From an uncultured Candidatus Saccharibacteria bacterium (GTDB lineage: Bacteria; Patescibacteriota; WWE3; 9FT-COMBO-53-11): 64,000 nt of DNA. The position numbers and the translations under genes were made by a program. This document shows positions 1 through 64,000 of this stretch, one piece after another. A model generated the notes under the pieces. It was not told the origin of the DNA and searched no databases. It worked only from the letters and a program-made list of their open reading frames with translations. How positions within the stretch are numbered: the first letter of the stretch is position 1; each line of letters begins with the position of its first letter. The stretch is from the NCBI GenBank assembly GCA_964512075.1, contig CAZEID010000006.1, positions 1,024 through 65,023 on the forward strand, given 5' to 3'.

Positions 1-356
1 AGATCTACCGCTCTCTTTCCGGATTAACCAAGGATGCCGAAACTTGGGCTGCAGATTCCTATCAAAAAGCCGTTGCCCTGGACCTATTCAATCCCCTCAC
101 CCGAATCGGCTTTGGAGGCTTCTATTACCAGATGGGGGATTTTGCCAAGGCGGCGGAGCAGTTCCGCGCCGCCGTGAATCTAAAGCCGGACTACGCCAAT
201 GCCCACTACAACCTCGGCCGGGCCTACAAAGAACTGGGGGAAAAGGATTTGGCGATTCAGGAACTGGAAACCGCCCTCCGGCTTTCCAATCCGGAAGTTT
301 CTGGGTACGAAGAGGCCCAACAGATCCTAGAAGAACTCAAGTCTTCAAAATAGCCC
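1..356 (+). CDS. TPR-repeat protein, C-terminal part (5' end lies before the window; frame open from nt 3)
   Basis: The frame containing ORF 132..353 stays open back to the window start. Translation shows TPR-like motifs (AxxAxxNLGxAY, KPDYANAHYNLGRAYKELGE). Confidence 0.5.
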
Positions 357-436
357 CGCGCAACTTTCCTCCCGATTTTCCCCCGGCGACTTGAAACCTT
401 TCGTACGAAAGGTGCTACAGGAATGGTGAGTTAGTA

Positions 437-724
437 CTAACCTTTCCCCAGAACAGTCTCAATGATTCTTCTGACCGGGGCGGAAAGTCTCGGATTTAAA
501 AAGTAGAAAGTTTCCCCCTTCCTTTCTTCTCGCTCAAGGATTCCGGCATTAAACATTCGCCACAAATGCTTCGAGGTCGACCTAAAAGCCAACTCGATCT
601 TTCGGGACAACTCTCCAACGCTCAGCTCTCCTTCAGACCGAAGAAGCGCCACAATCGTAAGCCGGCGCTTGTTGGCGAGCGCCTTCAGGATTTTCTCCCA
701 ATCGCTCTTAGACACCTCAACCAC
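437..724 (-). CDS. ArsR/SmtB-family HTH transcriptional regulator
   Basis: 95 aa. HTH segment LSVGELSRKIELAFRSTSKHLWRMFNAGIL and an ...ERKGETFYFLN tail are typical of ArsR-family winged helix proteins. Confidence 0.5.
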   Translation of the reverse strand: MVEVSKSDWEKILKALANKRRLTIVALLRSEGELSVGELSRKIELAFRSTSKHLWRMFNAGILEREERKGETFYFLNPRLSAPVRRIIETVLGKG

Positions 725-763
725 TGGACCATTCGTACGAATGGTACATCAACCAAATCGGTT

Positions 764-838
764 TGGTGGACCCGGGGGGAATCGAACCCCCGATCTCCGC
801 AATGCGAGTGCGGCGCTCTACCGCTGAGCTACGGGCCC
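764..838 (-). tRNA. tRNA-Ala (anticodon CGC)
   Basis: Reverse complement folds as a 75-nt cloverleaf: acceptor GGGCCCG/CGGGTCC with the G3:U70 Ala identity pair, anticodon loop CTCGCAT, T-loop TTCGATT, encoded CCA. Confidence 0.8.
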
Positions 839-843
839 CAGAG

Positions 844-919
844 TGGTGGAGCGTAGCGGAGTCGAACCGCTGACCTCCTGCATGCCATGCAGGCGCTCTA
901 CCGACTGAGCTAACGCCCC
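844..919 (-). tRNA. tRNA-Ala (anticodon GGC)
   Basis: Reverse complement folds as a 76-nt cloverleaf: acceptor GGGGCGT/ACGCTCC with G3:U70, anticodon loop ATGGCAT, T-loop TTCGACT, encoded CCA. Confidence 0.8.
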
Positions 920-923
920 CATT

Positions 924-984
924 TGGTGGAGCCGGGAAGAATTGCACTTCCCCATTAAAAGTTCCCGTCAAGCGGGACAGCCCC
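924..984 (-). other. degenerate tRNA-Ala-like element (acceptor stem with G3:U70, D-arm and T-arm, CCA end, but no anticodon arm)
   Basis: Reverse complement GGGGCTG-TC-CCCG-CTTGA-CGGG-(12 nt)-GGAAG-TGCAATT-CTTCC-CGGCTCC-A-CCA. The acceptor pairs 7/7 including G3:U70. Only 12 nt sit where a 17-nt anticodon arm is expected. Confidence 0.3.
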
Positions 985-1015
985 GTACGGTAATTATAGC
1001 AACCTTCTCTCTGTT

Positions 1016-2308
1016 CTAATCCTCCAAGTAGGGAAGGGGATTAACTCGCTGGTGAGCGCTGCCGCAGTAAATCTCAAAGTGGAGGTGCGGACCAAAAGTC
1101 ACTCCGGACTCCCCCGATTGGGCAACGACCTGGCCCCTAACTACGCGCTCTCCAATCCCCACCAACGGCCGGCTAATATGACCGTAGCGGGCTTGGAGAC
1201 CCGTCGGGTTGCCGTCCTTGTCCAAAAGATCAATGAAGACCAACCCGCCGTATCCGTAGTTGCACCCCGGACCAAAGCTCATGCACCGCTGGGAAAAATT
1301 CGCCACCGCGGACACAACCCCATCTCCGATAGCGTACAAGTCCTCGTAGTCCGCAGCTAGATCAATCCCTCGGTGAGAGTAGGTATAGTCACCAATCTTA
1401 ATCTTGGACTTGGTTGGCCAACCGAACTTCAGCCCCACATCGCAAGCCCCCACCGGGGCCAGAAAACTCCCGGCGAGGTAGGAACTTTCGACCGGAACCA
1501 AAATCTCCAACCCCGGCTTAAGGTCAGCGGAAGACATAATGTAGTTGAACTCCACAATCTGTTGAGCATTCGAGCCGAACTTGCGAGCAATTGAGTTTAG
1601 AGTGTCCCCTGCCCGAATCACGTAGTTAACCCCCTCAATTGGGGGAATTGTGATCTCTTCCCCCACCGCCACGTGATAAGACATCACGCCATTCTTACCG
1701 AACGACTCTTGAATCTGTTTAGGATTGGCCGAAACCAGGGCGTCCACGGTTCGGCGGAAGCGCTCGGCAATCTTATAGACATCGTCTCCTTCCCGCACGA
1801 CATAGGTGAAGGCCTCGGTCCTGGTCAGGTCGGACTTCTCCGTCGTGAGAGTAGTACTGCTATCCAAAATCAGGGTATTCGCCAAAGAGTCCGGCTTTGG
1901 CTTCTGGAAAATAATTCCGCTCAGCGCCGCGGTAGCCACCAGCAGGGTAACAGAAAAAGCCACTAAAGTAGCGTGGGCGAAAGGAAAGGCCAATTGCCCT
2001 TTTCGGCGAACAAACCTTCGGGAGAGCCAAAACTTGAACTGCTCGGCGAGAGCAAAACCCGAAAAAACAAACCGCACTAACCCGGCGAAAAACTGGGAAA
2101 AGCGGTGGTAAAGGTAAACGATCAAACCAACCCCGAAGGACAGGAGGTCCTCCCCGAGGGTTTCTTTTTTGCTTTCCTCCCGCAATCCCCACTTGAGCTG
2201 CCCGCTCGAAAGGGATAAGGGAGGTTGCGCTGCCCTATCCATAAGCTGCCCCCTGAAGCACCTGTCCGCTTCTAGCGGAACAAAAAAGGACGGGACCCAA
2301 GATCCCAT
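1016..2308 (-). CDS. LysM-domain M23-family peptidase, N-terminally membrane-anchored
   Basis: Two LysM-like segments (YVVREGDDVYKIAERF and YVIRAGDTLNSIARKFG). C-terminal M23 motifs HRGIDLAA ... GPHLHFEIY. True start may be an internal Met. Confidence 0.7.
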   Translation of the reverse strand: MGSWVPSFFVPLEADRCFRGQLMDRAAQPPLSLSSGQLKWGLREESKKETLGEDLLSFGVGLIVYLYHRFSQFFAGLVRFVFSGFALAEQFKFWLSRRFVRRKGQLAFPFAHATLVAFSVTLLVATAALSGIIFQKPKPDSLANTLILDSSTTLTTEKSDLTRTEAFTYVVREGDDVYKIAERFRRTVDALVSANPKQIQESFGKNGVMSYHVAVGEEITIPPIEGVNYVIRAGDTLNSIARKFGSNAQQIVEFNYIMSSADLKPGLEILVPVESSYLAGSFLAPVGACDVGLKFGWPTKSKIKIGDYTYSHRGIDLAADYEDLYAIGDGVVSAVANFSQRCMSFGPGCNYGYGGLVFIDLLDKDGNPTGLQARYGHISRPLVGIGERVVRGQVVAQSGESGVTFGPHLHFEIYCGSAHQRVNPLPYLED

Positions 2309-2418
2309 CCCCGAGCTTTTTGCGCCTAAAATAGGCGCAAAAAGTGGGCAGGGAGAATGCTTAGGGACAGAATTAGACTAGCAAAAATCGGCTTAAAAAG
2401 CAAGCCAACTCGCCAAAG

Positions 2419-2439
2419 GCTAAAAGCTAAACGCTAAGG
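2419..2439. repeat. tandem heptamer array GCTAAAA-GCTAAAC-GCTAAGG
   Basis: Read directly. Lies about 110 bp upstream of the peptidase start and downstream of the rho stop. Confidence 0.5.
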
Positions 2440-2479
2440 AAAAATACCTTTTGCCTTCCGCTTTTCGCGCCGGGCTGGT

Positions 2480-3673
2480 TTACTTAGCTTCCTTAAGGGT
2501 CGCCAAAAACTCCTTGTTGCTCTTAGTGCGCCGAACGCGGTCCACGACCAACTCGGTCGCCTCATCTCCCAGAGTATCGACCATCCGGCGCAGGGTGTAA
2601 ATCTGCTCCAGGGTGGCTTTGTCAAAAAGCAGTTCTTCGTGCCGGGTCCCCGACTTTACGATATTAATCGCCGGAAAGATTCGCCGCTCTGCCAAGCTAC
2701 GATCCAGGTGCAATTCCATATTGCCGGTCCCCTTGAACTCCTCATAGATTAGATCGTCCATCCGAGAACCCGTGTCGACCAAAGCCGTGGCGATAATCGT
2801 CAATGACCCGCCCTTCTCAAAGTTCCGGGCGGCCCCGAAGAAGTGCTTCGGGGGGTAAAGAGCGATCGGATCGAACCCCCCGGTAAGAGTCCTTCCAGAA
2901 GGCGGGACGACCAGGTTGTAAGCCCGAGCAGCCCGAGTAAGGGAATCCATCAGGATTAAAACATCCTCACCCATTTCAGCAGCGCGCTTCGCCTTCTCCA
3001 AGCACATTTCGGCGATTCGAACCTGATCTTCGGCCGGTTCGTCAAAGTTAGAGGAGAAAACTTCTCCCTTCACCGACCGGGAGATGTCCGTAACTTCCTC
3101 TGGTCGCTCTCCGATCAAAGCCACCATGATCTTGACTTTAGGATGGTTAGTAGTGACACCATGGGCAATATCTTTGAGCAGCCAGGTTTTTCCGGCCTTC
3201 GGAGGGGAAACAATCATTCCCCGCTGGCCTTTCCCAATCGGAGCGAACAAGTCAATTAGCCGGGTAGAAATGATGTCGGGCTTGGTCTCGAGCGGCAGCC
3301 ATTCGTTCGGAAAGATCGGCACCAACCGCTCAAATCGGGGGCGCTTTTGCGCCTCTTCGGGGGTAAGGCCAGCCACTTTGGTAACCTTCAGAAGCGAAAG
3401 GTAGCGCTCACCTTCTTTCGGCGGCCGCGCTACTCCTTCAATTAAATCTCCCATCCGCATATCCAGCCGGCGGATTTGGGAAAGGGAAACATAGACATCC
3501 GAGGGCAGATCACCTTCCTGGGCCACTTCCGAGCGAAGAACCCCGTAATCGGGGAGAATTTCCAAAGTCCCCGATACCGGGATGGTTTCACCTCGATAAG
3601 GACCTTCGTTGCGATTTTCTCCGTTGGACCGGTAAGGTCGGGGGGAGGAAGATCTCGTTGCTTCTTCAATCAT
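2480..3673 (-). CDS. rho: transcription termination factor Rho
   Basis: 397 aa. N-terminal RNA-binding region followed by a RecA-like ATPase with Walker [11 protein letters not shown], plus a conserved Rho C-terminal region. Confidence 0.9.
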
Positions 3674-3821
3674 TAGAAAATAGCAAACGGCTTGCAGCTT
3701 ACGACGAACAGCGAAAGACCAAATCGCTGTTAGCGGTTAGCTTTATGCTGTTAGCTAGGTGGAATCGGGTAGACGACCACTGCCCCTAGTCGCCTACCCA
3801 ACCAACAATATAGCATATCTT

Positions 3822-3857
3822 GCTAAGAGCTAAAAGCAAAATGCTAAAAGCTAAACG
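3822..3857. repeat. tandem heptamer array (5 units: GCTAAGA GCTAAAA GCAAAAT GCTAAAA GCTAAAC)
   Basis: Read directly. About 150-185 bp upstream of the rho start and overlapping the 3' end of the four-helix-bundle pseudogene. Confidence 0.5.
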
Positions 3858-4206
3858 TCGTTCAGAGACTTTTGGAACGAACGCATCTTTCGAATAAGCA
3901 CCTCATATTCAGCGTAGTATTTTCCTCTGTCAGATGCAGACAGAATATTTTGCCGAACTGTAATCTCAACCAGAGGAATACACTCGTAACAGGAACCAAC
4001 CGCGATACCGACGAATCTCGCAAACTCTTTCTTGTTTCTTCCGCTTCCTTCAGCTATATTCAAAGCCGCGGAAAGCGATGCCCTCTCCTTATTTGCGAGG
4101 TGAGATCCAACAAGTACTCTTTAGGCCAATCCTTGGTAAGAGTGTAAATTTCGTGAGCTAACCCGAGAGAATCTTTATAGATATCGAGGCTTTTAAAACT
4201 AAGCAC
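3851..4206 (-). pseudogene. four-helix-bundle protein (23S rRNA intervening-sequence protein family), disrupted by a single-base frameshift
   Basis: One frame gives (GTG)LSFKSLDIYKDSLGLAHEIYTLTKDWPKEYLLDLTSQIRRGHRFPRL-stop. The frame offset by 2 nt continues ASLSAALNIAEGSGRNKKEFARFVGIAVGSCYECIPLVEITVRQNIL... Joined, they give a full-length family member. The shift sits in a GGG/CCC run at about 4081-4083. Confidence 0.55.
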
Positions 4207-4209
4207 GGC

Positions 4210-4238
4210 TTTTCGCCTTTAGCTTTTAGCCTTTCGCC
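4210..4238. repeat. heptamer array in inverted orientation (revcomp GGCGAAA GGCTAAAA GCTAAAG GCGAAAA GCC)
   Basis: Read directly. Inverted relative to the 3822-3857 array, so the two bracket the four-helix-bundle gene. Confidence 0.45.
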
Positions 4239-4241
4239 AAA

Positions 4242-4850
4242 TTACCAATACTTGGTAATTTTGATTCGACGGACGAGGAACCCGAGGTAAGCCAGAAAGA
4301 GAGAAGTGGCAATCACATCGGCGGAGCCAGTTTCCGGCAAAACTTTTCCCAAAACCTCACCCTTAACCGTAGTCCGGGCTGCGCACTGGAACCACTCATT
4401 TCCTTCCTTCCAGGTTTTCTTAATCTGAAGTACCGACTCAATCAAGTCCCCCGCCGTTACTCCGGCCTTCACCCTCGCCTGGAAAGTCACTTTGACCCAC
4501 TCTCCCGGATTAAGAACTCCTAAATTAAGGCCGTCAGTTAGCCAAGCGTCGGTTACGGAAGCACCCCCGCCCAGACTATCCGACCAGGCGGTAGAACCCG
4601 CGACATAAGTCAGATAGGGAGAAAGGGTCTCGGAAATGAAAACCGGATCAATCTTGGTATCGCCCACATTGGTAATTTGAATCGTATAGGTGAGGGTATC
4701 GCCGACCGAAGCCGTCGCCTTATCAACGGTTTGCTTGGCATCGATTTGGTAAGTCTCCGCCATGGCATTAAAAAGCGGCGCTAACGAGAGCGCAAAGCCG
4801 ATTAAGACTGTTGCAACTAGAATCTTCAAACCACTCATGCTTTTAATCAT
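4242..4850 (-). CDS. LPXTG cell-wall-anchored surface protein with a DUF11-type conserved repeat domain
   Basis: Signal peptide MIKSMSGLKILVATVLIGFALS. DUF11-like motif VGDTLTYTIQITNVGDT. C-terminal sorting signal LPETG plus a hydrophobic stretch plus RRIKITKYW. Start taken at an internal Met; the longest ORF extends to 4952. Confidence 0.6.
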   Translation of the reverse strand: MIKSMSGLKILVATVLIGFALSLAPLFNAMAETYQIDAKQTVDKATASVGDTLTYTIQITNVGDTKIDPVFISETLSPYLTYVAGSTAWSDSLGGGASVTDAWLTDGLNLGVLNPGEWVKVTFQARVKAGVTAGDLIESVLQIKKTWKEGNEWFQCAARTTVKGEVLGKVLPETGSADVIATSLFLAYLGFLVRRIKITKYW

Positions 4851-4979
4851 AGCATCAGCCCTATAAAAGTCAAGTATAGGGCTAAACTCTCCCAAAGACT
4901 CCAGATACGAACTGAAGTTTTTAGGAAAGCCCCTCACCTTTTTGAATTGCAAAGGTGAGGGGTCGCACCACTCTCGCTC

Positions 4980-5966
4980 TTACCTCACTGGCGTCGGAGT
5001 CGGCACACTCGGCGGATATTCCGTCGGGGTGGCTACCGGCGTCAGGGGAGGCAAACAATCCGGCCCGCAACTTTCCGTCGGGGTTGGCGGCGGAGTGGTC
5101 GGGGTAGGAGGAGGCAAAGTTGGCGTGGGCGTCGCCCGGGGCGGCTCCGTGGGCGGAGTCGTCGAGGGGACTGCCGGCGTCGCGGTCGGCGAGACCGGCA
5201 GACCGCAGACGATCTGAAACTTCACGACCGTCGCGTTCAGACGGGGATAAGCGTCTAGCCGAACCGCTACCCAAGAGGGTTCGGAACCGAAGCGGATCCC
5301 GTCCTCCTCGTCCGTTTCGAGCCGAGGAATCCAGACCGCACACCCGGCCGGCAAAGCCTTCTCGTCTACGCCCACCCAATAGGTCCCCGGAGGAACCTCA
5401 AAGGTTGTTGCGGCGATGAGAAATTCGTCGATGGTAACCATTTCTTCGGTTACCTGCCGCAGCGTCTCCCGAAGCTCTCCGTCCTCCCCGAAGGGAGAGA
5501 GGAGAATTGGGACCCCCGGCATCCGGCGCCAGATCCCGTAAGCGGTATCTAACCGAAGCGTTTCTACCCGAAGGTAGACGCGCTCGCTCTCCGCCACTGA
5601 CTCGGTCGCCGCGACCGCAGGAGCGGTCGCCGCCACTGCCGTCGGGGGCATTGCGGTCGGAAAGCGGTCGGAAGCAACCTCGCGCTCTCCTTGCGAAGCG
5701 AGAAAAACGTAGGCCGCCGTCAGAGCGACCGCCGCAAAACCCAGGATGCCCAACAGAAACAGCAAAAACTCCAGCGTCCGCGTTCTAGACACCGAAGGCG
5801 GCGCTTTCGCCTTCTTGGGCTGGGCTCGCTTCTTGGCGCTCCGGGCGGGCTGGCGACGGCTCTTCCACCGCTTTCGCCATCCCTCGAACTTGGCCTTTGC
5901 CCTCGAAACCAAGGACAAAAACCGATTCACTACAGCCCGGCGGGCAGACTTGGCCTTTTTGGCCAT
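4980..5966 (-). CDS. membrane-anchored protein with a Lys/Arg-rich N-terminus, one TM helix and a Pro/Thr-rich C-terminal tail
   Basis: N-terminus MAKKAKSARR...KKAKAPP, TM FLLFLLGILGFAAVALTAAYVFLA, tail PTPTLPPPTPTTPPPTPT. Strong RBS AAAGGAGG before the ATG. GC about 63-75%, with many spurious antisense ORFs. Confidence 0.5.
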   Translation of the reverse strand: MAKKAKSARRAVVNRFLSLVSRAKAKFEGWRKRWKSRRQPARSAKKRAQPKKAKAPPSVSRTRTLEFLLFLLGILGFAAVALTAAYVFLASQGEREVASDRFPTAMPPTAVAATAPAVAATESVAESERVYLRVETLRLDTAYGIWRRMPGVPILLSPFGEDGELRETLRQVTEEMVTIDEFLIAATTFEVPPGTYWVGVDEKALPAGCAVWIPRLETDEEDGIRFGSEPSWVAVRLDAYPRLNATVVKFQIVCGLPVSPTATPAVPSTTPPTEPPRATPTPTLPPPTPTTPPPTPTESCGPDCLPPLTPVATPTEYPPSVPTPTPVR

Positions 5967-6078
5967 CGCAACCTCCTTTTAGATTTGGTTTTTAAGCGAG
6001 ACATCAATCCACCGGAAGTGGACTGATTTCCCTCCTAAAAAGTTGTAACCCTCCTGATCACGAGCTTTCTATCGCCAC

Positions 6079-6113
6079 AAAAAGAGAGCGAGCCCCTGCC
6101 CAAAGCTCGCTCT
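6079..6113 (-). terminator. rho-independent terminator downstream of radA
   Basis: Minus-strand reading gives AGAGCGAGC-11 nt loop-GCTCGCTCT followed by a T-run (9-bp stem). Confidence 0.5.
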
Positions 6114-6345
6114 GATTGACAATCTAGCAAGCTTAGAAGGCCTTGTCAAGTCTTATAGTTTTAAGGTCCGCTGACTGACAGTATACCTCATAGTTAATAG
6201 TTATGCAAGTGGAATTAGAGCTCATAGCATAATAGGGGAGATTGGATCGTAATTCCCGCGGAGGCGGGTCGGGCGCTTAATGGGTTAACGGAGTCAACGG
6301 GAAAGAAAGCCGTCTAATATCTCGATATCCAGTATCTTAATATCT

Positions 6346-7647
6346 TCAGCTGAAAAGCTTGGCCAAAAGTTCCGAGATCGTAGAAAACTCCCTTGCAGTA
6401 ATTACCTCAAGCCCCAATTTTTGGGCATGTTTTAAGCGCTCCTCTTCCCCCGCTACCGCGCGAATTTCCCCGTTCAGACCCACCTCTCCAAAGAAACAAA
6501 GTTTCGCCGGAATCGGCTTCTTAAGGCGCGCCGATGTTACCGCTACCGCAATTGCTAAGTCCGCGGCCGGCTCAAATACCCGCATCCCGAAAGAGCTTTT
6601 CACAAAAATGTCCGAGCGGGAAAGATTCACCTTCCCAAACTTCTCCACCACGGCCAAGATCAGGAGGGCCCGCTTGGAAGAGAGGCCTTGGGTAGTTCTT
6701 TTCGGGTACGGGTAGGCGGTCGCGGAGGTGAGGGCTTGAATCTCCAGCAGAAGGGGGCGGGCGCCCTCCAGTGCAATTGTCAGTGCTGATCCCGGAGAGG
6801 CGCGGTGCTTTTTGAGGAAAACCGCCGAAGGATCTTTAACTTCTTCCAGCCCCTTCTTTCCCATCTCAAAGATCCCCACCTCTGAAGTTGCTCCGAACCG
6901 ATTTTTCTGCGACCGCAGGACCCGCAGCGAGGAGAATTTATCTCCTTCGAAAGTCAAGACCACATCGACGATGTGCTCCAGAAACTTCGGCCCCCCGATC
7001 GCAAAGGTTTTGGTAACGTGCCCCGTCATCACTACCGGCACCCCTTTGGCCTTGGCAAAGCCGGTCAGCTGGGCGGCCGCGTATTTGAGCTGGGAAGGGG
7101 AACCGGCCGAGCCGGCTACATTATCGGAAGAAGTCGTCTGGAGGGAATCCACCACTACCAACCCCAGCTTATCCATCTCGGAAATTTCGGCGAGAATTAA
7201 ATCCAAATCGGTCTGGGAGAGAAAATAAAGATTGTCGGCAGCGATCCCTAGCCGCTCCGCCCGCCCCGCGATCTGCTCTTCCGACTCCTCGCCCGAAACG
7301 TAAATGACAGGGGTTTTTTGGCCAATTCTTTCCGCCGCCTGCAGGAGTAGGGTAGATTTCCCAATTCCGGGAGGGCCGGAGAGCAGGATGGCCGAGCCGG
7401 GAACAATCCCCTCACCCAGGACTCGGTCAAACTCGCCAATTCCTGTCTTGATTCGGGAGACAGACCTCTGGGAGATTTCGGACAGCTTTTTCGGTTTCCT
7501 TGCTTCCCCACCGCCGGCGCCGGACTTATGAGTACTGACTTCTTTTAAGGTATTCCACTCCCCGCAGAACTGGCACTTTCCCTGCCACTTCAGATGCTCG
7601 CCGCCGCACTCGCCGCAGATAAAAAGGACTTTTGACTTTGGCATCAA
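6346..7647 (-). CDS. radA: DNA repair protein RadA
   Basis: N-terminal C4 zinc finger CGECGGEH...CQFCGEW. RecA-like Walker A GPPGIGKSTLLLQ. C-terminal Lon-protease-like domain. Confidence 0.9.
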   Translation of the reverse strand: MMPKSKVLFICGECGGEHLKWQGKCQFCGEWNTLKEVSTHKSGAGGGEARKPKKLSEISQRSVSRIKTGIGEFDRVLGEGIVPGSAILLSGPPGIGKSTLLLQAAERIGQKTPVIYVSGEESEEQIAGRAERLGIAADNLYFLSQTDLDLILAEISEMDKLGLVVVDSLQTTSSDNVAGSAGSPSQLKYAAAQLTGFAKAKGVPVVMTGHVTKTFAIGGPKFLEHIVDVVLTFEGDKFSSLRVLRSQKNRFGATSEVGIFEMGKKGLEEVKDPSAVFLKKHRASPGSALTIALEGARPLLLEIQALTSATAYPYPKRTTQGLSSKRALLILAVVEKFGKVNLSRSDIFVKSSFGMRVFEPAADLAIAVAVTSARLKKPIPAKLCFFGEVGLNGEIRAVAGEEERLKHAQKLGLEVITAREFSTISELLAKLFS

Positions 7648-7674
7648 TTCAGTTTACAGCAACCGAACAAATTC

Positions 7675-7770
7675 GAAATCCTAAGCACGAAATCCTAAAC
7701 AAGCCCACTTCAACCTTCGAGGTTAACGGGATCAATTACCGCAAGTTTAGGATTTAGGTTAGGATTTGCG
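7675..7770. repeat. four copies of AAATCCTAA arranged as two direct plus two inverted copies, forming a long imperfect hairpin between rpsA and radA
   Basis: 7675-7700 GAAATCCTAAGCACGAAATCCTAAAC. 7745-7770 GTTTAGGATTTAGGTTAGGATTTGCG. The two are reverse-complementary over 11 + 9 bp. An adjacent 12-bp palindrome GCGCCTAGGCGC sits at 7767-7778. Confidence 0.45.
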
Positions 7771-7780
7771 CCTAGGCGCC

Positions 7781-8848
7781 TCAGCGCCAAGCGGCCCCGA
7801 CGGCTTTGAGGGAAAGGGCGATCTTTTGCTTGCTTGGATCCACTTCCAAAATTCGGGCTTCCACCTCATCCCCTTCCGCCAGGGGACCGGTGGTTTCGGT
7901 GACGTGAATCAGCCCCTCAATCCCCGGTTCCAGCTCCACGAACGCCCCGAAATCGGCGATTTTGGTCACTTTCCCTTTGACTTTAGCCCCGATCGGATAC
8001 TTTTCGGCGATTTTGCTCCAAGGGTTAGGAAGAGTTTGGCGGTGGGAGAGCACTACTCGCCCATCCTCCGGCGAGACCTCCACCACAGCGACCTTCAAAC
8101 TATCCCCGACCTTCACAACCTTAGTCGCATCGGCCACTTTCTCCCAGGAAAGCTCCGAAACGTGGACCATTCCCTCCAGGAAATCCTCGGTCTTAGCGGG
8201 ACGAAACTGGACGAAAGCGGCAAACGGCGTCACTGAAGTCACCACTCCCTCGTACTGCTCACCTTCCTTCACCTTGCTCAAAGCGTAAAGTTCCGCCGCT
8301 CTTTCTCCCTCGCTAAGAGCCTCCCGCTCAGAAAGGACTAAGCGATCCAAGTTTCGATCGAGCTCAATAATCTTAACCCTGACAATCTTTCCCCCCAGCT
8401 TTCCGGAGTTAGCCAGCATTTTATTCGCCAAAGAAAGGTGGGAAAAAGGGATAAATCCTCGGAGGGAACCCCAACGAGCGACCACTCCGCCCCGGTTCGG
8501 CCCCACAATCTCCACTTCCAGAACTCTCTCCTCGGCGTAGGCCTTCGCCGCTTCCCGCCAGTCCCGTTCCGCCTCCGCCTTCTTGAGAGAAAGCAACACT
8601 AACCCCCGGCTGTCTTCGGATTGGACCACGGTCGCCAACACTTTGTCCCCCATTTTCAATTTGGAGAAAGTTTCCGCTTCGTCCTCGAGCTCCCGCCCCA
8701 TCACAATTCCCTCGGACTTGGCCCCGATGTCTAAAATCAACTCCTCCCGGCTTTTGGCCAGAACGGTCCCTTCCACTACATCCCCGGGCCGAAGGCGTCT
8801 CACTTCGACCTTCGATTTCTCCAACAACTTACCCATATCTCCACTCAT
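7781..8848 (-). CDS. rpsA: 30S ribosomal protein S1 (short, about four S1 domains)
   Basis: 355 aa with repeated S1-domain signatures (G.V.G.V......G.FV.L..G..GL.H.S). Confidence 0.85.
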   Translation of the reverse strand: MSGDMGKLLEKSKVEVRRLRPGDVVEGTVLAKSREELILDIGAKSEGIVMGRELEDEAETFSKLKMGDKVLATVVQSEDSRGLVLLSLKKAEAERDWREAAKAYAEERVLEVEIVGPNRGGVVARWGSLRGFIPFSHLSLANKMLANSGKLGGKIVRVKIIELDRNLDRLVLSEREALSEGERAAELYALSKVKEGEQYEGVVTSVTPFAAFVQFRPAKTEDFLEGMVHVSELSWEKVADATKVVKVGDSLKVAVVEVSPEDGRVVLSHRQTLPNPWSKIAEKYPIGAKVKGKVTKIADFGAFVELEPGIEGLIHVTETTGPLAEGDEVEARILEVDPSKQKIALSLKAVGAAWR

Positions 8849-8904
8849 AACAGTAAATTAGCCGCGATTAATACGCTAATAGTTGCTCGCGTCTAACGCT
8901 CGTA

Positions 8905-8932
8905 ATTATAGCAGGCAAAGAAAGGGTGACTA
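8905..8932 (-). promoter_or_regulatory. candidate sigma70-type promoter for rpsA (TAGTCA-16-TATAAT)
   Basis: Perfect -10 TATAAT on the minus strand about 55 nt upstream of the rpsA start. The -35 is weak (4/6). Confidence 0.35.
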
Positions 8933-8957
8933 GCCCAAAGACTAGCCACCCTCAAAA

Positions 8958-9701
8958 TCAAACTAACTCCGAGTAGCGCTCCTGGATCTCCCCGAGTCGC
9001 TGGAGCCGAATGGTCCCCTCGGGAACCTCATTAACCAGCTGACCATGGTCCCAAACCGAAGGGTGGGGAACAAAAACCGGCCGGTAACCGGCCCGCGCGG
9101 CCGGAACCAAGTCCGAACCAATCGAGTCCCCCACCATCACGAGGGGTTGGTCACGGTGGACTTTCCGGATCCGCCGAAGGGTCGGAAACTTGTCCCACTT
9201 AACCACGCGATACTCCCGTTGGCCGGGAAAGAACCGACCCAGATTATAACCTCGCCATTTCATCCACTGCACCACCGGATCGCCGGCAGTCACGCAGTAA
9301 AGAACGTCCCCCCGTCCCTGAAGAAACCGGAGGGTTTCCTCCGCCCCTGGAATCATTCCGCGACTCCGGTAAGTTTCCTCAGAGATCGCGGACATCCCGA
9401 TCTCCCACGTCCGGCGCTCCATCTCCGAGTCAACTTCCATCCCAAAGTGTTGGCAGATGGCTCGGTAGGCCTCTACCATTGACCCTGGCCAACGCTCCCG
9501 GTGCGCCCGCATCGTTTTGAAGCGCTCTTTGTCAATATCCCGAAGAAATTCAATGAACTTCAACAGGAACACTTCGTAGTGGGGAGCCTGATGCTCGAAG
9601 GCCGCAATAAAGGCCAGCCCCCAGCGCAGAACGGCCCGAGCGTAATCAACTCCCGAAGTAATCAGCGTTCCGTCAAGGTCAAAGACCCAAACGGCGCCCA
9701 T
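8958..9701 (-). CDS. HAD-superfamily hydrolase
   Basis: N-terminal motif VFDLDGTL (HAD motif I) and an overall HAD-like pattern. Confidence 0.6.
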   Translation of the reverse strand: MGAVWVFDLDGTLITSGVDYARAVLRWGLAFIAAFEHQAPHYEVFLLKFIEFLRDIDKERFKTMRAHRERWPGSMVEAYRAICQHFGMEVDSEMERRTWEIGMSAISEETYRSRGMIPGAEETLRFLQGRGDVLYCVTAGDPVVQWMKWRGYNLGRFFPGQREYRVVKWDKFPTLRRIRKVHRDQPLVMVGDSIGSDLVPAARAGYRPVFVPHPSVWDHGQLVNEVPEGTIRLQRLGEIQERYSELV

Positions 9702-9788
9702 GCCTCCTCCTTCCGCGAATTTAGTTACCTAAATTCTAGTGGGAGCAGTGAAAAAAGCAAGAGCCGTGTTAAACTAAAACCAAGAGAA

Positions 9789-9865
9789 GGGCGAATAGCT
9801 CAGCCGGTTAGAGCGCTGTCCTGATAAGACAGAGGTCCGTGGTTCGAATCCACGTTCGCCCACCA
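9789..9865 (+). tRNA. tRNA-Ile (anticodon GAT)
   Basis: 77-nt cloverleaf. Acceptor GGGCGAA/TTCGCCC, anticodon loop CTGATAA, T-loop TTCGAAT, encoded CCA. Confidence 0.85.
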
Positions 9866-9872
9866 TAGCATC

Positions 9873-9902
9873 AAAAAAACCTCCGGGAACGGAGGCTTTT
9901 TT
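9873..9902. terminator. bidirectional rho-independent terminator
   Basis: AAAAAAA-CCTCCG-GGAA-CGGAGG-C-TTTTTT. The A-run and T-run flank a 6-bp GC-rich stem. It serves tRNA-Ile on + and the convergent 16S transcript on -. Confidence 0.6.
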
Positions 9903-10004
9903 GTTTTTCTTAAGCAAGAGCAAGGAAGGAACTGGCCGGTGGTTTTTCCGCCAAGGGCGGGTCAGCCAGAGCTGATATAGCAAACCACCAAACTTAACCA
10001 ATGG

Positions 10005-10028
10005 GGTTTTAGCGTGAGGGCTAAAACC
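10005..10028. other. 9-bp hairpin in the 16S trailer (GGTTTTAGC-GTGAGG-GCTAAAACC)
   Basis: Read directly. The stem sequence matches the GCTAAAA heptamer motif found in the 16S leader and elsewhere. Confidence 0.3.
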
Positions 10029-10130
10029 TAGCGTATCTTCCCTCATCTCCTTTTGGCCGGTTATGCCAAAAGGCCTTATCTTCCGCCAAAGAAAGGCGGA
10101 AGAACGGAAGCTACGAAGTAACTCCTTAGA

Positions 10131-11690
<1,560 letters not shown>

Positions 11691-11716
11691 ATAAACGCGA
11701 AGCGTTTATAGCTTGT

Positions 11717-11757
11717 GGCTAAAGGCAAAGCCTTTTGCTTTTCGCTTTTAGCTTCTT
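11717..11757. repeat. heptamer-type repeat and hairpin in the 16S leader (GCTAAAGGCAAAGCC / TTTTGCTTTTCGCTTTTAGC)
   Basis: Revcomp reads GCAAGAA GCTAAAA GCGAAAA GCAAAAG GC..., the same 7-nt periodic motif as at 2419, 3822 and 4210. It lies 30-70 nt upstream of the mature 16S 5' end. Confidence 0.4.
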
Positions 11758-12284
11758 GCTAGTGCTTTCGCGCTGTGTTCCTTCCTTGCTCTTGCTCTTT
11801 ACTGAATTGTTGTTTCTTGACAGAAACACCACAGTGCTCCTTACGTGTTGCACTATGGTCTGGAAAAAATTTACTTGTTAAAGTTCTCGCGATCGGGGTG
11901 GAAATTAAAAAACCCCCGTGCGGGGGCCCCAAGGGTCTACAGAAAATTGTGATTTCCTATTCCCGCATCGCTGGTGTTAATTTAACCGGTCTGAACACAA
12001 AAGTCAAGGGGGCCCCCAACTTCACCTCGGGAAGGACTAACGCCGATTAACTGGATCAAAAGCTCCCCAAACCGGCCTAAGGGCTGTCAAACAATAGTTC
12101 GGTTTTGCCAAAACAAAAGTTGACTAAACGCCAATCTCCTTTCTCCACGAAAAGGGATTAAAAATAAACAAGGTCGCAAAAACTACTCGCGGGGTAGCAA
12201 AGCTGGTAAGAAAACGCTTTTACTGGTTTGAAGATGTCTTAACAGTTGATACAGCAGCGTATAGTCCAGAATTAATTCTGGAAA

Positions 12285-13352
12285 CTACAGGACTGGCAAA
12301 CTTTTAATAATCGCCCCTCCCAAAACCTCATTCTGCTTGTAAAAAACGGCGGACTGACCAGGGGCAACCCCAAAAACAGGCTCTCGCAGAACCACCCTCC
12401 GACCCAAAAGCCGCGCTGGCAACAACTCCCCTAAATGCCGAATACGAACTTGCAAGCCGGGCAGTTTCGAGGTCCTATAGCTCCTGGAGATCCAATGCGG
12501 TTCACCAATCAAAAACTCTCGCACTTCCGCTTCTTTCCCCCGTCCCACAACCAAAGTGTTTGAGGGCACATCCTTGCCAACAACATAAAGCGGCAAACCA
12601 GTGGGATTAAAGATTTTAAAACCGTGGCGTTGACCCTCCGTGAAAAACCAAGCTCCGTCGTGTTCACCCACTACCTCACCCTTAGTATTGACCACGGCCC
12701 CCCGCCGAATTGGCAGATTCTGGCGCAGAAACTTGGCAATCGGAATCGGTCCAATGAAGCAAACCCCCATACTCTCCCTTCGGGAGTAATTTGGTAATCC
12801 GAACTTCCTTGCTAAGGAACGGACGGTCGCTTTTCGAAACTCTCCAACTGGAAACAAAATGTGTTCAAGCTGCCTCTCATTCAATCCGTAGAGGAAGTAG
12901 GACTGGTCCTTACTTTCATCGGCGCCGCGAAGAAGGTGAAAGCCATCTCTATCACGTCTAATCCGCGCATAATGACCCGTAGCAATGTAGTCAACGCGAA
13001 GATCCTTAAGCGCTTTTTTCATAAAAATCCCAAACTTAATTTCGCGATTGCAGACCACATCGGGGTTCGGCGTCCGGCCCGCCTGGTACTCCTCAAAAAA
13101 ATAACTTATAACTTTTTCTTGGTACTCCCGACGCAAGTCCCAAACTAGGAGGGGAATCTCCAGATGCTTAGCCACTCGCACCGCCGAAACCCGATCTTCC
13201 TTGGCCGTGCAGTAAGGACCCTCATCGTAGCAGTAGAGGTGGACCCCAATCACGTCGTAGCCCTGCTGCTTCAGCAAAGCGGCGGCCACCGCCGAATCCA
13301 CTCCTCCCGAAACTCCCACTGCCACCTTCGTTTCTCGGTTTTTTGCAGACAT
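12285..13352 (-). CDS. mnmA: tRNA 2-thiouridine(34) synthase MnmA
   Basis: PP-loop SGGVDS, CNREIKF, ATGHYAR, KDQSYFL motifs. Confidence 0.85.
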   Translation of the reverse strand: MSAKNRETKVAVGVSGGVDSAVAAALLKQQGYDVIGVHLYCYDEGPYCTAKEDRVSAVRVAKHLEIPLLVWDLRREYQEKVISYFFEEYQAGRTPNPDVVCNREIKFGIFMKKALKDLRVDYIATGHYARIRRDRDGFHLLRGADESKDQSYFLYGLNERQLEHILFPVGEFRKATVRSLARKFGLPNYSRRESMGVCFIGPIPIAKFLRQNLPIRRGAVVNTKGEVVGEHDGAWFFTEGQRHGFKIFNPTGLPLYVVGKDVPSNTLVVGRGKEAEVREFLIGEPHWISRSYRTSKLPGLQVRIRHLGELLPARLLGRRVVLREPVFGVAPGQSAVFYKQNEVLGGAIIKSLPVL

Positions 13353-13425
13353 ATTTTCAGAATATCACGCCCCCAAACCTGGAAAAAAGAAAAGGACTCC
13401 TGGAAAACCAAGAGTCCCAACCGGC

Positions 13426-13665
13426 CTATTCCGGCTCGGATTCAAACCCCCCGCCTCTAGGGAGAAAGGCCTCCTCTTCATCTTCGGAGAGATCAAAAAA
13501 AGAGAGGTTCAGAAGGACACCTGCGATTTGGGCGGCGGCCGCGGCCGCTCCTACCTTCAAATCATCCGCAAAGCTGTCCCGCGCAACCGCCGTCACATAG
13601 CGAAAAAGCCCTTCTAGGGTTGATCGGATCTCCCCCAAAGTCAACGGTCTCGGCTTCCTAGTCAT
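13426..13665 (-). CDS. hypothetical protein (79 aa), translationally coupled to the upstream ORF
   Basis: ATGA start/stop overlap with 13662..14084. No recognisable motif. Confidence 0.35.
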   Translation of the reverse strand: MTRKPRPLTLGEIRSTLEGLFRYVTAVARDSFADDLKVGAAAAAAQIAGVLLNLSFFDLSEDEEEAFLPRGGGFESEPE

Positions 13666-14084
13666 GGCTCCCCTCCTGTGGTAAGCTCCTCCACCAACCC
13701 GGCCAAGCGGAAGACCCGCAGATGCCGAAAGATCCCCGTCGGCAAACTGAAGAAGCTATTTCCCGAGAAACTGATAATCTCTCCGTTCTCGGGAATGCAG
13801 AGCAGATCCGCATCCTTCAATTCCTGGAGAGCACGTTTCAGCCAGGGAGTTTCCAAAAAGGAGGCGGAAGAACTATCCGATTGGAAACGGGCAGCGGAAT
13901 CAATCAACTGGCGGTTTTGAGCCACAAAAATCAGATTGTCCAAGAAGAAAGACTCCACCAACGCCTCCCGCCCCCGCTCCCGATTCTGCTGGGCGGCAAT
14001 CCAAACCAGACCGAGCAGAGTCTCCTGGTGGGGAGAGAGGTACCAAGGCCGGTAGATCACCGTGCGGCCTTTCTCAAGAAACAT
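13662..14084 (-). CDS. hypothetical protein (140 aa)
   Basis: ORF with coding-like composition between mnmA and trxB. No recognisable motif. Confidence 0.4.
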   Translation of the reverse strand: MFLEKGRTVIYRPWYLSPHQETLLGLVWIAAQQNRERGREALVESFFLDNLIFVAQNRQLIDSAARFQSDSSSASFLETPWLKRALQELKDADLLCIPENGEIISFSGNSFFSLPTGIFRHLRVFRLAGLVEELTTGGEP

Positions 14085-14151
14085 CGGCGTCTCTCCTTTC
14101 CGAAGTCAATGGTTGTTACCAACTATAAGGCAGGAGGAGAACCAAGTCAAA

Positions 14152-15108
14152 TTAGGAAACGGAAGGTTGCCGGCGTAAAAACTGGTAAACGCCTGTGGCC
14201 GCTCGAGCGCCGTCGGCCGCCGCGGTCACAATTTGCCGAAAGGGAATTGCCCCGGGAAGGCGAGCTAAGTCACCCGCTGCGAAAACCCCCGGAACGCTGG
14301 ATTGCATATTCGGATCAACCGTAACGTAACCGTTCGCATCTAGCTCCACCCCCAAGGAATCGGCGATGGCACTGGCCGGCACCAGGCCAATCTCAATAAA
14401 GATCCCTTGCACCTCGAGGGTATCGCTCCCCCGGTAGGGAGAAGAAAGTTTGACTCCGGAAACCGCTTCTTGGCCGATAATCCCCTCCACAGTGGTGTTC
14501 AAAATCTCTTCCACGTTCCCGAGAGAACGCATCTTGGCCAGTTCGTGGGGGGCCGCCCGGTACTGATCACTGCGGACAATGATGAAAACCTTTTCCGCAA
14601 AAGCGGCCAGATGGATCGCCGCCGTGACCGCCGAGTCTCCCCCGCCCACCACCGCCACGGTTTTATCCTTAAAGAACGGGGCGTCGCAGACGGCGCAGTA
14701 GGAGACGCCGCGTCCCACCAGCTCTTTCTCCCCTGGAACTTCCAGCTGGCGGTGGTGGGCCCCCAAGGCCAAAATCACGGTCCGGGTTCGGAACTCTTCA
14801 CCCCGATCGGTTTTTAGCGCAAAAACCCCCTCCTCCCGGCGCAACTCTTCCACGCGGCTAGGGAGAATCTGGACCCCGTAGGACTCCACGTGCTTTCTGA
14901 AGGCGGTGGCCAACTCCGGGCCCGAAACCGAAGGAAAACCGGGGTAATTCTCCACCGCGGAAGCATCCAAAAATTGTCCCCCTGGAACGATCCCGAAAAT
15001 TAGGTGGTTTAACTTATACCGGGAGAGATAGATCGAAGCCGCCATCCCGGCGGCGCCGGCTCCCACTACGATGCAATCGTAAACTATTCCTTTGGCGGAC
15101 TCCTTCAT
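14152..15108 (-). CDS. trxB: thioredoxin reductase
   Basis: FAD-binding motif GAGAAG, redox-active CAVC, second dinucleotide motif VVGGGDSA. Confidence 0.85.
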   Translation of the reverse strand: MKESAKGIVYDCIVVGAGAAGMAASIYLSRYKLNHLIFGIVPGGQFLDASAVENYPGFPSVSGPELATAFRKHVESYGVQILPSRVEELRREEGVFALKTDRGEEFRTRTVILALGAHHRQLEVPGEKELVGRGVSYCAVCDAPFFKDKTVAVVGGGDSAVTAAIHLAAFAEKVFIIVRSDQYRAAPHELAKMRSLGNVEEILNTTVEGIIGQEAVSGVKLSSPYRGSDTLEVQGIFIEIGLVPASAIADSLGVELDANGYVTVDPNMQSSVPGVFAAGDLARLPGAIPFRQIVTAAADGARAATGVYQFLRRQPSVS

Positions 15109-15179
15109 TGCTAACTAAACAGTAACAAAATTGACAATTCCCCCCACCCGGGAAGAACCGAATCTTGTAAAATGGCCCT

Positions 15180-15872
15180 GTGGAACAACCATTGCTAAAA
15201 GTTTCCCATCTCTCGGTAGGATTCGAACGGCATATCGTTCTGGAGGATATTAGTTTTGAGGTTCAGCCAGGAGAAACCCTCGCCGTCATTGGGCCCAATG
15301 GAGCTGGAAAGACCGTCCTCTTCCGCACCCTTTTGGGACTTCATCCCTATCAGGGGAAGATCGAGTGGCAACCGGGAGTCAAGATTGGTTACGTCCCTCA
15401 GCGGTTCTCATTAACCCCCGACCTTCCTCTCACGGTGAGAGAATTTCTCCAGCTCAAGAGCCGAAACCCTCGAGAAATTGAGGAAGAGTTGACTGGAGTG
15501 GGTTTCGAGAAAGGATTCCTGAAACATCCTCTCGGAGTTCTGTCAACGGGGCAGCAACAAAGGGTTCTGATCGCTTGGGCGCTACTGGGGAAGCCGAACT
15601 TGCTCCTTTTCGACGAGCCCACCTCCGGAGTGGACCCCGCCGGGGATGAAACGATCTACCATTTACTCCACAAACTCCAAACCCAGCGGGGATTGACAAT
15701 CATTCTTATCTCCCACGAGCTCCAGATTGTCTTCCAACACGCCACCAAAGTACTCTGTCTGAACAAGACTACGATGTGCTACGGCCCGCCGCGGCAAGCT
15801 CTCGATACTACCACTCTCGCGAAGTTATTCAGGGTAGAGACGAAACACCACCAAGGAGAGCACCGTGATTGA
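15180..15872 (+). CDS. ABC transporter ATP-binding protein (metal/zinc importer type, ZnuC-like)
   Basis: Walker A GPNGAGKT, signature LSTGQQQR, Walker B LLLFDEP. GTG start as listed. An alternative TTG start 12 nt downstream is possible. Confidence 0.75.
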   Translation: MEQPLLKVSHLSVGFERHIVLEDISFEVQPGETLAVIGPNGAGKTVLFRTLLGLHPYQGKIEWQPGVKIGYVPQRFSLTPDLPLTVREFLQLKSRNPREIEEELTGVGFEKGFLKHPLGVLSTGQQQRVLIAWALLGKPNLLLFDEPTSGVDPAGDETIYHLLHKLQTQRGLTIILISHELQIVFQHATKVLCLNKTTMCYGPPRQALDTTTLAKLFRVETKHHQGEHRD

Positions 15873-16647
15873 AACTAACCCTCTCTTTATTCTCTTGGTC
15901 GGAATCTTTGTGGGCGGGGCGGCCGGATTTATCGGCTCATTCATGGTATTAAAGCGGATGGCCCTCGTAGGGGACGCCTTCACCCACGTCGCTCTTCCCG
16001 GAATGGCGATCGCTCTGCTTCTGCAGCTCGACCCGATGACCGGGGCCTTCGCCGCCCTCACTCTCGCCGCCCTCGGAATCTGGTACCTTGAAGAAACCTC
16101 CCGCATTTACCCCGAGGCACTAGTGGGAATTTTCTTCGCGACAGCGCTCGCGATCGGAATTCTCATCACTCCCGAAACTGAATTACTGGAAACGCTGTTC
16201 GGAAGCATTGAGAAGATCAACCTTCTCGAGGGATTCTTAACCATCATTCTCGCCGTTCTTGTCTCCGCCAGCGGCTACCTAATCTCCAAGAAGTTGGTCC
16301 TGGGAATACTTTCGGAGGAGCTAGCGACCTCGGTGGGCATTTCCCGCAAAAAGATTAACCTAATCTACTTACTCTTAGTCGCGGTCACCGTAACCATTGG
16401 AATTCGCTTTGTGGGAACGCTATTGATGGGAGCCCTGGTAATTATCCCGGCCGCGAGCGCCAAGAACATTAGCACTAGCCTGGGCAGCTACTACCGACTC
16501 TCCATCCTATTTGGGATAGCCTCGGCTGCCGTAGGAGTCGGGATAGCTGCGACTTACGGCATCCTTTCGGGGCCGGCCGTAGTCCTAACCAGCACGTCCC
16601 TTTTCCTAGTCACCTTCGTCATCAAAAAACTGGTAGGAAGGGTTTAA
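15865..16647 (+). CDS. ABC transporter permease (ZnuB/MntB-like, 8-9 TM)
   Basis: Highly hydrophobic, overlaps the ATPase stop, typical metal ABC-3 permease pattern. Confidence 0.7.
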   Translation: MIETNPLFILLVGIFVGGAAGFIGSFMVLKRMALVGDAFTHVALPGMAIALLLQLDPMTGAFAALTLAALGIWYLEETSRIYPEALVGIFFATALAIGILITPETELLETLFGSIEKINLLEGFLTIILAVLVSASGYLISKKLVLGILSEELATSVGISRKKINLIYLLLVAVTVTIGIRFVGTLLMGALVIIPAASAKNISTSLGSYYRLSILFGIASAAVGVGIAATYGILSGPAVVLTSTSLFLVTFVIKKLVGRV

Positions 16648-16662
16648 GTACCGCCGCGGCTA

Positions 16663-18270
16663 TCAGTAGACCTCCTCCTTCTTCTCACGAGCAAAGCTAA
16701 TCCACTCTTCCAAAACCTCCAGTACTACTTGGAAGGGCGCTTCCACCAGTAGCGTAACAATCAAAGCTAGGACGTTGAAACGGGAAAGGCCGGCCGAGAT
16801 AATACTCCCCGCCCGGAGAAAAGGCAAGGCGAAAAAATCAAAAATCACGGTCCCAACCGTTTCTTTTCCTCCAACCATCACCAACTCCCGGGAGGACTCC
16901 CGCACCCGAAGCCCAAAATAGGTCACGATTGAAGTGTAGAAAAGAAAGAGCGCAACTGCGAAGGGAGTAAACCCCAGCCGAGTTAAATACAAGGAGACAA
17001 AACCAAAAATCGCAACAAAAGCGAGGAGATAAATTAGAAATAAAGTCAGGGCAATTCCCCCGCTCCGCCTTTTTACCTCCACCCGATTCTGCTCGGAAAA
17101 AACTCCCCGGCCGGCACCGTTGGGAGAAAAAATTGCCTCTTGAGCCGCGGCAACTACCCGCTCCTCGTTTTCCCGCTCCGGGGTACCTAGAGAAGAGGTC
17201 AGCAAGAAAAGCAGCAAGGGAGGAAAGAAGAAGTTAATCGCCAGGGGAACCAAGTGGACTTTTCCGTAAATAATTCGCTCCGCAGGAAGTTCCAGGGCAA
17301 AAGTTAAAAGAATTTTGGTTAGGAAGATATAAATCAAGGCGCGCGTCGTTGTAGTGGTTAACCGCTCCCGCTCGCGGGCCATTTTCCGCCGGTAGGAATC
17401 AGATACTTCTTGAGCCAATCGGGCACGGTTCTCCAAGATTCCAATCCCTGCGCGCTCCAAGGCATCTCGCAACATCACGAACGGGGAAGTGTAACGGCGT
17501 ACCAATGCCGAGAGCGCTCCGCCCAACCGGTAACTGGAGATCTTACTAATAGCCGCCTTAATCTGGGGCAAATTACTGATCACCTCCCCAATGTGAGCTT
17601 CTCCATTCGTCTTCCAATCCGGGTAGAAGAGTTCGAAGAGATTAAATTCCAACATCGCCCGATCCAGCTTAAGGAGATTGCGGTAAATCGCCACTTGGAG
17701 CTGAATCAAGGCATAGCGCTCATCCAGCTGAGGGTCGGAGAGAATGATGGCCTTCTTTAGATTTGCCAGCATCAAATCAGCCAGGGCATCCTCCCGAGTG
17801 GGCGGGGCAAAGAACTCTTCGATCTCCGAAGAAGCAAGCCGAATCACCAAAGCAAAATCGTCGTCAGTCGGGTTGAGCTCCCGCCCGTGCAAAACTTGGC
17901 GGTACTTCTCCAAAATTCGAACCACGTTCCCAACCACACTCTCCGGGTAGTAATCATTCTTGAGATAGCGGCCCCGGATTAACTCCTTCAGTAGTCCTTC
18001 CGCTACCAGCTGGGAATTAGATTCTGCCCGCAACCGGCGGGAGAGAATTCGCTCGATTGAAGCGCGGCGGAAAAGATGGGGCTCGGTATACTCCATTGCC
18101 CGCCGAACCCTTTCGTAGATGGAAGCTAAGGTAGCCACGGCATGCGGCACCTTAATCCGGGGACCCTCACCGAAAGTGGGTTCCAAATCTTGGGAGTAGG
18201 CCTGCGCTAAAGCTTGGACAGCGATCTGTCGCTCGGAACTGGAAGCGGCCGAATCTTCGCTACTGTGCAT
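16663..18270 (-). CDS. hypothetical protein with a ~300-aa soluble N-terminal domain and a C-terminal multi-TM region
   Basis: 535 aa. Hydrophobic helices after residue ~300. Immediately downstream of, and co-oriented with, the large ATPase. Confidence 0.5.
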   Translation of the reverse strand: MHSSEDSAASSSERQIAVQALAQAYSQDLEPTFGEGPRIKVPHAVATLASIYERVRRAMEYTEPHLFRRASIERILSRRLRAESNSQLVAEGLLKELIRGRYLKNDYYPESVVGNVVRILEKYRQVLHGRELNPTDDDFALVIRLASSEIEEFFAPPTREDALADLMLANLKKAIILSDPQLDERYALIQLQVAIYRNLLKLDRAMLEFNLFELFYPDWKTNGEAHIGEVISNLPQIKAAISKISSYRLGGALSALVRRYTSPFVMLRDALERAGIGILENRARLAQEVSDSYRRKMARERERLTTTTTRALIYIFLTKILLTFALELPAERIIYGKVHLVPLAINFFFPPLLLFLLTSSLGTPERENEERVVAAAQEAIFSPNGAGRGVFSEQNRVEVKRRSGGIALTLFLIYLLAFVAIFGFVSLYLTRLGFTPFAVALFLFYTSIVTYFGLRVRESSRELVMVGGKETVGTVIFDFFALPFLRAGSIISAGLSRFNVLALIVTLLVEAPFQVVLEVLEEWISFAREKKEEVY

Positions 18271-18308
18271 CGCTGTCTATGATAACACGGCCGATCGGAA
18301 GCGGGGAT

Positions 18309-20885
18309 TTACAATCTTGCCCGGAGCCGGATCTCCTCCTCCACCTCCGCGGCGGGGCGAGTGTATTTCATCCGAGACTCCTCTTTAATCTGGGCAGCCC
18401 GGCGGGGATCTCGCGCAATGGCTTGAATCTGGGACCAGTCCGTCCGCATCCTAAACGGGATCGAGGGAACCCCATTAATCAACAAGCGGACGTAGGCTTG
18501 CCCGATGGCCGCATTGAGCAAATCCATCCGAGAGAAATCGGGGGAAACCTCGCTCTCAAGAAACTCGGCATCTTCCGCCCCAACTCGGAAAAGAATCTTG
18601 GTTCCCACGTTCCCAAAAACTGCCCGCTTGATATCTTCAGTCAGCTGACCAATAAACTGATTCGCCACAATTAGATTCAGCCGGTATTTCCGGGCCTCGG
18701 ATAGGATTTGGACGAAGTCGGGCGTCGCAAAGTTTTGGAATTCATCCACGTAAAGGTAGAAGTCCGGCCGCTGCTCTTCGGGTATCTCTACCCGCCCCAT
18801 GGCTGCTGTCAAAATCCGCGGCACTAAAATCAGCCCCAAAAAGTTGGAATTTTCCTCCCCAATCCTCCCTTTGGAGAGGTTCACTAATAGAACCTTTCGC
18901 TGATCCATTACCTCCCGGAAGCTGAAGGAGGATTTCCCCTGGCCGATGATGTTGCGCATCAGCTTTTCCGTCACAAACCGGTCGAACTTGGAGACGAAGT
19001 AGCCCAAGGTTTCGCTTTTGTGAAAGTCGGAAGTTTGAGCAAGCTCGTCAGTCCAATATTTCTTCACAATCGGATCCGTAATTAACGGGACCTTGCTAGC
19101 GGCAAAAACCGGGTCGGTCAGCAGGCGGAAAACTTCCACCAAGGTATTTTCCTTCTCGCTCATCGCTGTGAGCATCACATTCCGCACCGCCCGCTCCAAG
19201 CGGGGGCCCAAAATTCCGGTTCGGTTTGGATCATAAAGCTTGTAAAGGAGAGAAATAAAGGAGTTAATTACGAGATGTTTTCCTTCTTCTGTCTCCGCTT
19301 CCAAGATGTTGAGAGCCGGCGGCCGTTCTAAATCACCGGGATCGAAGTAAATTACATCGGCCTGGCGTTCTTTCGGGATCATTTGGAGAAGATCCTCCAC
19401 CGCGTCGCCATGCGGATCTACGAAACAAAGCCCCTCACCGGCGACGATATCTTGATAAGCCATAAACTTGAGCAACTCGCTTTTACCGGTTCCGGTCTGA
19501 CCGATGATGTAAGTATGCCGCCGGCGATCGTTTCGCTGCAGATAGACCGGTACTTCTATCCCCCGCGAGGACGCTCGACCAAGGTAGAGACCCGCAGTCG
19601 GCAGATCTAAGGGAATCGCCCCGGTTTTGGCCCCCAACCACTTAATGTTCGGCGTTGCTACCCACTTGTTGGGCAGGTGGAAAAGCGTCGCCAGCTCCTC
19701 GCTCGAAAAGACCGTCCAGTGCATAAAGCGCGGAACATGCCGGTAGAGAAAATCCACCATAAAGGACTTTTTAAAGAGGGCTTTCTTAACAGCAAAACCC
19801 GCTAGCTGTGGCGCGGAGAATTGGCTCAAACTGGTCACAATGCTGGAGAGTTGGAGATCGGCCGAAGCTTTCGTCGGCGCGACGGTCACAATCCTGATCA
19901 GCGCATAAAATCCGGGTTTATTGACCTTCCGGGCAATCGCTTCCTCAGTTTCCTTTCCCAGAACAACCCGACTCTCTCCCTCCGGCTTTCTCTCCATTTC
20001 TTTCGCCTTTAAAATGAAGGCCTGGCCTTGGCGCTGCCAGCTGGCGTCAGCCGGAGAGACCACAATTTGGATCACCGCCGCCTCGCCTTGGGCCAGCTTG
20101 GTTAAAGCGGAGGTAATGGTGTTAAGGGAATCGGTCTCTTCGCCCAAATCTACGTACGTCCTAATTGGGTAATACTTTGGTCCAGTTGTTACAAGCTGAT
20201 TAAAAGAAACGTACCCTTCTTTTTGAAAAATGTCATACTCCTGAACTTCCTTAATCTCGGCACTGGGATAAGCCGCGTGCAGCTGTTTCTCCACTAAAGA
20301 ACAAACCTCGCGAGGAGAAACTACCACAAAATGGATATGCTCGTGGTCCGCTATAATTTCGAAACTTAAATTAATCTGGGGGACCCCCAAGGACAGCGGT
20401 CCTCCACCCCGGTGGAGCCCCGCAAGGGAAGTGAAAAATTGCTCGGCGGCACCCGCCCGAATCTCGCTGTCCCGCGGCACCAACACCTCCAAAAAGACTA
20501 AATCGGGTCCGCCTTTCCGAGAAGCAACGGGGCCCGCCAGTTTCTGCCACTGCCGCTTCCACCATTCCCCCAACCAGCGGAAGGCACTCGTAATCGGAAG
20601 CTTCTGAGATTCCTTTACCTCCTGAACAGTTAAGGGTGGGGCAACCAGCCCCGGCTCAATCGGGGAACCGGGAAGAGAAGGCGGAGTTGGCGAGACTGGG
20701 GACGGCGAAGCTGGAAGGGAGGGCGGAGGAACGGAAGAGGAAGGTAAGGCCGCGGGACTCTCAGGAGCGGTTTCGGCCTCCTTGCCTACCTCCGACGGGG
20801 AGGGCTTTTCGGGAGCAGGAAAACCGGGGATTTTTTCGGGAGTACCGGAGATTGGCTCTGTTTCCACACCTCTATCCTGCCACAA
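18309..20885 (-). CDS. FtsK/HerA/VirD4-superfamily P-loop ATPase (type IV coupling-protein-like) with a Pro/Ser-rich N-terminal region
   Basis: 858 aa. N-terminal ~90 aa is low-complexity PAPEKPSPSE...PPSLPGSP. Walker A IIGQTGTGKSE, Walker B LYVDEFQNF, then LNLIVANQ. No TM helices are evident. Confidence 0.6.
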   Translation of the reverse strand: MWQDRGVETEPISGTPEKIPGFPAPEKPSPSEVGKEAETAPESPAALPSSSVPPPSLPASPSPVSPTPPSLPGSPIEPGLVAPPLTVQEVKESQKLPITSAFRWLGEWWKRQWQKLAGPVASRKGGPDLVFLEVLVPRDSEIRAGAAEQFFTSLAGLHRGGGPLSLGVPQINLSFEIIADHEHIHFVVVSPREVCSLVEKQLHAAYPSAEIKEVQEYDIFQKEGYVSFNQLVTTGPKYYPIRTYVDLGEETDSLNTITSALTKLAQGEAAVIQIVVSPADASWQRQGQAFILKAKEMERKPEGESRVVLGKETEEAIARKVNKPGFYALIRIVTVAPTKASADLQLSSIVTSLSQFSAPQLAGFAVKKALFKKSFMVDFLYRHVPRFMHWTVFSSEELATLFHLPNKWVATPNIKWLGAKTGAIPLDLPTAGLYLGRASSRGIEVPVYLQRNDRRRHTYIIGQTGTGKSELLKFMAYQDIVAGEGLCFVDPHGDAVEDLLQMIPKERQADVIYFDPGDLERPPALNILEAETEEGKHLVINSFISLLYKLYDPNRTGILGPRLERAVRNVMLTAMSEKENTLVEVFRLLTDPVFAASKVPLITDPIVKKYWTDELAQTSDFHKSETLGYFVSKFDRFVTEKLMRNIIGQGKSSFSFREVMDQRKVLLVNLSKGRIGEENSNFLGLILVPRILTAAMGRVEIPEEQRPDFYLYVDEFQNFATPDFVQILSEARKYRLNLIVANQFIGQLTEDIKRAVFGNVGTKILFRVGAEDAEFLESEVSPDFSRMDLLNAAIGQAYVRLLINGVPSIPFRMRTDWSQIQAIARDPRRAAQIKEESRMKYTRPAAEVEEEIRLRARL

Positions 20886-20900
20886 AATTGACCCGGGAAG

Positions 20901-21710
20901 CTACTTGACTAAACCTCGAACCCAATCTAGGAACTTGCTAAGCCCGCTGCGGGCCGCGGCCTGCTCCTCTTCAATCACTTGCTGAAAGGATTCAAATGGC
21001 AGGGCACCTTGGACAACTTTGGCAGTAATGGTTCCGGAGGAGCGCGTTTGGCCAATAAAGAAGGTGGGCGTCCCAATCCCTTGAGAAAAAACACTTGAGT
21101 AATTCTGGGCGATTTCGGTAATGTAGGCCAAATCCGCAGCCACCTCGTCTCTGAATTCCTCGGTGGAGAGGCAGTGGTTAAACGCGGCCGCATCCAACCC
21201 GATCTTGGTGGCGGCGGCGGCGTAATCCGCCTCCTTCATCCCCTCCCCGTTGGAGGCGGTTCGGGCAAAGATTTCGTCGTGGTAAGAGAAATATCCCTCA
21301 TCTCCCTTTTGATCGCGGGCGCAATTGGCCGCCAAGGCCTCTTTGGTCGCGACTGGATCATGGAAAGACAAGGGAAGATCGCGGTAGACAAACCTAACCT
21401 TGCCGGTGTCGATGTACTGTTCCTTGATCTTGGGAAGAGTTTCCGCAAAGAAGCTCTTGCAGAACGGGCACTCGTAGTCAGAAAACTCAATTATCGTAAC
21501 TGGGGCATTAGGATCACCGAGACCGGGGTCGTCGTCCACCGAAATTTCCACCTCTCCCGCCACCGCGCCCGTGGGGAAACTGTCGGAAATTCTCCCCAAG
21601 CCACCGGTGGTAAGAATCGCGGCGGCCACTATCATCCCACTCAACAAGATCGCGGAAGGCAAAAAAAGGGGCCGGTAACGGGTGATCCAGTCGGAAGGCG
21701 CTTTAGCCAT
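20901..21710 (-). CDS. DsbA-like thiol:disulfide oxidoreductase (membrane-anchored, thioredoxin fold)
   Basis: N-terminal TM helix. Active site SDYECPFCKSF. Confidence 0.7.
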   Translation of the reverse strand: MAKAPSDWITRYRPLFLPSAILLSGMIVAAAILTTGGLGRISDSFPTGAVAGEVEISVDDDPGLGDPNAPVTIIEFSDYECPFCKSFFAETLPKIKEQYIDTGKVRFVYRDLPLSFHDPVATKEALAANCARDQKGDEGYFSYHDEIFARTASNGEGMKEADYAAAATKIGLDAAAFNHCLSTEEFRDEVAADLAYITEIAQNYSSVFSQGIGTPTFFIGQTRSSGTITAKVVQGALPFESFQQVIEEEQAAARSGLSKFLDWVRGLVK

Positions 21711-21732
21711 TGCGACAGTATAACAAAACTGG

Positions 21733-22764
21733 TCAGGCGGAAGGTGCTAACTCCTTGTTAACCAGATTCACCGGAGGTTTTCCTGCCAATACATCTAACA
21801 CCGCTTGGGCCGCCAGTACCGCCATTGCGCCCCGGGCCTCGATCGTCGCCGAAGCAGTGTGGGGCGTCAGCACGACATTGGGAAGCTCCGCTAATCCCGG
21901 CGCCAGGTTGGGCTCATTCTCGTAAACGTCCAGCGCGGCTCCTTTAATCGTGCCCGCCTTGAGGGCTCCCACCAACGCGGCTTCATCCACAATTGGCCCC
22001 CGCGAAGTATTGACAAGATAAGCCGTCGGTTTCATTAGTTTTAGCCGGTCAGCATTGATTAAGTGGCGGGTCTCTGGAAGGAGCGGAACATGGATTGAAA
22101 CGAAGTCCGCCTCCTTCAGCAGAGCGTCTAAGCCCCGAAACTCTGCCCCAAACTCCTGCTCAAACTCGGTGGAGGGTTGAATATCATAGTAGAGTACCTG
22201 CATCCCCATCCCTTTGGAAGCGATCTCGGCCACCCGGGAGCCGATTCGGCCCAGCCCGACTACTCCCAAAACCTTTCCCTGGAGCTCGGTTCCCAGCAGC
22301 AGCTCCGGCTCCCAGCCCCGATACTTCCCTTGGCGGGTGAACTGATCGGATTCCGGAATCCGGCGGGCAATTGCCAAAAGCAGGGCGAAGGTGTGCTCCG
22401 CCACCGCTTCGGTCAGTACCCCCGGAGTGTTAGAAACGTAGATCTTGCGCTGAGTCGCGGCCGGAACGTCAATGTTGTCGTAGCCGACGGCGTAGTTGGA
22501 GATCAGCTTGAGTTGGGGACCGGCGGCGTCCATCACTTCCCCATCGATCTTGTCGGTCAGGAGGGAGAGGATCGCTTCCGCTCCCTTAACCCGTTCCAGC
22601 AGCACCTCGCGAGGAATCACCCGATCCTCTTCCCAAACCGAAAAATCGGTCCCTTTTAGGAGATCCAAACCAGCCCGGGGAATTTTGCGAGTGACGAAAA
22701 CCTTGGGCATCAGAACTAGAATAACAGAATTACCAGAGCCAGAATAACAGAATTTGGTAGCCAA
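21733..22764 (-). CDS. D-isomer-specific 2-hydroxyacid dehydrogenase (glyoxylate/hydroxypyruvate reductase or glycerate dehydrogenase type)
   Basis: NAD-binding GVVGLGRIGSRVA. Catalytic R...E...H pattern (TPHTAS). Confidence 0.75.
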   Translation of the reverse strand: MATKFCYSGSGNSVILVLMPKVFVTRKIPRAGLDLLKGTDFSVWEEDRVIPREVLLERVKGAEAILSLLTDKIDGEVMDAAGPQLKLISNYAVGYDNIDVPAATQRKIYVSNTPGVLTEAVAEHTFALLLAIARRIPESDQFTRQGKYRGWEPELLLGTELQGKVLGVVGLGRIGSRVAEIASKGMGMQVLYYDIQPSTEFEQEFGAEFRGLDALLKEADFVSIHVPLLPETRHLINADRLKLMKPTAYLVNTSRGPIVDEAALVGALKAGTIKGAALDVYENEPNLAPGLAELPNVVLTPHTASATIEARGAMAVLAAQAVLDVLAGKPPVNLVNKELAPSA

Positions 22765-22800
22765 TCTCTATCGATACCCACATCAAGCCGCATTTTACTG

Positions 22801-22820
22801 TTTTACAGAAAACTGTAAAA
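22801..22820. promoter_or_regulatory. 20-bp palindrome TTTTACAG-AAAA-CTGTAAAA (copy 1), preceded by an extra half-site TTTTACTG
   Basis: Read directly. Downstream of the TrpR/YerC-like gene. Confidence 0.5.
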
Positions 22821-22887
22821 CGGTAGAAACTAACCGAATAATCGATTACAACCTAATAAATCGGGTTAAAATTGGGTTAAAACCAAG

Positions 22888-23298
22888 TCAACGGGAAACG
22901 TCTTTGCGGGTAAAACCGGTGTAGACTTTCTTTTTAAAAACTTTCATTGAGGAGCCGACTTGACGGTAAGTTTTTGATTTTGCCTCACTCTCAACCTTCT
23001 CCTCCCGTTTGTCAATCAACTCAAAACAACGGGGGTGCTGGTCCATACTCTTCTGGACAGAGGAAATTGTACTGTAGCCGACTTTAAGCTCCCGAGCTAG
23101 GTCACTTACTAACTTCCCTTGGGAAAGAAGTTGGGCGATCTTGATCCGGCGGCCAAGCCGCAAACGCTCGTCGGAAGTCAAAATCCCGTTCATAATTTCT
23201 TCCACGTCATAACCGTCCTTAGCCGCCAGAAGCGCCGCTCGAAGTTTATTGAGCGCGTCAAAGATTTCCTCCCTGGAGAGAAACTGATATCGCCGCAT
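22888..23298 (-). CDS. TrpR/YerC/YecD-family DNA-binding protein
   Basis: 136 aa. Trp-repressor-like helix-turn-helix region RLRLGRRIKIAQLLSQGKLVSDLARELKVGYSTISSVQ. Confidence 0.6.
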   Translation of the reverse strand: MRRYQFLSREEIFDALNKLRAALLAAKDGYDVEEIMNGILTSDERLRLGRRIKIAQLLSQGKLVSDLARELKVGYSTISSVQKSMDQHPRCFELIDKREEKVESEAKSKTYRQVGSSMKVFKKKVYTGFTRKDVSR

Positions 23299-23335
23299 TT
23301 GCGCTAATTTTACACCCCCATTTCCAAATTTCCAG

Positions 23336-23355
23336 TTTTACAGAAATCTGTAAAA
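23336..23355. promoter_or_regulatory. 20-bp palindrome TTTTACAG-AAAT-CTGTAAAA (copy 2), in the promoter region of the TrpR/YerC-like gene
   Basis: Read directly. 38 bp upstream of the start codon, in the divergent intergenic region. Confidence 0.5.
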
Positions 23356-23518
23356 CAGTAGAGAATTGCTAAGGAGAAGGGTTTAGAAACCGAAGTAGGT
23401 TAGAATCAAAATCCACCCGAGGGAATTTTGCGGGTCACGAAAACTCTCGCCATCAAGAGCAGAACATCGGATACGGGGTATCAGAGGCAAGCAGATTTCT
23501 AATTGACGAGAATCTTCC

Positions 23519-23546
23519 TTGACTTTACCAAACCTAAACCTATACT
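23519..23546 (+). promoter_or_regulatory. near-consensus sigma70-type promoter TTGACT-16-TATACT
   Basis: Read directly. About 85 nt upstream of the ATG at 23630. Confidence 0.5.
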
Positions 23547-23629
23547 TAGGGTAAGGGCTAATTCAGGAAACAGAAAGGAGAAGAGGATCGCCGCCAAGCC
23601 CAAATCCTCCTGTTCATACGGAGGGAGAG

Positions 23630-23821
23630 ATGCCTCCCAAAGAGTACTGGTACGATTCGCATGGGAACTACCACGAAGATTGGAAGCGGGCGGTCGAGGC
23701 CGAAAGAGCCAACGAAGAGGCGGCCGGCCGGTCAGACTGCCGCGCGGGCTTCGACGAACGCAGTGGCTCCAGTGAGAATGATTCTGACAAGAATGACTCC
23801 AGTAAGAGTAGTGGGAAATGA
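23630..23821 (+). CDS. small acidic Ser/Asp-rich protein (63 aa)
   Basis: Good RBS GGAGGGAGAG before the ATG and a consensus promoter upstream. Low-complexity C-terminus SENDSDKNDSSKSSGK. Confidence 0.4.
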   Translation: MPPKEYWYDSHGNYHEDWKRAVEAERANEEAAGRSDCRAGFDERSGSSENDSDKNDSSKSSGK

Positions 23822-23876
23822 CTCCAGCGTGGGTAAACCGAGTTTTGGTTTACCCTCTTTTATTGTAGTCTGAACA

Positions 23877-24896
23877 GTGGCAATAAAAATGGTCCCCACA
23901 ACTAAAGACCCAGAACTGGAGAGGCTAGGCAGGGCTTATGAAGCTTACTTCGACGTGGCTGATCCAAGGAAGATCGGAGAGATTCGCAGAGATATTTTCT
24001 TCTTCCGCAAACCGTTTTTGGAAAGGGAAAAAGCCTACCTCCAGCATAAAAAAACAATCGGGGAGCTAAAGCCGCTCTACAAAGACCTGGTCAAGGCAAG
24101 AAATAAATACGCCCAATCGAAAGGCCCCTATCGAAACTTCCTCCATTTTGCCCTCAATGATGATGGTGTACCAGAAAAAAGTTTTGAAAAATTCCTTGAA
24201 CAAATCGATTCACTGATAAATAGGATCAACAAAAACCTCCCCAAACCAAAAAACAGCGGACAGTTCTATTCTCCCCTCAACATGCCAGACTTTATCGACG
24301 AGATTAGTAGCAAAAAATACTCGCTACCAGAATATGTCATAAGAAGATTGGGCGAATACTCTCCCGAAATTGGGCAAATGCTCCCAAGGATAAGATTTGA
24401 GGATGCGGATAAAAATCACGGTTTTAACGAGGCTCTTTTCCGGCCCGTTACGGGAACTGTCGTAGTTCGAACTTGGCCAAGCTCCGATCTTCAACACGCA
24501 ATCTCCCTAGCTCACGAAGTAGGACACGCTGTAGCATACCTCCGATTAATAAAGGAAGGGATAGATCCCAAAGACAAACCAAAGTACTGGCACGAAAAGC
24601 AGGCTATCAGAATGGAGTTAACTTTTATTGGAACACTCCCCCAGGATCTGCGAAACGCTGCTATCGGAAACATCCTTTGGCAGTTTACTATTGCTTTGTT
24701 TGAAGTGGAAACATACGCCAAGCCCAATCTAAATTTCGATCGAGTGTTTGCCCAGTCTTTTAACCGCTGTTATAAAGAAGCTCAACAAAAAGAAAATCCA
24801 TTTTATGTAGTAATGGAACCGCTTCTCCGCCGCCCCTGCTCCGCCGTTACGCAAGGAATAGTTCACACCGGGGAACTTTCTCAAGTACTCAATTAA
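23877..24896 (+). CDS. putative zinc metallopeptidase-like protein (HEXXH motif)
   Basis: 339 aa. Contains LAHEVGHAVAY (HEXXH) and a downstream Glu-containing segment. Family is not assignable by eye. Confidence 0.45.
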   Translation: MAIKMVPTTKDPELERLGRAYEAYFDVADPRKIGEIRRDIFFFRKPFLEREKAYLQHKKTIGELKPLYKDLVKARNKYAQSKGPYRNFLHFALNDDGVPEKSFEKFLEQIDSLINRINKNLPKPKNSGQFYSPLNMPDFIDEISSKKYSLPEYVIRRLGEYSPEIGQMLPRIRFEDADKNHGFNEALFRPVTGTVVVRTWPSSDLQHAISLAHEVGHAVAYLRLIKEGIDPKDKPKYWHEKQAIRMELTFIGTLPQDLRNAAIGNILWQFTIALFEVETYAKPNLNFDRVFAQSFNRCYKEAQQKENPFYVVMEPLLRRPCSAVTQGIVHTGELSQVLN

Positions 24897-24940
24897 TCCA
24901 AAAATTTAGCAGACCTTGGGAATCTTGCGGGCCAACTCAA

Positions 24941-26281
24941 TTATTCCTCAGCTTCCGGCGTGGAGCGGATCTTGAACCCGACAAACCCTTGCCCGAAATC
25001 CTCGATCATTAAGGTCTCGAGAATCTTCTCCCCCTCTTCGGGAGAAAACCACTCGACAAAGAACCGGTTCCAGAGCGCTTCCCGAACGTGATAGGTGTAT
25101 TGTCCCCCTTCGCTGAAAGATCCGGAAGGGCTGGCCGCGAGGGAGAAGACATTGTCCTCGAAGTTGAAAGAGACCAATTCCCCAGAGAAAAAGCCACAAA
25201 GGTGGGTTTTGCCCCTCCAGAAGGACAGTCCCCCCTTCGCTAAAGCTCCGGAGGGCAGGCCCGGAGTGTTGTCGGCGAGGGCGGCAAGATTGGCGGAAGC
25301 CCGGGCCCAATGCAGCGCTTCCGGAGAAATGTGGGGGATCTGGAGGCGCGGGTCATTCGGATTCTCCTTCGCCAAATAGCGCTGCATAATTACCCAGGAA
25401 ACAATATTCTCCAGCTCCGGCGCCGATTCCCGCACGTCTCCCCGCAGGGCGGAAACAAACTTGCCGGAAAAGGTGCCCGGATCTTCCGCGATCATCCGAA
25501 AATATTTCGCGTAAAACATCACTTCGTTGAGGTAGTGGAACATCATCGAAAACATCCGGGTGAGCGCCCCTTCGGTGTATTCCACCGGAATGATGATCAC
25601 AACCCCCAGCTCCTTGAGGTGGGTAGCATTGTGGAACTTTTTCTTGGTAAAATTCCGGGCTTCCGGTCCCCACTTCTTGGGATCGAGCACCCGCATCACA
25701 ATCGGCCGCTCCTCGAAGTCGTCGGGGGTGAGCTGGGAGAACGGGGCGAAGAAGACTTCATTTTGCCACTTCCGGTCCTCTAAAAACCGGAGGGCCGAAA
25801 AAACCTCGAAAAGGTCCTCCTTCGCCAACAGCTCTTCGGCACTACTGTATTTAAGTTGGGCGAGGATGTTTTTCGGCGGGTTCTGGCGGAAAAGTTCCTT
25901 CGCTTTCTCTTCCTTCAGGAAAAAACCCTTCGCGGGCTGGAACCCCGTTTTTAGCGGGGTTGCGCCGGAGGCAGCAACAATCTCCGCCGCCCGAGCAAAG
26001 AGCTTCTTGATGTAGTTGTGGTCCAACATTGCCGGCTCGCCCAACGCCTTCTTCGCCTCCTCCTCCAAGAGAGCCACCCGCTCCGCCAAGGCCGCCAAGA
26101 TCTCCTTTCGAGGAGAACTTCCCGAAAGCCCCAGCTCGTCGAGGACCCGCGATCTCTCTTCCCTTATTTTCTCTACCAACTGCTCGGGAACCTCTCTCTT
26201 TCCCGTAAACTCCGCCATTTCGTCGGTTAATTCTTCAAGTTTCTTTTTAGTTGTACCAAGGAGTTGCGCCAGTTCTTCCAT
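24941..26281 (-). CDS. hypothetical protein (446 aa), convergent with the HEXXH gene
   Basis: Long ORF with coding-like composition and a coiled-coil-like N-terminus. No recognisable catalytic motif. Confidence 0.5.
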   Translation of the reverse strand: MEELAQLLGTTKKKLEELTDEMAEFTGKREVPEQLVEKIREERSRVLDELGLSGSSPRKEILAALAERVALLEEEAKKALGEPAMLDHNYIKKLFARAAEIVAASGATPLKTGFQPAKGFFLKEEKAKELFRQNPPKNILAQLKYSSAEELLAKEDLFEVFSALRFLEDRKWQNEVFFAPFSQLTPDDFEERPIVMRVLDPKKWGPEARNFTKKKFHNATHLKELGVVIIIPVEYTEGALTRMFSMMFHYLNEVMFYAKYFRMIAEDPGTFSGKFVSALRGDVRESAPELENIVSWVIMQRYLAKENPNDPRLQIPHISPEALHWARASANLAALADNTPGLPSGALAKGGLSFWRGKTHLCGFFSGELVSFNFEDNVFSLAASPSGSFSEGGQYTYHVREALWNRFFVEWFSPEEGEKILETLMIEDFGQGFVGFKIRSTPEAEE

Positions 26282-26366
26282 AGACTATCGTAAAATAAAA
26301 GCACCAACGGGACGGAAACTTAATTGGACTGACTTAACGGGCTTCACTGATTTAACCGCCTTTCCT

Positions 26367-27347
26367 TTACTTCAAGCGCTTGACTAACTCCTCTAATTTT
26401 CTGCGCTTAAGCAACCCGGCCTGCGCCCCAACCTTCTGAGTAACCGACTCGGCGTTGAGGGTCCCCCATTTCAAGGCTTCTCTCAAAGATTTGCCCAGGA
26501 CCAGCGCGCTAGTCAAACCACAGGAGAAGGCATCTCCTGCTCCCGTCCGTTCCTTCGCCTTGACCTTCGTCGCGGCCTGAAAGATAAACTCGTAGCCGTC
26601 AAAAGCATACGCCCCTTGCGGTCCATCCGTCACCACCACGATCCGCGGACCCAAATCGCGCAGGCGGAGGAGCATCTCTCGCTCGCTCTTAAAAGCGTGA
26701 TCCAGCCCCAACAACCTTCCCGCTTCCTCTCGGTTAAGAATCAACACCTCAGTAATCTTAAGGAGCTGCCCGTAAGCTGCTAGCCCCTCTTTGATCTGGT
26801 AAGAACCGGGGTTGAACGCCAGCTTCACCCGGTTCTCGTGGACGTAGTGGACGAAGGGGGCGTGGAAATAATCGTGGCCGGGAGCCAAAGAAGAAAAGTA
26901 GACCCAGGGAGCGTAGACTTCCGGAATTAGATAGTGGCGGGGCTGGTGAGCGGAAAGGATCGTCCGCTCGCCTCTTGAAGAAATAATCACATTAACATTG
27001 GTGGGCTGATCCCGATCTACCTCCACCAACTCGGTGCTGACTTTCTCCTTTTTAAAATTCTCCAGAACCTCTTTCCCAAAAAGATCATCTCCAACGTGAG
27101 TGTAGATACCGGTCTTGAGCCCCAACCGAGAAGCACCAACGGCGACATTGGCGGCATTGCCGCCGAAAGTTAGTTCCAACCCTTTACTGGAAACTTTGTC
27201 GGCCGCGGAAAGGCATAGCTCGCACTTCTCGTCGCCGTGCAATTGGCAGTGAATATCGGCTTTTTCGGGAAAAGTAAAAATATCGACCGTGCAGTCGCCG
27301 ATCGTCAAAAGATCAAACTTTGCCGTCACGCCTTCTGGGGAAGACAT
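26367..27347 (-). CDS. PfkB-family carbohydrate kinase (ribokinase-like)
   Basis: Signature TGAGDAFSCG (DTxGAGD anion hole) near the C-terminus. N-terminal GG dipeptide region. Confidence 0.75.
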   Translation of the reverse strand: MSSPEGVTAKFDLLTIGDCTVDIFTFPEKADIHCQLHGDEKCELCLSAADKVSSKGLELTFGGNAANVAVGASRLGLKTGIYTHVGDDLFGKEVLENFKKEKVSTELVEVDRDQPTNVNVIISSRGERTILSAHQPRHYLIPEVYAPWVYFSSLAPGHDYFHAPFVHYVHENRVKLAFNPGSYQIKEGLAAYGQLLKITEVLILNREEAGRLLGLDHAFKSEREMLLRLRDLGPRIVVVTDGPQGAYAFDGYEFIFQAATKVKAKERTGAGDAFSCGLTSALVLGKSLREALKWGTLNAESVTQKVGAQAGLLKRRKLEELVKRLK

Positions 27348-27378
27348 TGATTTAAAGATACCAGAAGCCCGTTATCAG

Positions 27379-29139
27379 TTACCAGCTTCCGCCCCCGCCG
27401 CCGCCGAATCCACCTCCCGAGAATCCGCCCCCACCGAAACCGCTTCCCCCTTGGGAAGCCGGCCGGGAAGGGAGGGTTGAAACCAAGGAGTTCTCCATCG
27501 CATGAATTGAGGAAGAGAAACCCCCAAGGTTGAACGGACCCGGCCCGACGTACCAAGTCGGCGGAGGCGGTTCAATCCCGAGCGCTTGGAAAGCTCTAAC
27601 CCATTTGTCCACCACCCCAAAAACCATTGCGTAGGGGAGAAACTCATCAAAGCGGTTGATGCGCTCGTTGAACTGCTGTTGATATTTTTGGGCCGTGGAA
27701 ATAAAGAGCTTGAACCCGCTCGCCCGCCGAACCGCTTCCGTCCCTTTCGCGGTCTTCCGCGGCATCAGCGGCGCCGCCAGCATTGTCAACCCCGCCAACA
27801 CCGCCAACGGCACCGGCACCCACCCGAGCCCCATGCCGCCAAAGAGATAGAACAACAACCCCGAAACAATCCCTACCGCTACACCCCGGATTAGGTGCTG
27901 CGAGAGCACTTGATTCGGCGGCTGAGGAAAGTACCCTTTCTTAGTGAGGTCGGTGTAAAGATGCTCCCGGATCTTCGCCAACCGAAGGTAGAACTTCTCC
28001 TGCAAATCTGCAAGCGCGACCCGCTCTTTACCCAACCCGTCCCGACCGAAAATTCCGCGCAGGATCTCCTTCTCCCATTCTCCCAACTTCGGATCGTCTA
28101 GGAACTCCTTCTTCCGTTCAAAGAAGTAAGCGGACCTCCGACCTTTCTTCTCTTCGACAATCTTTAAATATCCTCGAACTGCTAAATCGACGATTTGGGA
28201 GGAGATATCCTTGAGGCTGACGCGCTCGTCGATCAGCGTGCCAATTTCTCCCGGGCGGAGATTTTCGGGAGGGTCAAACTCCACCACCACGGTCTGACGG
28301 GCGAAAAGCGGTTTGGTTTCGGCTCCCGCTCTAGGATTCAGAATCACCTGATTGCGATACCAAAGATCCCGCCCATGTTTCCACCACTGTCGCACCACGT
28401 AAGCCACCGCCGCCAATGAGCCTAAAATCAACCAATAGGGCCGAATTAGGTCATCCCAATAAACTGGATCCCGCACTAATCCTTTGGGAAAAGAATTTAC
28501 AATTGTGAGTCCTTCGCCCGGACTAAGTGGGGCGGTGGTAGCGAACTCTCCCCGCGTAGCACGAACCCTCGCAGAACAAGCCTGCGCCTGGGACCCTAAG
28601 GCACCGGTAAAACAGAGCGTCTGCTGAATATCCCCATTCTCTAATGAAACCGCGGCCGTCGCTCGGCGAACCCCCACTTCCCAGTCGGCCCCGGTCACAT
28701 TCCAATAGAATTCGTCATGGTCGTCGAACCGAGTAATAACCTTACCCACTAAGTAGGAGATTTGGTAGGTATGTCGGCCCGTGACAGTTTGGTTCGGATC
28801 CCCAATCCTAACCGTGGTGAAACCATCGGACGAGGTAACTTTGGTCTTTACCCACCTTCCGTCCTGCCGAACTGTTTTAAGGTCAAATCTAATCCCGGCA
28901 GTTGGGATCGTCCGAAAGATCCCGTGCTTTTGCAAAGGGCCGAAATCCACCTCAATCGTCTCCGTCACCTGCACCTTGCCGCTTTGGGGAATAAAAACCT
29001 GGGAATCAAAACTCTCAATCACCCAACCCTCCTGAGCTAAGGCGGGGCGGGGAAGGGCCAGGAGCACCAGCGAAAGAAAAAGGAAAAAGAAGCGTTTCAC
29101 CGGACCCAGTCTAGCAAAAACAGGAGCAACCTGGTACAA
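27379..29139 (-). CDS. DUF2207-type membrane protein with a Gly-rich C-terminal tail
   Basis: Signal/TM at the N-terminus, a large extracytoplasmic domain, internal TM helices, and a C-terminus GGSGFGGGGFSGGGFGGGGGGSW. Confidence 0.5.
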   Translation of the reverse strand: MYQVAPVFARLGPVKRFFFLFLSLVLLALPRPALAQEGWVIESFDSQVFIPQSGKVQVTETIEVDFGPLQKHGIFRTIPTAGIRFDLKTVRQDGRWVKTKVTSSDGFTTVRIGDPNQTVTGRHTYQISYLVGKVITRFDDHDEFYWNVTGADWEVGVRRATAAVSLENGDIQQTLCFTGALGSQAQACSARVRATRGEFATTAPLSPGEGLTIVNSFPKGLVRDPVYWDDLIRPYWLILGSLAAVAYVVRQWWKHGRDLWYRNQVILNPRAGAETKPLFARQTVVVEFDPPENLRPGEIGTLIDERVSLKDISSQIVDLAVRGYLKIVEEKKGRRSAYFFERKKEFLDDPKLGEWEKEILRGIFGRDGLGKERVALADLQEKFYLRLAKIREHLYTDLTKKGYFPQPPNQVLSQHLIRGVAVGIVSGLLFYLFGGMGLGWVPVPLAVLAGLTMLAAPLMPRKTAKGTEAVRRASGFKLFISTAQKYQQQFNERINRFDEFLPYAMVFGVVDKWVRAFQALGIEPPPPTWYVGPGPFNLGGFSSSIHAMENSLVSTLPSRPASQGGSGFGGGGFSGGGFGGGGGGSW

Positions 29140-29149
29140 TTGCGCTATA

Positions 29150-29578
29150 ATGGGAGAAGGAATGGCCCCAGAAGAAATTCAAAAAGAGGCCGAAAGATTC
29201 AACGCGGAAAAGGCGGCGGCGCGGGAAGCCGTCCCGGAGCAAAAAATGGAAGCTCGATTGGAAGATGACAGCGTTGCCCAGATCGCTCCCGAGTTCGCGG
29301 GAACGGAAACCCCAGTCAAGCTGGAGTTTCGAAAAGAACCGGAGACGGGAACCCTGCTTTACCTGGAGAAGCCCGCCGAATTTACCTCCAAAGGAAGGAT
29401 TGGCTTCCGCAAATTCTTCCGCGCCCAAGAACCGCTGGGATTCGTTCAAAAGCGGGAAGGAACCGTTTACCTCCGAGCAGAACCAGTTGATCCGGAAGAA
29501 GTAGAAGCCCGAAAGACCGAAGCCGTCGACATGCGCGATTACCTCACCGCGGAAACCCGGGCGAAACTCGGAATTTAA
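29150..29578 (+). CDS. hypothetical protein (142 aa)
   Basis: ORF with a charged N-terminus. Overlaps the next ORF by 1 nt. Confidence 0.4.
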   Translation: MGEGMAPEEIQKEAERFNAEKAAAREAVPEQKMEARLEDDSVAQIAPEFAGTETPVKLEFRKEPETGTLLYLEKPAEFTSKGRIGFRKFFRAQEPLGFVQKREGTVYLRAEPVDPEEVEARKTEAVDMRDYLTAETRAKLGI

Positions 29579-29904
29579 TGTTGTTCGGTAAAGAAAAAAC
29601 CTCCCTGAAGCAAAAGGGGTTTCTCCAGGCGCTAGGAGTGGCTGTCTATTGCACCCTTGTCGGTTTGCTCTTGGGAAACGGCGACCTCCTCTTCGGTCAG
29701 GCGAACCTGATTCTCGGCTCGATTCTAATGCTGGTTCTTTTCAGTGTCTCGGTGCTGGTTTGCGGCTTGCTGGTTTTCTTCCAACCCTACCGGCTCTTCT
29801 CCGACGGAAAAAGAAAAGAAGCCGCCGATCTGGTAATCTTTACCGCGATTTGGCTAGCAGCCTTCTTATTCCTCTCGCTCATTCTGACCATTCTTATAAG
29901 ATAG
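29578..29904 (+). CDS. small membrane protein (3 TM)
   Basis: Hydrophobic 108-aa ORF coupled to the previous one. Confidence 0.4.
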   Translation: MLFGKEKTSLKQKGFLQALGVAVYCTLVGLLLGNGDLLFGQANLILGSILMLVLFSVSVLVCGLLVFFQPYRLFSDGKRKEAADLVIFTAIWLAAFLFLSLILTILIR

Positions 29905-29922
29905 AGTAAAGAAGTGGGAGAA

Positions 29923-30561
29923 TTAACGGGACGGGTGGCGAAACTCCAAATAGGAGTAAACCGTCAAATAAATTGCCGCGAGTAACACCGGAATAATGGC
30001 GAGGTAAAACGCCCAATCCTGAAAGAAAACCCCCAGAACGGCGATCGCTCCGGCAATCTTAAATAGTTTTCCGCCCAGCCGGTGGGTCTTATCCCAAACC
30101 GCATCGCTACTCAATGTCCAAGGAGTCCGAATCCCAATAAACCAATTCCGCTTAGCCTTCTCGATCAGAATTCCGCAGTAGTAAAAGAGGATTCCAATCG
30201 CGACCGGCAGGAAGATCCGAATGTCGAGTTGAACCCCCAAATTCCAAAGGAGACTGAAACTGTAGATCCCCAACAGGAACAGCGTAATCAGAACAATAAA
30301 CCAATCAAAGTACTTCCGAAATTTGGCGATATTGGCCTTGAGCGGATCAATTCGCGGAATCAAAAGGAAGAACAGAAACATCACCAGCGCAACCGCCGGC
30401 ATCAGGAAAACGCCCCAGAACCGGGAGACGAAACCATCCACCTCGCCTCGGATATTCCAATGACCGACCATCGGATCGGGTAGCTGGGGGTAAAAATAAA
30501 CTCCCACCGCCGTCGCCAGCAGAACCAAGAGCAAAATGACCCACTCGCTTTTCCGCATCAC
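29923..30561 (-). CDS. SdpI/YhfL-family membrane protein (DUF1648 + SdpI)
   Basis: Motifs HWNIRGEVDG and GIRTPWTLSSDAVWDKTH. Confidence 0.65.
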   Translation of the reverse strand: MMRKSEWVILLLVLLATAVGVYFYPQLPDPMVGHWNIRGEVDGFVSRFWGVFLMPAVALVMFLFFLLIPRIDPLKANIAKFRKYFDWFIVLITLFLLGIYSFSLLWNLGVQLDIRIFLPVAIGILFYYCGILIEKAKRNWFIGIRTPWTLSSDAVWDKTHRLGGKLFKIAGAIAVLGVFFQDWAFYLAIIPVLLAAIYLTVYSYLEFRHPSR

Positions 30562-30647
30562 AGCTTGAGTATACTCTATTTCTTCCGAAGGCGCGTTATA
30601 ATTGGGTCACAGCTCCCGAGAATCAAACTGGAGAGAAAGGAGACGAC

Positions 30648-30893
30648 GTGCCCCCAACGGACCCCCGCCTAAAAAGGGCTGCGGTTGAAAGCATTCAGAG
30701 CTCGATTCGACATTATCTGGACGAGGCCGCTCGCATCCAGCCCGATGTGGTGGATCCCAACGCCCGCCGGGCGCTGGTTTCACTCAAAGTGGCGGTAGAT
30801 CAGATGTTCACCCTTCTTCAACTCGCTCTGGCTAACTACCTTCGAGAAGCCAGCGAACGCTCCGACCAGGATTGCGGGGAGAGAAAAAGATGA
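30648..30893 (+). CDS. hypothetical protein (81 aa)
   Basis: ORF whose stop overlaps the next start (ATGA). Confidence 0.35.
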   Translation: MPPTDPRLKRAAVESIQSSIRHYLDEAARIQPDVVDPNARRALVSLKVAVDQMFTLLQLALANYLREASERSDQDCGERKR

Positions 30894-31192
30894 AGAAAAT
30901 TATGTCCATCCGGTTCCTGCGCACCGGAGTCTGGGTTGGAAGCTTAGGGGGAGGAATACTCCTCTCTCTCCTGCTCAATTACCTCTGGCCCGGCCGGGGA
31001 CTGACCTTCCTCGGAGCTACGTCCTACCTTGTCTCGGGCTACATTCTTGATCGAACGGTGCGAACCTACAGCGATTGGGACCGGCGGTTCTTCACTCGGG
31101 AATACGGCCGGAAGATGCCGTTTCTGCTGGGTCTCGGCGGACCGTTCTACCTGGCGGGAGAGTTCTTTCGCGACCTGTGGCGGTACCCCTGA
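30890..31192 (+). CDS. small membrane protein
   Basis: MKKIMSIRFLRTGVWVGSLGGGILLSLLLNYLW... Two hydrophobic helices. Confidence 0.4.
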   Translation: MKKIMSIRFLRTGVWVGSLGGGILLSLLLNYLWPGRGLTFLGATSYLVSGYILDRTVRTYSDWDRRFFTREYGRKMPFLLGLGGPFYLAGEFFRDLWRYP

Positions 31193-31209
31193 ATGAGACC
31201 GAAATCCTA

Positions 31210-31242
31210 AGCGGTGGGACACCCATCCCGCCGCTTTTTTTT
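31210..31242 (+). terminator. rho-independent terminator
   Basis: AGCGGTGGG-ACACCCAT-CCCGCCGCT followed by a TTTTTTTT run. Confidence 0.55.
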
Positions 31243-31250
31243 ACGACCAC

Positions 31251-31281
31251 AAAAAGGCGGTGCGCTTTGCGCAACACCGCT
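31251..31281 (-). terminator. rho-independent terminator for the convergent minus-strand gene
   Basis: Minus-strand reading gives GCGGTG-loop-CACCGCC followed by TTTTT. Confidence 0.5.
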
Positions 31282-31290
31282 TTTGTTCTA

Positions 31291-31809
31291 TCATCGGATT
31301 CGCTCCCCCAGATGTCCGAAGAACCGTCTCCACAAAACCCCGAATCGCTCGCGAGAGAAGAGCAGATGTAAAAACCCTAATAGCGCAATCCCGATGAGGT
31401 AGGTTGGATCTTGAAGAGTGGCAACCACGAAATAAAGGACAATCCAAGCGAAGGTGATAATCCCCTGAAAAATCAGGAAATCCACTCGGACCAGAATGAA
31501 GGCGCCGACCACTGCCAATGCGTAAACTCGGAAGTCTACGAATCCGGTCAGGGCCAGCAGGGTGAAGCTTCCCAGCCCGAGCAACAAGTCCACCCAGCCA
31601 TCATTTCTCCCGAAGAATCCCTCTCCGGCATGGCCGCTCCGGCGCGCCAATTGGCCGTCAAACAAGTCCGTTAACCAGAGCAGGAGCAACAGCCAACCGG
31701 CGGTCCCCGCCACCGCGGGAGCACCGCGGATTAAGCCGATTACCGGAATCAGCCCCGCTCCCAAAAGTCGGACTGCCGTCAGAATATCCGCCGCCCGTTT
31801 CAGCGTCAT
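31291..31809 (-). CDS. CDP-alcohol phosphatidyltransferase family protein
   Basis: Motif DLFDGQLARRSGHAGEGFFGRNDGWVDLL (D-x2-DG-x2-AR...G-x3-D-x3-D). Multi-TM. Confidence 0.7.
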   Translation of the reverse strand: MTLKRAADILTAVRLLGAGLIPVIGLIRGAPAVAGTAGWLLLLLWLTDLFDGQLARRSGHAGEGFFGRNDGWVDLLLGLGSFTLLALTGFVDFRVYALAVVGAFILVRVDFLIFQGIITFAWIVLYFVVATLQDPTYLIGIALLGFLHLLFSRERFGVLWRRFFGHLGERIR

Positions 31810-31925
31810 CTCCCTTCCCTCCGAGATTTTTTGATTTGCTTAGATTCTACCCCCGAATTCTATAACGTCAAGGGAAAAAAATCCTTGCTATTATTTGGGC
31901 GGAAAACGAAGAGAGGAGAAGAGAA

Positions 31926-32261
31926 ATGGCCGACCAGCATATCCGCGCTTGGAAAGCCTTTCGCTTGGACAAGCAAGGGCGTCTTCGGTTTCTGTTCCAT
32001 GGTCATGCTGGAACAACCCTGGTACCCGTAGGAACTTGGCTGGAAGCCAAAGCCCACTGGGTCCGAGACTCGGGAGATAGGAACCAAAAGGCCTACCGCG
32101 CCGGGTTCCACTGTTTTCCCCGCCGGGAAGATGCGGATAGGTTTGAGAAGCGGATCCGGGGGAAGTACTTTATCCTGCCGGTTCTGGTTTCGGCCGCGCG
32201 ACCCAAACCACGGACAAACGTCGGTTCTTGGCTCGCCCGGTACTTGCTTGTTCCCACCTAA
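31926..32261 (+). CDS. hypothetical protein (111 aa)
   Basis: RBS GAGGAGAAGAGAA before the ATG. A terminator follows. Confidence 0.45.
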   Translation: MADQHIRAWKAFRLDKQGRLRFLFHGHAGTTLVPVGTWLEAKAHWVRDSGDRNQKAYRAGFHCFPRREDADRFEKRIRGKYFILPVLVSAARPKPRTNVGSWLARYLLVPT

Positions 32262-32301
32262 CGCTAACCTCCGCCAGAGGCGGACAGGCGTTGGGTTTTT
32301 T
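32260..32301 (+). terminator. rho-independent terminator
   Basis: AACGC-TAACCT-CCGCC-AGA-GGCGG-ACAG-GCGTT-GGG-TTTTTT nested stem. Confidence 0.5.
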
Positions 32302-32411
32302 CTTTCGTGCTATACTGGGAAGTTCTGTTTCCTCGTTTGGTAAATAAGGTACCCCAAAGGCACTCTCTATTCACCCAGCAGAAACAGCAAAATAAAGGTG
32401 GTGATATAAGT

Positions 32412-32684
32412 ATGGCAAAAAGACTATTTGTCGGGGGACTCTCTTACAGTATCTCCGACCAGAAACTGGAGGAAATCTTCTCCGTGATTGGAAACGTCAG
32501 CTCCGCCAACGTAATCACTGACCGGGAAACCGGCCAGAGCAAGGGTTTTGGCTTTGTGGAGTTTGAGAAAGATGCGGACGCCGATGAGGCGATCGCAAAA
32601 CTCAACGGTACCGAAGCAGAAGGAAGAAAAATCTCCGTCAGCGTCGCCCGACCGCGGGAAGAACGCTCCCGAAGAAGCTGGTAG
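32412..32684 (+). CDS. RRM-type RNA-binding protein (glycine-poor, Arg-rich tail)
   Basis: RNP-2 LFVGGL and RNP-1 KGFGFVEF. RBS AAGGTGGTG upstream. Confidence 0.75.
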   Translation: MAKRLFVGGLSYSISDQKLEEIFSVIGNVSSANVITDRETGQSKGFGFVEFEKDADADEAIAKLNGTEAEGRKISVSVARPREERSRRSW

Positions 32685-32788
32685 CTCGCTTCTCCTGCCG
32701 GAAGGAATAACCTGGTTCTCGTGCCGACCCCGGGTGGAATTCCGCCCGCGGCATTGAATTACCCCAGTCAAAGAAAGATAATGGAGGC

Positions 32789-35323
32789 GTGCGATCCTTC
32801 CCAAAGATCGAAAAGCCGTTCCAGACTTCCCCCGCGACTCTGTTCGAGGTCCTGCAAACCAGTCCGCAGGGGCTGACGGAAGCGGAAGCGCGGTCCCGTT
32901 GGGAAGAGCTTGGCCCCAACCAAATCGAACTCAAAAAGCGGCGGACCGCCGTTGCGATTCTGTTTTCCCAACTTCAAAACTGGCTAATGCTGGTACTGAT
33001 CGCCGCCGCGTTGGTTTCGTTTTCACTGGGCGAAAGGGTAGACTCCTTGGTAATCCTGGGAATTGTCCTTCTGAGTATCCTTTTCGGTTTCTTCCAAGAA
33101 TATCGGGCCGAAAGAACTCTCGAAAGTTTAAAGAAATTCATCTCCCATCAGGCCCGAGTCCTCCGGGACGGGCAGGTAAAGAAGATTAATGCCGCTCTTC
33201 TTACCGTCGGGGATATCGTTCTCGTACGGTTAGGTGACCGCATCCCGGCCGATCTCCGGCTGCTGGAAGCGCATAATCTTACGACCGACGAGATGCTTAT
33301 CACAGGAGAATCGCTCCCGGCGGTAAAAGCGCCGGGGCCGCTACGGCTCACCGATCCCGCCGTGGCCGAGCAGAAGAACATGCTTTTCGCCGGCAGCACG
33401 GTCTCCTCCGGGGAGGGCCGGGGAGTCGTAGTCGCGGTCGGAGCCGCCACTTACCTGGGCCAAACCGCAAAACGCCTAGAACAACCGGAACCCCCTACCG
33501 AGTTTCAGAAACAACTCCGGGCCTTCAGCCGCTTTCTCCTAGGGATAATCCTGGCTCTAACGGTCTTTGTCTTTCTCGCTAACGCCCTTCTCGGAAAAGG
33601 CTATCTCAATTCCTTCCTGTTCGCGGTCGCCTTGGCAGTGGGGGTTACTCCGGAACTGCTCCCAATGATTATCACCGTCACCCTTTCTCAAGGAGCTCTT
33701 CAAATGGCCCGCCTCAAAGTCGTGGTAAAGAAGCTGGTTTCCGTGGAAGACCTCGGCAATATCGACACTCTCTGCACCGACAAAACCGGAACTCTAACTA
33801 TCGGAAAGTTCACTCTTAAGAACTATTTGGACGATCACTTCGCAACCAGTGAGAAGGTTCTTCTCGATGCACTAGCGTGCGTTAACGCGGGGCGGGCGGG
33901 GGCGTTGCCCCCCAGTGACTTAGACCGGGCAATCTGGGAAGCACCGGTCAGCAAACGCCTCCGTCCGCAGTTGGAGAAAACAGAGATTTTGGGCGAAAAC
34001 GAATTTGATTTTGACCGTCGGAGGGAAAGCGTTCTCCTTCAAGTTGGGGAAAGCCGCCGCCTAATTGTAATGGGAGCACCCGAATCGGTCTTCGCCCAAT
34101 GCCAATTTTCTTCCTCTGCCGAGAAAAGAAAGGCCTGGAATTGGATTGAGAAAGCCGAGAATCAAGGGAATCGGATAATCGCCTTGGCTACCAAGGAAAC
34201 TACCAAAACCCGAGTTACCTCCCGCGATGAGACGAATCTCTCTTGGGAGGGTTTATTGGTCTTCACGGACCCGATTAAAGGGACCGCGCAGAAGTCTTTG
34301 GACCTTTTCCGCCAGCTGGGGGTCAACATTAAAATCATCAGCGGCGACAGTCCGCGAGTAGTTAAGCGGGTGGCGATGGCGGTCGGATTGGCCCGAGAGA
34401 ACACCCCGGTCGCGCTCGGCAGCGAACTGGAGAAGCTTAACCCCGCCCAATTTGAAGAATGGGCGCGGAAGTACACCCTCTTTGCCCGAACCACTCCGAC
34501 CCAAAAGGAACGGCTGATCGCCAGTCTAAATCGGGAGGGACATATCGTCGGTTTCCTCGGCGACGGGTTTAACGATGCTCCCGCGCTGAAATCTGCCGAT
34601 GTCGGAATCGCAGTCGACAACGGCTCGGAGACTGCCAAAGAAGCAGCGGATATCGTTTTACTAGAGAAGGATCTTGCCGTTCTGGCACAAGGAATTGAAG
34701 CGGGGCGAAAAATTTTCGGCAATATCAACAAATACATCTTCAACACTATTAGTGCCAACTATGGAAACATGTTCACGGTCGCAATCTCCTCACTGTTCCT
34801 AAAATTTATTCCTCTCCTCCCAACCCAGATTCTGCTGAACAACTTCATCAGCGACATTCCCTTGCTGGCGATTGCAACCGACAACGTGGATGAGGATTTT
34901 GTAAAAAAGCCGAAGCGTTGGAATATCCCGCTGATCGGGCGCTTCATGGTCTACTTTGGTTCTCTTAGCTCAATCTTTGACTTCGCCACCATTCTCCCCC
35001 TGCTCTACGTAAGCCAACTAAGCCCCGGACCCTTCCGAACCGCCTGGTTCATCGAGTCCGCTATCTCCGAAATCATCATCACTTTTGCCATCCGCACCCG
35101 AAAACCGTTCCAGAAGAGCCGCCCGAGCGGGTGGTTGCTGGGATTAAGCCTCGGCTCCCTTGCAGCGGTTTTAGCCCTTCCCTACACCCGGGCGGGAAAA
35201 GTGCTCTTCAACTTCTCCTCCCTCTCTCTACCGGTTCTCGGGTGGATCGCTCTCGTCCTGCTGACTTACTTTACTGCGGCCGAAATTGGCAAAAAGCGGT
35301 TCTTCCGCAAGTTTGAGATATAG
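32789..35323 (+). CDS. mgtA: magnesium-transporting P-type ATPase (MgtA type)
   Basis: DKTGTLT phosphorylation site, LGDGFNDAPALK hinge, TGES actuator motif, 10 TM. GTG start is uncertain. Confidence 0.8.
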   Translation: MRSFPKIEKPFQTSPATLFEVLQTSPQGLTEAEARSRWEELGPNQIELKKRRTAVAILFSQLQNWLMLVLIAAALVSFSLGERVDSLVILGIVLLSILFGFFQEYRAERTLESLKKFISHQARVLRDGQVKKINAALLTVGDIVLVRLGDRIPADLRLLEAHNLTTDEMLITGESLPAVKAPGPLRLTDPAVAEQKNMLFAGSTVSSGEGRGVVVAVGAATYLGQTAKRLEQPEPPTEFQKQLRAFSRFLLGIILALTVFVFLANALLGKGYLNSFLFAVALAVGVTPELLPMIITVTLSQGALQMARLKVVVKKLVSVEDLGNIDTLCTDKTGTLTIGKFTLKNYLDDHFATSEKVLLDALACVNAGRAGALPPSDLDRAIWEAPVSKRLRPQLEKTEILGENEFDFDRRRESVLLQVGESRRLIVMGAPESVFAQCQFSSSAEKRKAWNWIEKAENQGNRIIALATKETTKTRVTSRDETNLSWEGLLVFTDPIKGTAQKSLDLFRQLGVNIKIISGDSPRVVKRVAMAVGLARENTPVALGSELEKLNPAQFEEWARKYTLFARTTPTQKERLIASLNREGHIVGFLGDGFNDAPALKSADVGIAVDNGSETAKEAADIVLLEKDLAVLAQGIEAGRKIFGNINKYIFNTISANYGNMFTVAISSLFLKFIPLLPTQILLNNFISDIPLLAIATDNVDEDFVKKPKRWNIPLIGRFMVYFGSLSSIFDFATILPLLYVSQLSPGPFRTAWFIESAISEIIITFAIRTRKPFQKSRPSGWLLGLSLGSLAAVLALPYTRAGKVLFNFSSLSLPVLGWIALVLLTYFTAAEIGKKRFFRKFEI

Positions 35324-35409
35324 GTTGGAAAAGGAAGGCAACCCCTCAGAACTGCGGTGACTGAAGAAGTCAGAGCCAACCGCTATTGATCTCGCCGCTT
35401 CCTAACCCC

Positions 35410-35442
35410 TTGACAATATCTCATTATGAATATATATTCATA
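35410..35442 (+). promoter_or_regulatory. near-consensus promoter TTGACA-17-TATATT overlapped by an 18-bp perfect palindrome TATGAATATATATTCATA (35425-35442)
   Basis: Read directly. Followed by RBS GGAAGGAGGTG and the ATG at 35471. Confidence 0.55.
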
Positions 35443-35470
35443 TTAATGGGGCTGGAAGGAGGTGAAAATA

Positions 35471-35719
35471 ATGCCAGGATTAGATAGAACTGGACCGTTC
35501 GGAGCGGGTCCGGGGACCGGAAGAAGGTTTGGACCTTGTTTTGGCTTTGGCCTGGGTTATTTCCCGCACCATACCCGCGGGCTAGGCCGCTACTTCCGCT
35601 GGAACTGGCCGCAGGCAAAGGAGGACCAGAAGAAAGCCCTCCAAGAGTACCGAAAGGCACTCGAGGAAGAGCTGGAGGACGTTAAAAAAGCGGAAGAGGA
35701 TCTGGAAAAGAAGGAATAA
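35471..35719 (+). CDS. DUF5320-like small protein
   Basis: N-terminus MPGLDRTGPFGAGPGTGRRFGPCFGFGLGY, C-terminal coiled-coil/acidic tail. The family typically precedes DUF134. Confidence 0.55.
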   Translation: MPGLDRTGPFGAGPGTGRRFGPCFGFGLGYFPHHTRGLGRYFRWNWPQAKEDQKKALQEYRKALEEELEDVKKAEEDLEKKE

Positions 35720-35736
35720 ATCCTCTCCAAGACCTT

Positions 35737-36015
35737 ATGCCGCGCCCCCGAATTCCCCGGTGCTTGCGACTGCGACCCAGCGTTCACTACTTTAAGCCCC
35801 GAGGGACCCCTTTGCGGTCCCTGGAAGAAGTAGTTCTCCTCCCTGACGAGCTGGAGGCCCTCAACCTCTACGAGGTGGAGAAGCTGAAACAAACCGCCGC
35901 GGCCCAGAAAATGGGCATCTCTCAACCCACTTTCGCCCGCACCCTGGACCGCGCCCACAAAAAGATTGCGGAAGCCATTATCGGGGGGAAAGCGATTCGA
36001 ATTGAGAAAACTTGA
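35737..36015 (+). CDS. DUF134/UPF0251-family predicted DNA-binding protein
   Basis: MPRPRIPRCLRLRPSVHYFKPRGTPL...LNLYEVEKLKQTAAAQKMGISQPTFARTLDRAHKKIAEAIIGGKAIRIE matches the DUF134 pattern with a sigma-70-region-4-like HTH. Confidence 0.65.
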   Translation: MPRPRIPRCLRLRPSVHYFKPRGTPLRSLEEVVLLPDELEALNLYEVEKLKQTAAAQKMGISQPTFARTLDRAHKKIAEAIIGGKAIRIEKT

Positions 36016-36022
36016 GGACAAG

Positions 36023-36895
36023 TTAAGCTTTACCCTCGGAACCGAATAGTTTAATCTTGCGCTCAATCACCTCCTGGACAGCCGCAATCACGGGAGGCAT
36101 GATCTTGTAGATGGCAACTTCGTCGGTTGCCTTCAGGGTTTCCTCCAGTGTTTTTCGATAAGCCATCCGTAGCTCCGTATTGACGTTGACTTTAACGATC
36201 TTCCCAACCCGGATCGCATTCCGCACCTGCTCCTCGGAAATCGTACTCCCGCCGTGGAGACTGAAGAAGCAGGAAAGGCGTTCCCGCAGCTTCGCTAGCA
36301 AACCTAGGTCGAGACGCTTCTCGCTGGAGTAAATCCCGTGGACGTTCCCAATCGAAACCGCAAGGGTGTCAATCTCCGTTCTTTTCACGAAATCCTCGGC
36401 CTGATCCGGATCAGTCAACTCTTCCTTCGCTACTGCTTCTTCCGCTTTTTCGGCGTGGGGCGCACTAGTCCCGCCGATCGGCGTCAACTCCGCCTCAACC
36501 AAAAGCCCTCGCGCATGAGCTTCTTTGACAACTTCAGCTGTAGCCGCGACGTTCTCCTCATAGGGAAGCTTAGAGGCGTTAATGTGAATCAAATCGTAAC
36601 CGGCGGCAATTCCTGCCTTAGCCGCCTCCACGGACGGAGAATGGTCCAAATTAATCAAGATTGGGACACCAAATTCCTGACTAAGGTTGCGGACTACCGC
36701 CACTAGATTCCTTGCCCCAATGAATTTGGTCTCGCCGTGAGAACTTTCGGCAATCACAGGCGCCCTTAAGGACCCGGCCGCTTGCGCAATCGCCTTTAAA
36801 GTCTCCAAATTGGCAGCGTTGAAAGCCCCAATTGCATAACCCTCATTTTGCGCTTTTTCAAATATTTCCCTTGAATTTATCACCGATTGCTTCAC
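36023..36895 (-). CDS. class II fructose-bisphosphate aldolase family protein
   Basis: ILINLDHSPS and SLHGGS motifs of class II (metal-dependent) aldolases. Confidence 0.75.
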   Translation of the reverse strand: MKQSVINSREIFEKAQNEGYAIGAFNAANLETLKAIAQAAGSLRAPVIAESSHGETKFIGARNLVAVVRNLSQEFGVPILINLDHSPSVEAAKAGIAAGYDLIHINASKLPYEENVAATAEVVKEAHARGLLVEAELTPIGGTSAPHAEKAEEAVAKEELTDPDQAEDFVKRTEIDTLAVSIGNVHGIYSSEKRLDLGLLAKLRERLSCFFSLHGGSTISEEQVRNAIRVGKIVKVNVNTELRMAYRKTLEETLKATDEVAIYKIMPPVIAAVQEVIERKIKLFGSEGKA

Positions 36896-36983
36896 CTTAC
36901 TATAGTATATTAGTATACTATAATAGAGTAACTAAAGTACCCATTAGCAGAGAGCTATTCAGTGCCCGCTGCTAATCCCTGCC

Positions 36984-37991
36984 TTATTTACTCTTTAAAG
37001 ACTTCGCCTTCTTGGCCGCCTCCACCACGTTCTTGGCAACCAAGCCGAACTCCACCATCAGCTCCTCCGGCTTACCGGATTCTCCGAAACGGTCCCTTAC
37101 CCCCACTTTAACTACGGGAACCGGATAGTTTTCACTTAGGAACTCCGCGATGGCTCCCCCCAATCCTCCTGCCACTTGGTGCTCCTCCGCCGTCACAATT
37201 GCTCCCGCCTTTTTCGCGGCGGCCAAAACCATCTTCTCATCCAGCGGCTTAACCGACGGACTATTGTAAACCTCGACTCCCCAACCCGCCTTTTCGAGCT
37301 CCGCCGCCGCCAAAATCGATTCGTAAACTAAGGGACCGCAAGCAAAAATGGCAACATCCCGTTTCTCCTTGGCCGAATTCCAAAACAGCGGGGCTTGACC
37401 AATTGCAAAAGGTGTCTCCTCCGTCGTAAAAACGGGCGTTTTCTCGCGAGCGAAGCGCATGTAACATGGACCGTAAACCCTGGCGATCTCCATCACGATC
37501 TTTTTCGCCTCCCAAACATCGCAAGGGGCAAAAACCTTCATGTTGGGAATCACTCGCATAATTGTCATGTCTTCCAGTGCCTGGTGAGTCGCCCCATCCG
37601 GCCCCACCGATACTCCCGCGTGGGCTCCCATAATCTTGACATTGGTGTTCTGCAAAGCCGCGGTAGTTCGAATCTGTTCATTGTTTCGACCCGGGGAAAA
37701 AGCAGCGTAAGAGGCGATGAAAGGAACCTTTCCAGCCAAGGCCATTCCAGCTGCCAAGGCAGCCATGCTCTGCTCGGCAATTCCCGTCTCAATAAACCGC
37801 TCGGGGAAAGCTTTCCGAAACATCTCCGCCTGCGTAGAGACCGAAAGATCCGCGCAAAGGACGACTACGTTGGGATCGCTCTTCCCCGCCTCCACTACTC
37901 CCAAGCCAAAGCCATCCCGGGTAGGCCGTTGCTCCAGCTTGGCCTTGTCTAGAATGCTCGAAACCAATTTTGCCGAACTCGCAATAGGCAT
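36984..37991 (-). CDS. transketolase, C-terminal (pyrimidine-binding/transketolase-C) subunit
   Basis: Split-transketolase architecture. Pyr-binding domain plus C-terminal domain. Confidence 0.8.
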   Translation of the reverse strand: MPIASSAKLVSSILDKAKLEQRPTRDGFGLGVVEAGKSDPNVVVLCADLSVSTQAEMFRKAFPERFIETGIAEQSMAALAAGMALAGKVPFIASYAAFSPGRNNEQIRTTAALQNTNVKIMGAHAGVSVGPDGATHQALEDMTIMRVIPNMKVFAPCDVWEAKKIVMEIARVYGPCYMRFAREKTPVFTTEETPFAIGQAPLFWNSAKEKRDVAIFACGPLVYESILAAAELEKAGWGVEVYNSPSVKPLDEKMVLAAAKKAGAIVTAEEHQVAGGLGGAIAEFLSENYPVPVVKVGVRDRFGESGKPEELMVEFGLVAKNVVEAAKKAKSLKSK

Positions 37992-38051
37992 CGGATAGAC
38001 TACTTGCCGACAGCAGGACCGGACGCTGTCCGCCGTTTACCGTGGATAAAG

Positions 38052-38918
38052 CTACTCATAGTCATTTCTAATCTTCCCCCCCAATGTTCGAATGTCATAA
38101 AGGGCTTTTTTAGCCTCTTCGGGATTGGGGGGTTTCCCGTGCCACTCAAACTTGCGCTCCATAAATCCCACTCCCTTGCCGGGGATCGTGCAGGCAATGA
38201 TCACTGTAGGCTTGCTAAAAACCGCTTTAGCGTGGTTGACCGCGTCAATCAGCTCTTCAATGTTGTGGCCATCGATGTCAATCACATTCCAACCAAAGGA
38301 CCGGTACTTATCCGCTAATGGTTCTAAAGGCATCACATCCTCGGTAAACCCGTCGATTTGGATTTGGTTACGATCAACAATGCCGATTAGATTCCCTAAC
38401 TTGTTTTTGCCGGCGAACATCGCCGCTTCCCAAATAATTCCGCAATTTTGCTCCCCATCCCCCATCAGGCAATAGGTCCACCAATTTTTCCCGTCCATTT
38501 TCGCCGCCAGCGCCATTCCCACCGCTTGGGGAAGCCCGTCGCCGAGAGGACCGGAAGTGGTTTCCAATCCCGGTAGGCGCTCCCGCTCGGGATGCCCCTG
38601 CAAGCGGGAACCAAACTGCCGCAGAGTCCAAAGCTCTTCGTGAGGAAAATATCCGGCGTGGGCCATCACTACGTAGCGGGCCGGACAGTAGTGGCCGCAG
38701 GAAAGGATAAACCGATCCCGCTCCGGCCAGTCGGGCTCCTTCGGCCGGTGGTTGAGGATCCGGAAGTAAAAAGCGGTCCAAAGCTCCATCGTACCTAAAG
38801 GTGCTGCCGAATGGCCGCTCCCCGCCTTGACGAGCATCTTAATCAGGTCCGTCCGCATCTCATTCGCCATCTTATAGAGCTCGTCGATGGTGTAGTGTTT
38901 TTTCCTAGGAAAGATCAT
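38052..38918 (-). CDS. transketolase, N-terminal (TPP-binding) subunit
   Basis: SGHSAAPLG... and GDG...N TPP-binding motifs. 288 aa. Confidence 0.8.
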   Translation of the reverse strand: MIFPRKKHYTIDELYKMANEMRTDLIKMLVKAGSGHSAAPLGTMELWTAFYFRILNHRPKEPDWPERDRFILSCGHYCPARYVVMAHAGYFPHEELWTLRQFGSRLQGHPERERLPGLETTSGPLGDGLPQAVGMALAAKMDGKNWWTYCLMGDGEQNCGIIWEAAMFAGKNKLGNLIGIVDRNQIQIDGFTEDVMPLEPLADKYRSFGWNVIDIDGHNIEELIDAVNHAKAVFSKPTVIIACTIPGKGVGFMERKFEWHGKPPNPEEAKKALYDIRTLGGKIRNDYE

Positions 38919-38920
38919 TT

Positions 38921-39496
38921 TTAATAAACGGCCTGCTCGCCGATCTCCCCATCCAGCTTCCGCAGCTGCTCCAGCACCCCCTCGGGAGTGTTGGCAATCC
39001 GGTAAACCCTTAACTCCTCCCCTCTAATATACATATTTCTTTCGAAGGCTGCCAGCAGATCCCGCCAAAAATCACCGAAAAGGATGAAGGGCTTGTGATG
39101 GCCAAAATACAGCCGGGCCAGACCCCAAGCCATTCCAAACTCCGAAAGCGTTCCGGTCCCACCCTTGAAAGTGACATAAGCGTCTCCCATATCCAACAGC
39201 TTCAGCGTCCGTTCCAAGTAGTGCTGGGTGATGATCTCCTCATCCACCTCATTAGTCTTATCCCGCCCCTCAAAGAGTGGGGCGTTCTTGGGATAAAAGC
39301 TAACCCCGATTACTCGGCCGCCGCCGGCGTGGGCGCCCAAAGTTGCGGCTTTCATCACTCCCGGCCCCCCGCCGTTGACAATCGTGTAACCATTCTCCGC
39401 CAAAAGCTTGGCAGTGGCGAACGCATCTTTCCAAACTTGGTCCTCCTCCTTGGCATCCGCGAAGCCGAAGATAGTAATTCTCTTAAACTTGGCCAT
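38921..39496 (-). CDS. LOG-family protein (TIGR00730; putative cytokinin riboside 5'-monophosphate phosphoribohydrolase / lysine-decarboxylase-like)
   Basis: GGGPGVM and PGGTGTLSEF motifs. Confidence 0.75.
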   Translation of the reverse strand: MAKFKRITIFGFADAKEEDQVWKDAFATAKLLAENGYTIVNGGGPGVMKAATLGAHAGGGRVIGVSFYPKNAPLFEGRDKTNEVDEEIITQHYLERTLKLLDMGDAYVTFKGGTGTLSEFGMAWGLARLYFGHHKPFILFGDFWRDLLAAFERNMYIRGEELRVYRIANTPEGVLEQLRKLDGEIGEQAVY

Positions 39497-39521
39497 AATT
39501 CAGTTGCTAAAAATTGTAACG

Positions 39522-40208
39522 CTAAAGTCCCTCGGCCGCATTTTGCTTTCCACCTTTCGCTCTCCGTAAGGATTCAATCGCCTCAACCGGATCCTCGGCA
39601 CCGTAGATCGCCGATCCAGCCACCAAGATTCCCGCCCCTGCCGCCACCATCGCCGGGGCGGTTTTCGAATTAACGCCAATATCAACCGAGATTGGTAGTT
39701 TGGGAAATTTGGCCCGCACCACCTTAACCGTTTCCAAAACTCGGGGATTAAACTCTTGTCCTCCAAAACCGCTCTTCCCCCCCATCGCCTGGAAACGGTC
39801 CACTTGGTTTAGGAGAAACTCATACTTAGCCAAAGGAGTGGTTGGCTCCACCGCCAGCCCTACCGCCAGCCCCGCCGCGTGGGTTTGAGCAAAAATTGCC
39901 TTCCAATCTGAAGCGGATTCAAAGTGAAAAATCAGCTGGTCCACCCCCGGGTGGTTCAGCCGACTAATCCAATTCGCGGGATCGGCAACCATCAAATCGG
40001 CTTCAATTTTAGGAGGGGGATTAAAACCTAAGGTATCAATCTCGTCCAAGATGGAGGGATCGGAAAATGTAACATTGTCGACAAAGATCCCGTCCATAAT
40101 GTCCCATTGAACCCGAGCCACATGGGGCGCAACTAACTCGAATCGCCGCAGAAACTCTTTCGAATCTTGAACCAAGAGTGCCGGAACAATTTCGGGCATT
40201 GCTCCCAT
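39522..40208 (-). CDS. rpe: ribulose-phosphate 3-epimerase
   Basis: TIM-barrel metal-site motifs (WDIMDG ... VD ... H). Confidence 0.85.
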   Translation of the reverse strand: MGAMPEIVPALLVQDSKEFLRRFELVAPHVARVQWDIMDGIFVDNVTFSDPSILDEIDTLGFNPPPKIEADLMVADPANWISRLNHPGVDQLIFHFESASDWKAIFAQTHAAGLAVGLAVEPTTPLAKYEFLLNQVDRFQAMGGKSGFGGQEFNPRVLETVKVVRAKFPKLPISVDIGVNSKTAPAMVAAGAGILVAGSAIYGAEDPVEAIESLRRAKGGKQNAAEGL

Positions 40209-40283
40209 TTTACCAACGTTAACAGAGCTAAAGGAACGGCCGGTGGTAGAATCAAATCAACCTATTCAGAAAGGAGGAGAATT

Positions 40284-40559
40284 ATGGGGGCGAACAAGGC
40301 AATGATGTCGGCCTGGCGCCACCACCGCAGAAGTGTTATCACCCTAGAAGAGGCCGTCATCTTTAAGTACTTTGGGCACCGTAAACTCTGCCGGAAATGC
40401 GGCGAGGAGTTCCTGCGGCGGAAAGCCGAGGAAGCACGAGGAAAAAGTGAACCTGTGGAAAGCCGTCCGGAGATGGCTGAGACTCCCCGAGAAGCCGCCG
40501 CCGAAAAGGCCGCGGCGCCCGAAGTATATGTGGAAGATCTTGAATATGATCCTTCCTGA
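40284..40559 (+). CDS. hypothetical small protein (91 aa)
   Basis: Strong RBS AAAGGAGGAGAATT before the ATG. A terminator lies downstream. Confidence 0.45.
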   Translation: MGANKAMMSAWRHHRRSVITLEEAVIFKYFGHRKLCRKCGEEFLRRKAEEARGKSEPVESRPEMAETPREAAAEKAAAPEVYVEDLEYDPS

Positions 40560-40660
40560 GGATCCCCCGCGGAAACGATGGCGAAATGATGATCCGTACA
40601 ACCAGATCGCCAACAAACGGTGGGCAAAGTCTTTCCCCCGGAGTAGCAGTCTGTCAACCA

Positions 40661-40685
40661 GCGAGGATTAAACCCCTCGCTTTTT
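40661..40685 (+). terminator. rho-independent terminator
   Basis: GCGAGG-ATTAAACC-CCTCGC-TTTTT. Confidence 0.5.
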
Positions 40686-40809
40686 GTGAAGCAAAACTAA
40701 CCCCGCATTCGGAGGTATTCTGGTGCGGGGCGTATTTTTGATCCCCAGAGTAATCTAGGAAGTCAGGCTGAAGCCAAGTTATCAGACACTGCGGAAGCCA
40801 AAATTACGG

Positions 40810-40829
40810 TTTTACAGAAAACTGTAAAA
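40810..40829. promoter_or_regulatory. 20-bp palindrome TTTTACAG-AAAA-CTGTAAAA (copy 3), followed by an extra half-site CTGTAAC
   Basis: Read directly. About 17.5 kb from the TrpR/YerC-like gene, between a small ORF and rpiB. Confidence 0.5.
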
Positions 40830-40911
40830 CTGTAACTTCCACTGTCGAAATTTGAAATGAAATTAGGGAGGGCAACCCAAAAGAAGTGGAAGGAAGGAGC
40901 AGAAGGAAAAG

Positions 40912-41367
40912 TTAGAGCTGAACTTCCAGATCGGCGATCTTTTGGAGGCGGCGGAGATGGCGCTCCTCGGAGGGGCCGGGGGTTTCGAGCCAGAGTTTAA
41001 TAATCCTTTGGGCCTGCTCTTCCCGGAGATGATCGGCGGGAAGGGAAAGGACGTTGGCCCCGTCGTGCTGGCGGGACTGTCGCACCAACCCCTCGTCATC
41101 AACCCAGATCACCGCCGAACGCACCCCCCGAAACTTATTGGCGACAATATCTACCCCCACCGCCGAACCGCAAAGCAGAATTCCCCGATTCTCGGCCGGA
41201 TTTTCTGCCACCCGCCGGGCCACCTGGGCCGCAAAATCGGGGTAATCATCGGTCGGGTCGTAAACAGCGTTGCCTAGATCCTCGCAGGGCTTCCCCCACT
41301 CCTCCAGCCACTGCTTAATCTTTTCCTTGAGCTCGAAACCCCGATGGTCGGTTCCCAAATAGATCAT
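40912..41367 (-). CDS. rpiB: ribose-5-phosphate isomerase B
   Basis: N-terminus MIYLGTDHRGFELK, RpiB/LacAB fold. Confidence 0.8.
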   Translation of the reverse strand: MIYLGTDHRGFELKEKIKQWLEEWGKPCEDLGNAVYDPTDDYPDFAAQVARRVAENPAENRGILLCGSAVGVDIVANKFRGVRSAVIWVDDEGLVRQSRQHDGANVLSLPADHLREEQAQRIIKLWLETPGPSEERHLRRLQKIADLEVQL

Positions 41368-41401
41368 CTTTCTTCCAGCTTAGCAAAGAACGGGCAATAA
41401 A

Positions 41402-42046
41402 CTACCTGAACGTAAACCCGTGCTCCCCAACCAGCGGGACGAAACGAAAGCCGGGATAGACCTTTTTTTCCAAGCCTGCGGGAGTTTTGACGGCTCTCAC
41501 CATCTCCTGCACCCCCACCCCCAGCGGAATCACTAACCGCCCGCCCACCTTCAATTGCTCAATCAACGGCGGGGGAATCTGAGGGGCCGCCGCGGTAACG
41601 ATAATCCCGTCAAACGGCGCTCTCTCGGGTAAACCCCGGCTTCCATCCCCGATAATCACCTCCACATTTTCATAACCCAGTCGCCTAAGCACCTCTTCCG
41701 CCTTACTGCCTAGCTCTTTGAACCGCTCAACCGTATAGACCTTTCGGACCAGCCGCGAGAGGATTGCGGCTTGGTAACCGGACCCCGTCCCCACTTCAAG
41801 AACCGTGTCCGCGGGTTGGGGATCCAGCAGTTGGGTCATGAAAGCGACGGTGTAAGGCTGGGAGATAGTTTGGCCACTCCCGATCCCAATCGGCGTATCA
41901 TCATAAGCTAGTTCACGGAAACTAGGTGGAACAAACTCTTCGCGAGGAACGGTGCGAAAGGCAGCCAGAACCCTACTATCAGAAATCCCCCGCGCGGCGA
42001 GGTGCTCCCGGAGCATAATTTCTTTTGCTCTTACCAAATCGGTCAT
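41402..42046 (-). CDS. pcm: protein-L-isoaspartate O-methyltransferase
   Basis: SAM-binding VLEVGTGSGYQAA motif. Confidence 0.8.
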   Translation of the reverse strand: MTDLVRAKEIMLREHLAARGISDSRVLAAFRTVPREEFVPPSFRELAYDDTPIGIGSGQTISQPYTVAFMTQLLDPQPADTVLEVGTGSGYQAAILSRLVRKVYTVERFKELGSKAEEVLRRLGYENVEVIIGDGSRGLPERAPFDGIIVTAAAPQIPPPLIEQLKVGGRLVIPLGVGVQEMVRAVKTPAGLEKKVYPGFRFVPLVGEHGFTFR

Positions 42047-42146
42047 CTTGAAGGGAGGAATTCAGAAAAGAAAGCGTCCCTTACCAACCCTCCCACCTCA
42101 ACCATTAAGCGGCGTACTTCTAACTCCCTTCGGAATTCCGCTCAAG

Positions 42147-42494
42147 TTAGACTTTAAGCTTTCCCAGCTGCTTGGCGGCAAATTCTCCCACCACGGGAAG
42201 CTTGTACTCCACCCCCTGGTAGGCTTGGTACATCAGGTAAAGCCAAACAATCAAAAGCCCGATTCCTAGCGGAATGGAGATAATAAACCAAAGCACATTG
42301 ATCACTGGAATGTAACCCAGTATCCAACTCAAAACGAAAGCTCCACCAAAAAGGATCGTGGACTGCATCGCATGAAAGCGCACAAACCGGTTCTCTTTTT
42401 CAATCAGAAGAAAAAGAATTCCCGTGATAAACCCTAGAAAGTAAGTTAGCGCCCCCGCGACATTTTGAGGTAAACTGCTGCTGCTCTTTTCCAA
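42147..42494 (-). CDS. DUF4870-family small membrane protein
   Basis: FHAMQS motif, 3 TM. TTG start preceded by GGGGGTGAGG chosen to avoid a 74-nt overlap with the ligase gene. Confidence 0.5.
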   Translation of the reverse strand: MEKSSSSLPQNVAGALTYFLGFITGILFLLIEKENRFVRFHAMQSTILFGGAFVLSWILGYIPVINVLWFIISIPLGIGLLIVWLYLMYQAYQGVEYKLPVVGEFAAKQLGKLKV

Positions 42495-42531
42495 AGTCCT
42501 CACCCCCGATCTTAATTTCAGTCTAGCAACT

Positions 42532-44319
42532 TTAGGGCTTCCGTTGCTGTTCGAAAAGCCGCCGAATCTCTGCCACCGTAGTGGCCTGCTCCGGGGTCTT
42601 GTCATCCCGAAAAGCCATCAAGCGGGGGAAGCGCAGGGCTAGCCCCCCCGCAGTGTGTAATGGTGATCGGGTGATCTCGTCCGCCCGAATCGCCACCACG
42701 ATCTGGGGCTCTGCCCAAACATCGGGAGTGTGCTCCTTGGCTACCGCGACATTCTTAGGCTTGGTCCCAACCTTTAGGGCATCCACTCGGCGCTTCAGCT
42801 CCCGCCACTCCTCATCCGTCAACCCCGAGCCGACCCGGGAAATCGTCTTGAAAGTATCGGTCTGATCATCGTAAAGCCCCACCAAAAAACCCCCAATTCC
42901 GAACTGGGTCCGCTTGCCGCGTCCCCGGTAGTAGCCAAGAATTACCCCGTCAATCGTATCTTCCAACTGGCCTCTCTCTACCCGCTTAAGCTTAACCCAG
43001 TTGAAGTTCCGCACTCCGGCTTGGTAAACCCCGTCCAAGCGCTTGGCCATAATCCCCTCTAACCCATGCTCCACCTGTTCCAGAAAGAACTTCTCTAATT
43101 CCCCGGCATCAGTGAAAACTCTTTCCTCCGCAACCAAAATCGTATCGGGCTCCCGCACCAGCTTCTCCAGCGCCCGGCGGCGAGCTTCGTAAGGTTCACG
43201 CGTTAAGTCCCGACCGTTTAGGTAAAGCAGATCGAAGGCAAAGACCTTCAGCGGCAGATCCGTCAACTTCTCCCTAATCCCGTATTTCCGCTTGCGCTTA
43301 GCAGTTTCCTGAAATGGTTCAAACTCTTCGGTCTCGGGGTTATAGGCGATTGCTTCCCCCTCAAAGATTGCCGATTCGGCGGACAGCTGTTGGGTCGCCC
43401 CTACGATCTCGGGGAACATTGAAGTGGTATCCTCCAAATTGCGGGAAAAAATCTTCACCCAAGGACCGGAGATTTTTTCACCCCCAATTAGGTCGAGCTG
43501 CTCATAATCCTCCTCCTTAAACCGGCGGGACTTATCCAGGTGGACCTGAACCCGAAAACCGTCATACTTCGGCTCGGCCGCTAATTTCCCGCCCATTTTC
43601 TCCAGAATCTCAACCGGAGTCGGCAGGCGCTCGGCTGAGGCCATTCGTACCGGCACCCCCACCTCCACCTGAATCCCTTGCAGCCCCCGCACCCCTTTCG
43701 TTCTCACCAGCCGGGCGATCCGACCAATATCGGCGGAAATGTTGTAGGCCCGTTCCAACACCGGACGGAGGGACTTGTCCCCGGCTTCCACCACCGAAAG
43801 AGCGTCGAGAATCGTCTTATCCGAAAACCCCAAGCGCAAGCGTGCCACAGGGATTCGAGCGACATATTTTGCAGAGAGCGAATCCAGGGATCGGAAGAGC
43901 TCGGCCATTCCCCGAACTTTCCGCTCCTGCGAACCCGGGCCGGAGGTCTCGGCGATCTCCCGAAGCTTCCTGTAAACCTCCGAGGTTGAAGGAGAAACCT
44001 CGGAGGTTTTGGCTCTGCTTTTTGCCAGCTCCTCCGCTGCATCTCCCAGATCCCCCTTTTCCTGGACGATTTTCTCGACTTCTGCGCTCGGAGCCCCGTA
44101 GGCCTCCGCCATCACCCGAATTAGCGTTTTGCTGGCAAGATTGAACTCAACACCTTCGTAAAGCGGAGCCAACTGGCCCAGGACGAGGTAGCAGATCTTA
44201 TCGATTTCCTCCGGAGAAGACTCTTTCAGGAGCTCCGCGAGAACGGCGGTAATCTCCAACCGCTTGGAAGTAGCTTCAATCCGCGAAAAGTACTGCGCCA
44301 GCTTAGAAAAAAGCATCAC
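42532..44319 (-). CDS. ATP-dependent DNA ligase
   Basis: Motif I KYDGFRVQVH with downstream adenylation/OB motifs. 595 aa. Confidence 0.8.
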   Translation of the reverse strand: MMLFSKLAQYFSRIEATSKRLEITAVLAELLKESSPEEIDKICYLVLGQLAPLYEGVEFNLASKTLIRVMAEAYGAPSAEVEKIVQEKGDLGDAAEELAKSRAKTSEVSPSTSEVYRKLREIAETSGPGSQERKVRGMAELFRSLDSLSAKYVARIPVARLRLGFSDKTILDALSVVEAGDKSLRPVLERAYNISADIGRIARLVRTKGVRGLQGIQVEVGVPVRMASAERLPTPVEILEKMGGKLAAEPKYDGFRVQVHLDKSRRFKEEDYEQLDLIGGEKISGPWVKIFSRNLEDTTSMFPEIVGATQQLSAESAIFEGEAIAYNPETEEFEPFQETAKRKRKYGIREKLTDLPLKVFAFDLLYLNGRDLTREPYEARRRALEKLVREPDTILVAEERVFTDAGELEKFFLEQVEHGLEGIMAKRLDGVYQAGVRNFNWVKLKRVERGQLEDTIDGVILGYYRGRGKRTQFGIGGFLVGLYDDQTDTFKTISRVGSGLTDEEWRELKRRVDALKVGTKPKNVAVAKEHTPDVWAEPQIVVAIRADEITRSPLHTAGGLALRFPRLMAFRDDKTPEQATTVAEIRRLFEQQRKP

Positions 44320-44356
44320 CTCTATGTTAACTTAAATCAAACGGAAAGGAGGAGGG

Positions 44357-44782
44357 ATGTTCAAGCGGCTCCTATCCGATTGCGAGGTAGAGAGACGCTA
44401 CCTTCGGGCCGGCCGAATTTCCGGCGCGGTCGTAAGCCTCATTTATCTGGGGGAACCCGTCGGTTTTGAGGAAATGCTCCGCGAATGGGAGAAATGGGAA
44501 GCGGAATATGCCCGCCGAGGGTACCGCACCATTTCGCTGGACGGGTTTATTGAAGCCGGCGGATACGGGAGACCACTTCTCAATATCGGCATCAAACGTG
44601 ACCAAGCCGAAGAACCGATCCTTCACGACCGAATCTATCGCGAGGATTACCTCCACAAAATTCGGCCAGTGATTAATCCCTTCGCCGGAGAGATCCAGAC
44701 GGGAACCTACGCCCAACCCTCCACTGAAGGGAAGAAGAACCGGAAAACGGCGAAGAGAAAGCCCAAAGCTCGGAAGCATTAG
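44357..44782 (+). CDS. hypothetical protein (141 aa) with a basic C-terminal tail
   Basis: RBS AAAGGAGGAGGG before the ATG. A terminator follows. Confidence 0.45.
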   Translation: MFKRLLSDCEVERRYLRAGRISGAVVSLIYLGEPVGFEEMLREWEKWEAEYARRGYRTISLDGFIEAGGYGRPLLNIGIKRDQAEEPILHDRIYREDYLHKIRPVINPFAGEIQTGTYAQPSTEGKKNRKTAKRKPKARKH

Positions 44783-44796
44783 CTCCGAGCTTTTTT
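44767..44796 (+). terminator. rho-independent terminator
   Basis: AGCTCGGA-9 nt loop-TCCGAGCT followed by TTTTTT. Confidence 0.55.
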
Positions 44797-44869
44797 ACTA
44801 CAACACTCTCCATGAGCACCTTACCACTGTAACAGCCAAAACTAACCCCATCCCTCTTGATGCTTAACC

Positions 44870-45901
44870 TCACAATTCGATGATCTGAAGGCCGCTTTGA
44901 AGTTCCGGAGGAATATGGTGTAAGTCGGTCGTGGTAATGATCGTTTGCCCCTCGCCGATCAGGTCGAAAACCTTCGCCCGATTCTCCTCATCCAGTTCCG
45001 AAAAGATGTCGTCCAAAAGCAGGACTGGGCGGGAGCCGATTCGCTGTTGAACATACGCCAGCTCGGCCGCTTTGAGCGCCAAAACCGCCCGGCGCTGCTC
45101 TCCCCGGGAACCGTAAGCAACTAAATCTCTCCCGTCCTGCTGGAAGACAAAATCGTCCCGGTGGGGACCAATCAAGGAAGTCTCGGCAACAATCTCCCGC
45201 GGCCGGTATTCCCGCAGGCGTTCGGCAGTCAGACCGGAAGGTAAGTAAACGAGGAGCAAACGGCTTGGAGCAAGCCGCGAGTTGATTTCATCGAAAAACT
45301 CTTTGCGCCGATCTTGAATCGCTACCCCGTACTCCAACAGTTTGGCATCCCAAAACTCCAATCCCCAACCTTCGAGGTTATCGGGATGGAATTGGGGATT
45401 TTTGTTTATTTCGCTTAGCAGACGGTTGCGGCGGCGGCGAACTTTATCGTACTCCGCCGAGATCCGGGCATAGACCGGTTCGACGCTCCCCAGCGCAAAG
45501 TCCAAAAACCGCCGCCGAAGATCGGGACTGCCAATCACCAGGTTTAAATCTTCGGGAGAGAAAAGCACGACGTGAAAATGTTGGGAGAAATCGGAAAGAC
45601 GCCGACCAACCCCGTTAACCCGAAACTTTTTTCCCGTTTCCGTCACGATCACTTCTAGGTCCCGCGGATCGCTGCCGTAAGCAGTCGCTCGAACAAAAGC
45701 CAACTTCTCCCCTTCCCGCAGCATTTCCCGATCTAGTTGCGCTCGGGGAGAACGACCAAAAGCCAGCAGAAAGATGGCCTCTAGAAGATTGCTTTTGCCA
45801 GCGGTATTCGGCCCCACCACCGCAGTGATGCCGGGAGAGAAACCGAAACTCTTCTTGGCGTAGCTCCGAAAATTCTCCAGAGATATCGTCTTTATCTGCA
45901 T
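44870..45901 (-). CDS. recF: DNA replication and repair protein RecF
   Basis: Walker A GPNTAGKSNLLEAI, SMC-like signature, Walker B. Confidence 0.85.
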   Translation of the reverse strand: MQIKTISLENFRSYAKKSFGFSPGITAVVGPNTAGKSNLLEAIFLLAFGRSPRAQLDREMLREGEKLAFVRATAYGSDPRDLEVIVTETGKKFRVNGVGRRLSDFSQHFHVVLFSPEDLNLVIGSPDLRRRFLDFALGSVEPVYARISAEYDKVRRRRNRLLSEINKNPQFHPDNLEGWGLEFWDAKLLEYGVAIQDRRKEFFDEINSRLAPSRLLLVYLPSGLTAERLREYRPREIVAETSLIGPHRDDFVFQQDGRDLVAYGSRGEQRRAVLALKAAELAYVQQRIGSRPVLLLDDIFSELDEENRAKVFDLIGEGQTIITTTDLHHIPPELQSGLQIIEL

Positions 45902-45909
45902 AAACTAGA

Positions 45910-46734
45910 CTATAGCTTCTGCTCCTTTGGACAGATAAAAGTCCCGCGTTGGCCCACTCTTAAATAGGCGATTGGGGCGCCACAGCGCGGACAGGGCTTT
46001 CCCGCCCGTTGGTAAACCCGTACTACCCTTTCGTAGTTTCCGCGCTCCCCATAGAGGTTGCGGTATTTCTCATCAGCAATCGTTGCTCCCCCCAACCGCA
46101 ACCCATCCTTCAACACCTTTAAGATAGCCTGGTACAGCTCTTGGACTTGCGGACTGGAAAGGGAAGAGGCTCTCGCCTTCGGGTGGATTTTCGCCAACCA
46201 AAGCGCCTCATTAGCGTAAATGTTACCTACCCCCGAGATCACTCTCTGATCAAGCAGGAGTTCCTTAATCCTCCGGCTCGAACCAGAAAGACTCGCTTTG
46301 AACTTCTCCAGAGTTAGATCGGTAAAAGGCTCGGGACCATAACCGGCAACAATCTCCTTAAGCTTGGCATCCGACGCCACCAAACTAACGTAGCCGAATT
46401 TGCGCTGGTCATTAAAACGTAGCTCTCTTCCGTCGGAGAGCTCGAGAATCACATGCAGAAACGGGTCCCGGGGATCGTTTGGCTTGCAGAGAAATAACTG
46501 CCCAGAGAGCCGAAGGTGGAGAACAATATTCTCCGTCCCCGCTAAGCGAATAATCAAAAGTTTCCCTCGGCGCTCCACTGCGACAATCCTCTGCCCCTTG
46601 ATTTGCTTCAGGAACTCGGTTGGGGAGGGCTGAACCATCTTCGGTGTATCCGTCCAAATATCCTGAATCGAGAGGCCGACAACTTCCTTTTGGAGCTGTT
46701 TTCTAATTGTTTCGACTTCCGGTAATTCAGGCAT
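45910..46734 (-). CDS. mutM: formamidopyrimidine-DNA glycosylase
   Basis: N-terminal MPELPEVE. C-terminal zinc finger CPRCG...C. Confidence 0.85.
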   Translation of the reverse strand: MPELPEVETIRKQLQKEVVGLSIQDIWTDTPKMVQPSPTEFLKQIKGQRIVAVERRGKLLIIRLAGTENIVLHLRLSGQLFLCKPNDPRDPFLHVILELSDGRELRFNDQRKFGYVSLVASDAKLKEIVAGYGPEPFTDLTLEKFKASLSGSSRRIKELLLDQRVISGVGNIYANEALWLAKIHPKARASSLSSPQVQELYQAILKVLKDGLRLGGATIADEKYRNLYGERGNYERVVRVYQRAGKPCPRCGAPIAYLRVGQRGTFICPKEQKL

Positions 46735-47827
46735 TCTTCGATAACTTTGATTCTACGAAATTTCGAAACTCTTTGAGGAAACGGTCTTTGGAGAACCTCT
46801 GCGCCTGAGCAATGCAATCCTTCGCTTTGTACTTGGAAGGATCAAAATTCCGCCACACCTCTGCCAACGATTCCGCCGTAGGCTCCCTGAAAAACTCGCC
46901 CGTTTTTCCTGCCAAAACCGTCTCCAGTGCACCCCCCTTCGCAAGCGCGAGGACTGGTTTGCCAAAGTACATCGCTTCCACCGGTACTATTCCAAAGTCC
47001 TCATTGGTGGGAAAAATTAGCGCCTGGCAACCACTATACAAGTCTGATAATTTCTGGTCGCTTACAAATCCTAAGAACTCTACGGTTGGCCCAGCCATTC
47101 TCTTTAGCCGAATTTCCTCCTTCCCCGTCCCCACAATCTTAAGGGGCACCTTGAGCAAATTGGCCGCTTGAATCGCCAGATCGATTCGCTTGTACGATAA
47201 GAGCCGAGAAACAACGAGGTAGTAAAACTGACGGTGGGAAGGTACAATCGCGGAGTAACTGGACTTTGGCAACTCCACCGGCGGATAGATCACCGTTGCC
47301 TCCCGAGCATAGAATTTTCTCACCCGCCGAGCCACCTCGTTTGAGTTGACTACTAGAAAATCGGGGCGCTGGGCCGCCTGGTAATCCCAAATCCGAAAGA
47401 AATTATCAAGCACCGCCAAGATTGGCCGGTAGAAGAAGAGCTCCCGCTTCCCCGTTTCGGCGGGGTAATGGTAAAGAAAGCGGGGTGGGGTGTGCACATA
47501 GGAGATGTGGATCGCCCCCGGCCGCACTTGAACCCCCTTAGCAAAAAAAGCCGTCGAAGAAATCACCAAGTCGTACCCGCGCAGATCGAGGTTCTCAAAA
47601 AGCAGGGGGTAGAAGGCGGTGTAGTACTTCAGAAAATGGGCTAGCGGTAGTTTCGGCAGCCGGAAAGAGCGGATATCCCAGTTGCGCATCCGCAAGGGTA
47701 GCTTAGTAGAATCGTAGAGGCTGGTATAGACGTGGGAGTAGGGAAAAACCTCATGAATCGCTTCCAGCACCCGCTCCGCTCCCCCGTACTGATTAAGAAA
47801 ATCGTGCACCAGCGCGACCTGCATCAC
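46727..47827 (-). CDS. glycosyltransferase family 1 (GT-B)
   Basis: C-terminal E-x7-E-type motif region (PTNEDFGIVPVEAM). Confidence 0.7.
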   Translation of the reverse strand: MMQVALVHDFLNQYGGAERVLEAIHEVFPYSHVYTSLYDSTKLPLRMRNWDIRSFRLPKLPLAHFLKYYTAFYPLLFENLDLRGYDLVISSTAFFAKGVQVRPGAIHISYVHTPPRFLYHYPAETGKRELFFYRPILAVLDNFFRIWDYQAAQRPDFLVVNSNEVARRVRKFYAREATVIYPPVELPKSSYSAIVPSHRQFYYLVVSRLLSYKRIDLAIQAANLLKVPLKIVGTGKEEIRLKRMAGPTVEFLGFVSDQKLSDLYSGCQALIFPTNEDFGIVPVEAMYFGKPVLALAKGGALETVLAGKTGEFFREPTAESLAEVWRNFDPSKYKAKDCIAQAQRFSKDRFLKEFRNFVESKLSKNA

Positions 47828-47855
47828 CTCCAGTTTAGCAGGGTAGTTGTGGTTA

Positions 47856-48803
47856 TCAGAACAACTTTAGTTGACTTTGGTCTTCTTGGGCTTCCGCGGG
47901 CGATCCTTCAATCTTTGCGATCAGCGACTTGAAATTCCACTTTCGGAAGAGCTCGCGAACCGCTGGCTGGTTAAACCCGCTAAACCTCAGATCACCGAGG
48001 TCAACCTGGAGCGGAACGGCAGTGACGATCTTGGCTAACTGACAGCTTAATTGGGCCTGTTCTTTCCCATCCGTCAGCCTCCGGGCGATCGCCGGCTTAA
48101 GATCCGGCAAATGCCGGTAGATCTCTTTCACCGTTCCGTACTTTCGCACCAACTCGCTGGCAGTTCTCTCCCCAATTCCGCGCACGCCCGGAATATTATC
48201 GGAAGGGTCCCCCCGCAGAGACTTATACTCCACCAACTGGGGAGGCCGAAACCCATATTCCTCTAAAAACTCCTTTTCGCTGTAGAGTTTAGCCTTCTGC
48301 TTTCCTACTGCGGGCAAGTAAAAGCGGACCGAACCGCCAATCAACTGCATTAAGTCTCGATCATTTGAGGCGACAATCACTTCCGCTTTCCTAGAGAGCT
48401 TTTCCGCAAGAGTCCCAATCACATCATCCGCCTCAAACCCTTCGGCAACCAGCCGGGGAATTCCGGCGGCGGTCAGGAACTCGCTCAACTTGGGTAGCTG
48501 AGCATCAAAAAGGGCCTGCTCTTCGGGAGTTTTCGGGACCCGCGTCCCTTTGTATTCGGCAAATTCGATCTGGCGGAAAACCACTTCCTTCTCGGATTCA
48601 TCGGCGGCGGCCAGATGAGTTGGTTGAAGATCCTGGGCTAAGGAGACCAACATCGAAGCAAAACCGTACACGGCGTTAATGGGTTCCCCCTCGGAAGTGG
48701 TTAATTCCATCGGATAAGCGTAAAAAGCCCGGTGGAAGAAGTTTTGAGTATCGACAAGGATGAGGCGATTCATGGCAAAAATAATAAAAACTCGGTAGCT
48801 CAA
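47856..48803 (-). CDS. stand-alone 5'-3' exonuclease (Pol I N-terminal/FEN-like domain only)
   Basis: 315 aa. Conserved acidic clusters of the 5' nuclease family. No polymerase domain. Confidence 0.75.
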   Translation of the reverse strand: MSYRVFIIFAMNRLILVDTQNFFHRAFYAYPMELTTSEGEPINAVYGFASMLVSLAQDLQPTHLAAADESEKEVVFRQIEFAEYKGTRVPKTPEEQALFDAQLPKLSEFLTAAGIPRLVAEGFEADDVIGTLAEKLSRKAEVIVASNDRDLMQLIGGSVRFYLPAVGKQKAKLYSEKEFLEEYGFRPPQLVEYKSLRGDPSDNIPGVRGIGERTASELVRKYGTVKEIYRHLPDLKPAIARRLTDGKEQAQLSCQLAKIVTAVPLQVDLGDLRFSGFNQPAVRELFRKWNFKSLIAKIEGSPAEAQEDQSQLKLF

Positions 48804-48843
48804 ACGGTCCGCCCCGACCCCAACCCGTTAGATATTACCAACG

Positions 48844-50709
48844 CTATGACCTAGTATTGCGGGCATCTTTGCCCGCGGCGATCAGCCGCTGAAACTCTTC
48901 CTCCTCCAGAGTTTCCTTCTCCAGGAGAGCGGCGGCAACCCGATCCAGCTTAACCCGATTCTTGCTCAAGAGCTTCTTTGCTTGAGCATAGGCGGCATTC
49001 AAAATCCGCATTACTTCTCGATCAACGCGGTTAGAAGTTTCCTCCGAAAGGTAGTTGCCCGGCTCCCGCAGAACTCCATACCACTCCATCTCACCAAAAG
49101 TGAGCGAAACTGGCCCCAAACTGGACATCCCAAGCTCGGAAACCATTCTCCGCGCGATCGCGGTTGCCTGGGCCAAATCGGAGGAGGCACCCGCACTAAA
49201 CTCGTTGAAGATTAGCTCTTCAGCCGCCCGACCCCCCAACAACCCCGTGATCCGCTCTAACAGCTCGGTCTGGGTGTGCTGATAACGATCGGCCGCGGGA
49301 GGGATCTCGGTATAACCCAATGCCAGCCCCCGAGAGACAATCGAAACGCGGTGGACTGGATCCATGTGGGGAAGAACCGAAGCCACGATCGCGTGTCCGG
49401 CTTCGTGATAAGCCGTCAACCGGCGCTCCTGGGGAGACTGCAGGCGCTTCTTCTCCGGCCCCAGCTTGACCTTAGTGGCGGCCTCCTCCAAATCCGGCAT
49501 TCCAATCGCCTTCTTGTTAAGCCGGGCAGCCAGAATCGCGGCCTCGTTAAGCATATTTTCAATGTCCGCCCCCGAGAAGCCAACCGTTCGTTTCGCCACT
49601 TTCTCGAGATCCACATCCGGCCCCATCGGCTTACCCCGCATGTGGATCTTGACAATGTCTTTGCGCCCCTCAATGTCCGGAAGGTCCAGCACCACCCGCC
49701 GGTCGAACCGGCCCGGGCGAGTCAAGGCGGGGTCCAAAAGCTCCGGGCGATTCGTTGCCGCTAACACGATTACGTTGTCAGAGGGGGTAAATCCATCCAT
49801 CTCGGTGAGAATTTGATTAAGAGTTTGCTCTCTCTCCTCGTGCCCGCCGGTAATCCCCATCCCCCGCTGGCGACCGATCGATTCAATTTCATCAATGAAG
49901 ATAATCGAAGGCGCGCTCCGCTTGGCGGTGTCAAAAAGGTCCCGTACTCGGGCCGCTCCCACTCCGACTAGCATCTCCATAAACTCTGAGCCCGACATCG
50001 AGTAGAACGGAACATGGGCCTCCCCCGCTACCGCCCGCGCTAAAAGGGTCTTCCCGGTTCCGGCCGGACCAACCAGCAACACTCCCTTCGGAATCCGCGC
50101 CCCCAAGGCACGGTACTTGCCCGGATTTTTGAGAAAATCCACCACCTCCAGCAGCTCTTGCTTAGCCTCGTCCACGCCAGCCACATCGTTGAAAGTCACC
50201 CCCGGCTTCCGCCCCCGCTCAAAAAGAACTGCCCGAGAGCGGCCGAAAGAAAGAATATCCGCCGTCCCGCCGCGGGCTTGCCGAATGAAATAGAAAAAGA
50301 TTAAAGCAATCAGAAAGACCGGAAGCAGACTTAACAGAATATCTCCCCAAGGCAACCCCTCGGCCACAACCACGCCGTCGGGGATGGAAGCGGGATCCGC
50401 CCCCGCCTGACTAAGAGTGGCGAGGAAGTCGGTCGCAACCTCCCGGCGGGAAACAATTTCTTCCCCCGAATTGAGCGTCACCGTTAGTTGGTTTCCGTTG
50501 ACCACGACTTGCCGAACCTCGCCGTTCTTGATTTTCGTAATCACTTGGGAGATCGGCAATTCGGTTGGTCGAGAAATAGGAACCAGAAAAGACCAAGCCA
50601 CTAAACCAATGAGCGCTAAAACTAGCAGAGTTTGCCAAAAATTGAATCGAGGCGGGGGCGGAGACATCGGGGCCGGCCGCATTTTTTGGGGGAACCGGTA
50701 TCGTTCCAT
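48844..50709 (-). CDS. ftsH: ATP-dependent zinc metalloprotease FtsH
   Basis: AAA Walker [18 protein letters not shown] zinc site. Start trimmed to an internal Met to avoid overlap with trpS. Confidence 0.85.
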
Positions 50710-50713
50710 AAAT

Positions 50714-51727
50714 TTACTCAATCCCAATTGCCTCCCTAACTTGGGACAATGTTTTTTGGGCAATTGGCAAAACTTTTCTCCTGCCTTCCTCCAGAATCTT
50801 ATCTAAGTTAGCATCTTTGGCAAGCTTTTGTCGCCGATCCCGAATCGGATCCAAGAAGTCGTTCAAAACCTGGGCGAGATATTCCTTCACTTCCACATCT
50901 CCAATCGCTCCCCTTTGGTAGCGCTCTTTTAGCTCTTCTACCCGAGGGTGATTGGGATCGAACGCGTCTAGGTAGGCAAAAACCGGATTCCCCTCCAGGT
51001 GCCCAGGATCGGTTGAGCGAATTCGGGAGGGATCGGTATACATTCGCCGGACCTTCTCCCGAACTTCTCCCTCGCTATCGGAGAGCATAATCGCGTTGCC
51101 GAGAGACTTGCTCATTTTGGCCTTCCCATCGATCCCGGGCAAAACTTCGCCTCGGATCAAAGCCTCCGGCACCGGAAAAACCGCACCAAAGTTCCGATTG
51201 AAATCCCGAATAATTTCCCGAGTTACCTCCAAGTGGGAAGCCTGATCCCTCCCCACCGGCACTAACTCTCCCTTAACCAACGCGATATCCGCCGCTTGAA
51301 GAACCGGGTAGCCCAAAAGTCCAAAGGAGGGCTGGGCAATCTTCTCATCGCGCATTACTTCTTTAAGAGTCGGAACCCGCCCGAGGCGGGGAACGGTCAC
51401 TAACATCCCGAAGAGGAGAGCGAGCTCGGCGACTTGGGGCACGTCGGATTGGCGGTAGAAAGTGGCCTTTTCGGGGTCGAGACCGACGGACAGGTAATCG
51501 AGCAGCAGCGCGCGGGTGTACTCTTTGATTCGGGCGGTTTTCTCCCGGCTGATTCCCCGAGTCAGGGTGTGGTAATCGGCAATTAGAATGAAAACCTCGG
51601 CCTGTCCCTGTAATTCCAAGCGGGCTTTCAGACTCCCAACATAGTGGCCCAAATGAAGGGGCCCGGTCGGTCGGTCGCCGGTCAAAACTCTTTTACCTAT
51701 CCCGAGAAAAGCCGAGGGATTAGCCAT
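50714..51727 (-). CDS. trpS: tryptophan--tRNA ligase
   Basis: HIGH-type motif PTGPLHLGH and KMSKS. Start at MANPSAF. Confidence 0.85.
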   Translation of the reverse strand: MANPSAFLGIGKRVLTGDRPTGPLHLGHYVGSLKARLELQGQAEVFILIADYHTLTRGISREKTARIKEYTRALLLDYLSVGLDPEKATFYRQSDVPQVAELALLFGMLVTVPRLGRVPTLKEVMRDEKIAQPSFGLLGYPVLQAADIALVKGELVPVGRDQASHLEVTREIIRDFNRNFGAVFPVPEALIRGEVLPGIDGKAKMSKSLGNAIMLSDSEGEVREKVRRMYTDPSRIRSTDPGHLEGNPVFAYLDAFDPNHPRVEELKERYQRGAIGDVEVKEYLAQVLNDFLDPIRDRRQKLAKDANLDKILEEGRRKVLPIAQKTLSQVREAIGIE

Positions 51728-51857
51728 AACAGAGAAATGATAACACTCATTTAATAGGCGGGAGAAGCGAACCGAGTGAGAAAAATAAAACAACGGGTGG
51801 TTTGCCGTCCGAAGCCCTGGCGAAGGGTGCTCACAAACGGAGCGATCGATCGGCGCT

Positions 51858-51932
51858 TGGTGGCGACGGGAGGATTCGAACCTCCGACCTAAGCTTTATG
51901 AGGGCTCCGCTCTACCCCTGAGCTACGTCGCC
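51858..51932 (-). tRNA. tRNA-Met (anticodon CAT), elongator-like with a G1:C72 pair
   Basis: 75-nt cloverleaf. Acceptor GGCGACG/CGTCGCC, anticodon loop CTCATAA, T-loop TTCGAAT, CCA encoded. Confidence 0.8.
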
Positions 51933-51990
51933 GACAGCCGGGTACCAGATCTACGAAGGCCGATCCTTCCGAAGCTTTGGCGAAGGAGAG

Positions 51991-52065
51991 TGGTTGCGGG
52001 CCCTGGAATTGAACCAGGTCCTCGTGGTTATGGGCCACGCGTGGTAACCGTTCCACCAGCCCGCT
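51991..52065 (-). tRNA. tRNA with anticodon CAT and a mismatched 1:72 position (candidate initiator tRNA; Ile2/lysidine type not excluded)
   Basis: 75-nt cloverleaf. Acceptor AGCGGGC/GCCCGCA with A1xA72, anticodon stem CGTGG/CCACG, loop CCCATAA, T-loop TTCAATT, CCA encoded. Confidence 0.7.
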
Positions 52066-52145
52066 ACGGCAACTTTATTATACCCCAGGTGGAAAAACCC
52101 GCTCCGAAGAGAGGGATCCAAGCCAAGAAAAAAGAATCCAATTTC

Positions 52146-52532
52146 TTAGTTTTCAAAGAAAAGCTGGCGCCACTGCTTCCAGTAAGGAGAAGGTTCCTCG
52201 GAGGCTGCTGCCGCTGGAGGAGCCGTTCCCTCCGAGCGAGATCCCTCGGCCGAAGTCTTCTCCTTCTCTACCCAGTCGGGCAAGACGGCGATAACCTCGC
52301 CCGGCCTAGTCAAACCCAACTGCTCCAGCGCCACTTTGTAAATAAAGTCGGCAGATTTGCGATAGGCCAGCTCCTCTTGCTTGTCTTTTAGTTTTTCCTC
52401 CAACTCGGCGACCTGCTCTCGGAGGAACCCCAGCTCATTGCTCCGCAAACGAATTTTCGAGTAGCTTAGAACGGATTGATAGAGAAAGAAACCCGATAGC
52501 AGTAGGAGGAAAAGAAAGGCAAGTTTTGTCAT
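52146..52532 (-). CDS. FtsB/DivIC-like septum formation initiator
   Basis: N-terminal TM followed by a coiled coil (EQVAELEEKLKDKQEELA). Confidence 0.55.
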   Translation of the reverse strand: MTKLAFLFLLLLSGFFLYQSVLSYSKIRLRSNELGFLREQVAELEEKLKDKQEELAYRKSADFIYKVALEQLGLTRPGEVIAVLPDWVEKEKTSAEGSRSEGTAPPAAAASEEPSPYWKQWRQLFFEN

Positions 52533-52727
52533 GGGCGGAAAAGAGCGCTGGAAAGCACTCGGTTGCTCGTTTGAACTAAATAAGGGCAGGGCATTGAAAT
52601 CATTTTAGCAGAGACCTCCGCGAACGCGGCCGCCTCCAATCGGGATGAGCTCCCCGCTAAAATCCGAGGCGCAGGGCTAGTTAGGATACTTGACTTCCCT
52701 ATGGGCCAGTGGTAATCTTCTTCTGAA

Positions 52728-53603
52728 ATGATTCCGCTGCGAGAAGCGCATCAAAAATTCATCGAGCATCTAAGAGAGAAAAATCGTTCCCAGTCCACAG
52801 TTCTAGCCTACGGCAAAGATATTGATCAGCTCATAGAGTTCCTTGAGGAGCTCGAAAAAGCGCACATCGCCGAGATCACTAAAGACGACCTGGAAGCCTT
52901 TCTGGCCAAGCTACTCAAAAATGGCTACACCCCCAAGTCGGTTTCCCGGAAAACGAACGCCGTCAAAACCTTCTTTCGCTTCCTAAAAGTCAACGAGTAC
53001 ATCACCGACGATCCCGCTCTCCTCGTCGCACATCCCAAATTTGAGAGCAAGCCTCCCCGAATCCTTTCAGAGACCGAGTACCGGGCCCTCCGAGATGCGG
53101 TCCAAAACGATACGCGGACCTACGCTATCGTGGAAGTTCTTCTCCAAACTGGTATCCGAATTGGAGAACTATCTCGACTGAAGATGAATGATATCAAGTT
53201 CGGCAGCGGCACTCGCGCTGGGGAAATTCGCATCGCTCCTTTTAACCGCCATCCCGAAAGAAGCGTACCCCTCAACCCCCGCGCCCAAAAAGCTCTCAAG
53301 GCCTACTTAGAGGAACGGCCCGAAGTAAAGAGTGAGAACGTCTTCGTCACCCGGACCGGCAAGCCCCTTCTGGTCCGGAACATCCGGGCTACCATCAAGC
53401 GCTACTTAGAATTGGTTGGGATTGAGGACGCCACCGTCAACGACCTCCGCCACACCTTCATCGCTCACCACCTCAAGCGAGGGGCTTCGCTAGTGTTAGT
53501 CAGCAAAATTGCTGGTCACCGCCGCCTGTCGACGACTGAGAAGTACTTAGAACACATTGATATTACTGCTCCCCAGGAGAAGATGGAGATAGCGGAGCTC
53601 TAA
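52728..53603 (+). CDS. tyrosine-type site-specific recombinase (XerC/XerD-like)
   Basis: N-terminal SAM-like domain. Catalytic R...HxxR...Y (RHTFIAHHLKRG...TEKYLEH). Confidence 0.8.
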   Translation: MIPLREAHQKFIEHLREKNRSQSTVLAYGKDIDQLIEFLEELEKAHIAEITKDDLEAFLAKLLKNGYTPKSVSRKTNAVKTFFRFLKVNEYITDDPALLVAHPKFESKPPRILSETEYRALRDAVQNDTRTYAIVEVLLQTGIRIGELSRLKMNDIKFGSGTRAGEIRIAPFNRHPERSVPLNPRAQKALKAYLEERPEVKSENVFVTRTGKPLLVRNIRATIKRYLELVGIEDATVNDLRHTFIAHHLKRGASLVLVSKIAGHRRLSTTEKYLEHIDITAPQEKMEIAEL

Positions 53604-53633
53604 AATCCTAAACTATCGCATGGAAAGGAGCTG

Positions 53634-53653
53634 GCCGCGAAAGCGGCTTTTTT
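53634..53653 (+). terminator. rho-independent terminator
   Basis: GCCGC-GAAA-GCGGC followed by TTTTTT. Confidence 0.5.
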
Positions 53654-53951
53654 AATTAATAAAGGGTTGGCTGGGTCAAAGTCGCCTAATGTGGGTGGAG
53701 AGAATCAGTATCCAGATCGAGACCAACAACCACTGCGTGGAGGCCAGCCAAATGTCACCGAAAAAAGCACCGTAGGTCGCTAATCCTAGTGCCACTAGAG
53801 AAAAAATGTCTAGGGCAACGTGAAGTTGGGAGCGATACGGATCAAGAATTTTCAATTGTTTTCACCACCTTTCTAATTTGGTAGACAGGAGAGGATTCGG
53901 GCCGCCGCCTTAAACGGCTATTCGCCTCCGGCGAATTCTCCCGCCCACCAA

Positions 53952-54027
53952 TGGTGGGCACCCCTGGATTCGAACCAGGAACCCCCAAGGTATAAGCTTG
54001 GTGCTCTAACCATTAAGCTAGGTGCCC
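53952..54027 (-). tRNA. tRNA-Ile (anticodon TAT)
   Basis: 76-nt cloverleaf. Acceptor GGGCACC/GGTGCCC, anticodon stem CCAAG/CTTGG with loop CTTATAC (UAU), T-loop TTCGAAT, CCA encoded. Confidence 0.75.
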
Positions 54028-54049
54028 TCTTCCTATATTCTACCAGCGG

Positions 54050-54376
54050 TCATCTAACCGTAGCTCCTGGCTTAACCTCTTCCTCGGGAACAATCAGGAT
54101 CGGGCGGCCATTCTCCTCCGCGGCCAGAAGCATTCCTTCGGAAGAGATTCCCCGAACCTCTTTCGGCTCCAGATTTGCCACCACGACCACGCTTTTTCCC
54201 AAGAGCTCGTAGGGCTGAAAAAACTCCTTTACCCCGGCCAGGATTGTCCGCGCTCTGCTCTCCCCCAGATCGACCTCCAATTTATAGAGCTTGTCGAGAC
54301 CTTCGACCTCTTCCACGTTCCTGACCTTCCCAACGCGCAATTCAATTCTCTTAAACTCCTCAAAAGAGACGCTCAT
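54050..54376 (-). CDS. tRNA-binding protein (CsaA/Myf-domain OB-fold)
   Basis: 108 aa resembling the MetRS C-terminal/EMAP domain (KLYKLEVDLGE...RTILAGV). Confidence 0.7.
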   Translation of the reverse strand: MSVSFEEFKRIELRVGKVRNVEEVEGLDKLYKLEVDLGESRARTILAGVKEFFQPYELLGKSVVVVANLEPKEVRGISSEGMLLAAEENGRPILIVPEEEVKPGATVR

Positions 54377-54405
54377 CTTTCATTACCGGCCGCAAACCAC
54401 CGCGC

Positions 54406-54615
54406 TTACCAGTCCCCCTGCTTTATGTGGTCGGCGATGTGATTCTTCAAGTTGCGAATGTCTTCCTCGTGGCGCTTGTGAAGGTCCTCCCAGAGAGCTG
54501 CACACTGCGGACAATCTTTGGAATCCTCCTTGTAGTACTTGTCGTAGCGCCAAACGGAGTCCATCAGCTCCGAAAGCTGCTGGATCAAGTTGTGGTGATG
54601 ATTAGGAGTTGTCAC
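54406..54615 (-). CDS. hypothetical small protein (69 aa)
   Basis: Strong RBS GAAGGGGGTGG before the ATG. His-rich, with one CPQC motif. Confidence 0.4.
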   Translation of the reverse strand: MTTPNHHHNLIQQLSELMDSVWRYDKYYKEDSKDCPQCAALWEDLHKRHEEDIRNLKNHIADHIKQGDW

Positions 54616-54688
54616 TATGGGAATCCACCCCCTTCCTATCTCTAGGATAACAAAAGGACGGCTTTTAATGACCGTCCTTAGGAAGAAG

Positions 54689-55219
54689 CTAGATTCCTAA
54701 CCAGCGCTCCAATCCCATCCGGATCAAGGAAAACACCCCTCCGTACAAAGGGAGAAACCAGGTTAGAACTTCCACCGCGCACCCGACCCAAACCAGCAAC
54801 AGGGCTCTCCCCCAGTATTTTCGGGAGTAAGCGAAGCGAATCACCAGTACTCCCGTAAGCACGCCCCCGACGACGAAGGTAACCAGCGTCCAAAGCGGGG
54901 AGACTTGGAGCAGATCCTCGTACCGCGAGAGCTTACTCTTGATCCAGTTGAGGACCCGGTACTCCTTCTGAGGCCGCAGGTGTGCCAGCCTCTCCCGCGC
55001 CCGATCGAACACCCTCCCCCGCAGGATCAGGAGGTAAAAGACCGTCCCCCAAACGCCATAGACTAGAAAGGCCGCCAACGCCGACCACCAGATTCCTCGG
55101 ATAGCAACGAGAGGAACGAAAACAAATGCCCAAAAGCCGCGGAAACCGATGAGGTAGATCGCCAGCCAAATCGGCAGCAGGATTCGCCCCAGTCCGATCC
55201 AGAATCGGAAGGTCTTCAC
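54689..55219 (-). CDS. hypothetical membrane protein (4-5 TM)
   Basis: Hydrophobic 176-aa ORF. Confidence 0.45.
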   Translation of the reverse strand: MKTFRFWIGLGRILLPIWLAIYLIGFRGFWAFVFVPLVAIRGIWWSALAAFLVYGVWGTVFYLLILRGRVFDRARERLAHLRPQKEYRVLNWIKSKLSRYEDLLQVSPLWTLVTFVVGGVLTGVLVIRFAYSRKYWGRALLLVWVGCAVEVLTWFLPLYGGVFSLIRMGLERWLGI

Positions 55220-55377
55220 CGATCTTCTCCTTCCTTTTTGGTTTTGAAGAGAATTATATGGTAACCGGGGGAAAGGAGCAACAGAACCGCCCCAGTGAGC
55301 GAACAGAGATCTGCGCGCTCAACGGGGCGGTCCATCAACCGCTCCCACCCGGACCGGATGGGGAACGGTAAGTGCGA

Positions 55378-55581
55378 TTACCCTCTCTTAAGATAAGGAA
55401 GACCGGTGCGAGGGTTCTCCTCAACCTTCATTCCGGCGGGAACCGCATCCAACGATCCGGAGCGAACATCCGGAGCGAAGTAGTAGATCGTCTGCTGCTT
55501 GCCGGTGTTCTTAAGAGTAACGGTCTTGCCGTGCAAGTAGTAGGTCCGACCGCTCTTCTTTGAAACGTGACTGTAGGCCAT
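55378..55581 (-). CDS. hypothetical small protein (67 aa)
   Basis: ORF with GRTYYLHGKTV...TIYYF. The RBS-like sequence lies inside the proposed 5' region. Uncertain. Confidence 0.35.
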   Translation of the reverse strand: MAYSHVSKKSGRTYYLHGKTVTLKNTGKQQTIYYFAPDVRSGSLDAVPAGMKVEENPRTGLPYLKRG

Positions 55582-55851
55582 TAATTTTCACCCCCTCTCA
55601 AAGAAATAAAAATGCCCCCAAGGACCCGAACCCTCCTCTGGAAGGGCAGCAATTGCAATTTACAGGAAAGATATCCTGATTGTCAAGTAAGCACCCGCAA
55701 TCCGCCTTGGGCGGGTGAGGCACTTACTTGCCCCCTCTCGCAAAACGAGGGCGAAACAAGAGTGCAGACGCAGGCGTTAGCCGAGGAGCACTCTCGTGGG
55801 GGCGAGCCACAAGCGGGGCCACAACAATAGCGCACTCGTAGAACTCGCCCA

Positions 55852-56763
55852 TTACTTAAACTTTAGCGGAACGGAAACCAGGTCCAGAATCGATCCATCC
55901 CTGGGAGAGGTGTGGTAAACCTCCAGTGTCCCAAGCGAACTGGAAGTGGAAAAAGTGATCGGAATATCAAAATACCCCAGTTCCCCTGGTTCAGAAGCAT
56001 TGTAGACAACGGAATCCTGGAAGAGGACCGTCCCTTCAGCCGTAACCAGCCGCACCACCAAAGTATTTTCAAAAGCGCCCCGCGCCGCACCCGCCAAACG
56101 GAAGGAGGCCTCCACCGCGTCCCCCGGCCAGGGGGTATCAAGGTAGATGTCTTTACCCCAAGGAGCCGCCGCCGTTCCTTCTATAAACTTCCAACTGGAG
56201 AGCAGCGCTTCGTAAAGGGAGAGATTTGTCGAATAGCCGTCCGGTGAGGAAAGCATCGTCACGCTGTAGGTTCGACCAAACTTCTCCAAGACCACGACCG
56301 CTTTCCGATAGTTAGGAAAAAAATTGTCATCGACTGGAAGAATCCCATCGATTCGTACGGCCGGGGAAGAATCGACCGTGGCAGTCGCGGTCACGGGATT
56401 CTTTAAGGACTGAAGCTGCTGAGCAATTACCGTCGCACTATCTTGCCGCGAAACCAAAATGGTAAAAACCCCGCCATACTCGCCTGCCTCGGGAATGGGG
56501 AAGGCATCAAACCCCACTTGGAGCTGGGAGTAGCCGAACTCCCGGTAATGCCAACCGGAGGGGTAGCAAACTTGATACCCTTGCCGAGAGTTCATATAGG
56601 TTTGACCAACACAGGTCTCTCCCTCTCCAGCCCCCTCTTTCGCTGGCCCGCCAGTAAGGGAACCCATCCACTTGGTAATCGAAGAGCGGAAATAGAAGAC
56701 GGCACCGACCCCCAGCGCCACCACTAAAACAATCAGAAGGAAAAGAAGAGCTCGCTTGGGCAC
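55852..56763 (-). CDS. secreted/membrane-anchored hypothetical protein
   Basis: N-terminal TM LLFLLIVLVVALGVGAVFYF followed by a beta-rich extracytoplasmic domain. Confidence 0.5.
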   Translation of the reverse strand: MPKRALLFLLIVLVVALGVGAVFYFRSSITKWMGSLTGGPAKEGAGEGETCVGQTYMNSRQGYQVCYPSGWHYREFGYSQLQVGFDAFPIPEAGEYGGVFTILVSRQDSATVIAQQLQSLKNPVTATATVDSSPAVRIDGILPVDDNFFPNYRKAVVVLEKFGRTYSVTMLSSPDGYSTNLSLYEALLSSWKFIEGTAAAPWGKDIYLDTPWPGDAVEASFRLAGAARGAFENTLVVRLVTAEGTVLFQDSVVYNASEPGELGYFDIPITFSTSSSLGTLEVYHTSPRDGSILDLVSVPLKFK

Positions 56764-56882
56764 GCCACTATTGTCCCAAAAAAGATCTTGGGGAGCAAGG
56801 GCTTAACCAGAGCGCCGAGCTATCCCTTAACCAATTCAAACCACGCGTTCCGCGCCCTCTCGGGTTGCTCTCGCAAAGAAGG

Positions 56883-59519
56883 CTACCTAGTAATTTTCGC
56901 AAGCAGGACGCGTTTTAAATTGCTGTATGCTTTGAGAGCGTCAAAGATGACAAGGATAAGGAGGCCCGCCAAGCCCGCTTCCAGCCAATGCCGATAATCA
57001 ATGGCAGCGGTCTCAAAGACACTTCTAGCCCCATCCCAATAGACGATAATGAGAGTCGCCGCTAAGGAAACCGCCGAAGCTCCGGCGAGATATGGATTTA
57101 CAAACGGCGACCTTGTCAGCGTCGGATACCTAAAAGACCTAAAGTTGAAAGCACTCGCAATCTCGATAACGATGAGGGTTACTAAAGCGGTAGTTCGGAC
57201 CTCCGAAACGCCGTAGCCCAGCAGATTAAACGAAATGTAGTAAACCGCCAGCGTAATCACCCCCATTAAAAGCCCGTTGAAAATCATCAGCTTAAAAAGG
57301 GGCCGGCTCAAGATGTGGGTGTCTTTTCTCGGCGGCTCGTCCATTACATCTTTCGAATAGGGGTTCAACCCCAGAGTAATGGCAGGAAGGTTGTCTGTGA
57401 TTAAGTTCATGAAGAGGATGTGCAGGGGAAGAAGGAGAGGCGTTGCCCAACCAAAAACGGGGGCGAGAGCCGCCCCAGTGAAGATAATCAACAACTCAGA
57501 GAAATTACAGGAGAGCTGGTAACTGGCAAACTTCCGAATGTTATTGAATATCGTTCTCCCCTCCTTAACTGCGGAAACGATGGTGGCGAAATTGTCATCT
57601 TTCAAAATAAGGTCGGATACCGAACGGGTCACATCCGTTCCGCTTTTCCCCATCGCCACACCGATATGGGCTTCTTTTAGAGCGGGGGCATCATTAACCC
57701 CGTCCCCCGTCATCGTCACCACCTCCCCAAGCTCCTTAAGCGCTCGAACAATCCTCAACTTATGCTCGGGACGGACGCGAGCGAAAATAACGGTATTTTT
57801 GATCACCTGAACCAACTCCTGGTCGCTCAACTCGTCGATCTGTGAACCTACCAACGCCGCGCCTTCCAGCCCGATCTGCTTGCCAATTGAGATCGCAGTC
57901 TCTTTGCTGTCCCCAGTTATCATCTTCACCGCGATCCCTGCCGACCGGCAATCCTCCAGAGCTTCCGCCACTTCCTCCCGAGGGGCATCTTCCATTCCCA
58001 CAATACCCAAGAGGACGAGATTATTCTCCGGGTACTCCTTAGTAGAGCCACTGGCGGGTTTGTAGGCTAGCATCAACGTCCTTAAAGTTTGAGAGTTCAA
58101 TTTTTGGTTGACGGCGATTATTTCATCTTTTCGCCCTTTGGTGAGCTTCTTCTCCTCTCCACCAACCTTTTCTTTAGCGCACCTTTCAAGCAAAATCTCC
58201 GGCGCCCCCGCGGCAAACACCAACCTCCGACCGTCAATTTCGACCAAGCAAGACATCATCTTCCTCTCAGAGCTGAAAGGAACCTCGTGCAACCTTTTAA
58301 CGTTTAGACCTTCCGGAAACACTCCCGCCTTTGCAGCGACGATCAAGAGCGCCCCCTCCGTAGGAGTTCCCAGAATTCTATACTCAGCATCCTGGCCAGT
58401 CCGCTGGATATGGGCGTTATTAGCGATTGCCGCCGCCTTTAGCAAAAAACTAAGATTTTCATCGCGGTGAGGGTCCACCTCCTCTCCCCGGTGAATAAAG
58501 CTCCCCCGTCCCACGTAACCAGAGCCAGTAACCTTATAAAACTTGTTGTTGGAAAAAATAGTCTTAACAGTCATTTCCCCTTTTGTTACTGTTCCGGTCT
58601 TATCAGCGCAGATAACGGTCGTTTCTCCTAAAGTTTCAATGATCGACATGCGGTTGACGATCGCGTTTTTTCGGGCCATTCTAACCATTCCGGTTGCCAA
58701 AGTCGTGGTCAGTACTACGGGAAAACCTTCGGGGAAAGCCGAAACAGAAAGAGCGATCGCCAAAACCATTACTTCGGTTAGCAATTGATAATTAACAATT
58801 TCGGCCCTAAAAATCATCAAACCGGCAGTCAAAAGAGAGACCGTTACCGCTACTGTCGCCATATATTTGGCAATTTGATTAACCTTTTTCTGCAAAGGCA
58901 TCTCTTTTTCGGCCCGGGAAATCATCGCAGCGATCTCTCCAAAACGAGCACTCATCCCGATGTGCTGCACCCGAGCCACACATCTTCCTCGAACAATAAA
59001 AGTACCCATAAATAGCTTATTGGCGTCCTCCTTTTCCGCCTCGGAAGACTTCTTAACCTCGACGGACTCTCCGGTCAACACCGACTCGTCTACCCTAAGC
59101 TCGTTCGCTTCAAGAACCACACAATCGGCGGGTACTCTTTCGCCGCTTCCTAGAATGACAATGTCCCCTGGTACCAAATCTCTTGAAAGGATATCTTTTT
59201 CTTTTCCGTCTCTAATAACAGTGGAGAAAGGCATCATCATTCCCCGCAGGGTTTCGATGGCTTTCTCGGCCTTATATTCTTGGATAAATCCCGAAAGCAC
59301 TACGGCCGCAACGACCGCAAGAATCGTACACGCAGTAACATCCTTACCGACAATAAAAGACAGGGCCGCGGCTACCAAAAGCAAATAAATAATGAAGTTC
59401 TTCCTTATTTGCCTTACCAAGATCGTGAAGGGGGTAGCCTTCCCGACCTCCTTGATTTCGTTATCGCCGTACTGCTCTTTAAGTTTTTGGGCTTCTTTCT
59501 CGGTCAAGCCTCGGATCAT
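56883..59519 (-). CDS. cation-transporting P-type ATPase (type II, Ca2+-ATPase-like)
   Basis: DKTGTVT, TGDGVNDAPALK and TGES motifs, 10 TM, 878 aa. Confidence 0.8.
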   Translation of the reverse strand: MIRGLTEKEAQKLKEQYGDNEIKEVGKATPFTILVRQIRKNFIIYLLLVAAALSFIVGKDVTACTILAVVAAVVLSGFIQEYKAEKAIETLRGMMMPFSTVIRDGKEKDILSRDLVPGDIVILGSGERVPADCVVLEANELRVDESVLTGESVEVKKSSEAEKEDANKLFMGTFIVRGRCVARVQHIGMSARFGEIAAMISRAEKEMPLQKKVNQIAKYMATVAVTVSLLTAGLMIFRAEIVNYQLLTEVMVLAIALSVSAFPEGFPVVLTTTLATGMVRMARKNAIVNRMSIIETLGETTVICADKTGTVTKGEMTVKTIFSNNKFYKVTGSGYVGRGSFIHRGEEVDPHRDENLSFLLKAAAIANNAHIQRTGQDAEYRILGTPTEGALLIVAAKAGVFPEGLNVKRLHEVPFSSERKMMSCLVEIDGRRLVFAAGAPEILLERCAKEKVGGEEKKLTKGRKDEIIAVNQKLNSQTLRTLMLAYKPASGSTKEYPENNLVLLGIVGMEDAPREEVAEALEDCRSAGIAVKMITGDSKETAISIGKQIGLEGAALVGSQIDELSDQELVQVIKNTVIFARVRPEHKLRIVRALKELGEVVTMTGDGVNDAPALKEAHIGVAMGKSGTDVTRSVSDLILKDDNFATIVSAVKEGRTIFNNIRKFASYQLSCNFSELLIIFTGAALAPVFGWATPLLLPLHILFMNLITDNLPAITLGLNPYSKDVMDEPPRKDTHILSRPLFKLMIFNGLLMGVITLAVYYISFNLLGYGVSEVRTTALVTLIVIEIASAFNFRSFRYPTLTRSPFVNPYLAGASAVSLAATLIIVYWDGARSVFETAAIDYRHWLEAGLAGLLILVIFDALKAYSNLKRVLLAKITR

Positions 59520-59581
59520 TAAAACAGTTTAGCAACAAAGACCGTTGGAAGGAACTGCTACCCATAATCCTATAGTGCCTA

Positions 59582-59610
59582 TTGACAGAAGGGAACCTCA
59601 CTGGTATACT
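59582..59610 (+). promoter_or_regulatory. near-consensus promoter TTGACA-17-TATACT
   Basis: Read directly. About 190 nt upstream of the GTG start at 59801. Confidence 0.5.
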
Positions 59611-59800
59611 TTCCTGCTGAACCTTAATAACCGAATCGGTTTGACCTCTAAGGTGGGAAGAGTTGGGCGCGGATTTCGCCGTACTCAACTCAACCCCTGA
59701 TTAGGGGAACCAAAACCAAAAAAAGAAGGGAGGATGGAAGAGGGTATTACTAGGCTTGCCCAGCCCGCGCCGTAACCGAGCATCTACCAAGGAGAAAGCT

Positions 59801-61423
59801 GTGAAAACGAAAGGACTGCGTTTCTTTCTGGTTTTGGGTGTGCTGGCGGCCCTGTTCGCCTTCGGCGCTACGAGCGCCGGAGCCACGGGGGGAGGCGGCT
59901 ACGACCTGAATGTGGACGTCGACGCCGAGTGTGAGACCTATACGGTCTCAGCCAACCCCGCGAACTGGGACGAAGACAACACCGGACAGAGCCGGATCCA
60001 GTGGCGGCCAGTTCCGGGAACGCTGACTGGAACCGGCACGTTCGCTTTCGGCGAATTCGATTCCTCCGCAAGTTGGGAGGTTTCGGTCCAATATCGCAAA
60101 TACACCAGCTCGAACTGGGGCTTCACCTGGACCGCTACCAGCGTCTACCACACCGAGACGGATAGCGGCAGTGTGAGCCGAAAAGGGCACTGCGACGTGG
60201 TGATTTGCCACGCTACCGGTAGCCAGAGCAATCCCTACATCCAGATCACGGTGGATGACCGCGCCGTGGATGGAGTTGGGAGCTCGGACCACAACCGGGA
60301 CGGGCACCAGAACGGTGAGGACATCATCCCGCCGGGCTTCTGGGATGCGGACGGCCGGAACTGGACGGCGGAAGGTATCGCCATCTGGGAGAACGGCTGC
60401 GAAATCCCCGAGCCTCCGCCGCCTCCGGTCGAGGGATGCACTGATCCGTTGGCGCTCAACTACAACCCTGAGGCCACGGTTGACGATGGCAGTTGCGAGT
60501 ACCCACCTCCGGTGCAGGTCTGCGAGGATCCCGCCGCGCTGAATTATGGCGAGGAGGGCGAGTGCCAATACCCGCCGCCAACCTACACCATCGAGGACCT
60601 TTCAGACTGTGATGGCTTCGCCTTCTTGTTTTACCAAGATGGCGAGCCGATCGGCGGTGGGAGCGGTCCCTGGAACGGGCGGACACTCCTGTACGTCGTG
60701 CTCCCGCCGGACAGTCTGGAGTTCTTCGCCACTGCAGCACCGCCGGACGATCATACGGTCGTGGGACAGGTGGTCAGGCCTGACTACTGCGAACCGGGCG
60801 AACCGCCGTGCCCGCAGTGCGTTTGCCCAACCTGCGGCCCACCCGTCCAGGAAACGATGGGTGAATCGATGGGCATCGCCTGGTTTTCGGACGTCCCCTG
60901 CGACGCCGGGACCTGTCCGCTCTTCGCGGGCCAGGACCACAACCCCTGGGTGAAGCTGTGGACAATGATCCCAAGCTTCTTCACCCACGAAGGTGTGACT
61001 GCCCCGCTAACGGCCGTCACGACTGCCAACGGGGAGGTCTGCTACGAAGCGTTCTTCCGGGATGGAGACTCCATTGGGGACTTCATCCTCTGGGGTCCGA
61101 ACGGGGAGGGCGATCGCATCCGGGGTCACTTCCCGGCCAGCGATCCGCAACCGCACAAGTACAGCGCCTGCTCGATCTTCCCGAGCTGGTGTGATACCCG
61201 CCTCGGGGAAGACGGCCAAGGCTACGCGCTCTGGCTGCCCGGACACACCGTGTGGGACTGGGCCCAGTTTCTGCTCCAGAACGGGTTCTTCCCGGGCGAG
61301 GAGAATCGGGCCACGCTGGCGCTGGGGTGGGCAATGGCCCTGCGCGAGAACGGCAACGCCGCCCTGCTCACTTGGAACGGCGACCTGAGGAACCTTCCGC
61401 CGTTTCCGCTTCCGCCCCGGTAA
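59801..61423 (+). CDS. secreted cysteine-rich protein with two tandem ~25-aa Cys-containing repeats
   Basis: GTG start with RBS AAGGAG 6 nt upstream. Signal peptide MKTKGLRFFLVLGVLAALFAFGATSAGA. Repeats CTDPLALNYNPEATVDDGSCEYPPP and CEDPAALNYGEEGECQYPPP (60437-60580). About 20 Cys in total. GC about 62-68% against a ~53% background. Confidence 0.6.
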   Translation: MKTKGLRFFLVLGVLAALFAFGATSAGATGGGGYDLNVDVDAECETYTVSANPANWDEDNTGQSRIQWRPVPGTLTGTGTFAFGEFDSSASWEVSVQYRKYTSSNWGFTWTATSVYHTETDSGSVSRKGHCDVVICHATGSQSNPYIQITVDDRAVDGVGSSDHNRDGHQNGEDIIPPGFWDADGRNWTAEGIAIWENGCEIPEPPPPPVEGCTDPLALNYNPEATVDDGSCEYPPPVQVCEDPAALNYGEEGECQYPPPTYTIEDLSDCDGFAFLFYQDGEPIGGGSGPWNGRTLLYVVLPPDSLEFFATAAPPDDHTVVGQVVRPDYCEPGEPPCPQCVCPTCGPPVQETMGESMGIAWFSDVPCDAGTCPLFAGQDHNPWVKLWTMIPSFFTHEGVTAPLTAVTTANGEVCYEAFFRDGDSIGDFILWGPNGEGDRIRGHFPASDPQPHKYSACSIFPSWCDTRLGEDGQGYALWLPGHTVWDWAQFLLQNGFFPGEENRATLALGWAMALRENGNAALLTWNGDLRNLPPFPLPPR

Positions 61424-61492
61424 GTAAAGGAGCTTGAGACCCAAGGTGCTTTTGAGCAATCAAAAGCACCTTTTTCATTTTCGGCGGAAATT

Positions 61493-62587
61493 TCAAACCA
61501 AACGAAGGGTAACAATAACACCAAGAACGGACAGGACGATACCGGCAATCAGGTGCAAGAGCCGAATATTTCGCTCCTTCCATTCGGCGGCTTTCTCGAC
61601 CGTGGAGTAACCCCAGAAAATCAGCCCCAAGATTAGCAAGAGCGGGAGGACGAAAAAGACGTTGTAGAGCAGGAGATATGGCACTGCCGCCATTAGCGTC
61701 AAACTTTTCGCCAATAGACCCAGAACAAAGAAGTAAGGACCACCGGTGCAGGGAAGCTCAAAAAGTATCACCACAAAACCCACCAGAAACGCCCCTAGCG
61801 GGGAGGTAGCTTTGTAGATGATGTCCTTAAGAGGGTGCCGCCAGCTCCGCGGAATCTCCATCGCAAATCCCCCGCCCCCGTACCAAAAGTAATCTTTGAT
61901 GTTCAAAAGCCCCAAGACAATCGCCAGAATTCCCACCAGCCGAGAAACGATGTCCGCCAGGCCCGATACCTGAATCGCCGAGAAGAGCCCCAAGCCGAAG
62001 AGGAAATAAGCCAAATAGATCGAAGCCGTAAAGGCCAACCCTGCCGCCAGCGCCCGCTTCCGGCTACCGGCACCGAGGAGAAACGCGGAAAGCAGAATCA
62101 GAAGCACGGCGATCGCACAGGGGTTGATTGAATCCACTAGCGCGGCCCCAATCACGGTTAAGAGAGTGGGAGCACCTAAAGTCTTCTCCGGAGGTGCCTC
62201 CCCCAACGGGCAGGCCACTTGAGGATGGGCGAGAACTTCACCTTCAAGTTCGGCAAGAATCGAAATATCACCAGTCAGATAACGGTCGCCGATAAAAACA
62301 GTTGGCACTCCCCAGGGCTGGGGAACATTATAGGCGGTTAAAACTTCTTGGAACTTCGCGGCGTTTTTTTGGTCATGCCAAACCTCAAAACGCCGGATTT
62401 TGAGACCCGGGTACCTTTGCTCCAGCTCTTCCAAAAAGGGTTTAACATTGGCACAGTGCGGGCACTCTTCACCATAGAAGTAGTAGACGCAAGCCGTCGG
62501 CTCTTGGGCCGAAACGGCACGCGCTCCCCGACCCAGGAAAACCGCGAGAAAAAGAAATAAAAGCAAACCCAACTTCCTTCGCATCAA
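61493..62587 (-). CDS. thioredoxin-like domain fused to a CcdA/DsbD-type transmembrane thiol-disulfide transporter
   Basis: Signal peptide, CPHC thioredoxin motif, then a multi-TM region with conserved Cys (CAIAVLL ... LPCTGGPYF). Confidence 0.65.
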   Translation of the reverse strand: MMRRKLGLLLFLFLAVFLGRGARAVSAQEPTACVYYFYGEECPHCANVKPFLEELEQRYPGLKIRRFEVWHDQKNAAKFQEVLTAYNVPQPWGVPTVFIGDRYLTGDISILAELEGEVLAHPQVACPLGEAPPEKTLGAPTLLTVIGAALVDSINPCAIAVLLILLSAFLLGAGSRKRALAAGLAFTASIYLAYFLFGLGLFSAIQVSGLADIVSRLVGILAIVLGLLNIKDYFWYGGGGFAMEIPRSWRHPLKDIIYKATSPLGAFLVGFVVILFELPCTGGPYFFVLGLLAKSLTLMAAVPYLLLYNVFFVLPLLLILGLIFWGYSTVEKAAEWKERNIRLLHLIAGIVLSVLGVIVTLRLV

Positions 62588-62606
62588 CTTATATTACCCT
62601 AAGGAG

Positions 62607-63488
62607 TCAAAGCCGCTTGAACCGTTTGAGGAGGTACCAAATGAAGGCGAGAATCGGAACCGTCACCACAGCATAAACTCCCACCCAGATCAACCCACCG
62701 GCGACACCGTAGACAAATGAGAGCAACGACCGTACCGCCTGTTTGAAAATTACCCCCGGCCGAAATCCTTCCGGCGGCTGGTAAGGAAGGGCAAACTCGT
62801 CAGTTGCTAGAGAAACCGTGATTCGGGAAAAGGCGGCTGAATCAGCAATGAATTTCTTCCGCCCCTTAAGGGCGTCGATTTGCTCCCGCAAAGTAATGAT
62901 CTGCTGGGTAATCGAAACCAGATCGGCAATTTTAGTGGCCCTGGACTTGATCGCCTCAAATTGAGCAACGGTCTCCTCCAGCGCTTTAATCCGAGAATCC
63001 AAATCCTGGAATTCCTCCGTTACGTCGGTCCCGACGATGTTTTCCTCCACCACTTTAACCGCTAGGGTTCGGTAATATTCAACCGCCGGGCGAAGCTTGG
63101 TGTTAGGAACTCGAACTACCACTGTCGCCACCGGTGATTCCTCCGGCGAAGTGATTTCGGAAGAAACTAGAAAACCGCCCTCTTTCTCGGCGTAGCGCAC
63201 CACTTCCTCCGCCGCCGCCGAAACGTCATTCACGACCAGCGAAAGGTTGGATTCCTCAATCACCACCCGCTCTTCGCTGGTTTCAGTTCCGGCAGCGCCT
63301 TTCTCTTCGTTCCCTCCTCCGACGAATTCGGGGACAGAACCACTCACGCCAGAAGACGAGGATCGGGACACCCACAACAGCTCGAACCAGCCAAGCAACC
63401 AAACCAAGACGAGAAGGAAGAAAATTGCAATCAAAACCGAGGCGAATTTGTGAGCTTTTACCCAGTTGAGAAAGGGCCTAAGAGCCAT
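62607..63488 (-). CDS. DUF4349-like membrane-anchored protein
   Basis: N-terminal TM, central coiled-coil region, C-terminal TM. The pattern resembles DUF4349. Confidence 0.45.
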   Translation of the reverse strand: MALRPFLNWVKAHKFASVLIAIFFLLVLVWLLGWFELLWVSRSSSSGVSGSVPEFVGGGNEEKGAAGTETSEERVVIEESNLSLVVNDVSAAAEEVVRYAEKEGGFLVSSEITSPEESPVATVVVRVPNTKLRPAVEYYRTLAVKVVEENIVGTDVTEEFQDLDSRIKALEETVAQFEAIKSRATKIADLVSITQQIITLREQIDALKGRKKFIADSAAFSRITVSLATDEFALPYQPPEGFRPGVIFKQAVRSLLSFVYGVAGGLIWVGVYAVVTVPILAFIWYLLKRFKRL

Positions 63489-63531
63489 TGGCTTAGTGTA
63501 GCAAACTAGCTCCCCGGGATGGTATCCTACG

Positions 63532-63849
63532 TCAGAGCTTTTTTAATAGCGAGAGATTACCGGCTATCAAAGCTTCTTTCTTTGCGCGAGTCCAACCTTT
63601 GAGCTGTCTTTCCCGTTTCATAGCCGCAGAACGGGATTCAAATTCCTCGGTGTAGACAAGCTTAAAATCACCAAAGTCTTTGATAAACTTTGCTCCGTGA
63701 CTAGTTTGATGATCAGACAACCGTTGCTCCAAGTTCTGAGTGTGCCCAACATAAAGTCGATTATGGATGTTACGAAGGATGTAAAGGTAAAACACGTATT
63801 GGCTATAGTCCTTCGACTGACGCTCAGGACATTCGACTCTGGAACTCAA
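63532..63849 (-). CDS. GIY-YIG nuclease family protein (small, stand-alone)
   Basis: YVFYLYILRNIHNRLYVGHTQNLEQRLSDH carries the GIY...YIG motif, with R and E further on. Confidence 0.65.
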   Translation of the reverse strand: MSSRVECPERQSKDYSQYVFYLYILRNIHNRLYVGHTQNLEQRLSDHQTSHGAKFIKDFGDFKLVYTEEFESRSAAMKRERQLKGWTRAKKEALIAGNLSLLKKL

Positions 63850-64000
63850 TGGCCTGCGGCCATGAGCGAACGAAGTGAGTCGAATGGTTCGCCATTGCGG
63901 ACGATGTTAGAACCTCTTGGAGAACTGCAGGACAGCCTGTTTATATCCCAAACTTTGCTTAAGTCAAGAAAGAAGTGGGAGGAAGCCCCTCCAATCGACG

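What the first reader, a model, noticed from the sequence alone, without database searches (positions are those of the whole stretch)
764..984. Tandem tRNA-Ala(CGC)/tRNA-Ala(GGC) followed by a third, anticodon-arm-less Ala-like minihelix element
Both Ala tRNAs carry the G3:U70 identity pair. A third 61-nt element immediately follows. It has a perfectly pairing 7-bp acceptor stem that again includes G3:U70, a D-arm, a T-arm (GGAAG-TGCAATT-CTTCC) and an encoded CCA. Only 12 nt replace the anticodon arm. It may be a decaying third tRNA-Ala copy or a tRNA-like minihelix. Minihelices with G3:U70 can be charged by AlaRS.
Basis: partly seen in the sequence, partly recalled or inferred. Interest (0 to 1): 0.5.

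Follow-up and report, generated by a model that had tools for sequence, protein, structure and literature searches.

The report
Anticodon-less alanine tRNA-like RNA gene
A conserved 61-base gene at the head of a two-gene alanine-tRNA operon in a candidate-division WWE3 bacterium encodes a tRNA-like RNA with alanine identity marks but no anticodon arm; it is most likely a ribosome-rescue RNA (tmRNA) stripped to its tRNA-like part, a form already listed for a sister species.

Summary
All three RNAs lie on the minus strand, so the 61-nt element (984→924) comes first in the operon, not last: TGnTATAAT promoter, element, tRNA-Ala(GGC), tRNA-Ala(CGC).

It is not a decaying tRNA copy. I found 13 distinct versions in WWE3 genomes and metagenomes, always with a TATAAT upstream and always ahead of the tRNA-Ala pair. 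The acceptor stem (G3:U70, U6:G67) never varies. Four of the five pairs of the central hairpin show compensatory double changes. The element is at least as conserved as the neighbouring tRNAs.

No tRNA model detects it. Only tmRNA-type Rfam models touch it, weakly (12-23 bits; gathering score 47). A known tRNA-domain-only tmRNA from phage DS6A scores 43 bits.

The 2025 tmRNA database paper says that 9FT-COMBO-53-11 sp001772805, which appears from its name to be the genome of my closest relative locus, "may lack tag reading frames". That entry is probably this element, but I could not see its sequence.

Best reading (about 0.5): a tag-less mini-tmRNA charged by AlaRS. Untested: whether SmpB is present, whether a standard tmRNA is absent, and whether the RNA is expressed and charged.

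Verdict: new member of a barely described known kind; moderate interest.

The parts
993..1001 (-). Extended -10 promoter element, TGCTATAAT (TATAAT at 998-993), 8 nt upstream of G1 of the element. It lies just downstream of the stop codon of the M23/LysM peptidase gene.
   Evidence: Read from the sequence. A TATAAT hexamer lies 8-13 nt upstream of G1 (usually 10) in all 27 loci, and it is the only conserved feature of otherwise unalignable upstream DNA (39% identity). The consensus scanner found no full -35/-10 promoter, so the -35 is weak. No transcription start has been mapped.
924..984 (-). The 61-nt anticodon-less, alanine-type tRNA-like RNA gene (probable tag-less mini-tmRNA).
   Evidence: Sequence. 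MFE and RNAalifold structures. My covariance model R1 scores 72-93 bits in 27 loci. 13 distinct sequences with covariation. No tRNA call by ARAGORN or Rfam. Weak tmRNA-family hits of 12-23 bits.
978..984 (-). Acceptor stem, 5' strand, GGGGCUG (G3 at 982).
   Evidence: Pairs with 934-928. All 7 pairs are invariant in 13 distinct sequences, including G3:U70 and U6:G67.
963..977 (-). Central hairpin at the D-arm or truncated-P2 position: UCCCG-CUUGA-CGGGA.
   Evidence: Four of 5 pairs show compensatory double changes (C-G/U-A, C-G/G-C, G-C/A-U). 96.8% of cells are paired. Loop position 15 co-varies with T-loop position 45, U/U against C/C.
952..962 (-). The 11-nt single-stranded linker ACUUUUAAUGG that stands where the anticodon arm (tRNA) or the whole mRNA-like domain (tmRNA) would be.
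   Evidence: AC(A/U)UUUAAUGG in all versions. UUUAAUGG is invariant in the 4 sequences found by synteny alone. In the metagenome hits it was required by the search pattern.
935..951 (-). T arm GGAAG-UGCAAUU-CUUCC with a non-canonical T loop (U54, G55, A58).
   Evidence: The stem is invariant or changes on one side only, A-U to G-U and G-C to G-U. The loop consensus is U-G-N-R-A-Y-Y.
924..934 (-). Acceptor stem 3' strand CGGCUCC (U70 at 930), discriminator A73 (927) and encoded CCA (926-924).
   Evidence: Sequence. Invariant in all versions, although GCTCCACCA was required by the metagenome search pattern.
844..919 (-). tRNA-Ala(GGC), second cistron, 4 nt after the element's CCA.
   Evidence: ARAGORN. 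Rfam tRNA model, 67.2 bits.
764..838 (-). tRNA-Ala(CGC), third cistron.
   Evidence: ARAGORN. Rfam tRNA model, 72.5 bits.

Best explanation
The element is a functional gene for a small (59-61 nt) alanine-accepting tRNA-like RNA without an anticodon arm. It is most likely a tmRNA reduced to its tRNA-like domain, that is, a tag-less mini-tmRNA.

**Proposed mechanism.**
1. A sigma-70-type promoter (TGnTATAAT, 8 nt upstream) drives one transcript: element, tRNA-Ala(GGC), tRNA-Ala(CGC).
2. RNase P cuts at each G1. The short 1-5 nt spacer is trimmed back to the encoded CCA. This releases a 61-nt RNA whose acceptor and T stems stack into the 12-bp minihelix that RNase P, AlaRS and EF-Tu recognise.
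3. AlaRS charges it through G3:U70 and A73.
4. Because it has no anticodon, it cannot decode. With SmpB filling the anticodon-arm space, it would enter the empty A site of a ribosome stalled on a non-stop mRNA and accept the nascent chain on its alanine.
5. Because it has no resume codon, tag frame or stop codon, release must then occur by another route. Peptidyl-RNA drop-off followed by Pth, or an ArfB-type factor, are candidates.

**Shown here.** The gene is real. It is under purifying selection, its helices are supported by covariation, the alanine identity elements are invariant, and it is always promoter-proximal in the tRNA-Ala operon.

**Inferred only.** Processing, alanylation, SmpB and EF-Tu binding, the ribosome-rescue role, and descent from tmRNA.
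For: **Conservation.**
- 13 distinct sequences in 27 loci of WWE3 relatives. These comprise 3 other GTDB species representatives found by Rho synteny and 23 metagenome contigs found by pattern. All score 72-93 bits with my model.
- These lineages are diverged enough that their M23 peptidase orthologues are only 37-60% identical.

**Structure.**
- 99.1% of cells form standard pairs.
- 4 of 5 hairpin pairs show double compensatory changes.
- Shuffled and slid controls are clearly lower. RNAalifold finds the same helices independently.

**Selection.**
- The acceptor stem is invariant, while the acceptor stems of the adjacent tRNA-Ala genes vary at positions 5-7 in the same loci.
- Element identity is 0.88, tRNAs 0.83 and 0.79, upstream DNA 0.39.

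**Operon position.**
- TATAAT lies 8-13 nt upstream in every locus.
- The element is always the first cistron, even where the cassette is inverted or the tRNA order is swapped.

**tmRNA link.**
- The only Rfam families that touch it are tmRNA-type: RF00023 at 12-14 bits spanning model positions 1-374, and tmRNA_permuted at 19-23 bits. No tRNA-model hit is listed.
[quoted passage not shown] It lists 3 'Standard NoCDS' instances in Patescibacteria.
- Going by the names, that species appears to be the genome of locus L003, which carries the element.
- The paper's phase-2 method took the best Rfam hit in genomes where no tmRNA had been found. This implies that no standard tmRNA was detected in such a genome.
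- tRNA-domain-only tmRNAs are known in phage DS6A, jakobid mitochondria and some plastids.
Against: **Sequence homology to tmRNA is weak.**
- 12-14 bits on RF00023, against a gathering score of 47 and against 43.2 bits for the DS6A tRNA-domain-only form.
- The tmRNA hallmarks are missing: a GUUCGAnUC T loop (here UGCAAUU), GGAC before the T stem, the GG-UUCGAC D loop, and helix P2a. These can be seen in the consensus of the RF00023 alignment.
- Instead there is a covarying hairpin directly abutting the acceptor stem, which standard tmRNAs lack.

**Other points.**
- In my understanding (not checked here) tmRNA genes are normally stand-alone. This element is always co-transcribed with tRNA-Ala genes.
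- smpB was not found in the window or in any fetched locus, and its presence in the genome could not be tested.
- Absence of a standard ssrA in this genome is not shown directly.
- I could not see the database sequence, so its identity with the catalogued entry is an inference.
- How a tag-less, stop-less RNA would finish rescue is unknown.
Confidence: 0.5

Rival explanations
1. It is an alanine-charged tRNA-like RNA that is not a tmRNA derivative and does not work with SmpB. It might donate alanine to a non-ribosomal aminoacyl-tRNA-dependent transferase (Fem/MurM-type cell-wall enzymes or lipid alanylation). Or it might bind and buffer AlaRS or EF-Tu, being co-expressed stoichiometrically with tRNA-Ala.
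For: - Everything AlaRS and RNase P need is invariant.
- Everything that specifically defines a tmRNA tRNA-like domain is absent.
- The hairpin and the invariant linker form a lineage-specific module that could be a binding site for another partner.
- Obligate linkage to the tRNA-Ala operon fits a role tied to alanine-tRNA metabolism.
- From my own knowledge (not checked here): AlaRS charges minihelices, and some Fem-type transferases recognise only the acceptor arm of tRNA-Ala.
Against: - I know of no described natural example of such an RNA.
- No transferase gene is linked to the element. Its neighbours (M23/LysM peptidase, Rho, TPR protein, ArsR regulator) vary in arrangement.
- The tmRNA curators, who see many false positives, accepted what is probably this sequence as a tmRNA.
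Confidence: 0.28
2. It acts only in cis, as a structured 5' leader of the tRNA-Ala operon. It could be an RNase P entry or processing aid, or a weak attenuator: a GC hairpin followed by a U-rich run that controls read-through into the tRNAs. Under this reading it has no function once released.
For: - It is always between the promoter and the tRNAs.
- The terminator scan flags the hairpin plus ACUUUUAAU as terminator-like.
Against: - A leader would not need an invariant 7-bp acceptor stem with G3:U70, A73, an encoded CCA and a T arm.
- The hairpin has only 4-5 bp, and the U run is only 3-4 nt in most versions.
- Related WWE3 and other Patescibacteria loci have the same tRNA-Ala pair without any such leader.
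Confidence: 0.1
3. It is a decaying pseudogene of a third tRNA-Ala copy that lost its anticodon arm. This was one of the first reader's two options.
For: - It sits in tandem with two tRNA-Ala genes.
- Its acceptor stem is similar to theirs.
Against: - It is at least as conserved as the functional tRNAs across 13 distinct versions.
- The hairpin shows compensatory changes, and no version is more tRNA-like than the others.
- The hairpin, linker and T loop bear no resemblance to those of the neighbouring tRNAs.
Confidence: 0.03

Closest known systems
'Standard, no CDS' tmRNA entry for 9FT-COMBO-53-11 sp001772805 in the 2025 tmRNA database (Nawrocki, Petrov & Williams, PMC11915505)
   Same: - Going by the names, this appears to be the species of my locus L003, the closest relative found (Rho 86% identical). 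L003 carries the element at 9144-9204, 54 of 61 bases identical to the window's copy.
- It is described as a bacterial tmRNA that may lack a tag reading frame.
- Three instances are listed in Patescibacteria.
   Different: - The paper gives one sentence and no sequence, length, structure or context, so I could not verify that the entry is this locus.
- The window's organism is a different species.
- New here: the operon position, the promoter, the covarying hairpin, the non-canonical T loop and the wider distribution (13 variants).
Mycobacteriophage DS6A tRNA-domain-only tmRNA (JN698994, 28478-28560)
   Same: - It has an alanine-type acceptor stem (GGGGCCG/CGGCUCC) and a T arm but no tag frame, and it is under 90 nt.
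- A similar tRNA-domain-only molecule inhibits tmRNA in E. coli, perhaps by titrating SmpB (PMC4131195).
   Different: - DS6A keeps the tmRNA hallmarks: a GGUGGUCGAC D loop, a P2a helix and a canonical UUCGAUU T loop. It scores 43.2 bits on RF00023.
- The WWE3 element scores 12-14 bits, has a hairpin abutting the acceptor stem, a UGCAAUU T loop and an encoded CCA (DS6A has CUA).
- DS6A's copy is phage-borne. This one is chromosomal, in a conserved tRNA operon, and is absent from the viral collections searched.
Jakobid mitochondrial tmRNA and the ~65-bp plastid tmRNAs of Mallomonadaceae
   Same: - Natural tmRNAs that lack the mRNA-like domain and are about 60-70 nt long.
- They are thought still to help with non-stop mRNAs together with SmpB (PMC11915505).
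   Different: - They occur in organelles and are mostly circularly permuted genes.
- The Rfam mitochondrial tmRNA family does not appear among the hits to the element at E <= 10.
- Here the host is a bacterium and the gene order is standard.
Standard bacterial tmRNA (SsrA, RF00023)
   Same: G1-C72, G2-C71, G3:U70, A73 and CCA. A T arm stacked on the acceptor stem. No anticodon. The 5' GGGGCUG and 3' GCUCCACCA ends are like the family consensus.
   Different: - No resume codon, tag reading frame, stop codon, pseudoknots or P2 helix.
- An 11-nt linker stands in place of about 300 nt.
- Scores far below the gathering threshold.
Synthetic tRNA-Ala minihelices and microhelices charged by AlaRS (Francklyn & Schimmel 1989; from my own knowledge)
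   Same: An acceptor-T stem stack with G3:U70 and A73 is sufficient for alanylation. The element contains exactly this.
   Different: Those are laboratory constructs. This is a natural, conserved gene with an additional conserved hairpin and linker.

Membership tests
Canonical tRNA (RF00005) | Cloverleaf with an anticodon arm and a 7-nt anticodon loop | tested here: not met
   Only an 11-nt single-stranded linker lies between the hairpin and the T arm.
Canonical tRNA (RF00005) | Detected by tRNA covariance model or ARAGORN at normal thresholds | tested here: not met
   No RF00005 hit is listed even at E <= 10. ARAGORN does not call it at default or at -ps60. Only the mitochondrial mode with -ps80 calls it, among 13 spurious calls.
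Canonical tRNA (RF00005) | Conserved D-loop and T-loop residues (A14, G18G19, U54-psi55-C56) | tested here: not met
   The hairpin loop is CUUGA, CUCGA or CCAGA. The T loop is U-G-N-R-A-Y-Y.
tmRNA, standard form (RF00023) | tRNA-Ala-like acceptor stem with G3:U70, A73 and CCA, and no anticodon | tested here: met
   Invariant in 13 distinct sequences.
tmRNA, standard form (RF00023) | mRNA-like domain with resume codon, tag reading frame and stop codon | tested here: not met
   There are only 11 nt between the hairpin and the T arm, so there is no room for a frame.
tmRNA, standard form (RF00023) | P2 helix and pseudoknots | tested here: not met
   Absent. The whole RNA is 59-61 nt.
tmRNA, standard form (RF00023) | Covariance-model score at or above the gathering score (47 bits) | tested here: not met
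   12.1-13.8 bits in five versions. No hit at gathering threshold in the window.
tmRNA, standard form (RF00023) | Canonical tRNA-like-domain motifs: GUUCGAnUC T loop, GGAC 5' of the T stem, GG-UUCGAC D loop | tested here: not met
   The T loop is UGCAAUU and AAUGG precedes the T stem. Only a partial U(C/U)GAC resemblance sits inside the hairpin.
tmRNA (any form) | Dedicated partner SmpB encoded in the same genome | not testable with these tools
   tblastn with E. coli SmpB found nothing in the window or in 1.1 Mb of loci. A protein search with Bacillus SmpB returned only Bacillaceae.
tRNA-domain-only / CDS-less tmRNA variants (DS6A phage, organelles, 9FT-COMBO-53-11) | [quoted passage not shown] | tested here: met
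   59-61 nt with an 11-nt linker.
tRNA-domain-only / CDS-less tmRNA variants | Closer in sequence to tmRNA than to tRNA | tested here: inconclusive
   Only tmRNA-type models hit it, but all below threshold (12-23 bits). DS6A scores 43 bits. My own model scores DS6A (20 bits) no better than it scores true tRNA-Ala genes (17-27 bits).
tRNA-domain-only / CDS-less tmRNA variants | No standard tmRNA elsewhere in the genome | not testable with these tools
   Indirect only. The 2025 database lists the sister species as possibly lacking a tag frame, and its phase-2 search was applied only to genomes without an identified tmRNA. There is no tmRNA in the window or loci.
AlaRS minihelix substrates (functional class) | G3:U70 in a 7-bp acceptor helix stacked on a T stem, A73, CCA end | tested here: met
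   All are present and invariant.
AlaRS minihelix substrates (functional class) | Actual aminoacylation with alanine | not testable with these tools
   Needs biochemistry.

The most novel reading that the evidence does not exclude
The element is not a tmRNA remnant. It would be a new class of natural, alanine-charged, anticodon-less tRNA-like RNA, co-expressed with tRNA-Ala. It would work outside SmpB-mediated rescue, for example as an alanine donor for a non-ribosomal transferase or as a regulator of AlaRS or EF-Tu. A less radical but still novel reading is that it is the sole tmRNA of a bacterial lineage, so that ribosome rescue there proceeds with no tag and no stop codon.
Probability: 0.25. 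Interest if true: 0.75.

Novelty: new member of a known kind. Interest (0 to 1): 0.45.

Why it matters
**If it is a tag-less mini-tmRNA.** A whole bacterial lineage (a clade of candidate division WWE3) would run trans-translation without proteolysis tagging and without a stop codon of its own. That pattern is otherwise reported only for organelles, possibly for the insect endosymbiont Nasuia, and as a phage form. It would make one question directly testable in a bacterium: how is a ribosome released after transfer of the nascent chain to a tRNA-like domain alone?

**If it is not a tmRNA.** It would be a natural counterpart of the synthetic AlaRS minihelix substrates, with unknown cellular use.

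**For annotation.** Standard annotation tools miss it. It should be annotated in Patescibacteria genomes, and its absence from tRNA and tmRNA calls should not be read as loss of the rescue system.

Tried and rejected
- **Permuted (two-piece) tmRNA.** The tmRNA_permuted model reaches 23 bits partly because the next gene starts with GGGGC. That gene is a bona fide tRNA-Ala(GGC) at 67 bits, so this reading is rejected.
- **ARAGORN at relaxed thresholds and in tmRNA mode.** No credible call. A mitochondrial-mode 'mtRNA-His' call on exactly these coordinates sits among 13 spurious ones.
- **smpB or a standard tmRNA in the window and all fetched loci.** Searched with tblastn, ARAGORN -m and Rfam at gathering threshold. 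None was found, but only a small part of any genome was available.
- **Reaching a WWE3 SmpB through the protein database.** Only Bacillaceae were returned, so I abandoned this route.
- **Phage origin.** blastn against phages gave only chance 28-nt matches. The pattern scan of viral contigs gave 2 hits that the covariance model rejects.
- **Other divergent anticodon-less Ala-type elements in 1.1 Mb of Patescibacteria and Chloroflexota loci.** The structural scan found only family members plus 2 obvious chance hits.
- **A UAA 'stop codon' in the invariant linker serving as a minimal message.** I considered this and judged it unlikely on geometry. This is inference: an 11-nt loop tethered at both ends cannot reach the decoding centre.
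- **Supplementary files of PMC11915505.** They do not hold the sequence table. Jacob et al. 2004 is not held in the library.
- **Pfam annotation of 36 window proteins.** No ribosome-rescue factor, AlaRS or Fem-type transferase was found.

Full report
**1. What is in the sequence**

ARAGORN finds tRNA-Ala(CGC) at 764-838 and tRNA-Ala(GGC) at 844-919, both on the minus strand. The Rfam tRNA model scores them 72.5 and 67.2 bits. Read on the minus strand, both have G3:U70, A73 and an encoded CCA.

The third element occupies 984→924 on the same strand:

GGGGCUG-UCCCG-CUUGA-CGGGA-ACUUUUAAUGG-GGAAG-UGCAAUU-CUUCC-CGGCUCC-A-CCA

- The 7-bp acceptor stem contains G3:U70 and also a U6:G67 wobble.
- A 5-bp hairpin with a 5-nt loop abuts the acceptor stem.
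- An 11-nt single strand follows, then a 5-bp T stem with a 7-nt loop.

Because the genes are on the minus strand, however, the element is the first unit of the cluster, not the last. An extended -10 box (TGCTATAAT, 1001-993) ends 8 nt upstream of G1. Only 4 nt separate the element's CCA from tRNA-Ala(GGC).

The MFE fold is the tRNA-like three-helix shape, but its energy is not unusual (z = -1.74). A purpose-built structural scan finds this one site in the window, against a mean of 0.07 in shuffles.

**2. Organism and relatives**

The neighbours on the minus strand are Rho (3673-2480), an M23/LysM peptidase (2308-1016) and an ArsR-family regulator (724-437). A TPR protein lies on the plus strand.

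The exact Rho protein occurs on two other assemblies whose DNA is identical over the part of the element region that each covers. A scan of species-representative genomes with Rho places the window in candidate division WWE3 (Patescibacteria). The best match is WWE3 RBG_19FT_COMBO_53_11, at 86% identity.

The tRNA-Ala(GGC)/(CGC) pair near Rho is widespread in Patescibacteria. The element is present only in the three closest genomes, L003, L004 and L005. In each it sits directly upstream of tRNA-Ala(GGC) and behind a TATAAT box.

**3. Family and covariation**

A covariance model built from three copies scores the four genome copies at 77-93 bits. Everything else in 0.9 Mb of loci scores 27 bits or less, and those hits are true tRNAs.

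One metagenome scan with a loose pattern returned 24 contigs, and 23 of them carry the element at 72-92 bits. Wherever downstream DNA is available the tRNA-Ala pair follows, after 1-5 nt in most loci and 22-60 nt in a few. In three contigs the order of the two tRNAs is swapped. In several lineages the whole cassette is inverted relative to Rho and M23. The element stays promoter-proximal in every case.

There are 13 distinct sequences. On their alignment:

- All seven acceptor pairs are invariant.
- The T stem changes only on one side (A-U to G-U, G-C to G-U).
- Four of the five hairpin pairs show double compensatory changes.
- 99.1% of cells are paired, and the shuffled and slid controls are clearly lower.

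RNAalifold recovers the same helices on the same model-derived alignment.

The element is at least as conserved as the flanking tRNAs: mean pairwise identity 0.88 against 0.83 and 0.79. The tRNA acceptor stems vary at positions 5-7, and the upstream 60 nt are at 0.39.

One caveat applies. The metagenome pattern forced UUUAAUGG, part of the T loop and GCUCCACCA to be present. Their invariance is therefore independent evidence only for the four copies found by synteny.

The M23 orthologues in these loci are only 37-60% identical, so the clade is not trivially shallow. A pseudogene is excluded.

**4. What kind of RNA**

No tRNA model or tRNA finder recognises the element. The only Rfam families that touch it are tmRNA-type, and all hits are below threshold:

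- RF00023 at 12-14 bits, aligned end to end with the middle of the model deleted.
- tmRNA_permuted at 19-23 bits.
- The cyanobacterial and beta-proteobacterial tmRNA families at 10-16 bits.

An alanine acceptor stem with a T arm, a CCA end and no anticodon is the definition of the tRNA-like domain of tmRNA.

The literature supports this. PMC11915505 (2025) reports CDS-less tmRNAs of about 65 bp in some plastids and a similar form in phage DS6A. [quoted passage not shown] Its Supplementary Table 2 lists 3 'Standard NoCDS' instances among 6765 Patescibacteria genomes, of which 5252 have a standard tmRNA.

Going by the names, that species appears to be the genome of L003. The paper's phase-2 search took the best Rfam hit in genomes of tmRNA-poor taxa where no tmRNA had been identified. 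That is how a 13-bit element would be picked up. I therefore think the element is already catalogued for the sister species, but the sequence table is not in the held supplements.

**5. How good is the tmRNA assignment**

I located the DS6A tRNA-domain-only tmRNA with my own scanner at JN698994 28478-28560. It keeps the tmRNA D-loop motif, a P2a helix and a canonical UUCGAUU T loop, and it scores 43.2 bits on RF00023.

The WWE3 element has none of these motifs. It has G at T-loop position 55 and a covarying hairpin that standard tmRNAs lack. My model scores DS6A no better than it scores true tRNA-Ala genes.

So these points are firm:

- It is a conserved, structured RNA.
- It has full alanine identity.
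- It lacks any decoding part.

These points remain inference:

- Descent from tmRNA.
- Cooperation with SmpB.

smpB and a standard ssrA were not found in the window or in any locus. That covers only a small part of any genome, and I could not reach a WWE3 SmpB through the protein database.

**6. Mechanism proposed**

1. Transcription from the TGnTATAAT promoter produces one precursor carrying the element and both tRNAs.
2. RNase P cuts at each G1, and the ends are trimmed to the encoded CCA.
3. AlaRS charges the element through G3:U70 and A73. It is established knowledge that minihelices with this pair are substrates (not tested here).
4. SmpB and EF-Tu deliver it to ribosomes stalled on non-stop mRNAs, and the peptide is transferred to the alanine.
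5. Because there is no resume codon, tag or stop codon, release must use another route, such as drop-off followed by Pth or an ArfB-type factor.

The first step is supported by the sequence. The rest is inferred.

Rivals:

- An alanine-charged RNA with a role outside SmpB-mediated rescue (0.28).
- A cis-acting leader or attenuator (0.10).
- A decaying pseudogene (0.03).

**7. Verdict**

The element is a new member, in a new species, of a kind that the literature mentions in a single sentence.

Added here:

- Its exact anatomy.
- The promoter-proximal position in the tRNA-Ala operon.
- The covarying hairpin and non-canonical T loop.
- A possible contact between the hairpin loop and the T loop. 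Columns 15 and 45 switch together, U/U against C/C, and L084 and L086 differ only at these two positions.
- A wider distribution of 13 variants.
- The weakness of its sequence link to tmRNA.

Interest is moderate.

Noticed in passing
window 396-413 and 728-745: Two perfect 18-nt palindromes, ACCTTTCGTACGAAAGGT and ACCATTCGTACGAATGGT, flank the ArsR-family gene (437-724, minus strand). None is expected by chance. The one at 728-745 lies between the 3' end of tRNA-Ala(CGC) and the ArsR start codon. They are probably operator sites of that regulator, and the upstream one could also stop read-through from the tRNA operon.
   Followed up: partly
alignment A4, columns 15 and 45 (window 970 and 940): Hairpin-loop position 15 and the last T-loop position co-vary as U/U (5 sequences) against C/C (6), with one A/C and one C/U. 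Mutual information is 0.68 bits, as high as for a true helix pair. L084 and L086 differ only at these two positions. This suggests a D-loop/T-loop-type elbow contact. The sample is small and phylogeny is not controlled.
   Followed up: partly
window 10130-11694 (-) and 9789-9865 (+): The 16S rRNA gene has no 23S gene anywhere in the 64-kb window. The nearby tRNA-Ile(GAT) is on the opposite strand, convergent with the 16S gene, so this is not a classical rRNA operon.
   Followed up: no
window 53952-54027 (-), 51858-52065 (-): There is a tRNA-Ile with anticodon UAU, which in my understanding (not checked here) is rare in bacteria. Two tandem tRNA-Met(CAT) genes lie next to a class-I Trp/Tyr-type aminoacyl-tRNA synthetase gene (50714-51793) and FtsH (48844-50763).
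   Followed up: no
L107 (phage DS6A, JN698994) 28478-28560: The known tRNA-domain-only tmRNA of mycobacteriophage DS6A is not annotated in the GenBank record. It lies between gp33 and gp34. It scores 43.2 bits on RF00023 and ends in CUA rather than CCA.
   Followed up: yes
L100 2785-2845: One metagenome copy of the element has two mismatches in the hairpin. Its 5' strand is of the CGCG type and its 3' strand of the GGAG type. This looks like a chimeric assembly of two strains rather than a degenerate gene.
   Followed up: no
L004, L005, L087, L088, L093 compared with the window: The RNA cassette (promoter, element, two tRNAs) is inverted relative to Rho and M23 in some lineages. The order of the two tRNA-Ala genes is swapped in three contigs. 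The element is always first.
   Followed up: partly
L017, about 12660-12700, downstream of tRNA-Ala(GGC): A T-arm-like fragment (GGGGTTCGAGTCCCC) lies in the spacer between the two tRNA-Ala genes of a MAG labelled Gammaproteobacteria whose Rho groups with Patescibacteria. It may be a tRNA remnant or an integration scar.
   Followed up: no
window 42532-44319 (-) and 18309-20885 (-): The window also encodes an ATP-dependent (archaeal/eukaryotic-type) DNA ligase and a TraG/VirD4-like coupling protein.
   Followed up: no

Follow-up and report, generated by a model that had tools for sequence, protein, structure and literature searches.

Why should tandem arrays of a 7-nt unit (GCTAAAA) lie beside rho and the 16S rRNA gene, in short intergenic regions of a 64-kb stretch of bacterial DNA (the window)? 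The first-pass annotation reported such arrays upstream of rho, of a LysM-M23 peptidase gene and of a four-helix-bundle gene, and in the 16S leader, and offered three options: rRNA-processing stems, a UP-like or transcription-factor element, and a small dispersed repeat family. The last of these was right, and the other two were not supported. We scanned all 64 kb with a regular expression for at least two tandem GCNAA[AG]N units, and the sole matches were at 2412-2439 (+), 3822-3856 (+), 4210-4237 (-) and 11732-11752 (-), with a short one at 11718-11731 (+); all four (GCNAAAN)n arrays lie within the first 12 kb, the remaining 52 kb being free of them. TRF recovered these arrays with period 7 and 3.3-5.7 copies at four sites, every one of which is intergenic and has at least three head-to-tail 7-nt units, as in STRR-like SSRs. 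With up to two mismatches allowed, GCTAAAAGCTAAA was matched 14 times in the 64-kb window against 2.03 expected, a number reached by none of 100 dinucleotide shuffles. The arrays are where they had been claimed to be, and their positions relative to the genes are roughly those claimed: 104-131 nt 5' of the ATG of the longest ORF for the LysM-M23 gene (2412-2439), 149-183 nt 5' of the rho ATG (3822-3856), directly 5' of the four-helix-bundle GTG start at 4206 (4210-4237), and 38-65 nt ahead of the 16S 5' end for the leader array. Five points had escaped the annotation, all taken up below: the inverted arrangement of two arrays around the four-helix-bundle ORF, the frameshift in this ORF, the inverted partner of array 2412-2439, two additional heptamer hairpins (3676-3757 and 7674-7769), and the conserved position of the trailer hairpin, which sets it outside the family. 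An Rfam scan, in which the 16S at 10130-11694 was the window's only rRNA, found no known RNA family at any array, and a sigma-70 promoter and terminator scan of 2250-4350 found nothing associated with the arrays. The promoter-like elements mentioned below were placed by comparison with relatives, not by that scan.

The arrays on the two sides of the four-helix-bundle gene form an inverted repeat (I1), whose 35-nt arms are 77% complementary and bracket the ORF. The 5' arm (ATTTGGCGAAAGGCTAAAAGCTAAAGGCGAAAAGC, 4208..4242, minus strand) begins right after the TAA stop codon of the DUF11/CLIPPER gene (4242-4244) and finishes 1 nt ahead of the GTG start, and the 3' arm (GTTTAGCTTTTAGCATTTTGCTTTTAGCTCTTAGC..., 3817..3856, minus strand), also detected by TRF, holds the TAG stop codon of the ORF inside its first unit. 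Like the terminal inverted repeats of an intervening sequence (IVS), the arms are able to form a long stem around the ORF; the predicted arm-arm duplex has an energy of -28.0 kcal/mol (z = -2.76, 4 of 500 shuffles being as good). When the whole 451-nt cassette was folded (z = -1.5), the arms paired in the MFE structure and not in the centroid, an ambiguity that is expected from the repeat registers. The enclosed gene (3851..4206, minus strand) encodes a four-helix-bundle protein of the 23S rRNA intervening-sequence type and is broken near 4080-4090, where the AGGAGAGGGCAT stretch carries a 1-nt frameshift. After frames 1 and 2 were joined, the repaired protein matched the full domains of PF05635 (E = 6e-23, 81.5 bits against a cut-off of 33.8, positions 1-104 of 106) and TIGR02436 (E = 1.5e-22, 79.9 bits against a cut-off of 24), as well as PDB 2gsc (Xcc0516, E = 2e-11), and it contains a GxxRxxxSxxxNxxE-type motif region (...QIRRGASLSAALNIAEG). 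The frameshift was found in all four assemblies available, that is, the window and three others, indicating that this copy is a pseudogene; with its ORF dead, any protein-dependent function is lost in the window's genome.

The 3' arm is adjoined on its downstream side by a candidate rho promoter-like element, the extended -10 sequence TGCTATATT (3807..3815, minus strand), whose equivalent in the relatives' loci L087-L092 is a TGnTAnAAT in the same place, ahead of a conserved leader hairpin. This hairpin (TTGGGTAGGCGACTAGGGGCAGTGGTCGTCTACCC, 3767..3801, minus strand) is kept in five relatives' loci; it is outside the repeat family and is a landmark defining insertions on both of its sides. In the rho 5' UTR lies an ORF-less hairpin of GC-anchored heptamers (3676..3757, minus strand; GCTAACA GCATAAA GCTAACC GCTAACA ... 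GCTGTTC ...), with a predicted MFE of -27.7 kcal/mol (z = -3.0, 1 of 200 shuffles being as good). Another ORF-less hairpin (2405..2477, minus strand) occupies the space from the rho stop codon (2480-2482) to the promoter-like element of the peptidase gene. Its 5' half (2447-2468, GCGAAAAGCGGAAGGCAAAAGG) and 3' half (2412-2439, CCTTAGCGTTTAGCTTTTAGCCTTTGGC) are paired in the fold, the energy of which does not rise above that of shuffles (z = -0.61). The 3' half is, in addition, 88% complementary to the cassette 5' arm (I2), with a duplex energy of -36.4 kcal/mol (z = -4.1). Another hairpin of inverted heptamer arrays, whose unit differs (AAATCCT / AGGATTT, TRF period 7), lies in the S1-RadA spacer (7674..7769, minus strand), and the segment 7648-7790 around it has an MFE of -48.1 kcal/mol (z = -2.93). 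Partial hairpins, sub-hairpins and single arms folded no better than shuffles (z = -0.6 to -1.25). Note that z values of about -3 were obtained only for elements whose ends came from comparison with relatives. Within the 64 kb covered, the four GC-anchored elements share units and are not near-identical copies, and an end motif, CAGC..GCGCGAAAGC, is common to two of the four. The presence of five elements within 10 kb, together with the 88% complementarity between the cassette arm and the array after rho, suggests local copying.

Comparison with other assemblies and with relatives indicated that the elements are real and specific to this lineage. Three independent metagenome assemblies of the same population were 99.8-99.96% identical to the window over 7-14 kb and had no differences inside the arrays, so the arrays are not assembly artefacts; no array copy-number differences of the kind expected from phase variation were found among the four assemblies, which are a small sample. 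For rho, we compared five loci from four relatives, in which Rho is 80-86% identical and synteny is conserved. Their CLIPPER-rho spacers are 106-246 nt long and have neither the four-helix-bundle gene nor arrays, the array downstream of rho is absent, and the rho 5' UTR element is absent as well, the spacer from the leader hairpin to the ATG being 10-128 nt without arrays. The S1-RadA hairpin is absent from the spacer of the relative L089. The sites were empty in relatives for every element examined, and by these comparisons the elements are insertions specific to the window's lineage (Patescibacteria, CPR1-like). The arrays appear promoter-proximal because the spacers that separate a stop codon from the following promoter are short and are filled by them.

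The last of the ORF-less hairpins is in the 16S leader (11695..11775, minus strand), between the strand of an RNase III-type stem and the mature 16S 5' end. It holds the array 11732-11759 and its partner 11718-11731, its ends are closed by an inverted repeat (CGCGAAAGC / GCTTCGCG), and it has a predicted MFE of -27.0 kcal/mol (z = -2.93), which none of 200 shuffles equalled. The occurrence of the motif in the leader and in a trailer hairpin had been taken as a possible sign that heptamers pair around the 16S as rRNA-processing elements. The leader array and the whole trailer are, however, complementary only at chance level (duplex z = +0.31, 283 of 500 shuffles being as good), and we rejected this pairing. 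The true 16S leader-trailer stem is a 20-bp pair lying further out and outside the heptamer family: its 5' strand (11777..11796, minus strand) pairs at 20 of 20 positions with 9913-9932 (I4), and in the close relative L214 the 16S is flanked by the identical 20-mers. Because the leader of L214 has the same 20-nt stem strand, then just 8 nt (TTTTTTAT) and then the mature 16S, the array segment of about 80 nt is inserted sequence rather than a conserved element of processing. The trailer hairpin (GGTTTTAGC-CCTCAC-GCTAAAACC, 10005..10028, minus strand; z = -3.6) folds on itself, and its positional homologue in L214 is a hairpin of different sequence (GGTTTGGG...CCCAAACC), so the likeness to the heptamer motif is probably incidental. 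We rejected it as a member of the family; it is probably a pre-rRNA hairpin conserved in position. An rRNA-processing role for the window's arrays is effectively refuted by these results.

The arrangement around the four-helix-bundle gene is found far beyond the window. We analysed 82 PF05635-family loci from many phyla, a sample built on the 80 best matches to the motif of the window's subfamily, and scored the 80 with full-length flanks for inverted repeats. A tandem array is present on at least one side of the ORF at 72 of the 82 loci (on one side only at 23) and absent from 10, and some loci carry arrays in direct orientation (e.g. L011, L035 and L038). The period was 7, 14 or 21 for 74% of the TRF arrays in this sample, and within 100 nt of the ORF array density was 8.45 per kb, versus 0.72 per kb elsewhere. 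The inverted-repeat score of the flanks exceeded the 95th percentile of neighbour genes at 56 of 80 loci, and complementarity between the flanks of one locus exceeded cross-locus pairing at 46 of 80 (p = 8e-24). Median arm length was 4.1-4.4 units; neighbouring genes were co-oriented with the ORF in 73 of 80 cases upstream and 58 of 70 downstream, with gaps of about 60 nt. PF05635 cassettes are, in short, co-oriented members of host gene strings with arms of about four heptamers (25-35 nt) per side, and the window cassette is the local form of an architecture common to PF05635 genes across phyla. None of 20 sampled loci had an rRNA context in an Rfam scan, and some of the 20 sit between tRNA or SRP RNA genes. 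Many of the homologues also matched PF22296 (bAvd).

Protein identity is correlated with the k-mer similarity of the flanks (Spearman 0.37, 0 of 500 Mantel permutations). Divergent paralogues on the same contig have different units, and a 95%-identical pair on one contig shares its unit; the repeat units follow the cassette lineage and not the host genome. Solo arrays near four-helix-bundle genes had the unit of that gene (Hamming distance of 1 or less) in 15 of 61 cases, against a rough chance level of about 5%. In finished plasmids of Nostoc punctiforme and Calothrix, GGGTGTR / YACACCC arrays surround the gene; the plasmid-borne homologues are all cyanobacterial, and cyanobacterial copies adjoin integrase or transposase genes. 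Cyanobacteria are the classical hosts of heptanucleotide STRR repeats. Among 111 transition-type mismatches between arms, 54 were G:U-compatible on the sense strand and 57 were of the A:C type, a symmetry that gives no hint of selection for an RNA stem on the sense strand, and we discarded this measure as evidence for such a stem. The repeats also occur by themselves. A metagenome census of the exact unit gave 80 AGCTAAA-type array loci, in which the arrays are widespread SSRs of 3 to more than 16 units and have an inverted partner within 500 nt in 31 cases. A four-helix-bundle gene was adjacent at none of the 80 loci and present anywhere in the locus at two, showing that the arrays are common without a neighbouring gene and independent of it; as a route to more cassettes the census was unproductive, since no array adjoined such a gene.

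The explanation that we favour, and regard as reasonably probable, has the arrays as arms of small cassettes that fold into hairpins, resemble intervening sequences and occur outside rRNA as self-insulating or mobile stem-loops. Each element would consist of inverted arrays of tandem 7-nt units; the largest would be a complete cassette of 5' arm, frameshifted PF05635 ORF and 3' arm, and the four other elements (downstream of rho, in the 5' UTR of rho, in the leader of the 16S and between S1 and RadA) would be its ORF-less versions. By analogy with the Coxiella intervening sequence, we infer that an element would be transcribed within its host transcript, that its two arms would pair in vivo as a stem some 25-35 bp long, and that RNase III would cut this stem, setting free the loop (whether or not it holds an ORF) and leaving the neighbouring RNAs functional. 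Such a release would explain why the insertions are tolerated beside rho and in the pre-16S leader. Points against this explanation are the weak folds of element 2405-2477, of the sub-hairpins and of the whole cassette, the symmetry of the arm mismatches, the minority of loci whose arrays are one-sided, absent or directly oriented, and the many AGCTAAA arrays that have no four-helix-bundle gene beside them.

Partly overlapping with these stem-loop cassettes is a DNA-level account, which we consider possible but on the unlikely side. It holds that a MITE-like, non-autonomous cassette, with the arrays as its terminal or subterminal repeats, is moved by an enzyme whose gene lies elsewhere or spreads through a hairpin or cruciform, and that RNA pairing is incidental. 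The empty sites in relatives, the clustering of five elements within 10 kb with its hint of local copying, the strand symmetry of the arm mismatches, the 95%-identical paralogue pair with the same arms, and the joint inheritance of arms and ORF all agree with it, as do the integrase and transposase genes beside cyanobacterial copies and the Y1 transposase genes near the relatives' syntenic block. On the other hand, neither a target-site duplication nor an association with a transposase emerged, the relatives (Rho 80-87% identical) being too diverged to define junctions or duplications at the inverted ends; a pure DNA transposon would not predict strong co-orientation or arms abutting start and stop codons; and a single trans-acting transposase cannot serve all cassettes, since the arm units differ between their lineages. 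The arrays could instead have arisen by slippage as functionless SSRs, with an incidental placement around the gene. Heptanucleotides are the commonest long bacterial SSRs, abundant heptamer SSRs of unknown function are described in the literature (PMC4679880, PMC4692102), and the AGCTAAA arrays are widespread, with 3 to more than 16 units. Slippage alone, however, would produce neither matched inverted arrays around one gene family at 56 of 80 loci nor a 12-fold local enrichment of arrays near the ORF, and the arrays are identical, with invariant copy number, in the four assemblies. We regard this origin, already disfavoured by the inverted-pair statistics, as improbable.

Two further readings give the arrays a partner protein. 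They might be binding sites of the four-helix-bundle protein, assembled as a pentameric ring, with the gene placed between its own sites and the dispersed arrays being targets or progeny as in REP/RAYT or TRAP. In its favour, the unit follows the protein lineage even inside one genome, the arms have about 4-5 units and the solved homologue 2gsc is a pentamer (PMC4990558), solo arrays share the unit of the nearby gene more often than by chance (15 of 61), and the plasmid homologues all belong to cyanobacteria, the classical STRR hosts. It is nevertheless doubtful: co-inheritance of arms and ORF accounts for the covariation equally well, AGCTAAA arrays mostly lack the gene (0 of 80 adjacent, 2 of 80 in the locus), the window's arrays are intact beside a pseudogene, and the papers that could be read describe no stand-alone family member that binds nucleic acid. 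The wider idea that PF05635 proteins and bacterial heptanucleotide repeats are two halves of one system, in which a pentamer would recognise about 4-5 cognate heptamers, is a speculation that we offer at rather low probability. The gene would lie between inverted cognate arrays, ORF-less arrays (STRR, TAACTGA, GGGAATC, AGCTAAA and others) would represent either targets of the protein or its progeny, and the relationship would be REP/RAYT-like or TRAP-like. Lastly, the arrays might be transcription signals, either UP-like elements or tandem operators at which one regulator would control rho, the 16S rRNA and the genes of the peptidase and the four-helix-bundle protein; they are A/T-rich and two lie just 5' of promoter-like elements. 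Yet the orthologous promoters of relatives keep their extended -10 elements and leaders without arrays, no regulator gene is associated, and no A/T-rich block at -40 to -60 is conserved with a promoter: relative to the promoter placed by sequence, the rho array spans about -10 to -50, the leader array is more than 200 nt downstream of a promoter-like element, and others are in the rho 5' UTR or abut a start codon. With a period of 7 bp, moreover, consecutive sites do not face the same side of the DNA helix. A transcription signal is very improbable.

On the favoured account, the puzzling arrays beside the essential rho gene and the 16S rRNA are explained as tolerated hairpin insertions, and the analysis has identified an unannotated decayed gene and told the true 16S processing stem apart from look-alike sequence. 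The inverted-array pattern is a concrete sequence signature for annotating PF05635 cassettes. Earlier reports place these genes within cas operons and CPR rRNA insertions, and the pattern suggests why their presence in tRNA clusters, rRNA genes, operons and cas loci is harmless. It also ties together two orphans of long standing: the S23p/four-helix-bundle proteins and the heptanucleotide repeats of bacteria. In the searchable literature, the Coxiella paper was the only one found on PF05635 genes with flanking heptamer repeats, and no earlier description of a general gene-repeat link was found beyond that intervening sequence. Should the two prove to be halves of one system, a function would be provided for a protein family and for a repeat class, both of which have lacked one for more than 30 years.

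Several known systems resemble the window elements in part. Like Avd of diversity-generating retroelements, the encoded protein belongs to a related fold and family with pentameric assembly, but the genes stand alone, and their surroundings lack a reverse transcriptase as well as template and variable repeats. Like MITEs, the elements are small intergenic insertions that are non-autonomous, can form hairpins, have inverted ends and are missing in relatives; unlike MITEs, their ends are tandem repeats that differ between cassette lineages, and no cognate transposase was identified. We know of no catalytic motif in PF05635. In REP/REPIN and RAYT systems, dispersed hairpin-forming repeats occupy intergenic regions, and the RAYT gene is flanked by inverted copies (Nunvar 2010; Bertels and Rainey 2011). 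The window likewise has dispersed short hairpin repeats and an associated protein gene between inverted copies, but RAYTs are Y1 (HUH) transposases whereas the enclosed gene here is PF05635 and not PF01797, and REPs are imperfect palindromes rather than tandem heptamers. With the STRR, TAACTGA (Beggiatoaceae; PMC4679880) and GGGAATC (Xanthomonas; PMC4692102) repeats, the arrays share a 7-nt period, 2-6 or more copies, intergenic positions often just 5' of start codons, frequent convergent (inverted) pairs and an unknown function; those described in the two papers are unlinked to four-helix-bundle genes, whereas those of the window are arms paired across a gene of this family or across a short loop. 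Nearest among known cases is the 23S rRNA intervening sequence of Coxiella, in which 2-3 tandem GACAGAT heptamers precede the S23p start, the inverted repeats at its ends pair into a 28-bp stem, and the first repeat is where RNase III cuts, as demonstrated in vitro and by RACE (PMC4990558). Such intervening sequences in Coxiella burnetii and Leptospira have an S23p/PF05635 ORF inside terminal inverted repeats, prone to decay and with ORF-less versions (PMC4990558), all of which is also found here. The window cassette, known from its sequence, differs from them in lying outside any 23S rRNA gene, the window having none, between protein-coding genes upstream of rho, and in its GCTAAAA unit, and its ORF-less relatives lie in untranslated regions of mRNAs and in the leader of the 16S.

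The heptamer arrays noted in the first-pass annotation are present as claimed. An expression of at least two tandem GCNAA[AG]N units, run over the window (53.6% G+C), matched only at 2412-2439, 3822-3856, 4210-4237 and 11732-11752, with a short partner at 11718-11731. GCTAAAAGCTAAA with up to two mismatches occurred 14 times against 2.0 expected, a count reached by none of 100 shuffles; TRF gave period 7 for the same arrays, and their sequences were identical in three independent assemblies of the same population. The host is a Patescibacteria/CPR1-like bacterium, and the closest named Rho homologues come from candidate division CPR1 and WWE3. All genes around the arrays are on the minus strand, in the order MnmA (12285-13352), 16S rRNA (10130-11694), HAD hydrolase, S1-domain protein, RadA/KaiC-like ATPase, hypothetical gene, DUF11/CLIPPER protein (4242-4952), four-helix-bundle gene, rho (2480-3673) and LysM-M23 peptidase. 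Across the 14-kb region the four assemblies differ by a single indel, 4 nt (CTTT) at 10092-10095 in L001 (another assembly of this population), which lies inside a 16S-trailer hairpin (ccgcctttctttggcgg). Elsewhere on the minus strand, two tRNA-Ala genes (anticodons CGC and GGC) form a tandem 80-nt repeat (764-919), and a tRNA-Ile gene with anticodon UAU (53952-54027) lies near two genes called tRNA-Met (CAU; 51858-52065); in most bacteria, AUA is read by a CAU tRNA modified with lysidine.

The four-helix-bundle ORF is exactly adjoined by inverted arrays, 35 nt and 77% complementary, with which it forms a cassette. The 5' arm (4208-4242, minus strand) directly follows the upstream gene's TAA and stops 1 nt short of the GTG at 4206, and the TAG that closes the ORF (3851-3853) falls within unit one of the 3' arm (3817-3856, minus strand). 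Reading the ORF requires two frames; after repair of a 1-nt frameshift, the product is a full-length PF05635 protein (23S rRNA intervening-sequence protein, 81.5 bits), also assigned to TIGR02436 (four helix bundle protein), and matches structure 2gsc, the pentameric Xcc0516. Because the frameshift is common to all four assemblies, the gene is a pseudogene.

Inverted heptamer arrays also form hairpins enclosing no gene. The array at 2412-2439 has an inverted partner at 2447-2468, shortly 3' of the rho stop codon. In the 16S leader, array 11732-11759 and the partner that comes after it (11718-11731) belong to an element (11695-11775) closed by CGCGAAAGC / GCTTCGCG. The rho 5' UTR contains a hairpin of GCTAACA-type units (3676-3757; z = -3.0 for energy against shuffled sequences), and the S1-RadA spacer one of AAATCCT units (7674-7769; z = -2.9). 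Rfam gave no match at the arrays. Two other hairpins (2286-2345, minus strand) stand between the promoter-like element and the coding region of the peptidase: TTTTTGCGCCTA-TTT-TAGGCGCAAAAA, with the shape of a bidirectional terminator, and GGGGATGGGATC-TT-GGGTCCCGTCC, followed by a T-run. Since the longest-ORF start of the peptidase (2308) overlaps the latter and a 408-aa product is called in other assemblies, the true start is probably farther downstream.

Five rho loci from four relatives (Rho 80-86% identical) keep the order S1, RadA-like, hypothetical, CLIPPER-like, rho and LysM-M23. Their CLIPPER-rho spacers measure 106-246 nt, versus 568 nt in the window, and contain no four-helix-bundle gene and no arrays; arrays are likewise absent from their hairpin-ATG and rho-peptidase spacers. 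At the 16S leader, L214 (a relative's locus, MnmA 77% identical) has the same 20-nt stem strand AGCAAGAGCAAGGAAGGAAC, then TTTTTTAT and mature 16S, where the window has about 80 nt extra. As relatives lack the arrays and extra segments at these matching places, the elements are lineage-specific insertions; ancestral arrays lost in every relative would be less parsimonious. Relatives have a few heptamer arrays with other units at other sites, and the clade is one in which such arrays come and go. IS200/IS605-type Y1 transposase genes (PF01797) adjoin the relatives' syntenic rho and MnmA blocks (L089, 7420-8097; L215, 3637-4338) and may bear on the movement of hairpin elements in the clade. In each relative's CLIPPER-rho spacer, an extended -10-like element is accompanied by a conserved leader hairpin; this hairpin, TTGGGTAGGCrACTAGGGGCAGTGGTyGyCTACCC, is found just 3' of the -10-like element in the rho 5' leader of the window (3767-3801, minus strand) and the five relatives' loci (L087-L092), and is a candidate autoregulatory or leader element of rho in the clade.

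Among homologues of the repaired protein, the closest (63-50% identity) likewise sit between inverted arrays of short period, built from other units. We quantified 82 loci in all, 80 of them fetched from GTDB species representatives (Bacteroidota, Verrucomicrobiota, Planctomycetota, Patescibacteria, Nitrospirota and others), and scored inverted repeats on the 80 with full-length flanks. The flank score exceeded the 95th percentile of 187 neighbouring genes at 56/80 loci and the 99th percentile of shuffles at 51/80, and arm complementarity within a locus exceeded the cross-locus 95th percentile at 46/80 (p = 8e-24). TRF array density was 8.45 per kb within 100 nt of the ORF versus 0.72 per kb in the rest of the loci, and 74% of near-ORF arrays had period 7, 14 or 21, versus 29% elsewhere. 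Arrays lay on at least one side at 72/82 loci and on both at 49/82, some loci having one-sided or direct arrays. Arms have a median length of 4.1-4.4 units, the 3' arm beginning about 7 nt past the stop and the 5' arm ending about 20 nt ahead of the start. Neighbours are co-oriented (upstream 73/80, downstream 58/70) with gaps of about 60 nt. None of 20 sampled loci was in an rRNA gene; some lay between tRNA or SRP RNA genes, as in two loci with the order tRNA, cassette, SRP RNA (L012, 1708-2516) and tRNA, cassette, tRNA (L014, 2866-3627), where all elements are co-oriented. Protein identity correlated with flank 6-mer similarity (Spearman 0.37; Mantel 0/500). Paralogues on one contig differ in unit when divergent, whereas a 95%-identical pair has a common unit; the unit is therefore a property of the cassette, not of the host genome. 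In Nostoc punctiforme PCC 73102 and Calothrix brevissima, finished plasmids carry GGGTGTR arrays upstream of the gene and YACACCC downstream.

The association does not run the other way. Over 120 metagenome contigs matched an exact three-unit AGCTAAA-type pattern; of 80 array loci fetched from them, none had an adjacent four-helix-bundle gene, and 31/80 had an inverted partner within 500 nt, versus about 5% under a reversed-sequence null; these counts make the arrays and ORF-less hairpins the wider class, with the gene as optional cargo. The first-pass interpretation is supported in part: its suggestion of a dispersed repeat family was right, and the observation itself is here extended. Start codons directly follow many of the arrays. 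At the census loci (L093-L172, e.g. L134, L147, L160, L170 and L128), arrays often end a few nt before starts of seemingly highly expressed genes, with GroEL-like and ribosomal-protein-like N-termini, and a T-rich AGCTGTT-type array, which could pair, is frequently just upstream.

The other proposed roles did not hold. For rRNA processing, complementarity between the leader array and the trailer was at chance (z = +0.31), the real 16S stem being a perfect 20-bp pair (11777-11796 / 9913-9932) conserved in L214. The hairpin at 10005-10028 in the trailer is stable (z = -3.6). Its place in L214 is taken by another hairpin, GGTTTGGG...CCCAAACC, which marks it as a pre-rRNA hairpin conserved in position, with a probably incidental resemblance to the motif. 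A role as UP elements or transcription-factor sites is not supported: orthologous promoter-like elements of relatives do without them, and their positions relative to such elements are inconsistent. At about 11913-12013 (minus strand), a promoter-like TTGACT...TAAATT precedes a segment of some 70 nt (CCAGCGATGCGGGAATAGGAAATCACAATTTTCTG...) ending in a G+C-rich hairpin and T-run. This segment, located 5' of the 16S processing stem and conserved in both L214 and L215 (a relative's MnmA/16S locus), has no Rfam match and could be a small RNA or leader attenuator ahead of 16S.

The best-supported reading is that the cassette represents an intervening-sequence-like stem-loop outside rRNA, with ORF-less derivatives. 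By analogy with Coxiella, the cassette would be transcribed together with the host operon, which fits the co-orientation, tight spacing and absence of an own promoter-like signal; pairing of the arms would give a stem of about 25-35 bp, a length suiting RNase III, whose cleavage would free the loop without harm to the RNAs on either side. This would explain tolerance next to rho, in the pre-16S leader, between tRNA genes and in cas operons. The pre-16S leader segment is discarded during 16S maturation anyway. A role at the DNA level, with arrays as the termini of an element that is mobile or prone to copying, is compatible with the same data and with this RNA reading, and fits the empty sites in relatives, the clustering of five elements within 10 kb and an 88% match between the cassette 5' arm and the array downstream of rho. 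A purely RNA-level role is in turn weakened by arm mismatches, which show no excess of G:U over A:C (54 versus 57), and by the one-sided or direct arrays. It would be bolder to propose that the pentameric protein recognises cognate heptamer arrays; the covariation of unit and protein and the arm length of 4-5 units are consistent with this, but co-inheritance accounts for both equally well.

PF05635 genes have been described inside cas operons (PMC3936711) and, in CPR bacteria, within rRNA insertions (PMC11270868). Two studies report heptanucleotide repeats without a known function, TAACTGA in Beggiatoaceae, cyanobacteria and Bacteroidetes (PMC4679880), and GGGAATC and GGGGATT in Xanthomonas and Nostoc, Xanthomonas having some 70 convergent pairs (PMC4692102); neither study mentions four-helix-bundle genes. 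The AGCTAAA arrays before starts resemble the TAACTGA repeats upstream of start codons (PMC4679880). We found no general account of heptamer arrays flanking PF05635 genes in an incompletely covered literature, which is absence of evidence only; the family-wide link appears to be undescribed, and it is testable. The closest known system is the intervening sequence in 23S helix 45 of Coxiella burnetii, which encodes the PF05635 protein S23p from a decaying ORF, has two to three tandem GACAGAT heptamers, in strain-variable number, ahead of the S23p start, and has terminal inverted repeats that make a 28-bp stem, with RNase III cleavage at the first repeat demonstrated in vitro and by RACE (PMC4990558).

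What the first reader, a model, noticed from the sequence alone, without database searches (positions are those of the whole stretch)
3822..4238. IVS-like cassette outside any rRNA gene: frameshifted four-helix-bundle protein gene bracketed by inverted heptamer arrays
Four-helix-bundle proteins of this family are classically encoded inside 23S rRNA intervening sequences, which are stem-loops excised by RNase III. Here the gene sits between rho and an LPXTG protein gene. It is flanked by GCTAAAA-type arrays in inverted orientation that could pair into a long stem, mimicking an IVS. It is interrupted by a single-base shift in a GGG run at about 4081-4083. Joining the two frames restores a full-length family member, so this is either a recent pseudogene, a sequencing error at a homopolymer, or a recoding site. 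The 16S here is also unlinked from 23S, which raises the possibility of past rRNA-operon rearrangement.
Basis: partly seen in the sequence, partly recalled or inferred. Interest (0 to 1): 0.55.

Follow-up and report, generated by a model that had tools for sequence, protein, structure and literature searches.

The report
Broken four-helix-bundle gene in hairpin cassette

Summary
Window 3822-4238 (minus strand) carries one PF05635/TIGR02436 four-helix-bundle (4HB) gene between an LPETG/DUF11 gene and rho. It is enclosed by inverted GCNAAAR heptamer arrays and broken at 4081-4083. The break is a 2-nt insertion relative to the intact syntenic ortholog. Two other assemblies share it while differing from the window by SNPs elsewhere. 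It is therefore a real, recent pseudogene, not a sequencing error, and recoding is unlikely.

Relatives with 80-87% identical Rho keep the same synteny but lack the cassette. It lies in no rRNA gene, and neither do any of 84 homologous loci (±4 kb).

The main new result concerns the family. In 81 loci from about nine phyla, 66 have period-7 or period-8 tandem arrays next to the ORF, usually as inverted pairs. The combined criterion is met by 26 of 72 4HB genes against 2 of 341 other ORFs. The genes are also embedded co-directionally in operons.

The cassette has the size and stem architecture of ORF-bearing rRNA intervening sequences. RNase III excision is inferred, not shown. Arm mismatches show no G·U bias, so a role as a protein-binding array remains open. 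The link to an rRNA rearrangement is unsupported.

The parts
4204..4242 (-). 5' arm: four tandem heptamers (GCGAAAG GCTAAAA GCTAAAG GCGAAAA). It begins 3 nt after the stop codon of the upstream LPETG/DUF11 gene and ends 1 nt before the GTG start of the 4HB ORF.
4081..4206 (-). N-terminal part of the 4HB gene (GTG start at 4206; residues 1-42, helix 1 and the start of helix 2, up to QIRR). If read on in this frame it stops at 4060-4062 after 48 aa.
4081..4083 (-). Frame break: a GGG run holding 2 nt more than the ortholog and all homologs (AGGAGA-GG-GCATCG). Reading through would need a -1/+2 shift.
   Evidence: identical in L001 and L002
3851..4080 (-). C-terminal part of the 4HB gene in the second frame (ASLSAALNIAEGSGR...SLNDV, TAG stop at 3851-3853). 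It retains all 16 columns that are invariant in the family alignment.
3818..3860 (-). 3' arm: five tandem heptamers complementary to the 5' arm (sense strand TTTAGC TTTTAGC ATTTTGC TTTTAGC TCTTAGC). The TAG stop codon lies inside the first unit.
3767..3812 (-). Host sequence just downstream of the cassette: a rho promoter-like extended -10 (TGCTATATT, 3807-3815) and a conserved rho-leader hairpin (3767-3799). Both are also present at the cassette-free sites of relatives, so they mark the boundary of the insertion.
3681..3757 (-). Heptamer-array hairpin without an ORF in the rho 5' UTR (GCTAACA GCATAAA GCTAACC GCTAACA, a 9-nt loop, then the complement). It has the same GCNAAAN-type unit and is also present in the ortholog L004.
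   Evidence: (I2)
2412..2472 (-). Heptamer-array hairpin without an ORF directly after the rho stop codon, followed by a U run (terminator-like).
11726..11767 (-). Third strong period-7 array of the window (GCAAGAA GCTAAAA GCGAAAA GCAAAAG). It lies in the 16S leader, between the 16S processing stem and the 5' end of 16S.

Best explanation
What it is. This is a recently inactivated copy of a PF05635/TIGR02436 four-helix-bundle gene cassette. The cassette is a ~350-nt ORF enclosed exactly by two inverted arrays of 4-5 heptamers (GCNAAAR). It lies between the stop codon of an LPETG/DUF11 surface-protein gene and the rho promoter.

History. It was gained in the common ancestor of this organism and the L004 lineage, or lost from slightly more distant relatives that keep the same gene order without it. 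A 2-nt insertion now truncates the product after 48 residues. That insertion is fixed in at least three strain-level variants.

How it most likely works (inferred, about 0.4-0.5 on its own). The cassette has no promoter of its own and is transcribed by read-through from the upstream gene. The two arrays pair into a ~20-30-bp imperfect duplex with the ORF in the loop. This is the architecture of ORF-bearing 23S rRNA intervening sequences, which RNase III cuts mid-stem. Such cleavage would release the ORF RNA and leave the flanking host RNA functional, which would explain why these cassettes are tolerated inside operons and rRNA.

What is shown: family membership, the frameshift and its reality, presence or absence of the cassette among relatives, complementarity of the arms, and the family-wide association with period-7/8 arrays and with operon embedding.

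What is inferred: co-transcription, RNase III processing, and mobility.

The 7-nt periodicity itself is not explained by a processing stem. It may reflect a second role of the arrays as repeated protein-binding units.
For: - Family.
- Frameshift as a 2-nt insertion relative to the intact syntenic ortholog L004 (CLIPPER-4HB-rho-LysM/M23).
- Frameshift is real: the 600-nt region is 100% identical in L001 and L002, which differ from the window by 14 SNPs in 9673 nt and 3 in 6839 nt.
- Inactivation is recent: all 16 invariant family columns are kept.
- Empty sites: L087-L092 (Rho 80-87% identical) have CLIPPER-rho-LysM synteny and the same rho promoter and leader hairpin but no 4HB.
- Arms.
- Family-wide arrays: 66 of 81 loci have a period-7 (39) or period-8 (27) array within 80 nt of the ORF, against 4 loci for lags 4-6 and 9-11.
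- Arrays are 32 times denser within 120 nt of 4HB ORFs than elsewhere in the same loci.
- 'Both flanks periodic and duplex <= -20 kcal/mol' holds for 26 of 72 4HB genes against 2 of 341 other ORFs, Fisher p 7e-20. One of those 2 is itself a second 4HB gene.
- Inverted arms reach score >= 30 in 35 of 81 loci, against 9 of 81 for direct orientation and 7 of 322 for non-cognate pairs.
- Operon embedding: the upstream neighbour is co-directional in 72 of 76 loci and both neighbours in 62 of 73, against a background of 0.76 and 0.58 (p 1e-5 and 7e-7).
- Contexts seen here: rplK-4HB-rplA, upstream of secE-nusG.
- Contexts in the literature: cmr3-4HB-cmr2 (PMC3936711); XCC0516 next to bccP with a 4-unit GGGAATC array overlapping its start (PMC4692102 supplement).
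- IVS analogy: the Coxiella IVS is 428 nt with a 28-bp terminal stem cut mid-stem by RNase III, and its ORF lacks an RBS (PMC4990558).
Against: - No transcript or cleavage data exist for this organism.
- The fold of the whole 441 nt is not significantly better than shuffles (z -1.4). The arm-only hairpin is only moderately significant (z -2.2). MFE and centroid structures use different registers.
- Across 35 loci, arm mismatches show no excess of G·U over A·C (44 against 50), and 87 are transversions. There is therefore no signature of selection for pairing in the sense RNA.
- A simple processing stem does not explain why the arms are tandem 7/8-mers, or why positions 1, 2, 4 and 5 of the unit are conserved on both arms and at ORF-less arrays elsewhere.
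- The 3' arm can also pair with the rho-leader array (z -3.8).
- I could not examine any true rRNA-embedded copy.
- The direction of the polymorphism (gain or loss) is unresolved.
Confidence: 0.7

Rival explanations
1. The arrays are not primarily an RNA stem. They are repeated binding or recognition units (in DNA, or in single-stranded RNA or DNA) for the oligomeric 4HB protein or a host factor. On this reading they are iteron-like sites that mark the cassette ends and other targets such as the rho leader, the rho 3' end and the 16S leader. The cassette and arrays would then form a two-part regulatory or mobile system. With the gene broken, the arrays here would be orphaned.
For: - Strict 7/8-nt periodicity across phyla, with no signal at other lags.
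- A position-specific unit consensus, G-C-N-A-A-A-R, shared by both arms and by three ORF-less arrays within 12 kb.
- Arm mismatches are unit-level variants with no G·U bias.
- Xanthomonas has 186 GGGAATC arrays, one of them abutting its 4HB gene XCC0516.
- 2GSC and 2RLD crystallise with five chains, and the homolog Avd is a nucleic-acid-binding pentamer (Avd from own knowledge and PMC10053308).
Against: - Unit sequences differ between arrays within single loci of other genomes (one search list), so one protein recognising one motif cannot be general.
- No binding data exist.
- A period of 7-8 nt does not match the helical repeat of duplex DNA.
- The inverted orientation with complementarity is what a stem needs.
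Confidence: 0.2
2. The frame break is a programmed -1 (or +2) recoding site, and a full-length 4HB protein is still made.
For: - The break lies in or next to a Shine-Dalgarno-like AAGGAG followed by GGG.
- Both halves keep every invariant family residue.
- The sequence is identical in three strain variants.
Against: - The syntenic ortholog and all 12 aligned homologs are uninterrupted.
- A AGA GGG C is not an X XXY YYZ slippery site.
- A GGG run is too short for efficient transcriptional slippage.
- Other family members also occur as plain pseudogenes: in-frame stops in L007 and L023.
Confidence: 0.05
3. The frameshift is a sequencing or assembly error at a homopolymer, and the gene is simply intact.
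For: The break is at a short G run. Only assemblies, not reads, were available.
Against: - Three separately assembled records (the window, ENA ERZ27245602, Logan SRR5216256) agree over the whole 600 nt while differing by SNPs elsewhere.
- The difference from the ortholog is 2 nt, not 1.
- A 3-nt run is not error-prone on short-read platforms (own knowledge).
Confidence: 0.03
4. The cassette is a relic of an rRNA intervening sequence, moved here by the rearrangement that unlinked 16S from 23S.
For: - 16S is unlinked from 23S, and tRNA-Ile(GAU) lies next to it on the opposite strand.
- A heptamer array of the same unit lies in the 16S leader.
- The family name comes from 23S intervening sequences.
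Against: - No rRNA-like sequence adjoins the cassette.
- The cassette is 6 kb from 16S, with five protein genes between them.
- CLIPPER-4HB-rho is conserved in L004.
- The closest homologs sit in protein-coding operons.
- None of 84 homologous loci is in rRNA.
Confidence: 0.03
5. The heptamer arrays are generic intergenic simple-sequence hairpins or terminators of this genome, and their position around the 4HB gene is coincidental.
For: - Similar hairpins occur after rho and in the rho leader.
- Heptamer repeats are the commonest long simple-sequence repeats in bacteria (PMC4679880).
Against: - Only three strong period-7 arrays exist in 64 kb, and two of them bracket this gene.
- Across 81 loci the bracketing is about 60 times more frequent for 4HB genes than for other ORFs.
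Confidence: 0.04

Closest known systems
ORF-bearing 23S rRNA intervening sequences (Coxiella burnetii IVS/S23p; Leptospira IVS)
   Same: Same protein family (PF05635). Same size class (417 nt here, 428 nt in Coxiella). The ORF fills the loop of a stem made by terminal inverted repeats (28 bp in Coxiella). There is no evident ribosome-binding site before the ORF. Distribution among relatives is sporadic (PMC4990558).
   Different: Not in an rRNA helix. The arms are tandem heptamer arrays with about 80% complementarity rather than a near-perfect unique stem; whether IVS arms are also periodic could not be checked. RNase III cleavage is untested here. The ORF is frameshifted.
Free-standing TIGR02436 'four helix bundle protein' genes, e.g. 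Xanthomonas campestris XCC0516 (PDB 2GSC) and Bacteroides BT_0352 (2RLD)
   Same: Profile match to 2GSC at E 2e-24. Small (~117 aa), embedded co-directionally between housekeeping genes. XCC0516 also has a 4-unit heptamer array (GGGAATC) overlapping its annotated start.
   Different: The window copy is a pseudogene. Its unit is GCNAAAR. The published Xanthomonas table lists the XCC0516 array as unpaired, and that paper draws no connection to the protein family.
Intergenic heptamer simple-sequence arrays (Xanthomonas GGGAATC, Nostoc GGGGAYT, Beggiatoaceae/cyanobacterial/Bacteroidetes TAACTGA)
   Same: Short tandem 7-mers, 2-14 units, intergenic, often abutting start codons. In Xanthomonas about 70 occur as convergent inverted pairs. 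Their function is unknown (PMC4692102, PMC4679880).
   Different: Those studies treat the arrays as G-quadruplex or translational elements and do not link them to PF05635 genes. Here the arrays specifically bracket the 4HB ORF.
Avd, the accessory protein of diversity-generating retroelements
   Same: Homologous four-helix-bundle fold and pentameric assembly (PMC10053308; own knowledge of bAvd).
   Different: No reverse transcriptase, template repeat or variable repeat nearby. The neighbours are S1, RadA, DUF11, Rho and LysM/M23.

Membership tests
PF05635 / TIGR02436 four-helix-bundle (23S rRNA IVS) protein | Profile match above the curated cut-off over the full domain | tested here: met
   PF05635 81.5 bits (cut-off 33.8), profile positions 1-104 of 106. 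TIGR02436 88 bits (cut-off 24). Both on the frame-corrected translation.
PF05635 / TIGR02436 four-helix-bundle (23S rRNA IVS) protein | Conserved motif Q/GxxRxxxSxxxNxxEG and a length of about 115-125 aa | tested here: met
   QIRR-ASLSAALNIAEG; 117 aa after correction. All 16 invariant alignment columns are kept. The motif is described in PMC3936711.
PF05635 / TIGR02436 four-helix-bundle (23S rRNA IVS) protein | Four-helix-bundle fold | tested here: inconclusive
   No structure was predicted. Sequence-profile match to the solved four-helix bundles 2GSC (E 1.9e-24) and 2RLD (2e-5).
PF05635 / TIGR02436 four-helix-bundle (23S rRNA IVS) protein | Uninterrupted reading frame (a functional member) | tested here: not met
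   2-nt insertion at 4081-4083. The two halves lie in different frames.
rRNA intervening sequence (IVS) | Inserted in an rRNA gene, replacing the loop of 23S helix 9, 25 or 45 | tested here: not met
   No rRNA flanks the cassette (Rfam; blastn with E. coli rrs/rrl). It lies between two protein genes.
rRNA intervening sequence (IVS) | Bordered by complementary sequences that form a stem of about 20-30 bp enclosing the rest | tested here: met
   Inverted repeats of 35 nt at 77% and 20 nt at 90%. The MFE structure pairs the arms. Duplex -36.4 kcal/mol against -12.4 for non-cognate pairs.
rRNA intervening sequence (IVS) | Excised from the precursor by RNase III without religation | not testable with these tools
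   Needs transcript-end mapping in wild type and an rnc mutant, or in-vitro cleavage.
Programmed -1 ribosomal frameshift site | Slippery heptamer X XXY YYZ at the shift | tested here: not met
   The sequence is A AGG AGA GGG CAT.
Programmed -1 ribosomal frameshift site | Frameshift conserved in orthologs | tested here: not met
   Ortholog L004 and 12 homologs are in one frame.
Diversity-generating retroelement (Avd component) | Adjacent reverse transcriptase and template/variable repeats | tested here: not met
   ORFs and Pfam calls within ±5 kb are S1, RadA, an unknown protein, DUF11, Rho and LysM/M23.
Transposable element / MITE | Terminal inverted repeats plus a target-site duplication and a transposase (own or in trans) | tested here: inconclusive
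   Inverted arms are present, and the cassette is present or absent among relatives. No direct repeat is visible outside the arms and no transposase is nearby. Relative L087 has an ORF-less heptamer hairpin at the same site.

The most novel reading that the evidence does not exclude
PF05635 four-helix-bundle genes and short-period (7-8 nt) tandem arrays may form a two-part system that spans many phyla and that I did not find described. On this reading the ORF sits between inverted arrays as an operon-embedded, self-insulating cassette. ORF-bearing rRNA intervening sequences would then be the special case where such a cassette landed in an rRNA helix. The arrays, including ORF-less ones such as those at the rho leader, rho 3' end and 16S leader here and possibly the unexplained GGGAATC arrays of Xanthomonas, would be the cognate nucleic-acid sites, or the products, of the oligomeric 4HB protein.
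Probability: 0.3. Interest if true: 0.8.

Novelty: new variant of a known kind. Interest (0 to 1): 0.55.

Why it matters
The locus itself is a dead copy of a common small gene and has little consequence for the organism.

It matters as an entry point. PF05635 is a very widespread family, and Warrier et al. 2016 still treat its product as a hypothetical protein and the role of the IVS as unknown. Why this one family is found inside rRNA intervening sequences has not been explained either.

Three results here make those questions testable:
- The ORF is specifically bracketed by inverted 7/8-nt arrays in about nine phyla.
- It is embedded co-directionally in operons (rplK-rplA, secE-nusG, and cmr3-cmr2 from the literature).
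- It is present or absent between close relatives.

Together these suggest that an IVS is simply this cassette landed in rRNA. They also link the family to the unexplained heptamer repeat arrays of Xanthomonas and perhaps other bacteria. Both ideas can be tested with RNase III mapping and binding assays in cultivable carriers.

Tried and rejected
- Sequencing error: rejected, because three assemblies with SNP differences share the shift.
- Programmed frameshift: rejected as unlikely.
- Origin from rRNA: Rfam at gathering and at E<=5 and blastn with E. coli 16S/23S found no rRNA near the cassette or in any of 84 homologous loci. The Rfam E-value hits were only chance matches to miRNA-precursor hairpins.
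- Test for RNA-level selection on the arms (G·U against A·C mismatches): negative, 44 against 50. The RNA-stem model therefore stays unproven.
- Whole-region fold significance: weak (z -1.4).
- Promoter and terminator scan: found no promoter for the cassette and did not pick up the rho promoter that the alignment suggests.
- Attempt to find rRNA-embedded copies among the closest homologs (P0013, P0016, P0017): all three lie in protein-coding contexts, so I could not check whether true IVS arms are also periodic.
- Literature: nine searches (PF05635, TIGR02436, 23S_rRNA_IVP, S23p, heptamer/STRR terms, Xcc0516) found no paper linking the family to tandem heptamer arrays. The last search was poorly chosen and uninformative. 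The supplement of the TAACTGA paper does not mention the family.
- DGR/Avd context: rejected, no reverse transcriptase nearby.
- Transposon reading: no target-site duplication or transposase seen.
Full report
**What is at the locus**

All genes in the first 9 kb of the window run on the minus strand. In order they are:
- an LPETG/DUF11 (CLIPPER) surface protein, 4952->4242;
- two short ORFs in different frames, 4206->4060 and 4063->3851;
- rho, 3673->2480;
- a LysM/M23 peptidase.

Joining the two short ORFs gives a 117-aa protein.
- It matches PF05635 end to end (E 6e-23, 81.5 bits against a cut-off of 33.8).
- It matches TIGR02436 'four helix bundle protein' (88 bits against 24).
- It matches the solved pentameric four-helix bundle XCC0516, PDB 2GSC (E 2e-24).
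- A six-frame HMM scan finds no other copy in the 64 kb. It places the frame change at HMM positions 40-42.

**The frame break**

Twelve homologs read QIRR-ASLS at this point. The window reads AGG AGA GG GCA TCG. A nucleotide alignment with the syntenic ortholog shows exactly two extra bases in the window: AAGGAGAGGGCA against AAGGCGA--GCT. The lesion is therefore a 2-nt insertion that creates the GGG run at 4081-4083. It is not a single-base slip, although its effect on the frame equals a 1-nt deletion.

The break is real.
- An ENA metagenome assembly (L001) and a Logan assembly of SRR5216256 (L002) are 100% identical to the window over the 600 nt that hold the cassette.
- Elsewhere L001 differs from the window by 14 SNPs in 9673 nt and L002 by 3 in 6839 nt. 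These are separate assemblies of distinct strain variants, although whether the window derives from the same read sets is unknown.

Recoding is unlikely.
- The ortholog in L004 (61% identical protein; CLIPPER-4HB-rho-LysM/M23) is intact at 114 aa.
- The sequence is not a slippery heptamer.
- Every invariant residue of the family is still encoded, so the inactivation is recent.
- Two of the 84 other loci examined also carry broken copies, with in-frame stops (L007, L023).

**The arrays**

The ORF is enclosed exactly.
- Four heptamers (GCGAAAG GCTAAAA GCTAAAG GCGAAAA; 4237->4210) start 3 nt after the CLIPPER stop codon and end 1 nt before the GTG start.
- Five complementary heptamers (3856->3822) begin inside the TAG stop codon.
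- The motif is far more frequent than chance: 14 matches against 2.0 expected, with 0 of 100 shuffles reaching that.
- A consensus-free scan finds only three strong period-7 arrays in the 64 kb. Two flank this gene and the third lies in the 16S leader.

The predicted pairing is real but moderate.
- The arm-to-arm duplex is -36.4 kcal/mol, against -12.4 ± 6.0 for non-cognate flank pairs.
- The arms alone fold at -28.3 kcal/mol with z = -2.2.
- The MFE of the whole 441 nt contains the stem but is not exceptional (z = -1.4).

Weaker arrays of the same G-C-N-A-A-A-R unit form ORF-less hairpins in the rho 5' UTR (3681-3757) and just after the rho stop codon (2412-2472). No Rfam family matches any of these.

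**History of the site**

A scan of metagenomes with Rho returned 80 loci.
- Six relatives with 80-87% identical Rho (L087-L092) keep CLIPPER-rho-LysM synteny.
- They also keep the same rho promoter-like box and leader hairpin.
- None of them has a 4HB gene.
- Only the window lineage and L004 (Rho 89%) carry the cassette.
- L004 has the same arrangement of arms and the same second hairpin in the rho leader.
- One empty site (L087) has an ORF-less heptamer hairpin, with a different unit, directly after the CLIPPER stop codon.

The cassette is thus polymorphic, present or absent, among close relatives. The data do not tell gain from loss. They also do not tell whether the hairpin preceded the ORF.

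**The family at large**

I fetched 80 loci with PF05635 genes from GTDB genomes of about nine phyla: Patescibacteria, Bacteroidota, Proteobacteria, Acidobacteriota, Chloroflexota, Elusimicrobiota, Planctomycetota, Verrucomicrobiota and Kapabacteria. I compared their flanks with the window and with L003-L005.

Rows 1 and 3 below use the 81 loci that have at least 80 nt of flank; row 4 uses the 81 that have at least 70 nt. Rows 2, 5 and 8 use all loci with a defined ORF. Rows 6 and 7 use the ORF sets called.

| Measure | 4HB genes | Control |
|---|---|---|
| rRNA within 4 kb (the same search detects the window's 16S) | 0 of 84 loci | – |
| Mean cognate flank duplex (kcal/mol) | -20.3 | -12.4 non-cognate |
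| Period-7 or period-8 array within 80 nt (>= 19 of 28 self-matches) | 66 of 81 (39 period 7, 27 period 8) | 4 of 81 loci for lags 4-6 and 9-11; none in coding sequence at >= 21 of 28 |
| Inverted arms, score >= 30 | 35 of 81 | 9 of 81 direct; 7 of 322 non-cognate |
| Array density | 32 times higher within 120 nt of the ORF | rest of the same loci |
| Both flanks periodic and duplex <= -20 kcal/mol | 26 of 72 | 2 of 341 other ORFs (Fisher p 7e-20) |
| Neighbours co-directional | upstream 72 of 76; both 62 of 73 | background 0.76 and 0.58 (p 1e-5, 7e-7) |
| Median gaps to neighbours | 75 nt upstream, 53 nt downstream | – |

- One of the two control ORFs that meet the combined criterion is itself a second 4HB gene.
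- The repeat unit differs from lineage to lineage. Examples are GCGAATA, GATCAGR, GCTWCTA, GCCNTAR and CTGAGTNN.
- Many loci are Flavobacteriia orthologs, so the counts are not phylogenetically independent. The pattern nevertheless recurs in most of the sampled phyla.

Contexts seen here:
- rplK-4HB-rplA in three Curtissbacteria-like contigs, where the stem overlaps the start codon;
- upstream of secE-nusG-rplKAJ.

Contexts from the literature:
- a copy between cmr3 and cmr2 (PMC3936711);
- in Xanthomonas, a 4-unit GGGAATC array overlapping the start of XCC0516, next to bccP (supplement of PMC4692102).

The authors of the Xanthomonas paper did not connect their 186 heptamer arrays to this protein family. 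Nine literature searches found no paper that makes the link.

**How it probably works**

The cassette has no recognisable promoter and starts 3 nt after the upstream stop codon. It is presumably transcribed by read-through.

The arms would pair and put the ORF in a loop. This is the architecture of the Coxiella 23S IVS: 428 nt, a 28-bp stem, RNase III cleavage in mid-stem, and an ORF without an RBS (PMC4990558). I therefore favour this model: the cassette is a self-insulating insert that RNase III cuts out of host transcripts. That would explain its tolerance in operons and in rRNA.

These steps are inferred, not shown. Two results count against a pure RNA-stem reading.
- Arm mismatches across 35 loci show no preference for G·U over A·C (44 against 50), and 87 are transversions.
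- The arms are tandem units with conserved positions (1, 2, 4 and 5 here), which a stem alone does not require.

A role for the arrays as repeated recognition units for the oligomeric protein is therefore a live rival, or a complement to the stem model. In this organism the protein is truncated in any case.

**What is not supported**

Nothing links the cassette to an rRNA rearrangement. 16S is indeed unlinked from 23S, which from my own knowledge is common in Patescibacteria/CPR. The 16S gene has its own perfect 20-nt processing stem (9913-9932 and 11777-11796). The cassette lies 6 kb away behind five protein genes, and its position is conserved in a relative.

**Verdict**

As a gene the locus is ordinary. 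Its repeat-bracketed, operon-embedded layout appears to be an undescribed hallmark of a large family of unknown function, and that is where the interest lies.

Noticed in passing
window 3767-3799 (minus strand); L087-L092, L095, L096, L099: A conserved hairpin in the rho 5' leader, GGGUAGGCRAC-NN-GGGGCAGUGG-GUYGYCUACCC. The loop is invariant and the stem shows compensatory changes in nine relatives (for example GGGGAGGCGAC/GUCGUCUCCC and GGGAAGGUGAC/GUCGCCUUCCC). A TGnTAnnAT promoter-like box precedes it. It has no Rfam match and may be a rho autoregulatory leader element.
   Followed up: partly
window 3681-3757 and 2412-2472: Hairpins made of the same GCNAAAN heptamer arrays but without an ORF, one in the rho 5' UTR and one just after the rho stop codon (followed by a U run). 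Ortholog L004 has the first of these, and a 10-unit array after its own rho.
   Followed up: partly
window 11726-11767; 9913-9932 and 11777-11796: The third strong heptamer array of the window lies in the 16S leader. A perfect 20-nt inverted repeat (AGCAAGAGCAAGGAAGGAAC) brackets the 16S gene and is presumably its RNase III processing stem.
   Followed up: partly
window 9789-9865: tRNA-Ile(GAU), the usual 16S-23S spacer tRNA, lies 265 nt from the 16S 3' end but on the opposite strand, convergent with 16S. No 23S is present in the window. This looks like a remnant of an inverted or broken rrn operon.
   Followed up: no
L005 2997-3381; L167; L169: In Curtissbacteria-like contigs a 4HB gene sits between rplK and rplA. 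Its enclosing stem includes the start codon and the first codons (TTAGTTATGAG / CTCATAACTAA), which suggests occlusion of translation initiation.
   Followed up: partly
L087 2705-2790: At the orthologous cassette-free site, a relative carries an ORF-less heptamer hairpin with a different unit (GTAGCNA x5, loop, complement) directly after the CLIPPER stop codon.
   Followed up: no
L007 3950-4345; L023 3977-4357: Two other 4HB genes are interrupted by an in-frame stop codon, so decay of family members is not rare. Alternative genetic codes were not checked.
   Followed up: no
L058 1604-2044; L014; L081: Some loci carry two 4HB genes within 1-2 kb. In L058 the second copy (1649-2011) has its own pair of inverted arrays (1604-1643 and 2006-2044), with a different unit from the first.
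   Followed up: partly
L017, L018, L024, L025, L027 (Flavobacterium): Orthologous Flavobacterium 4HB genes are flanked by period-8 arrays (CTGAGTNN / GCTGAGNA). They share a further array about 680 nt upstream.
   Followed up: no
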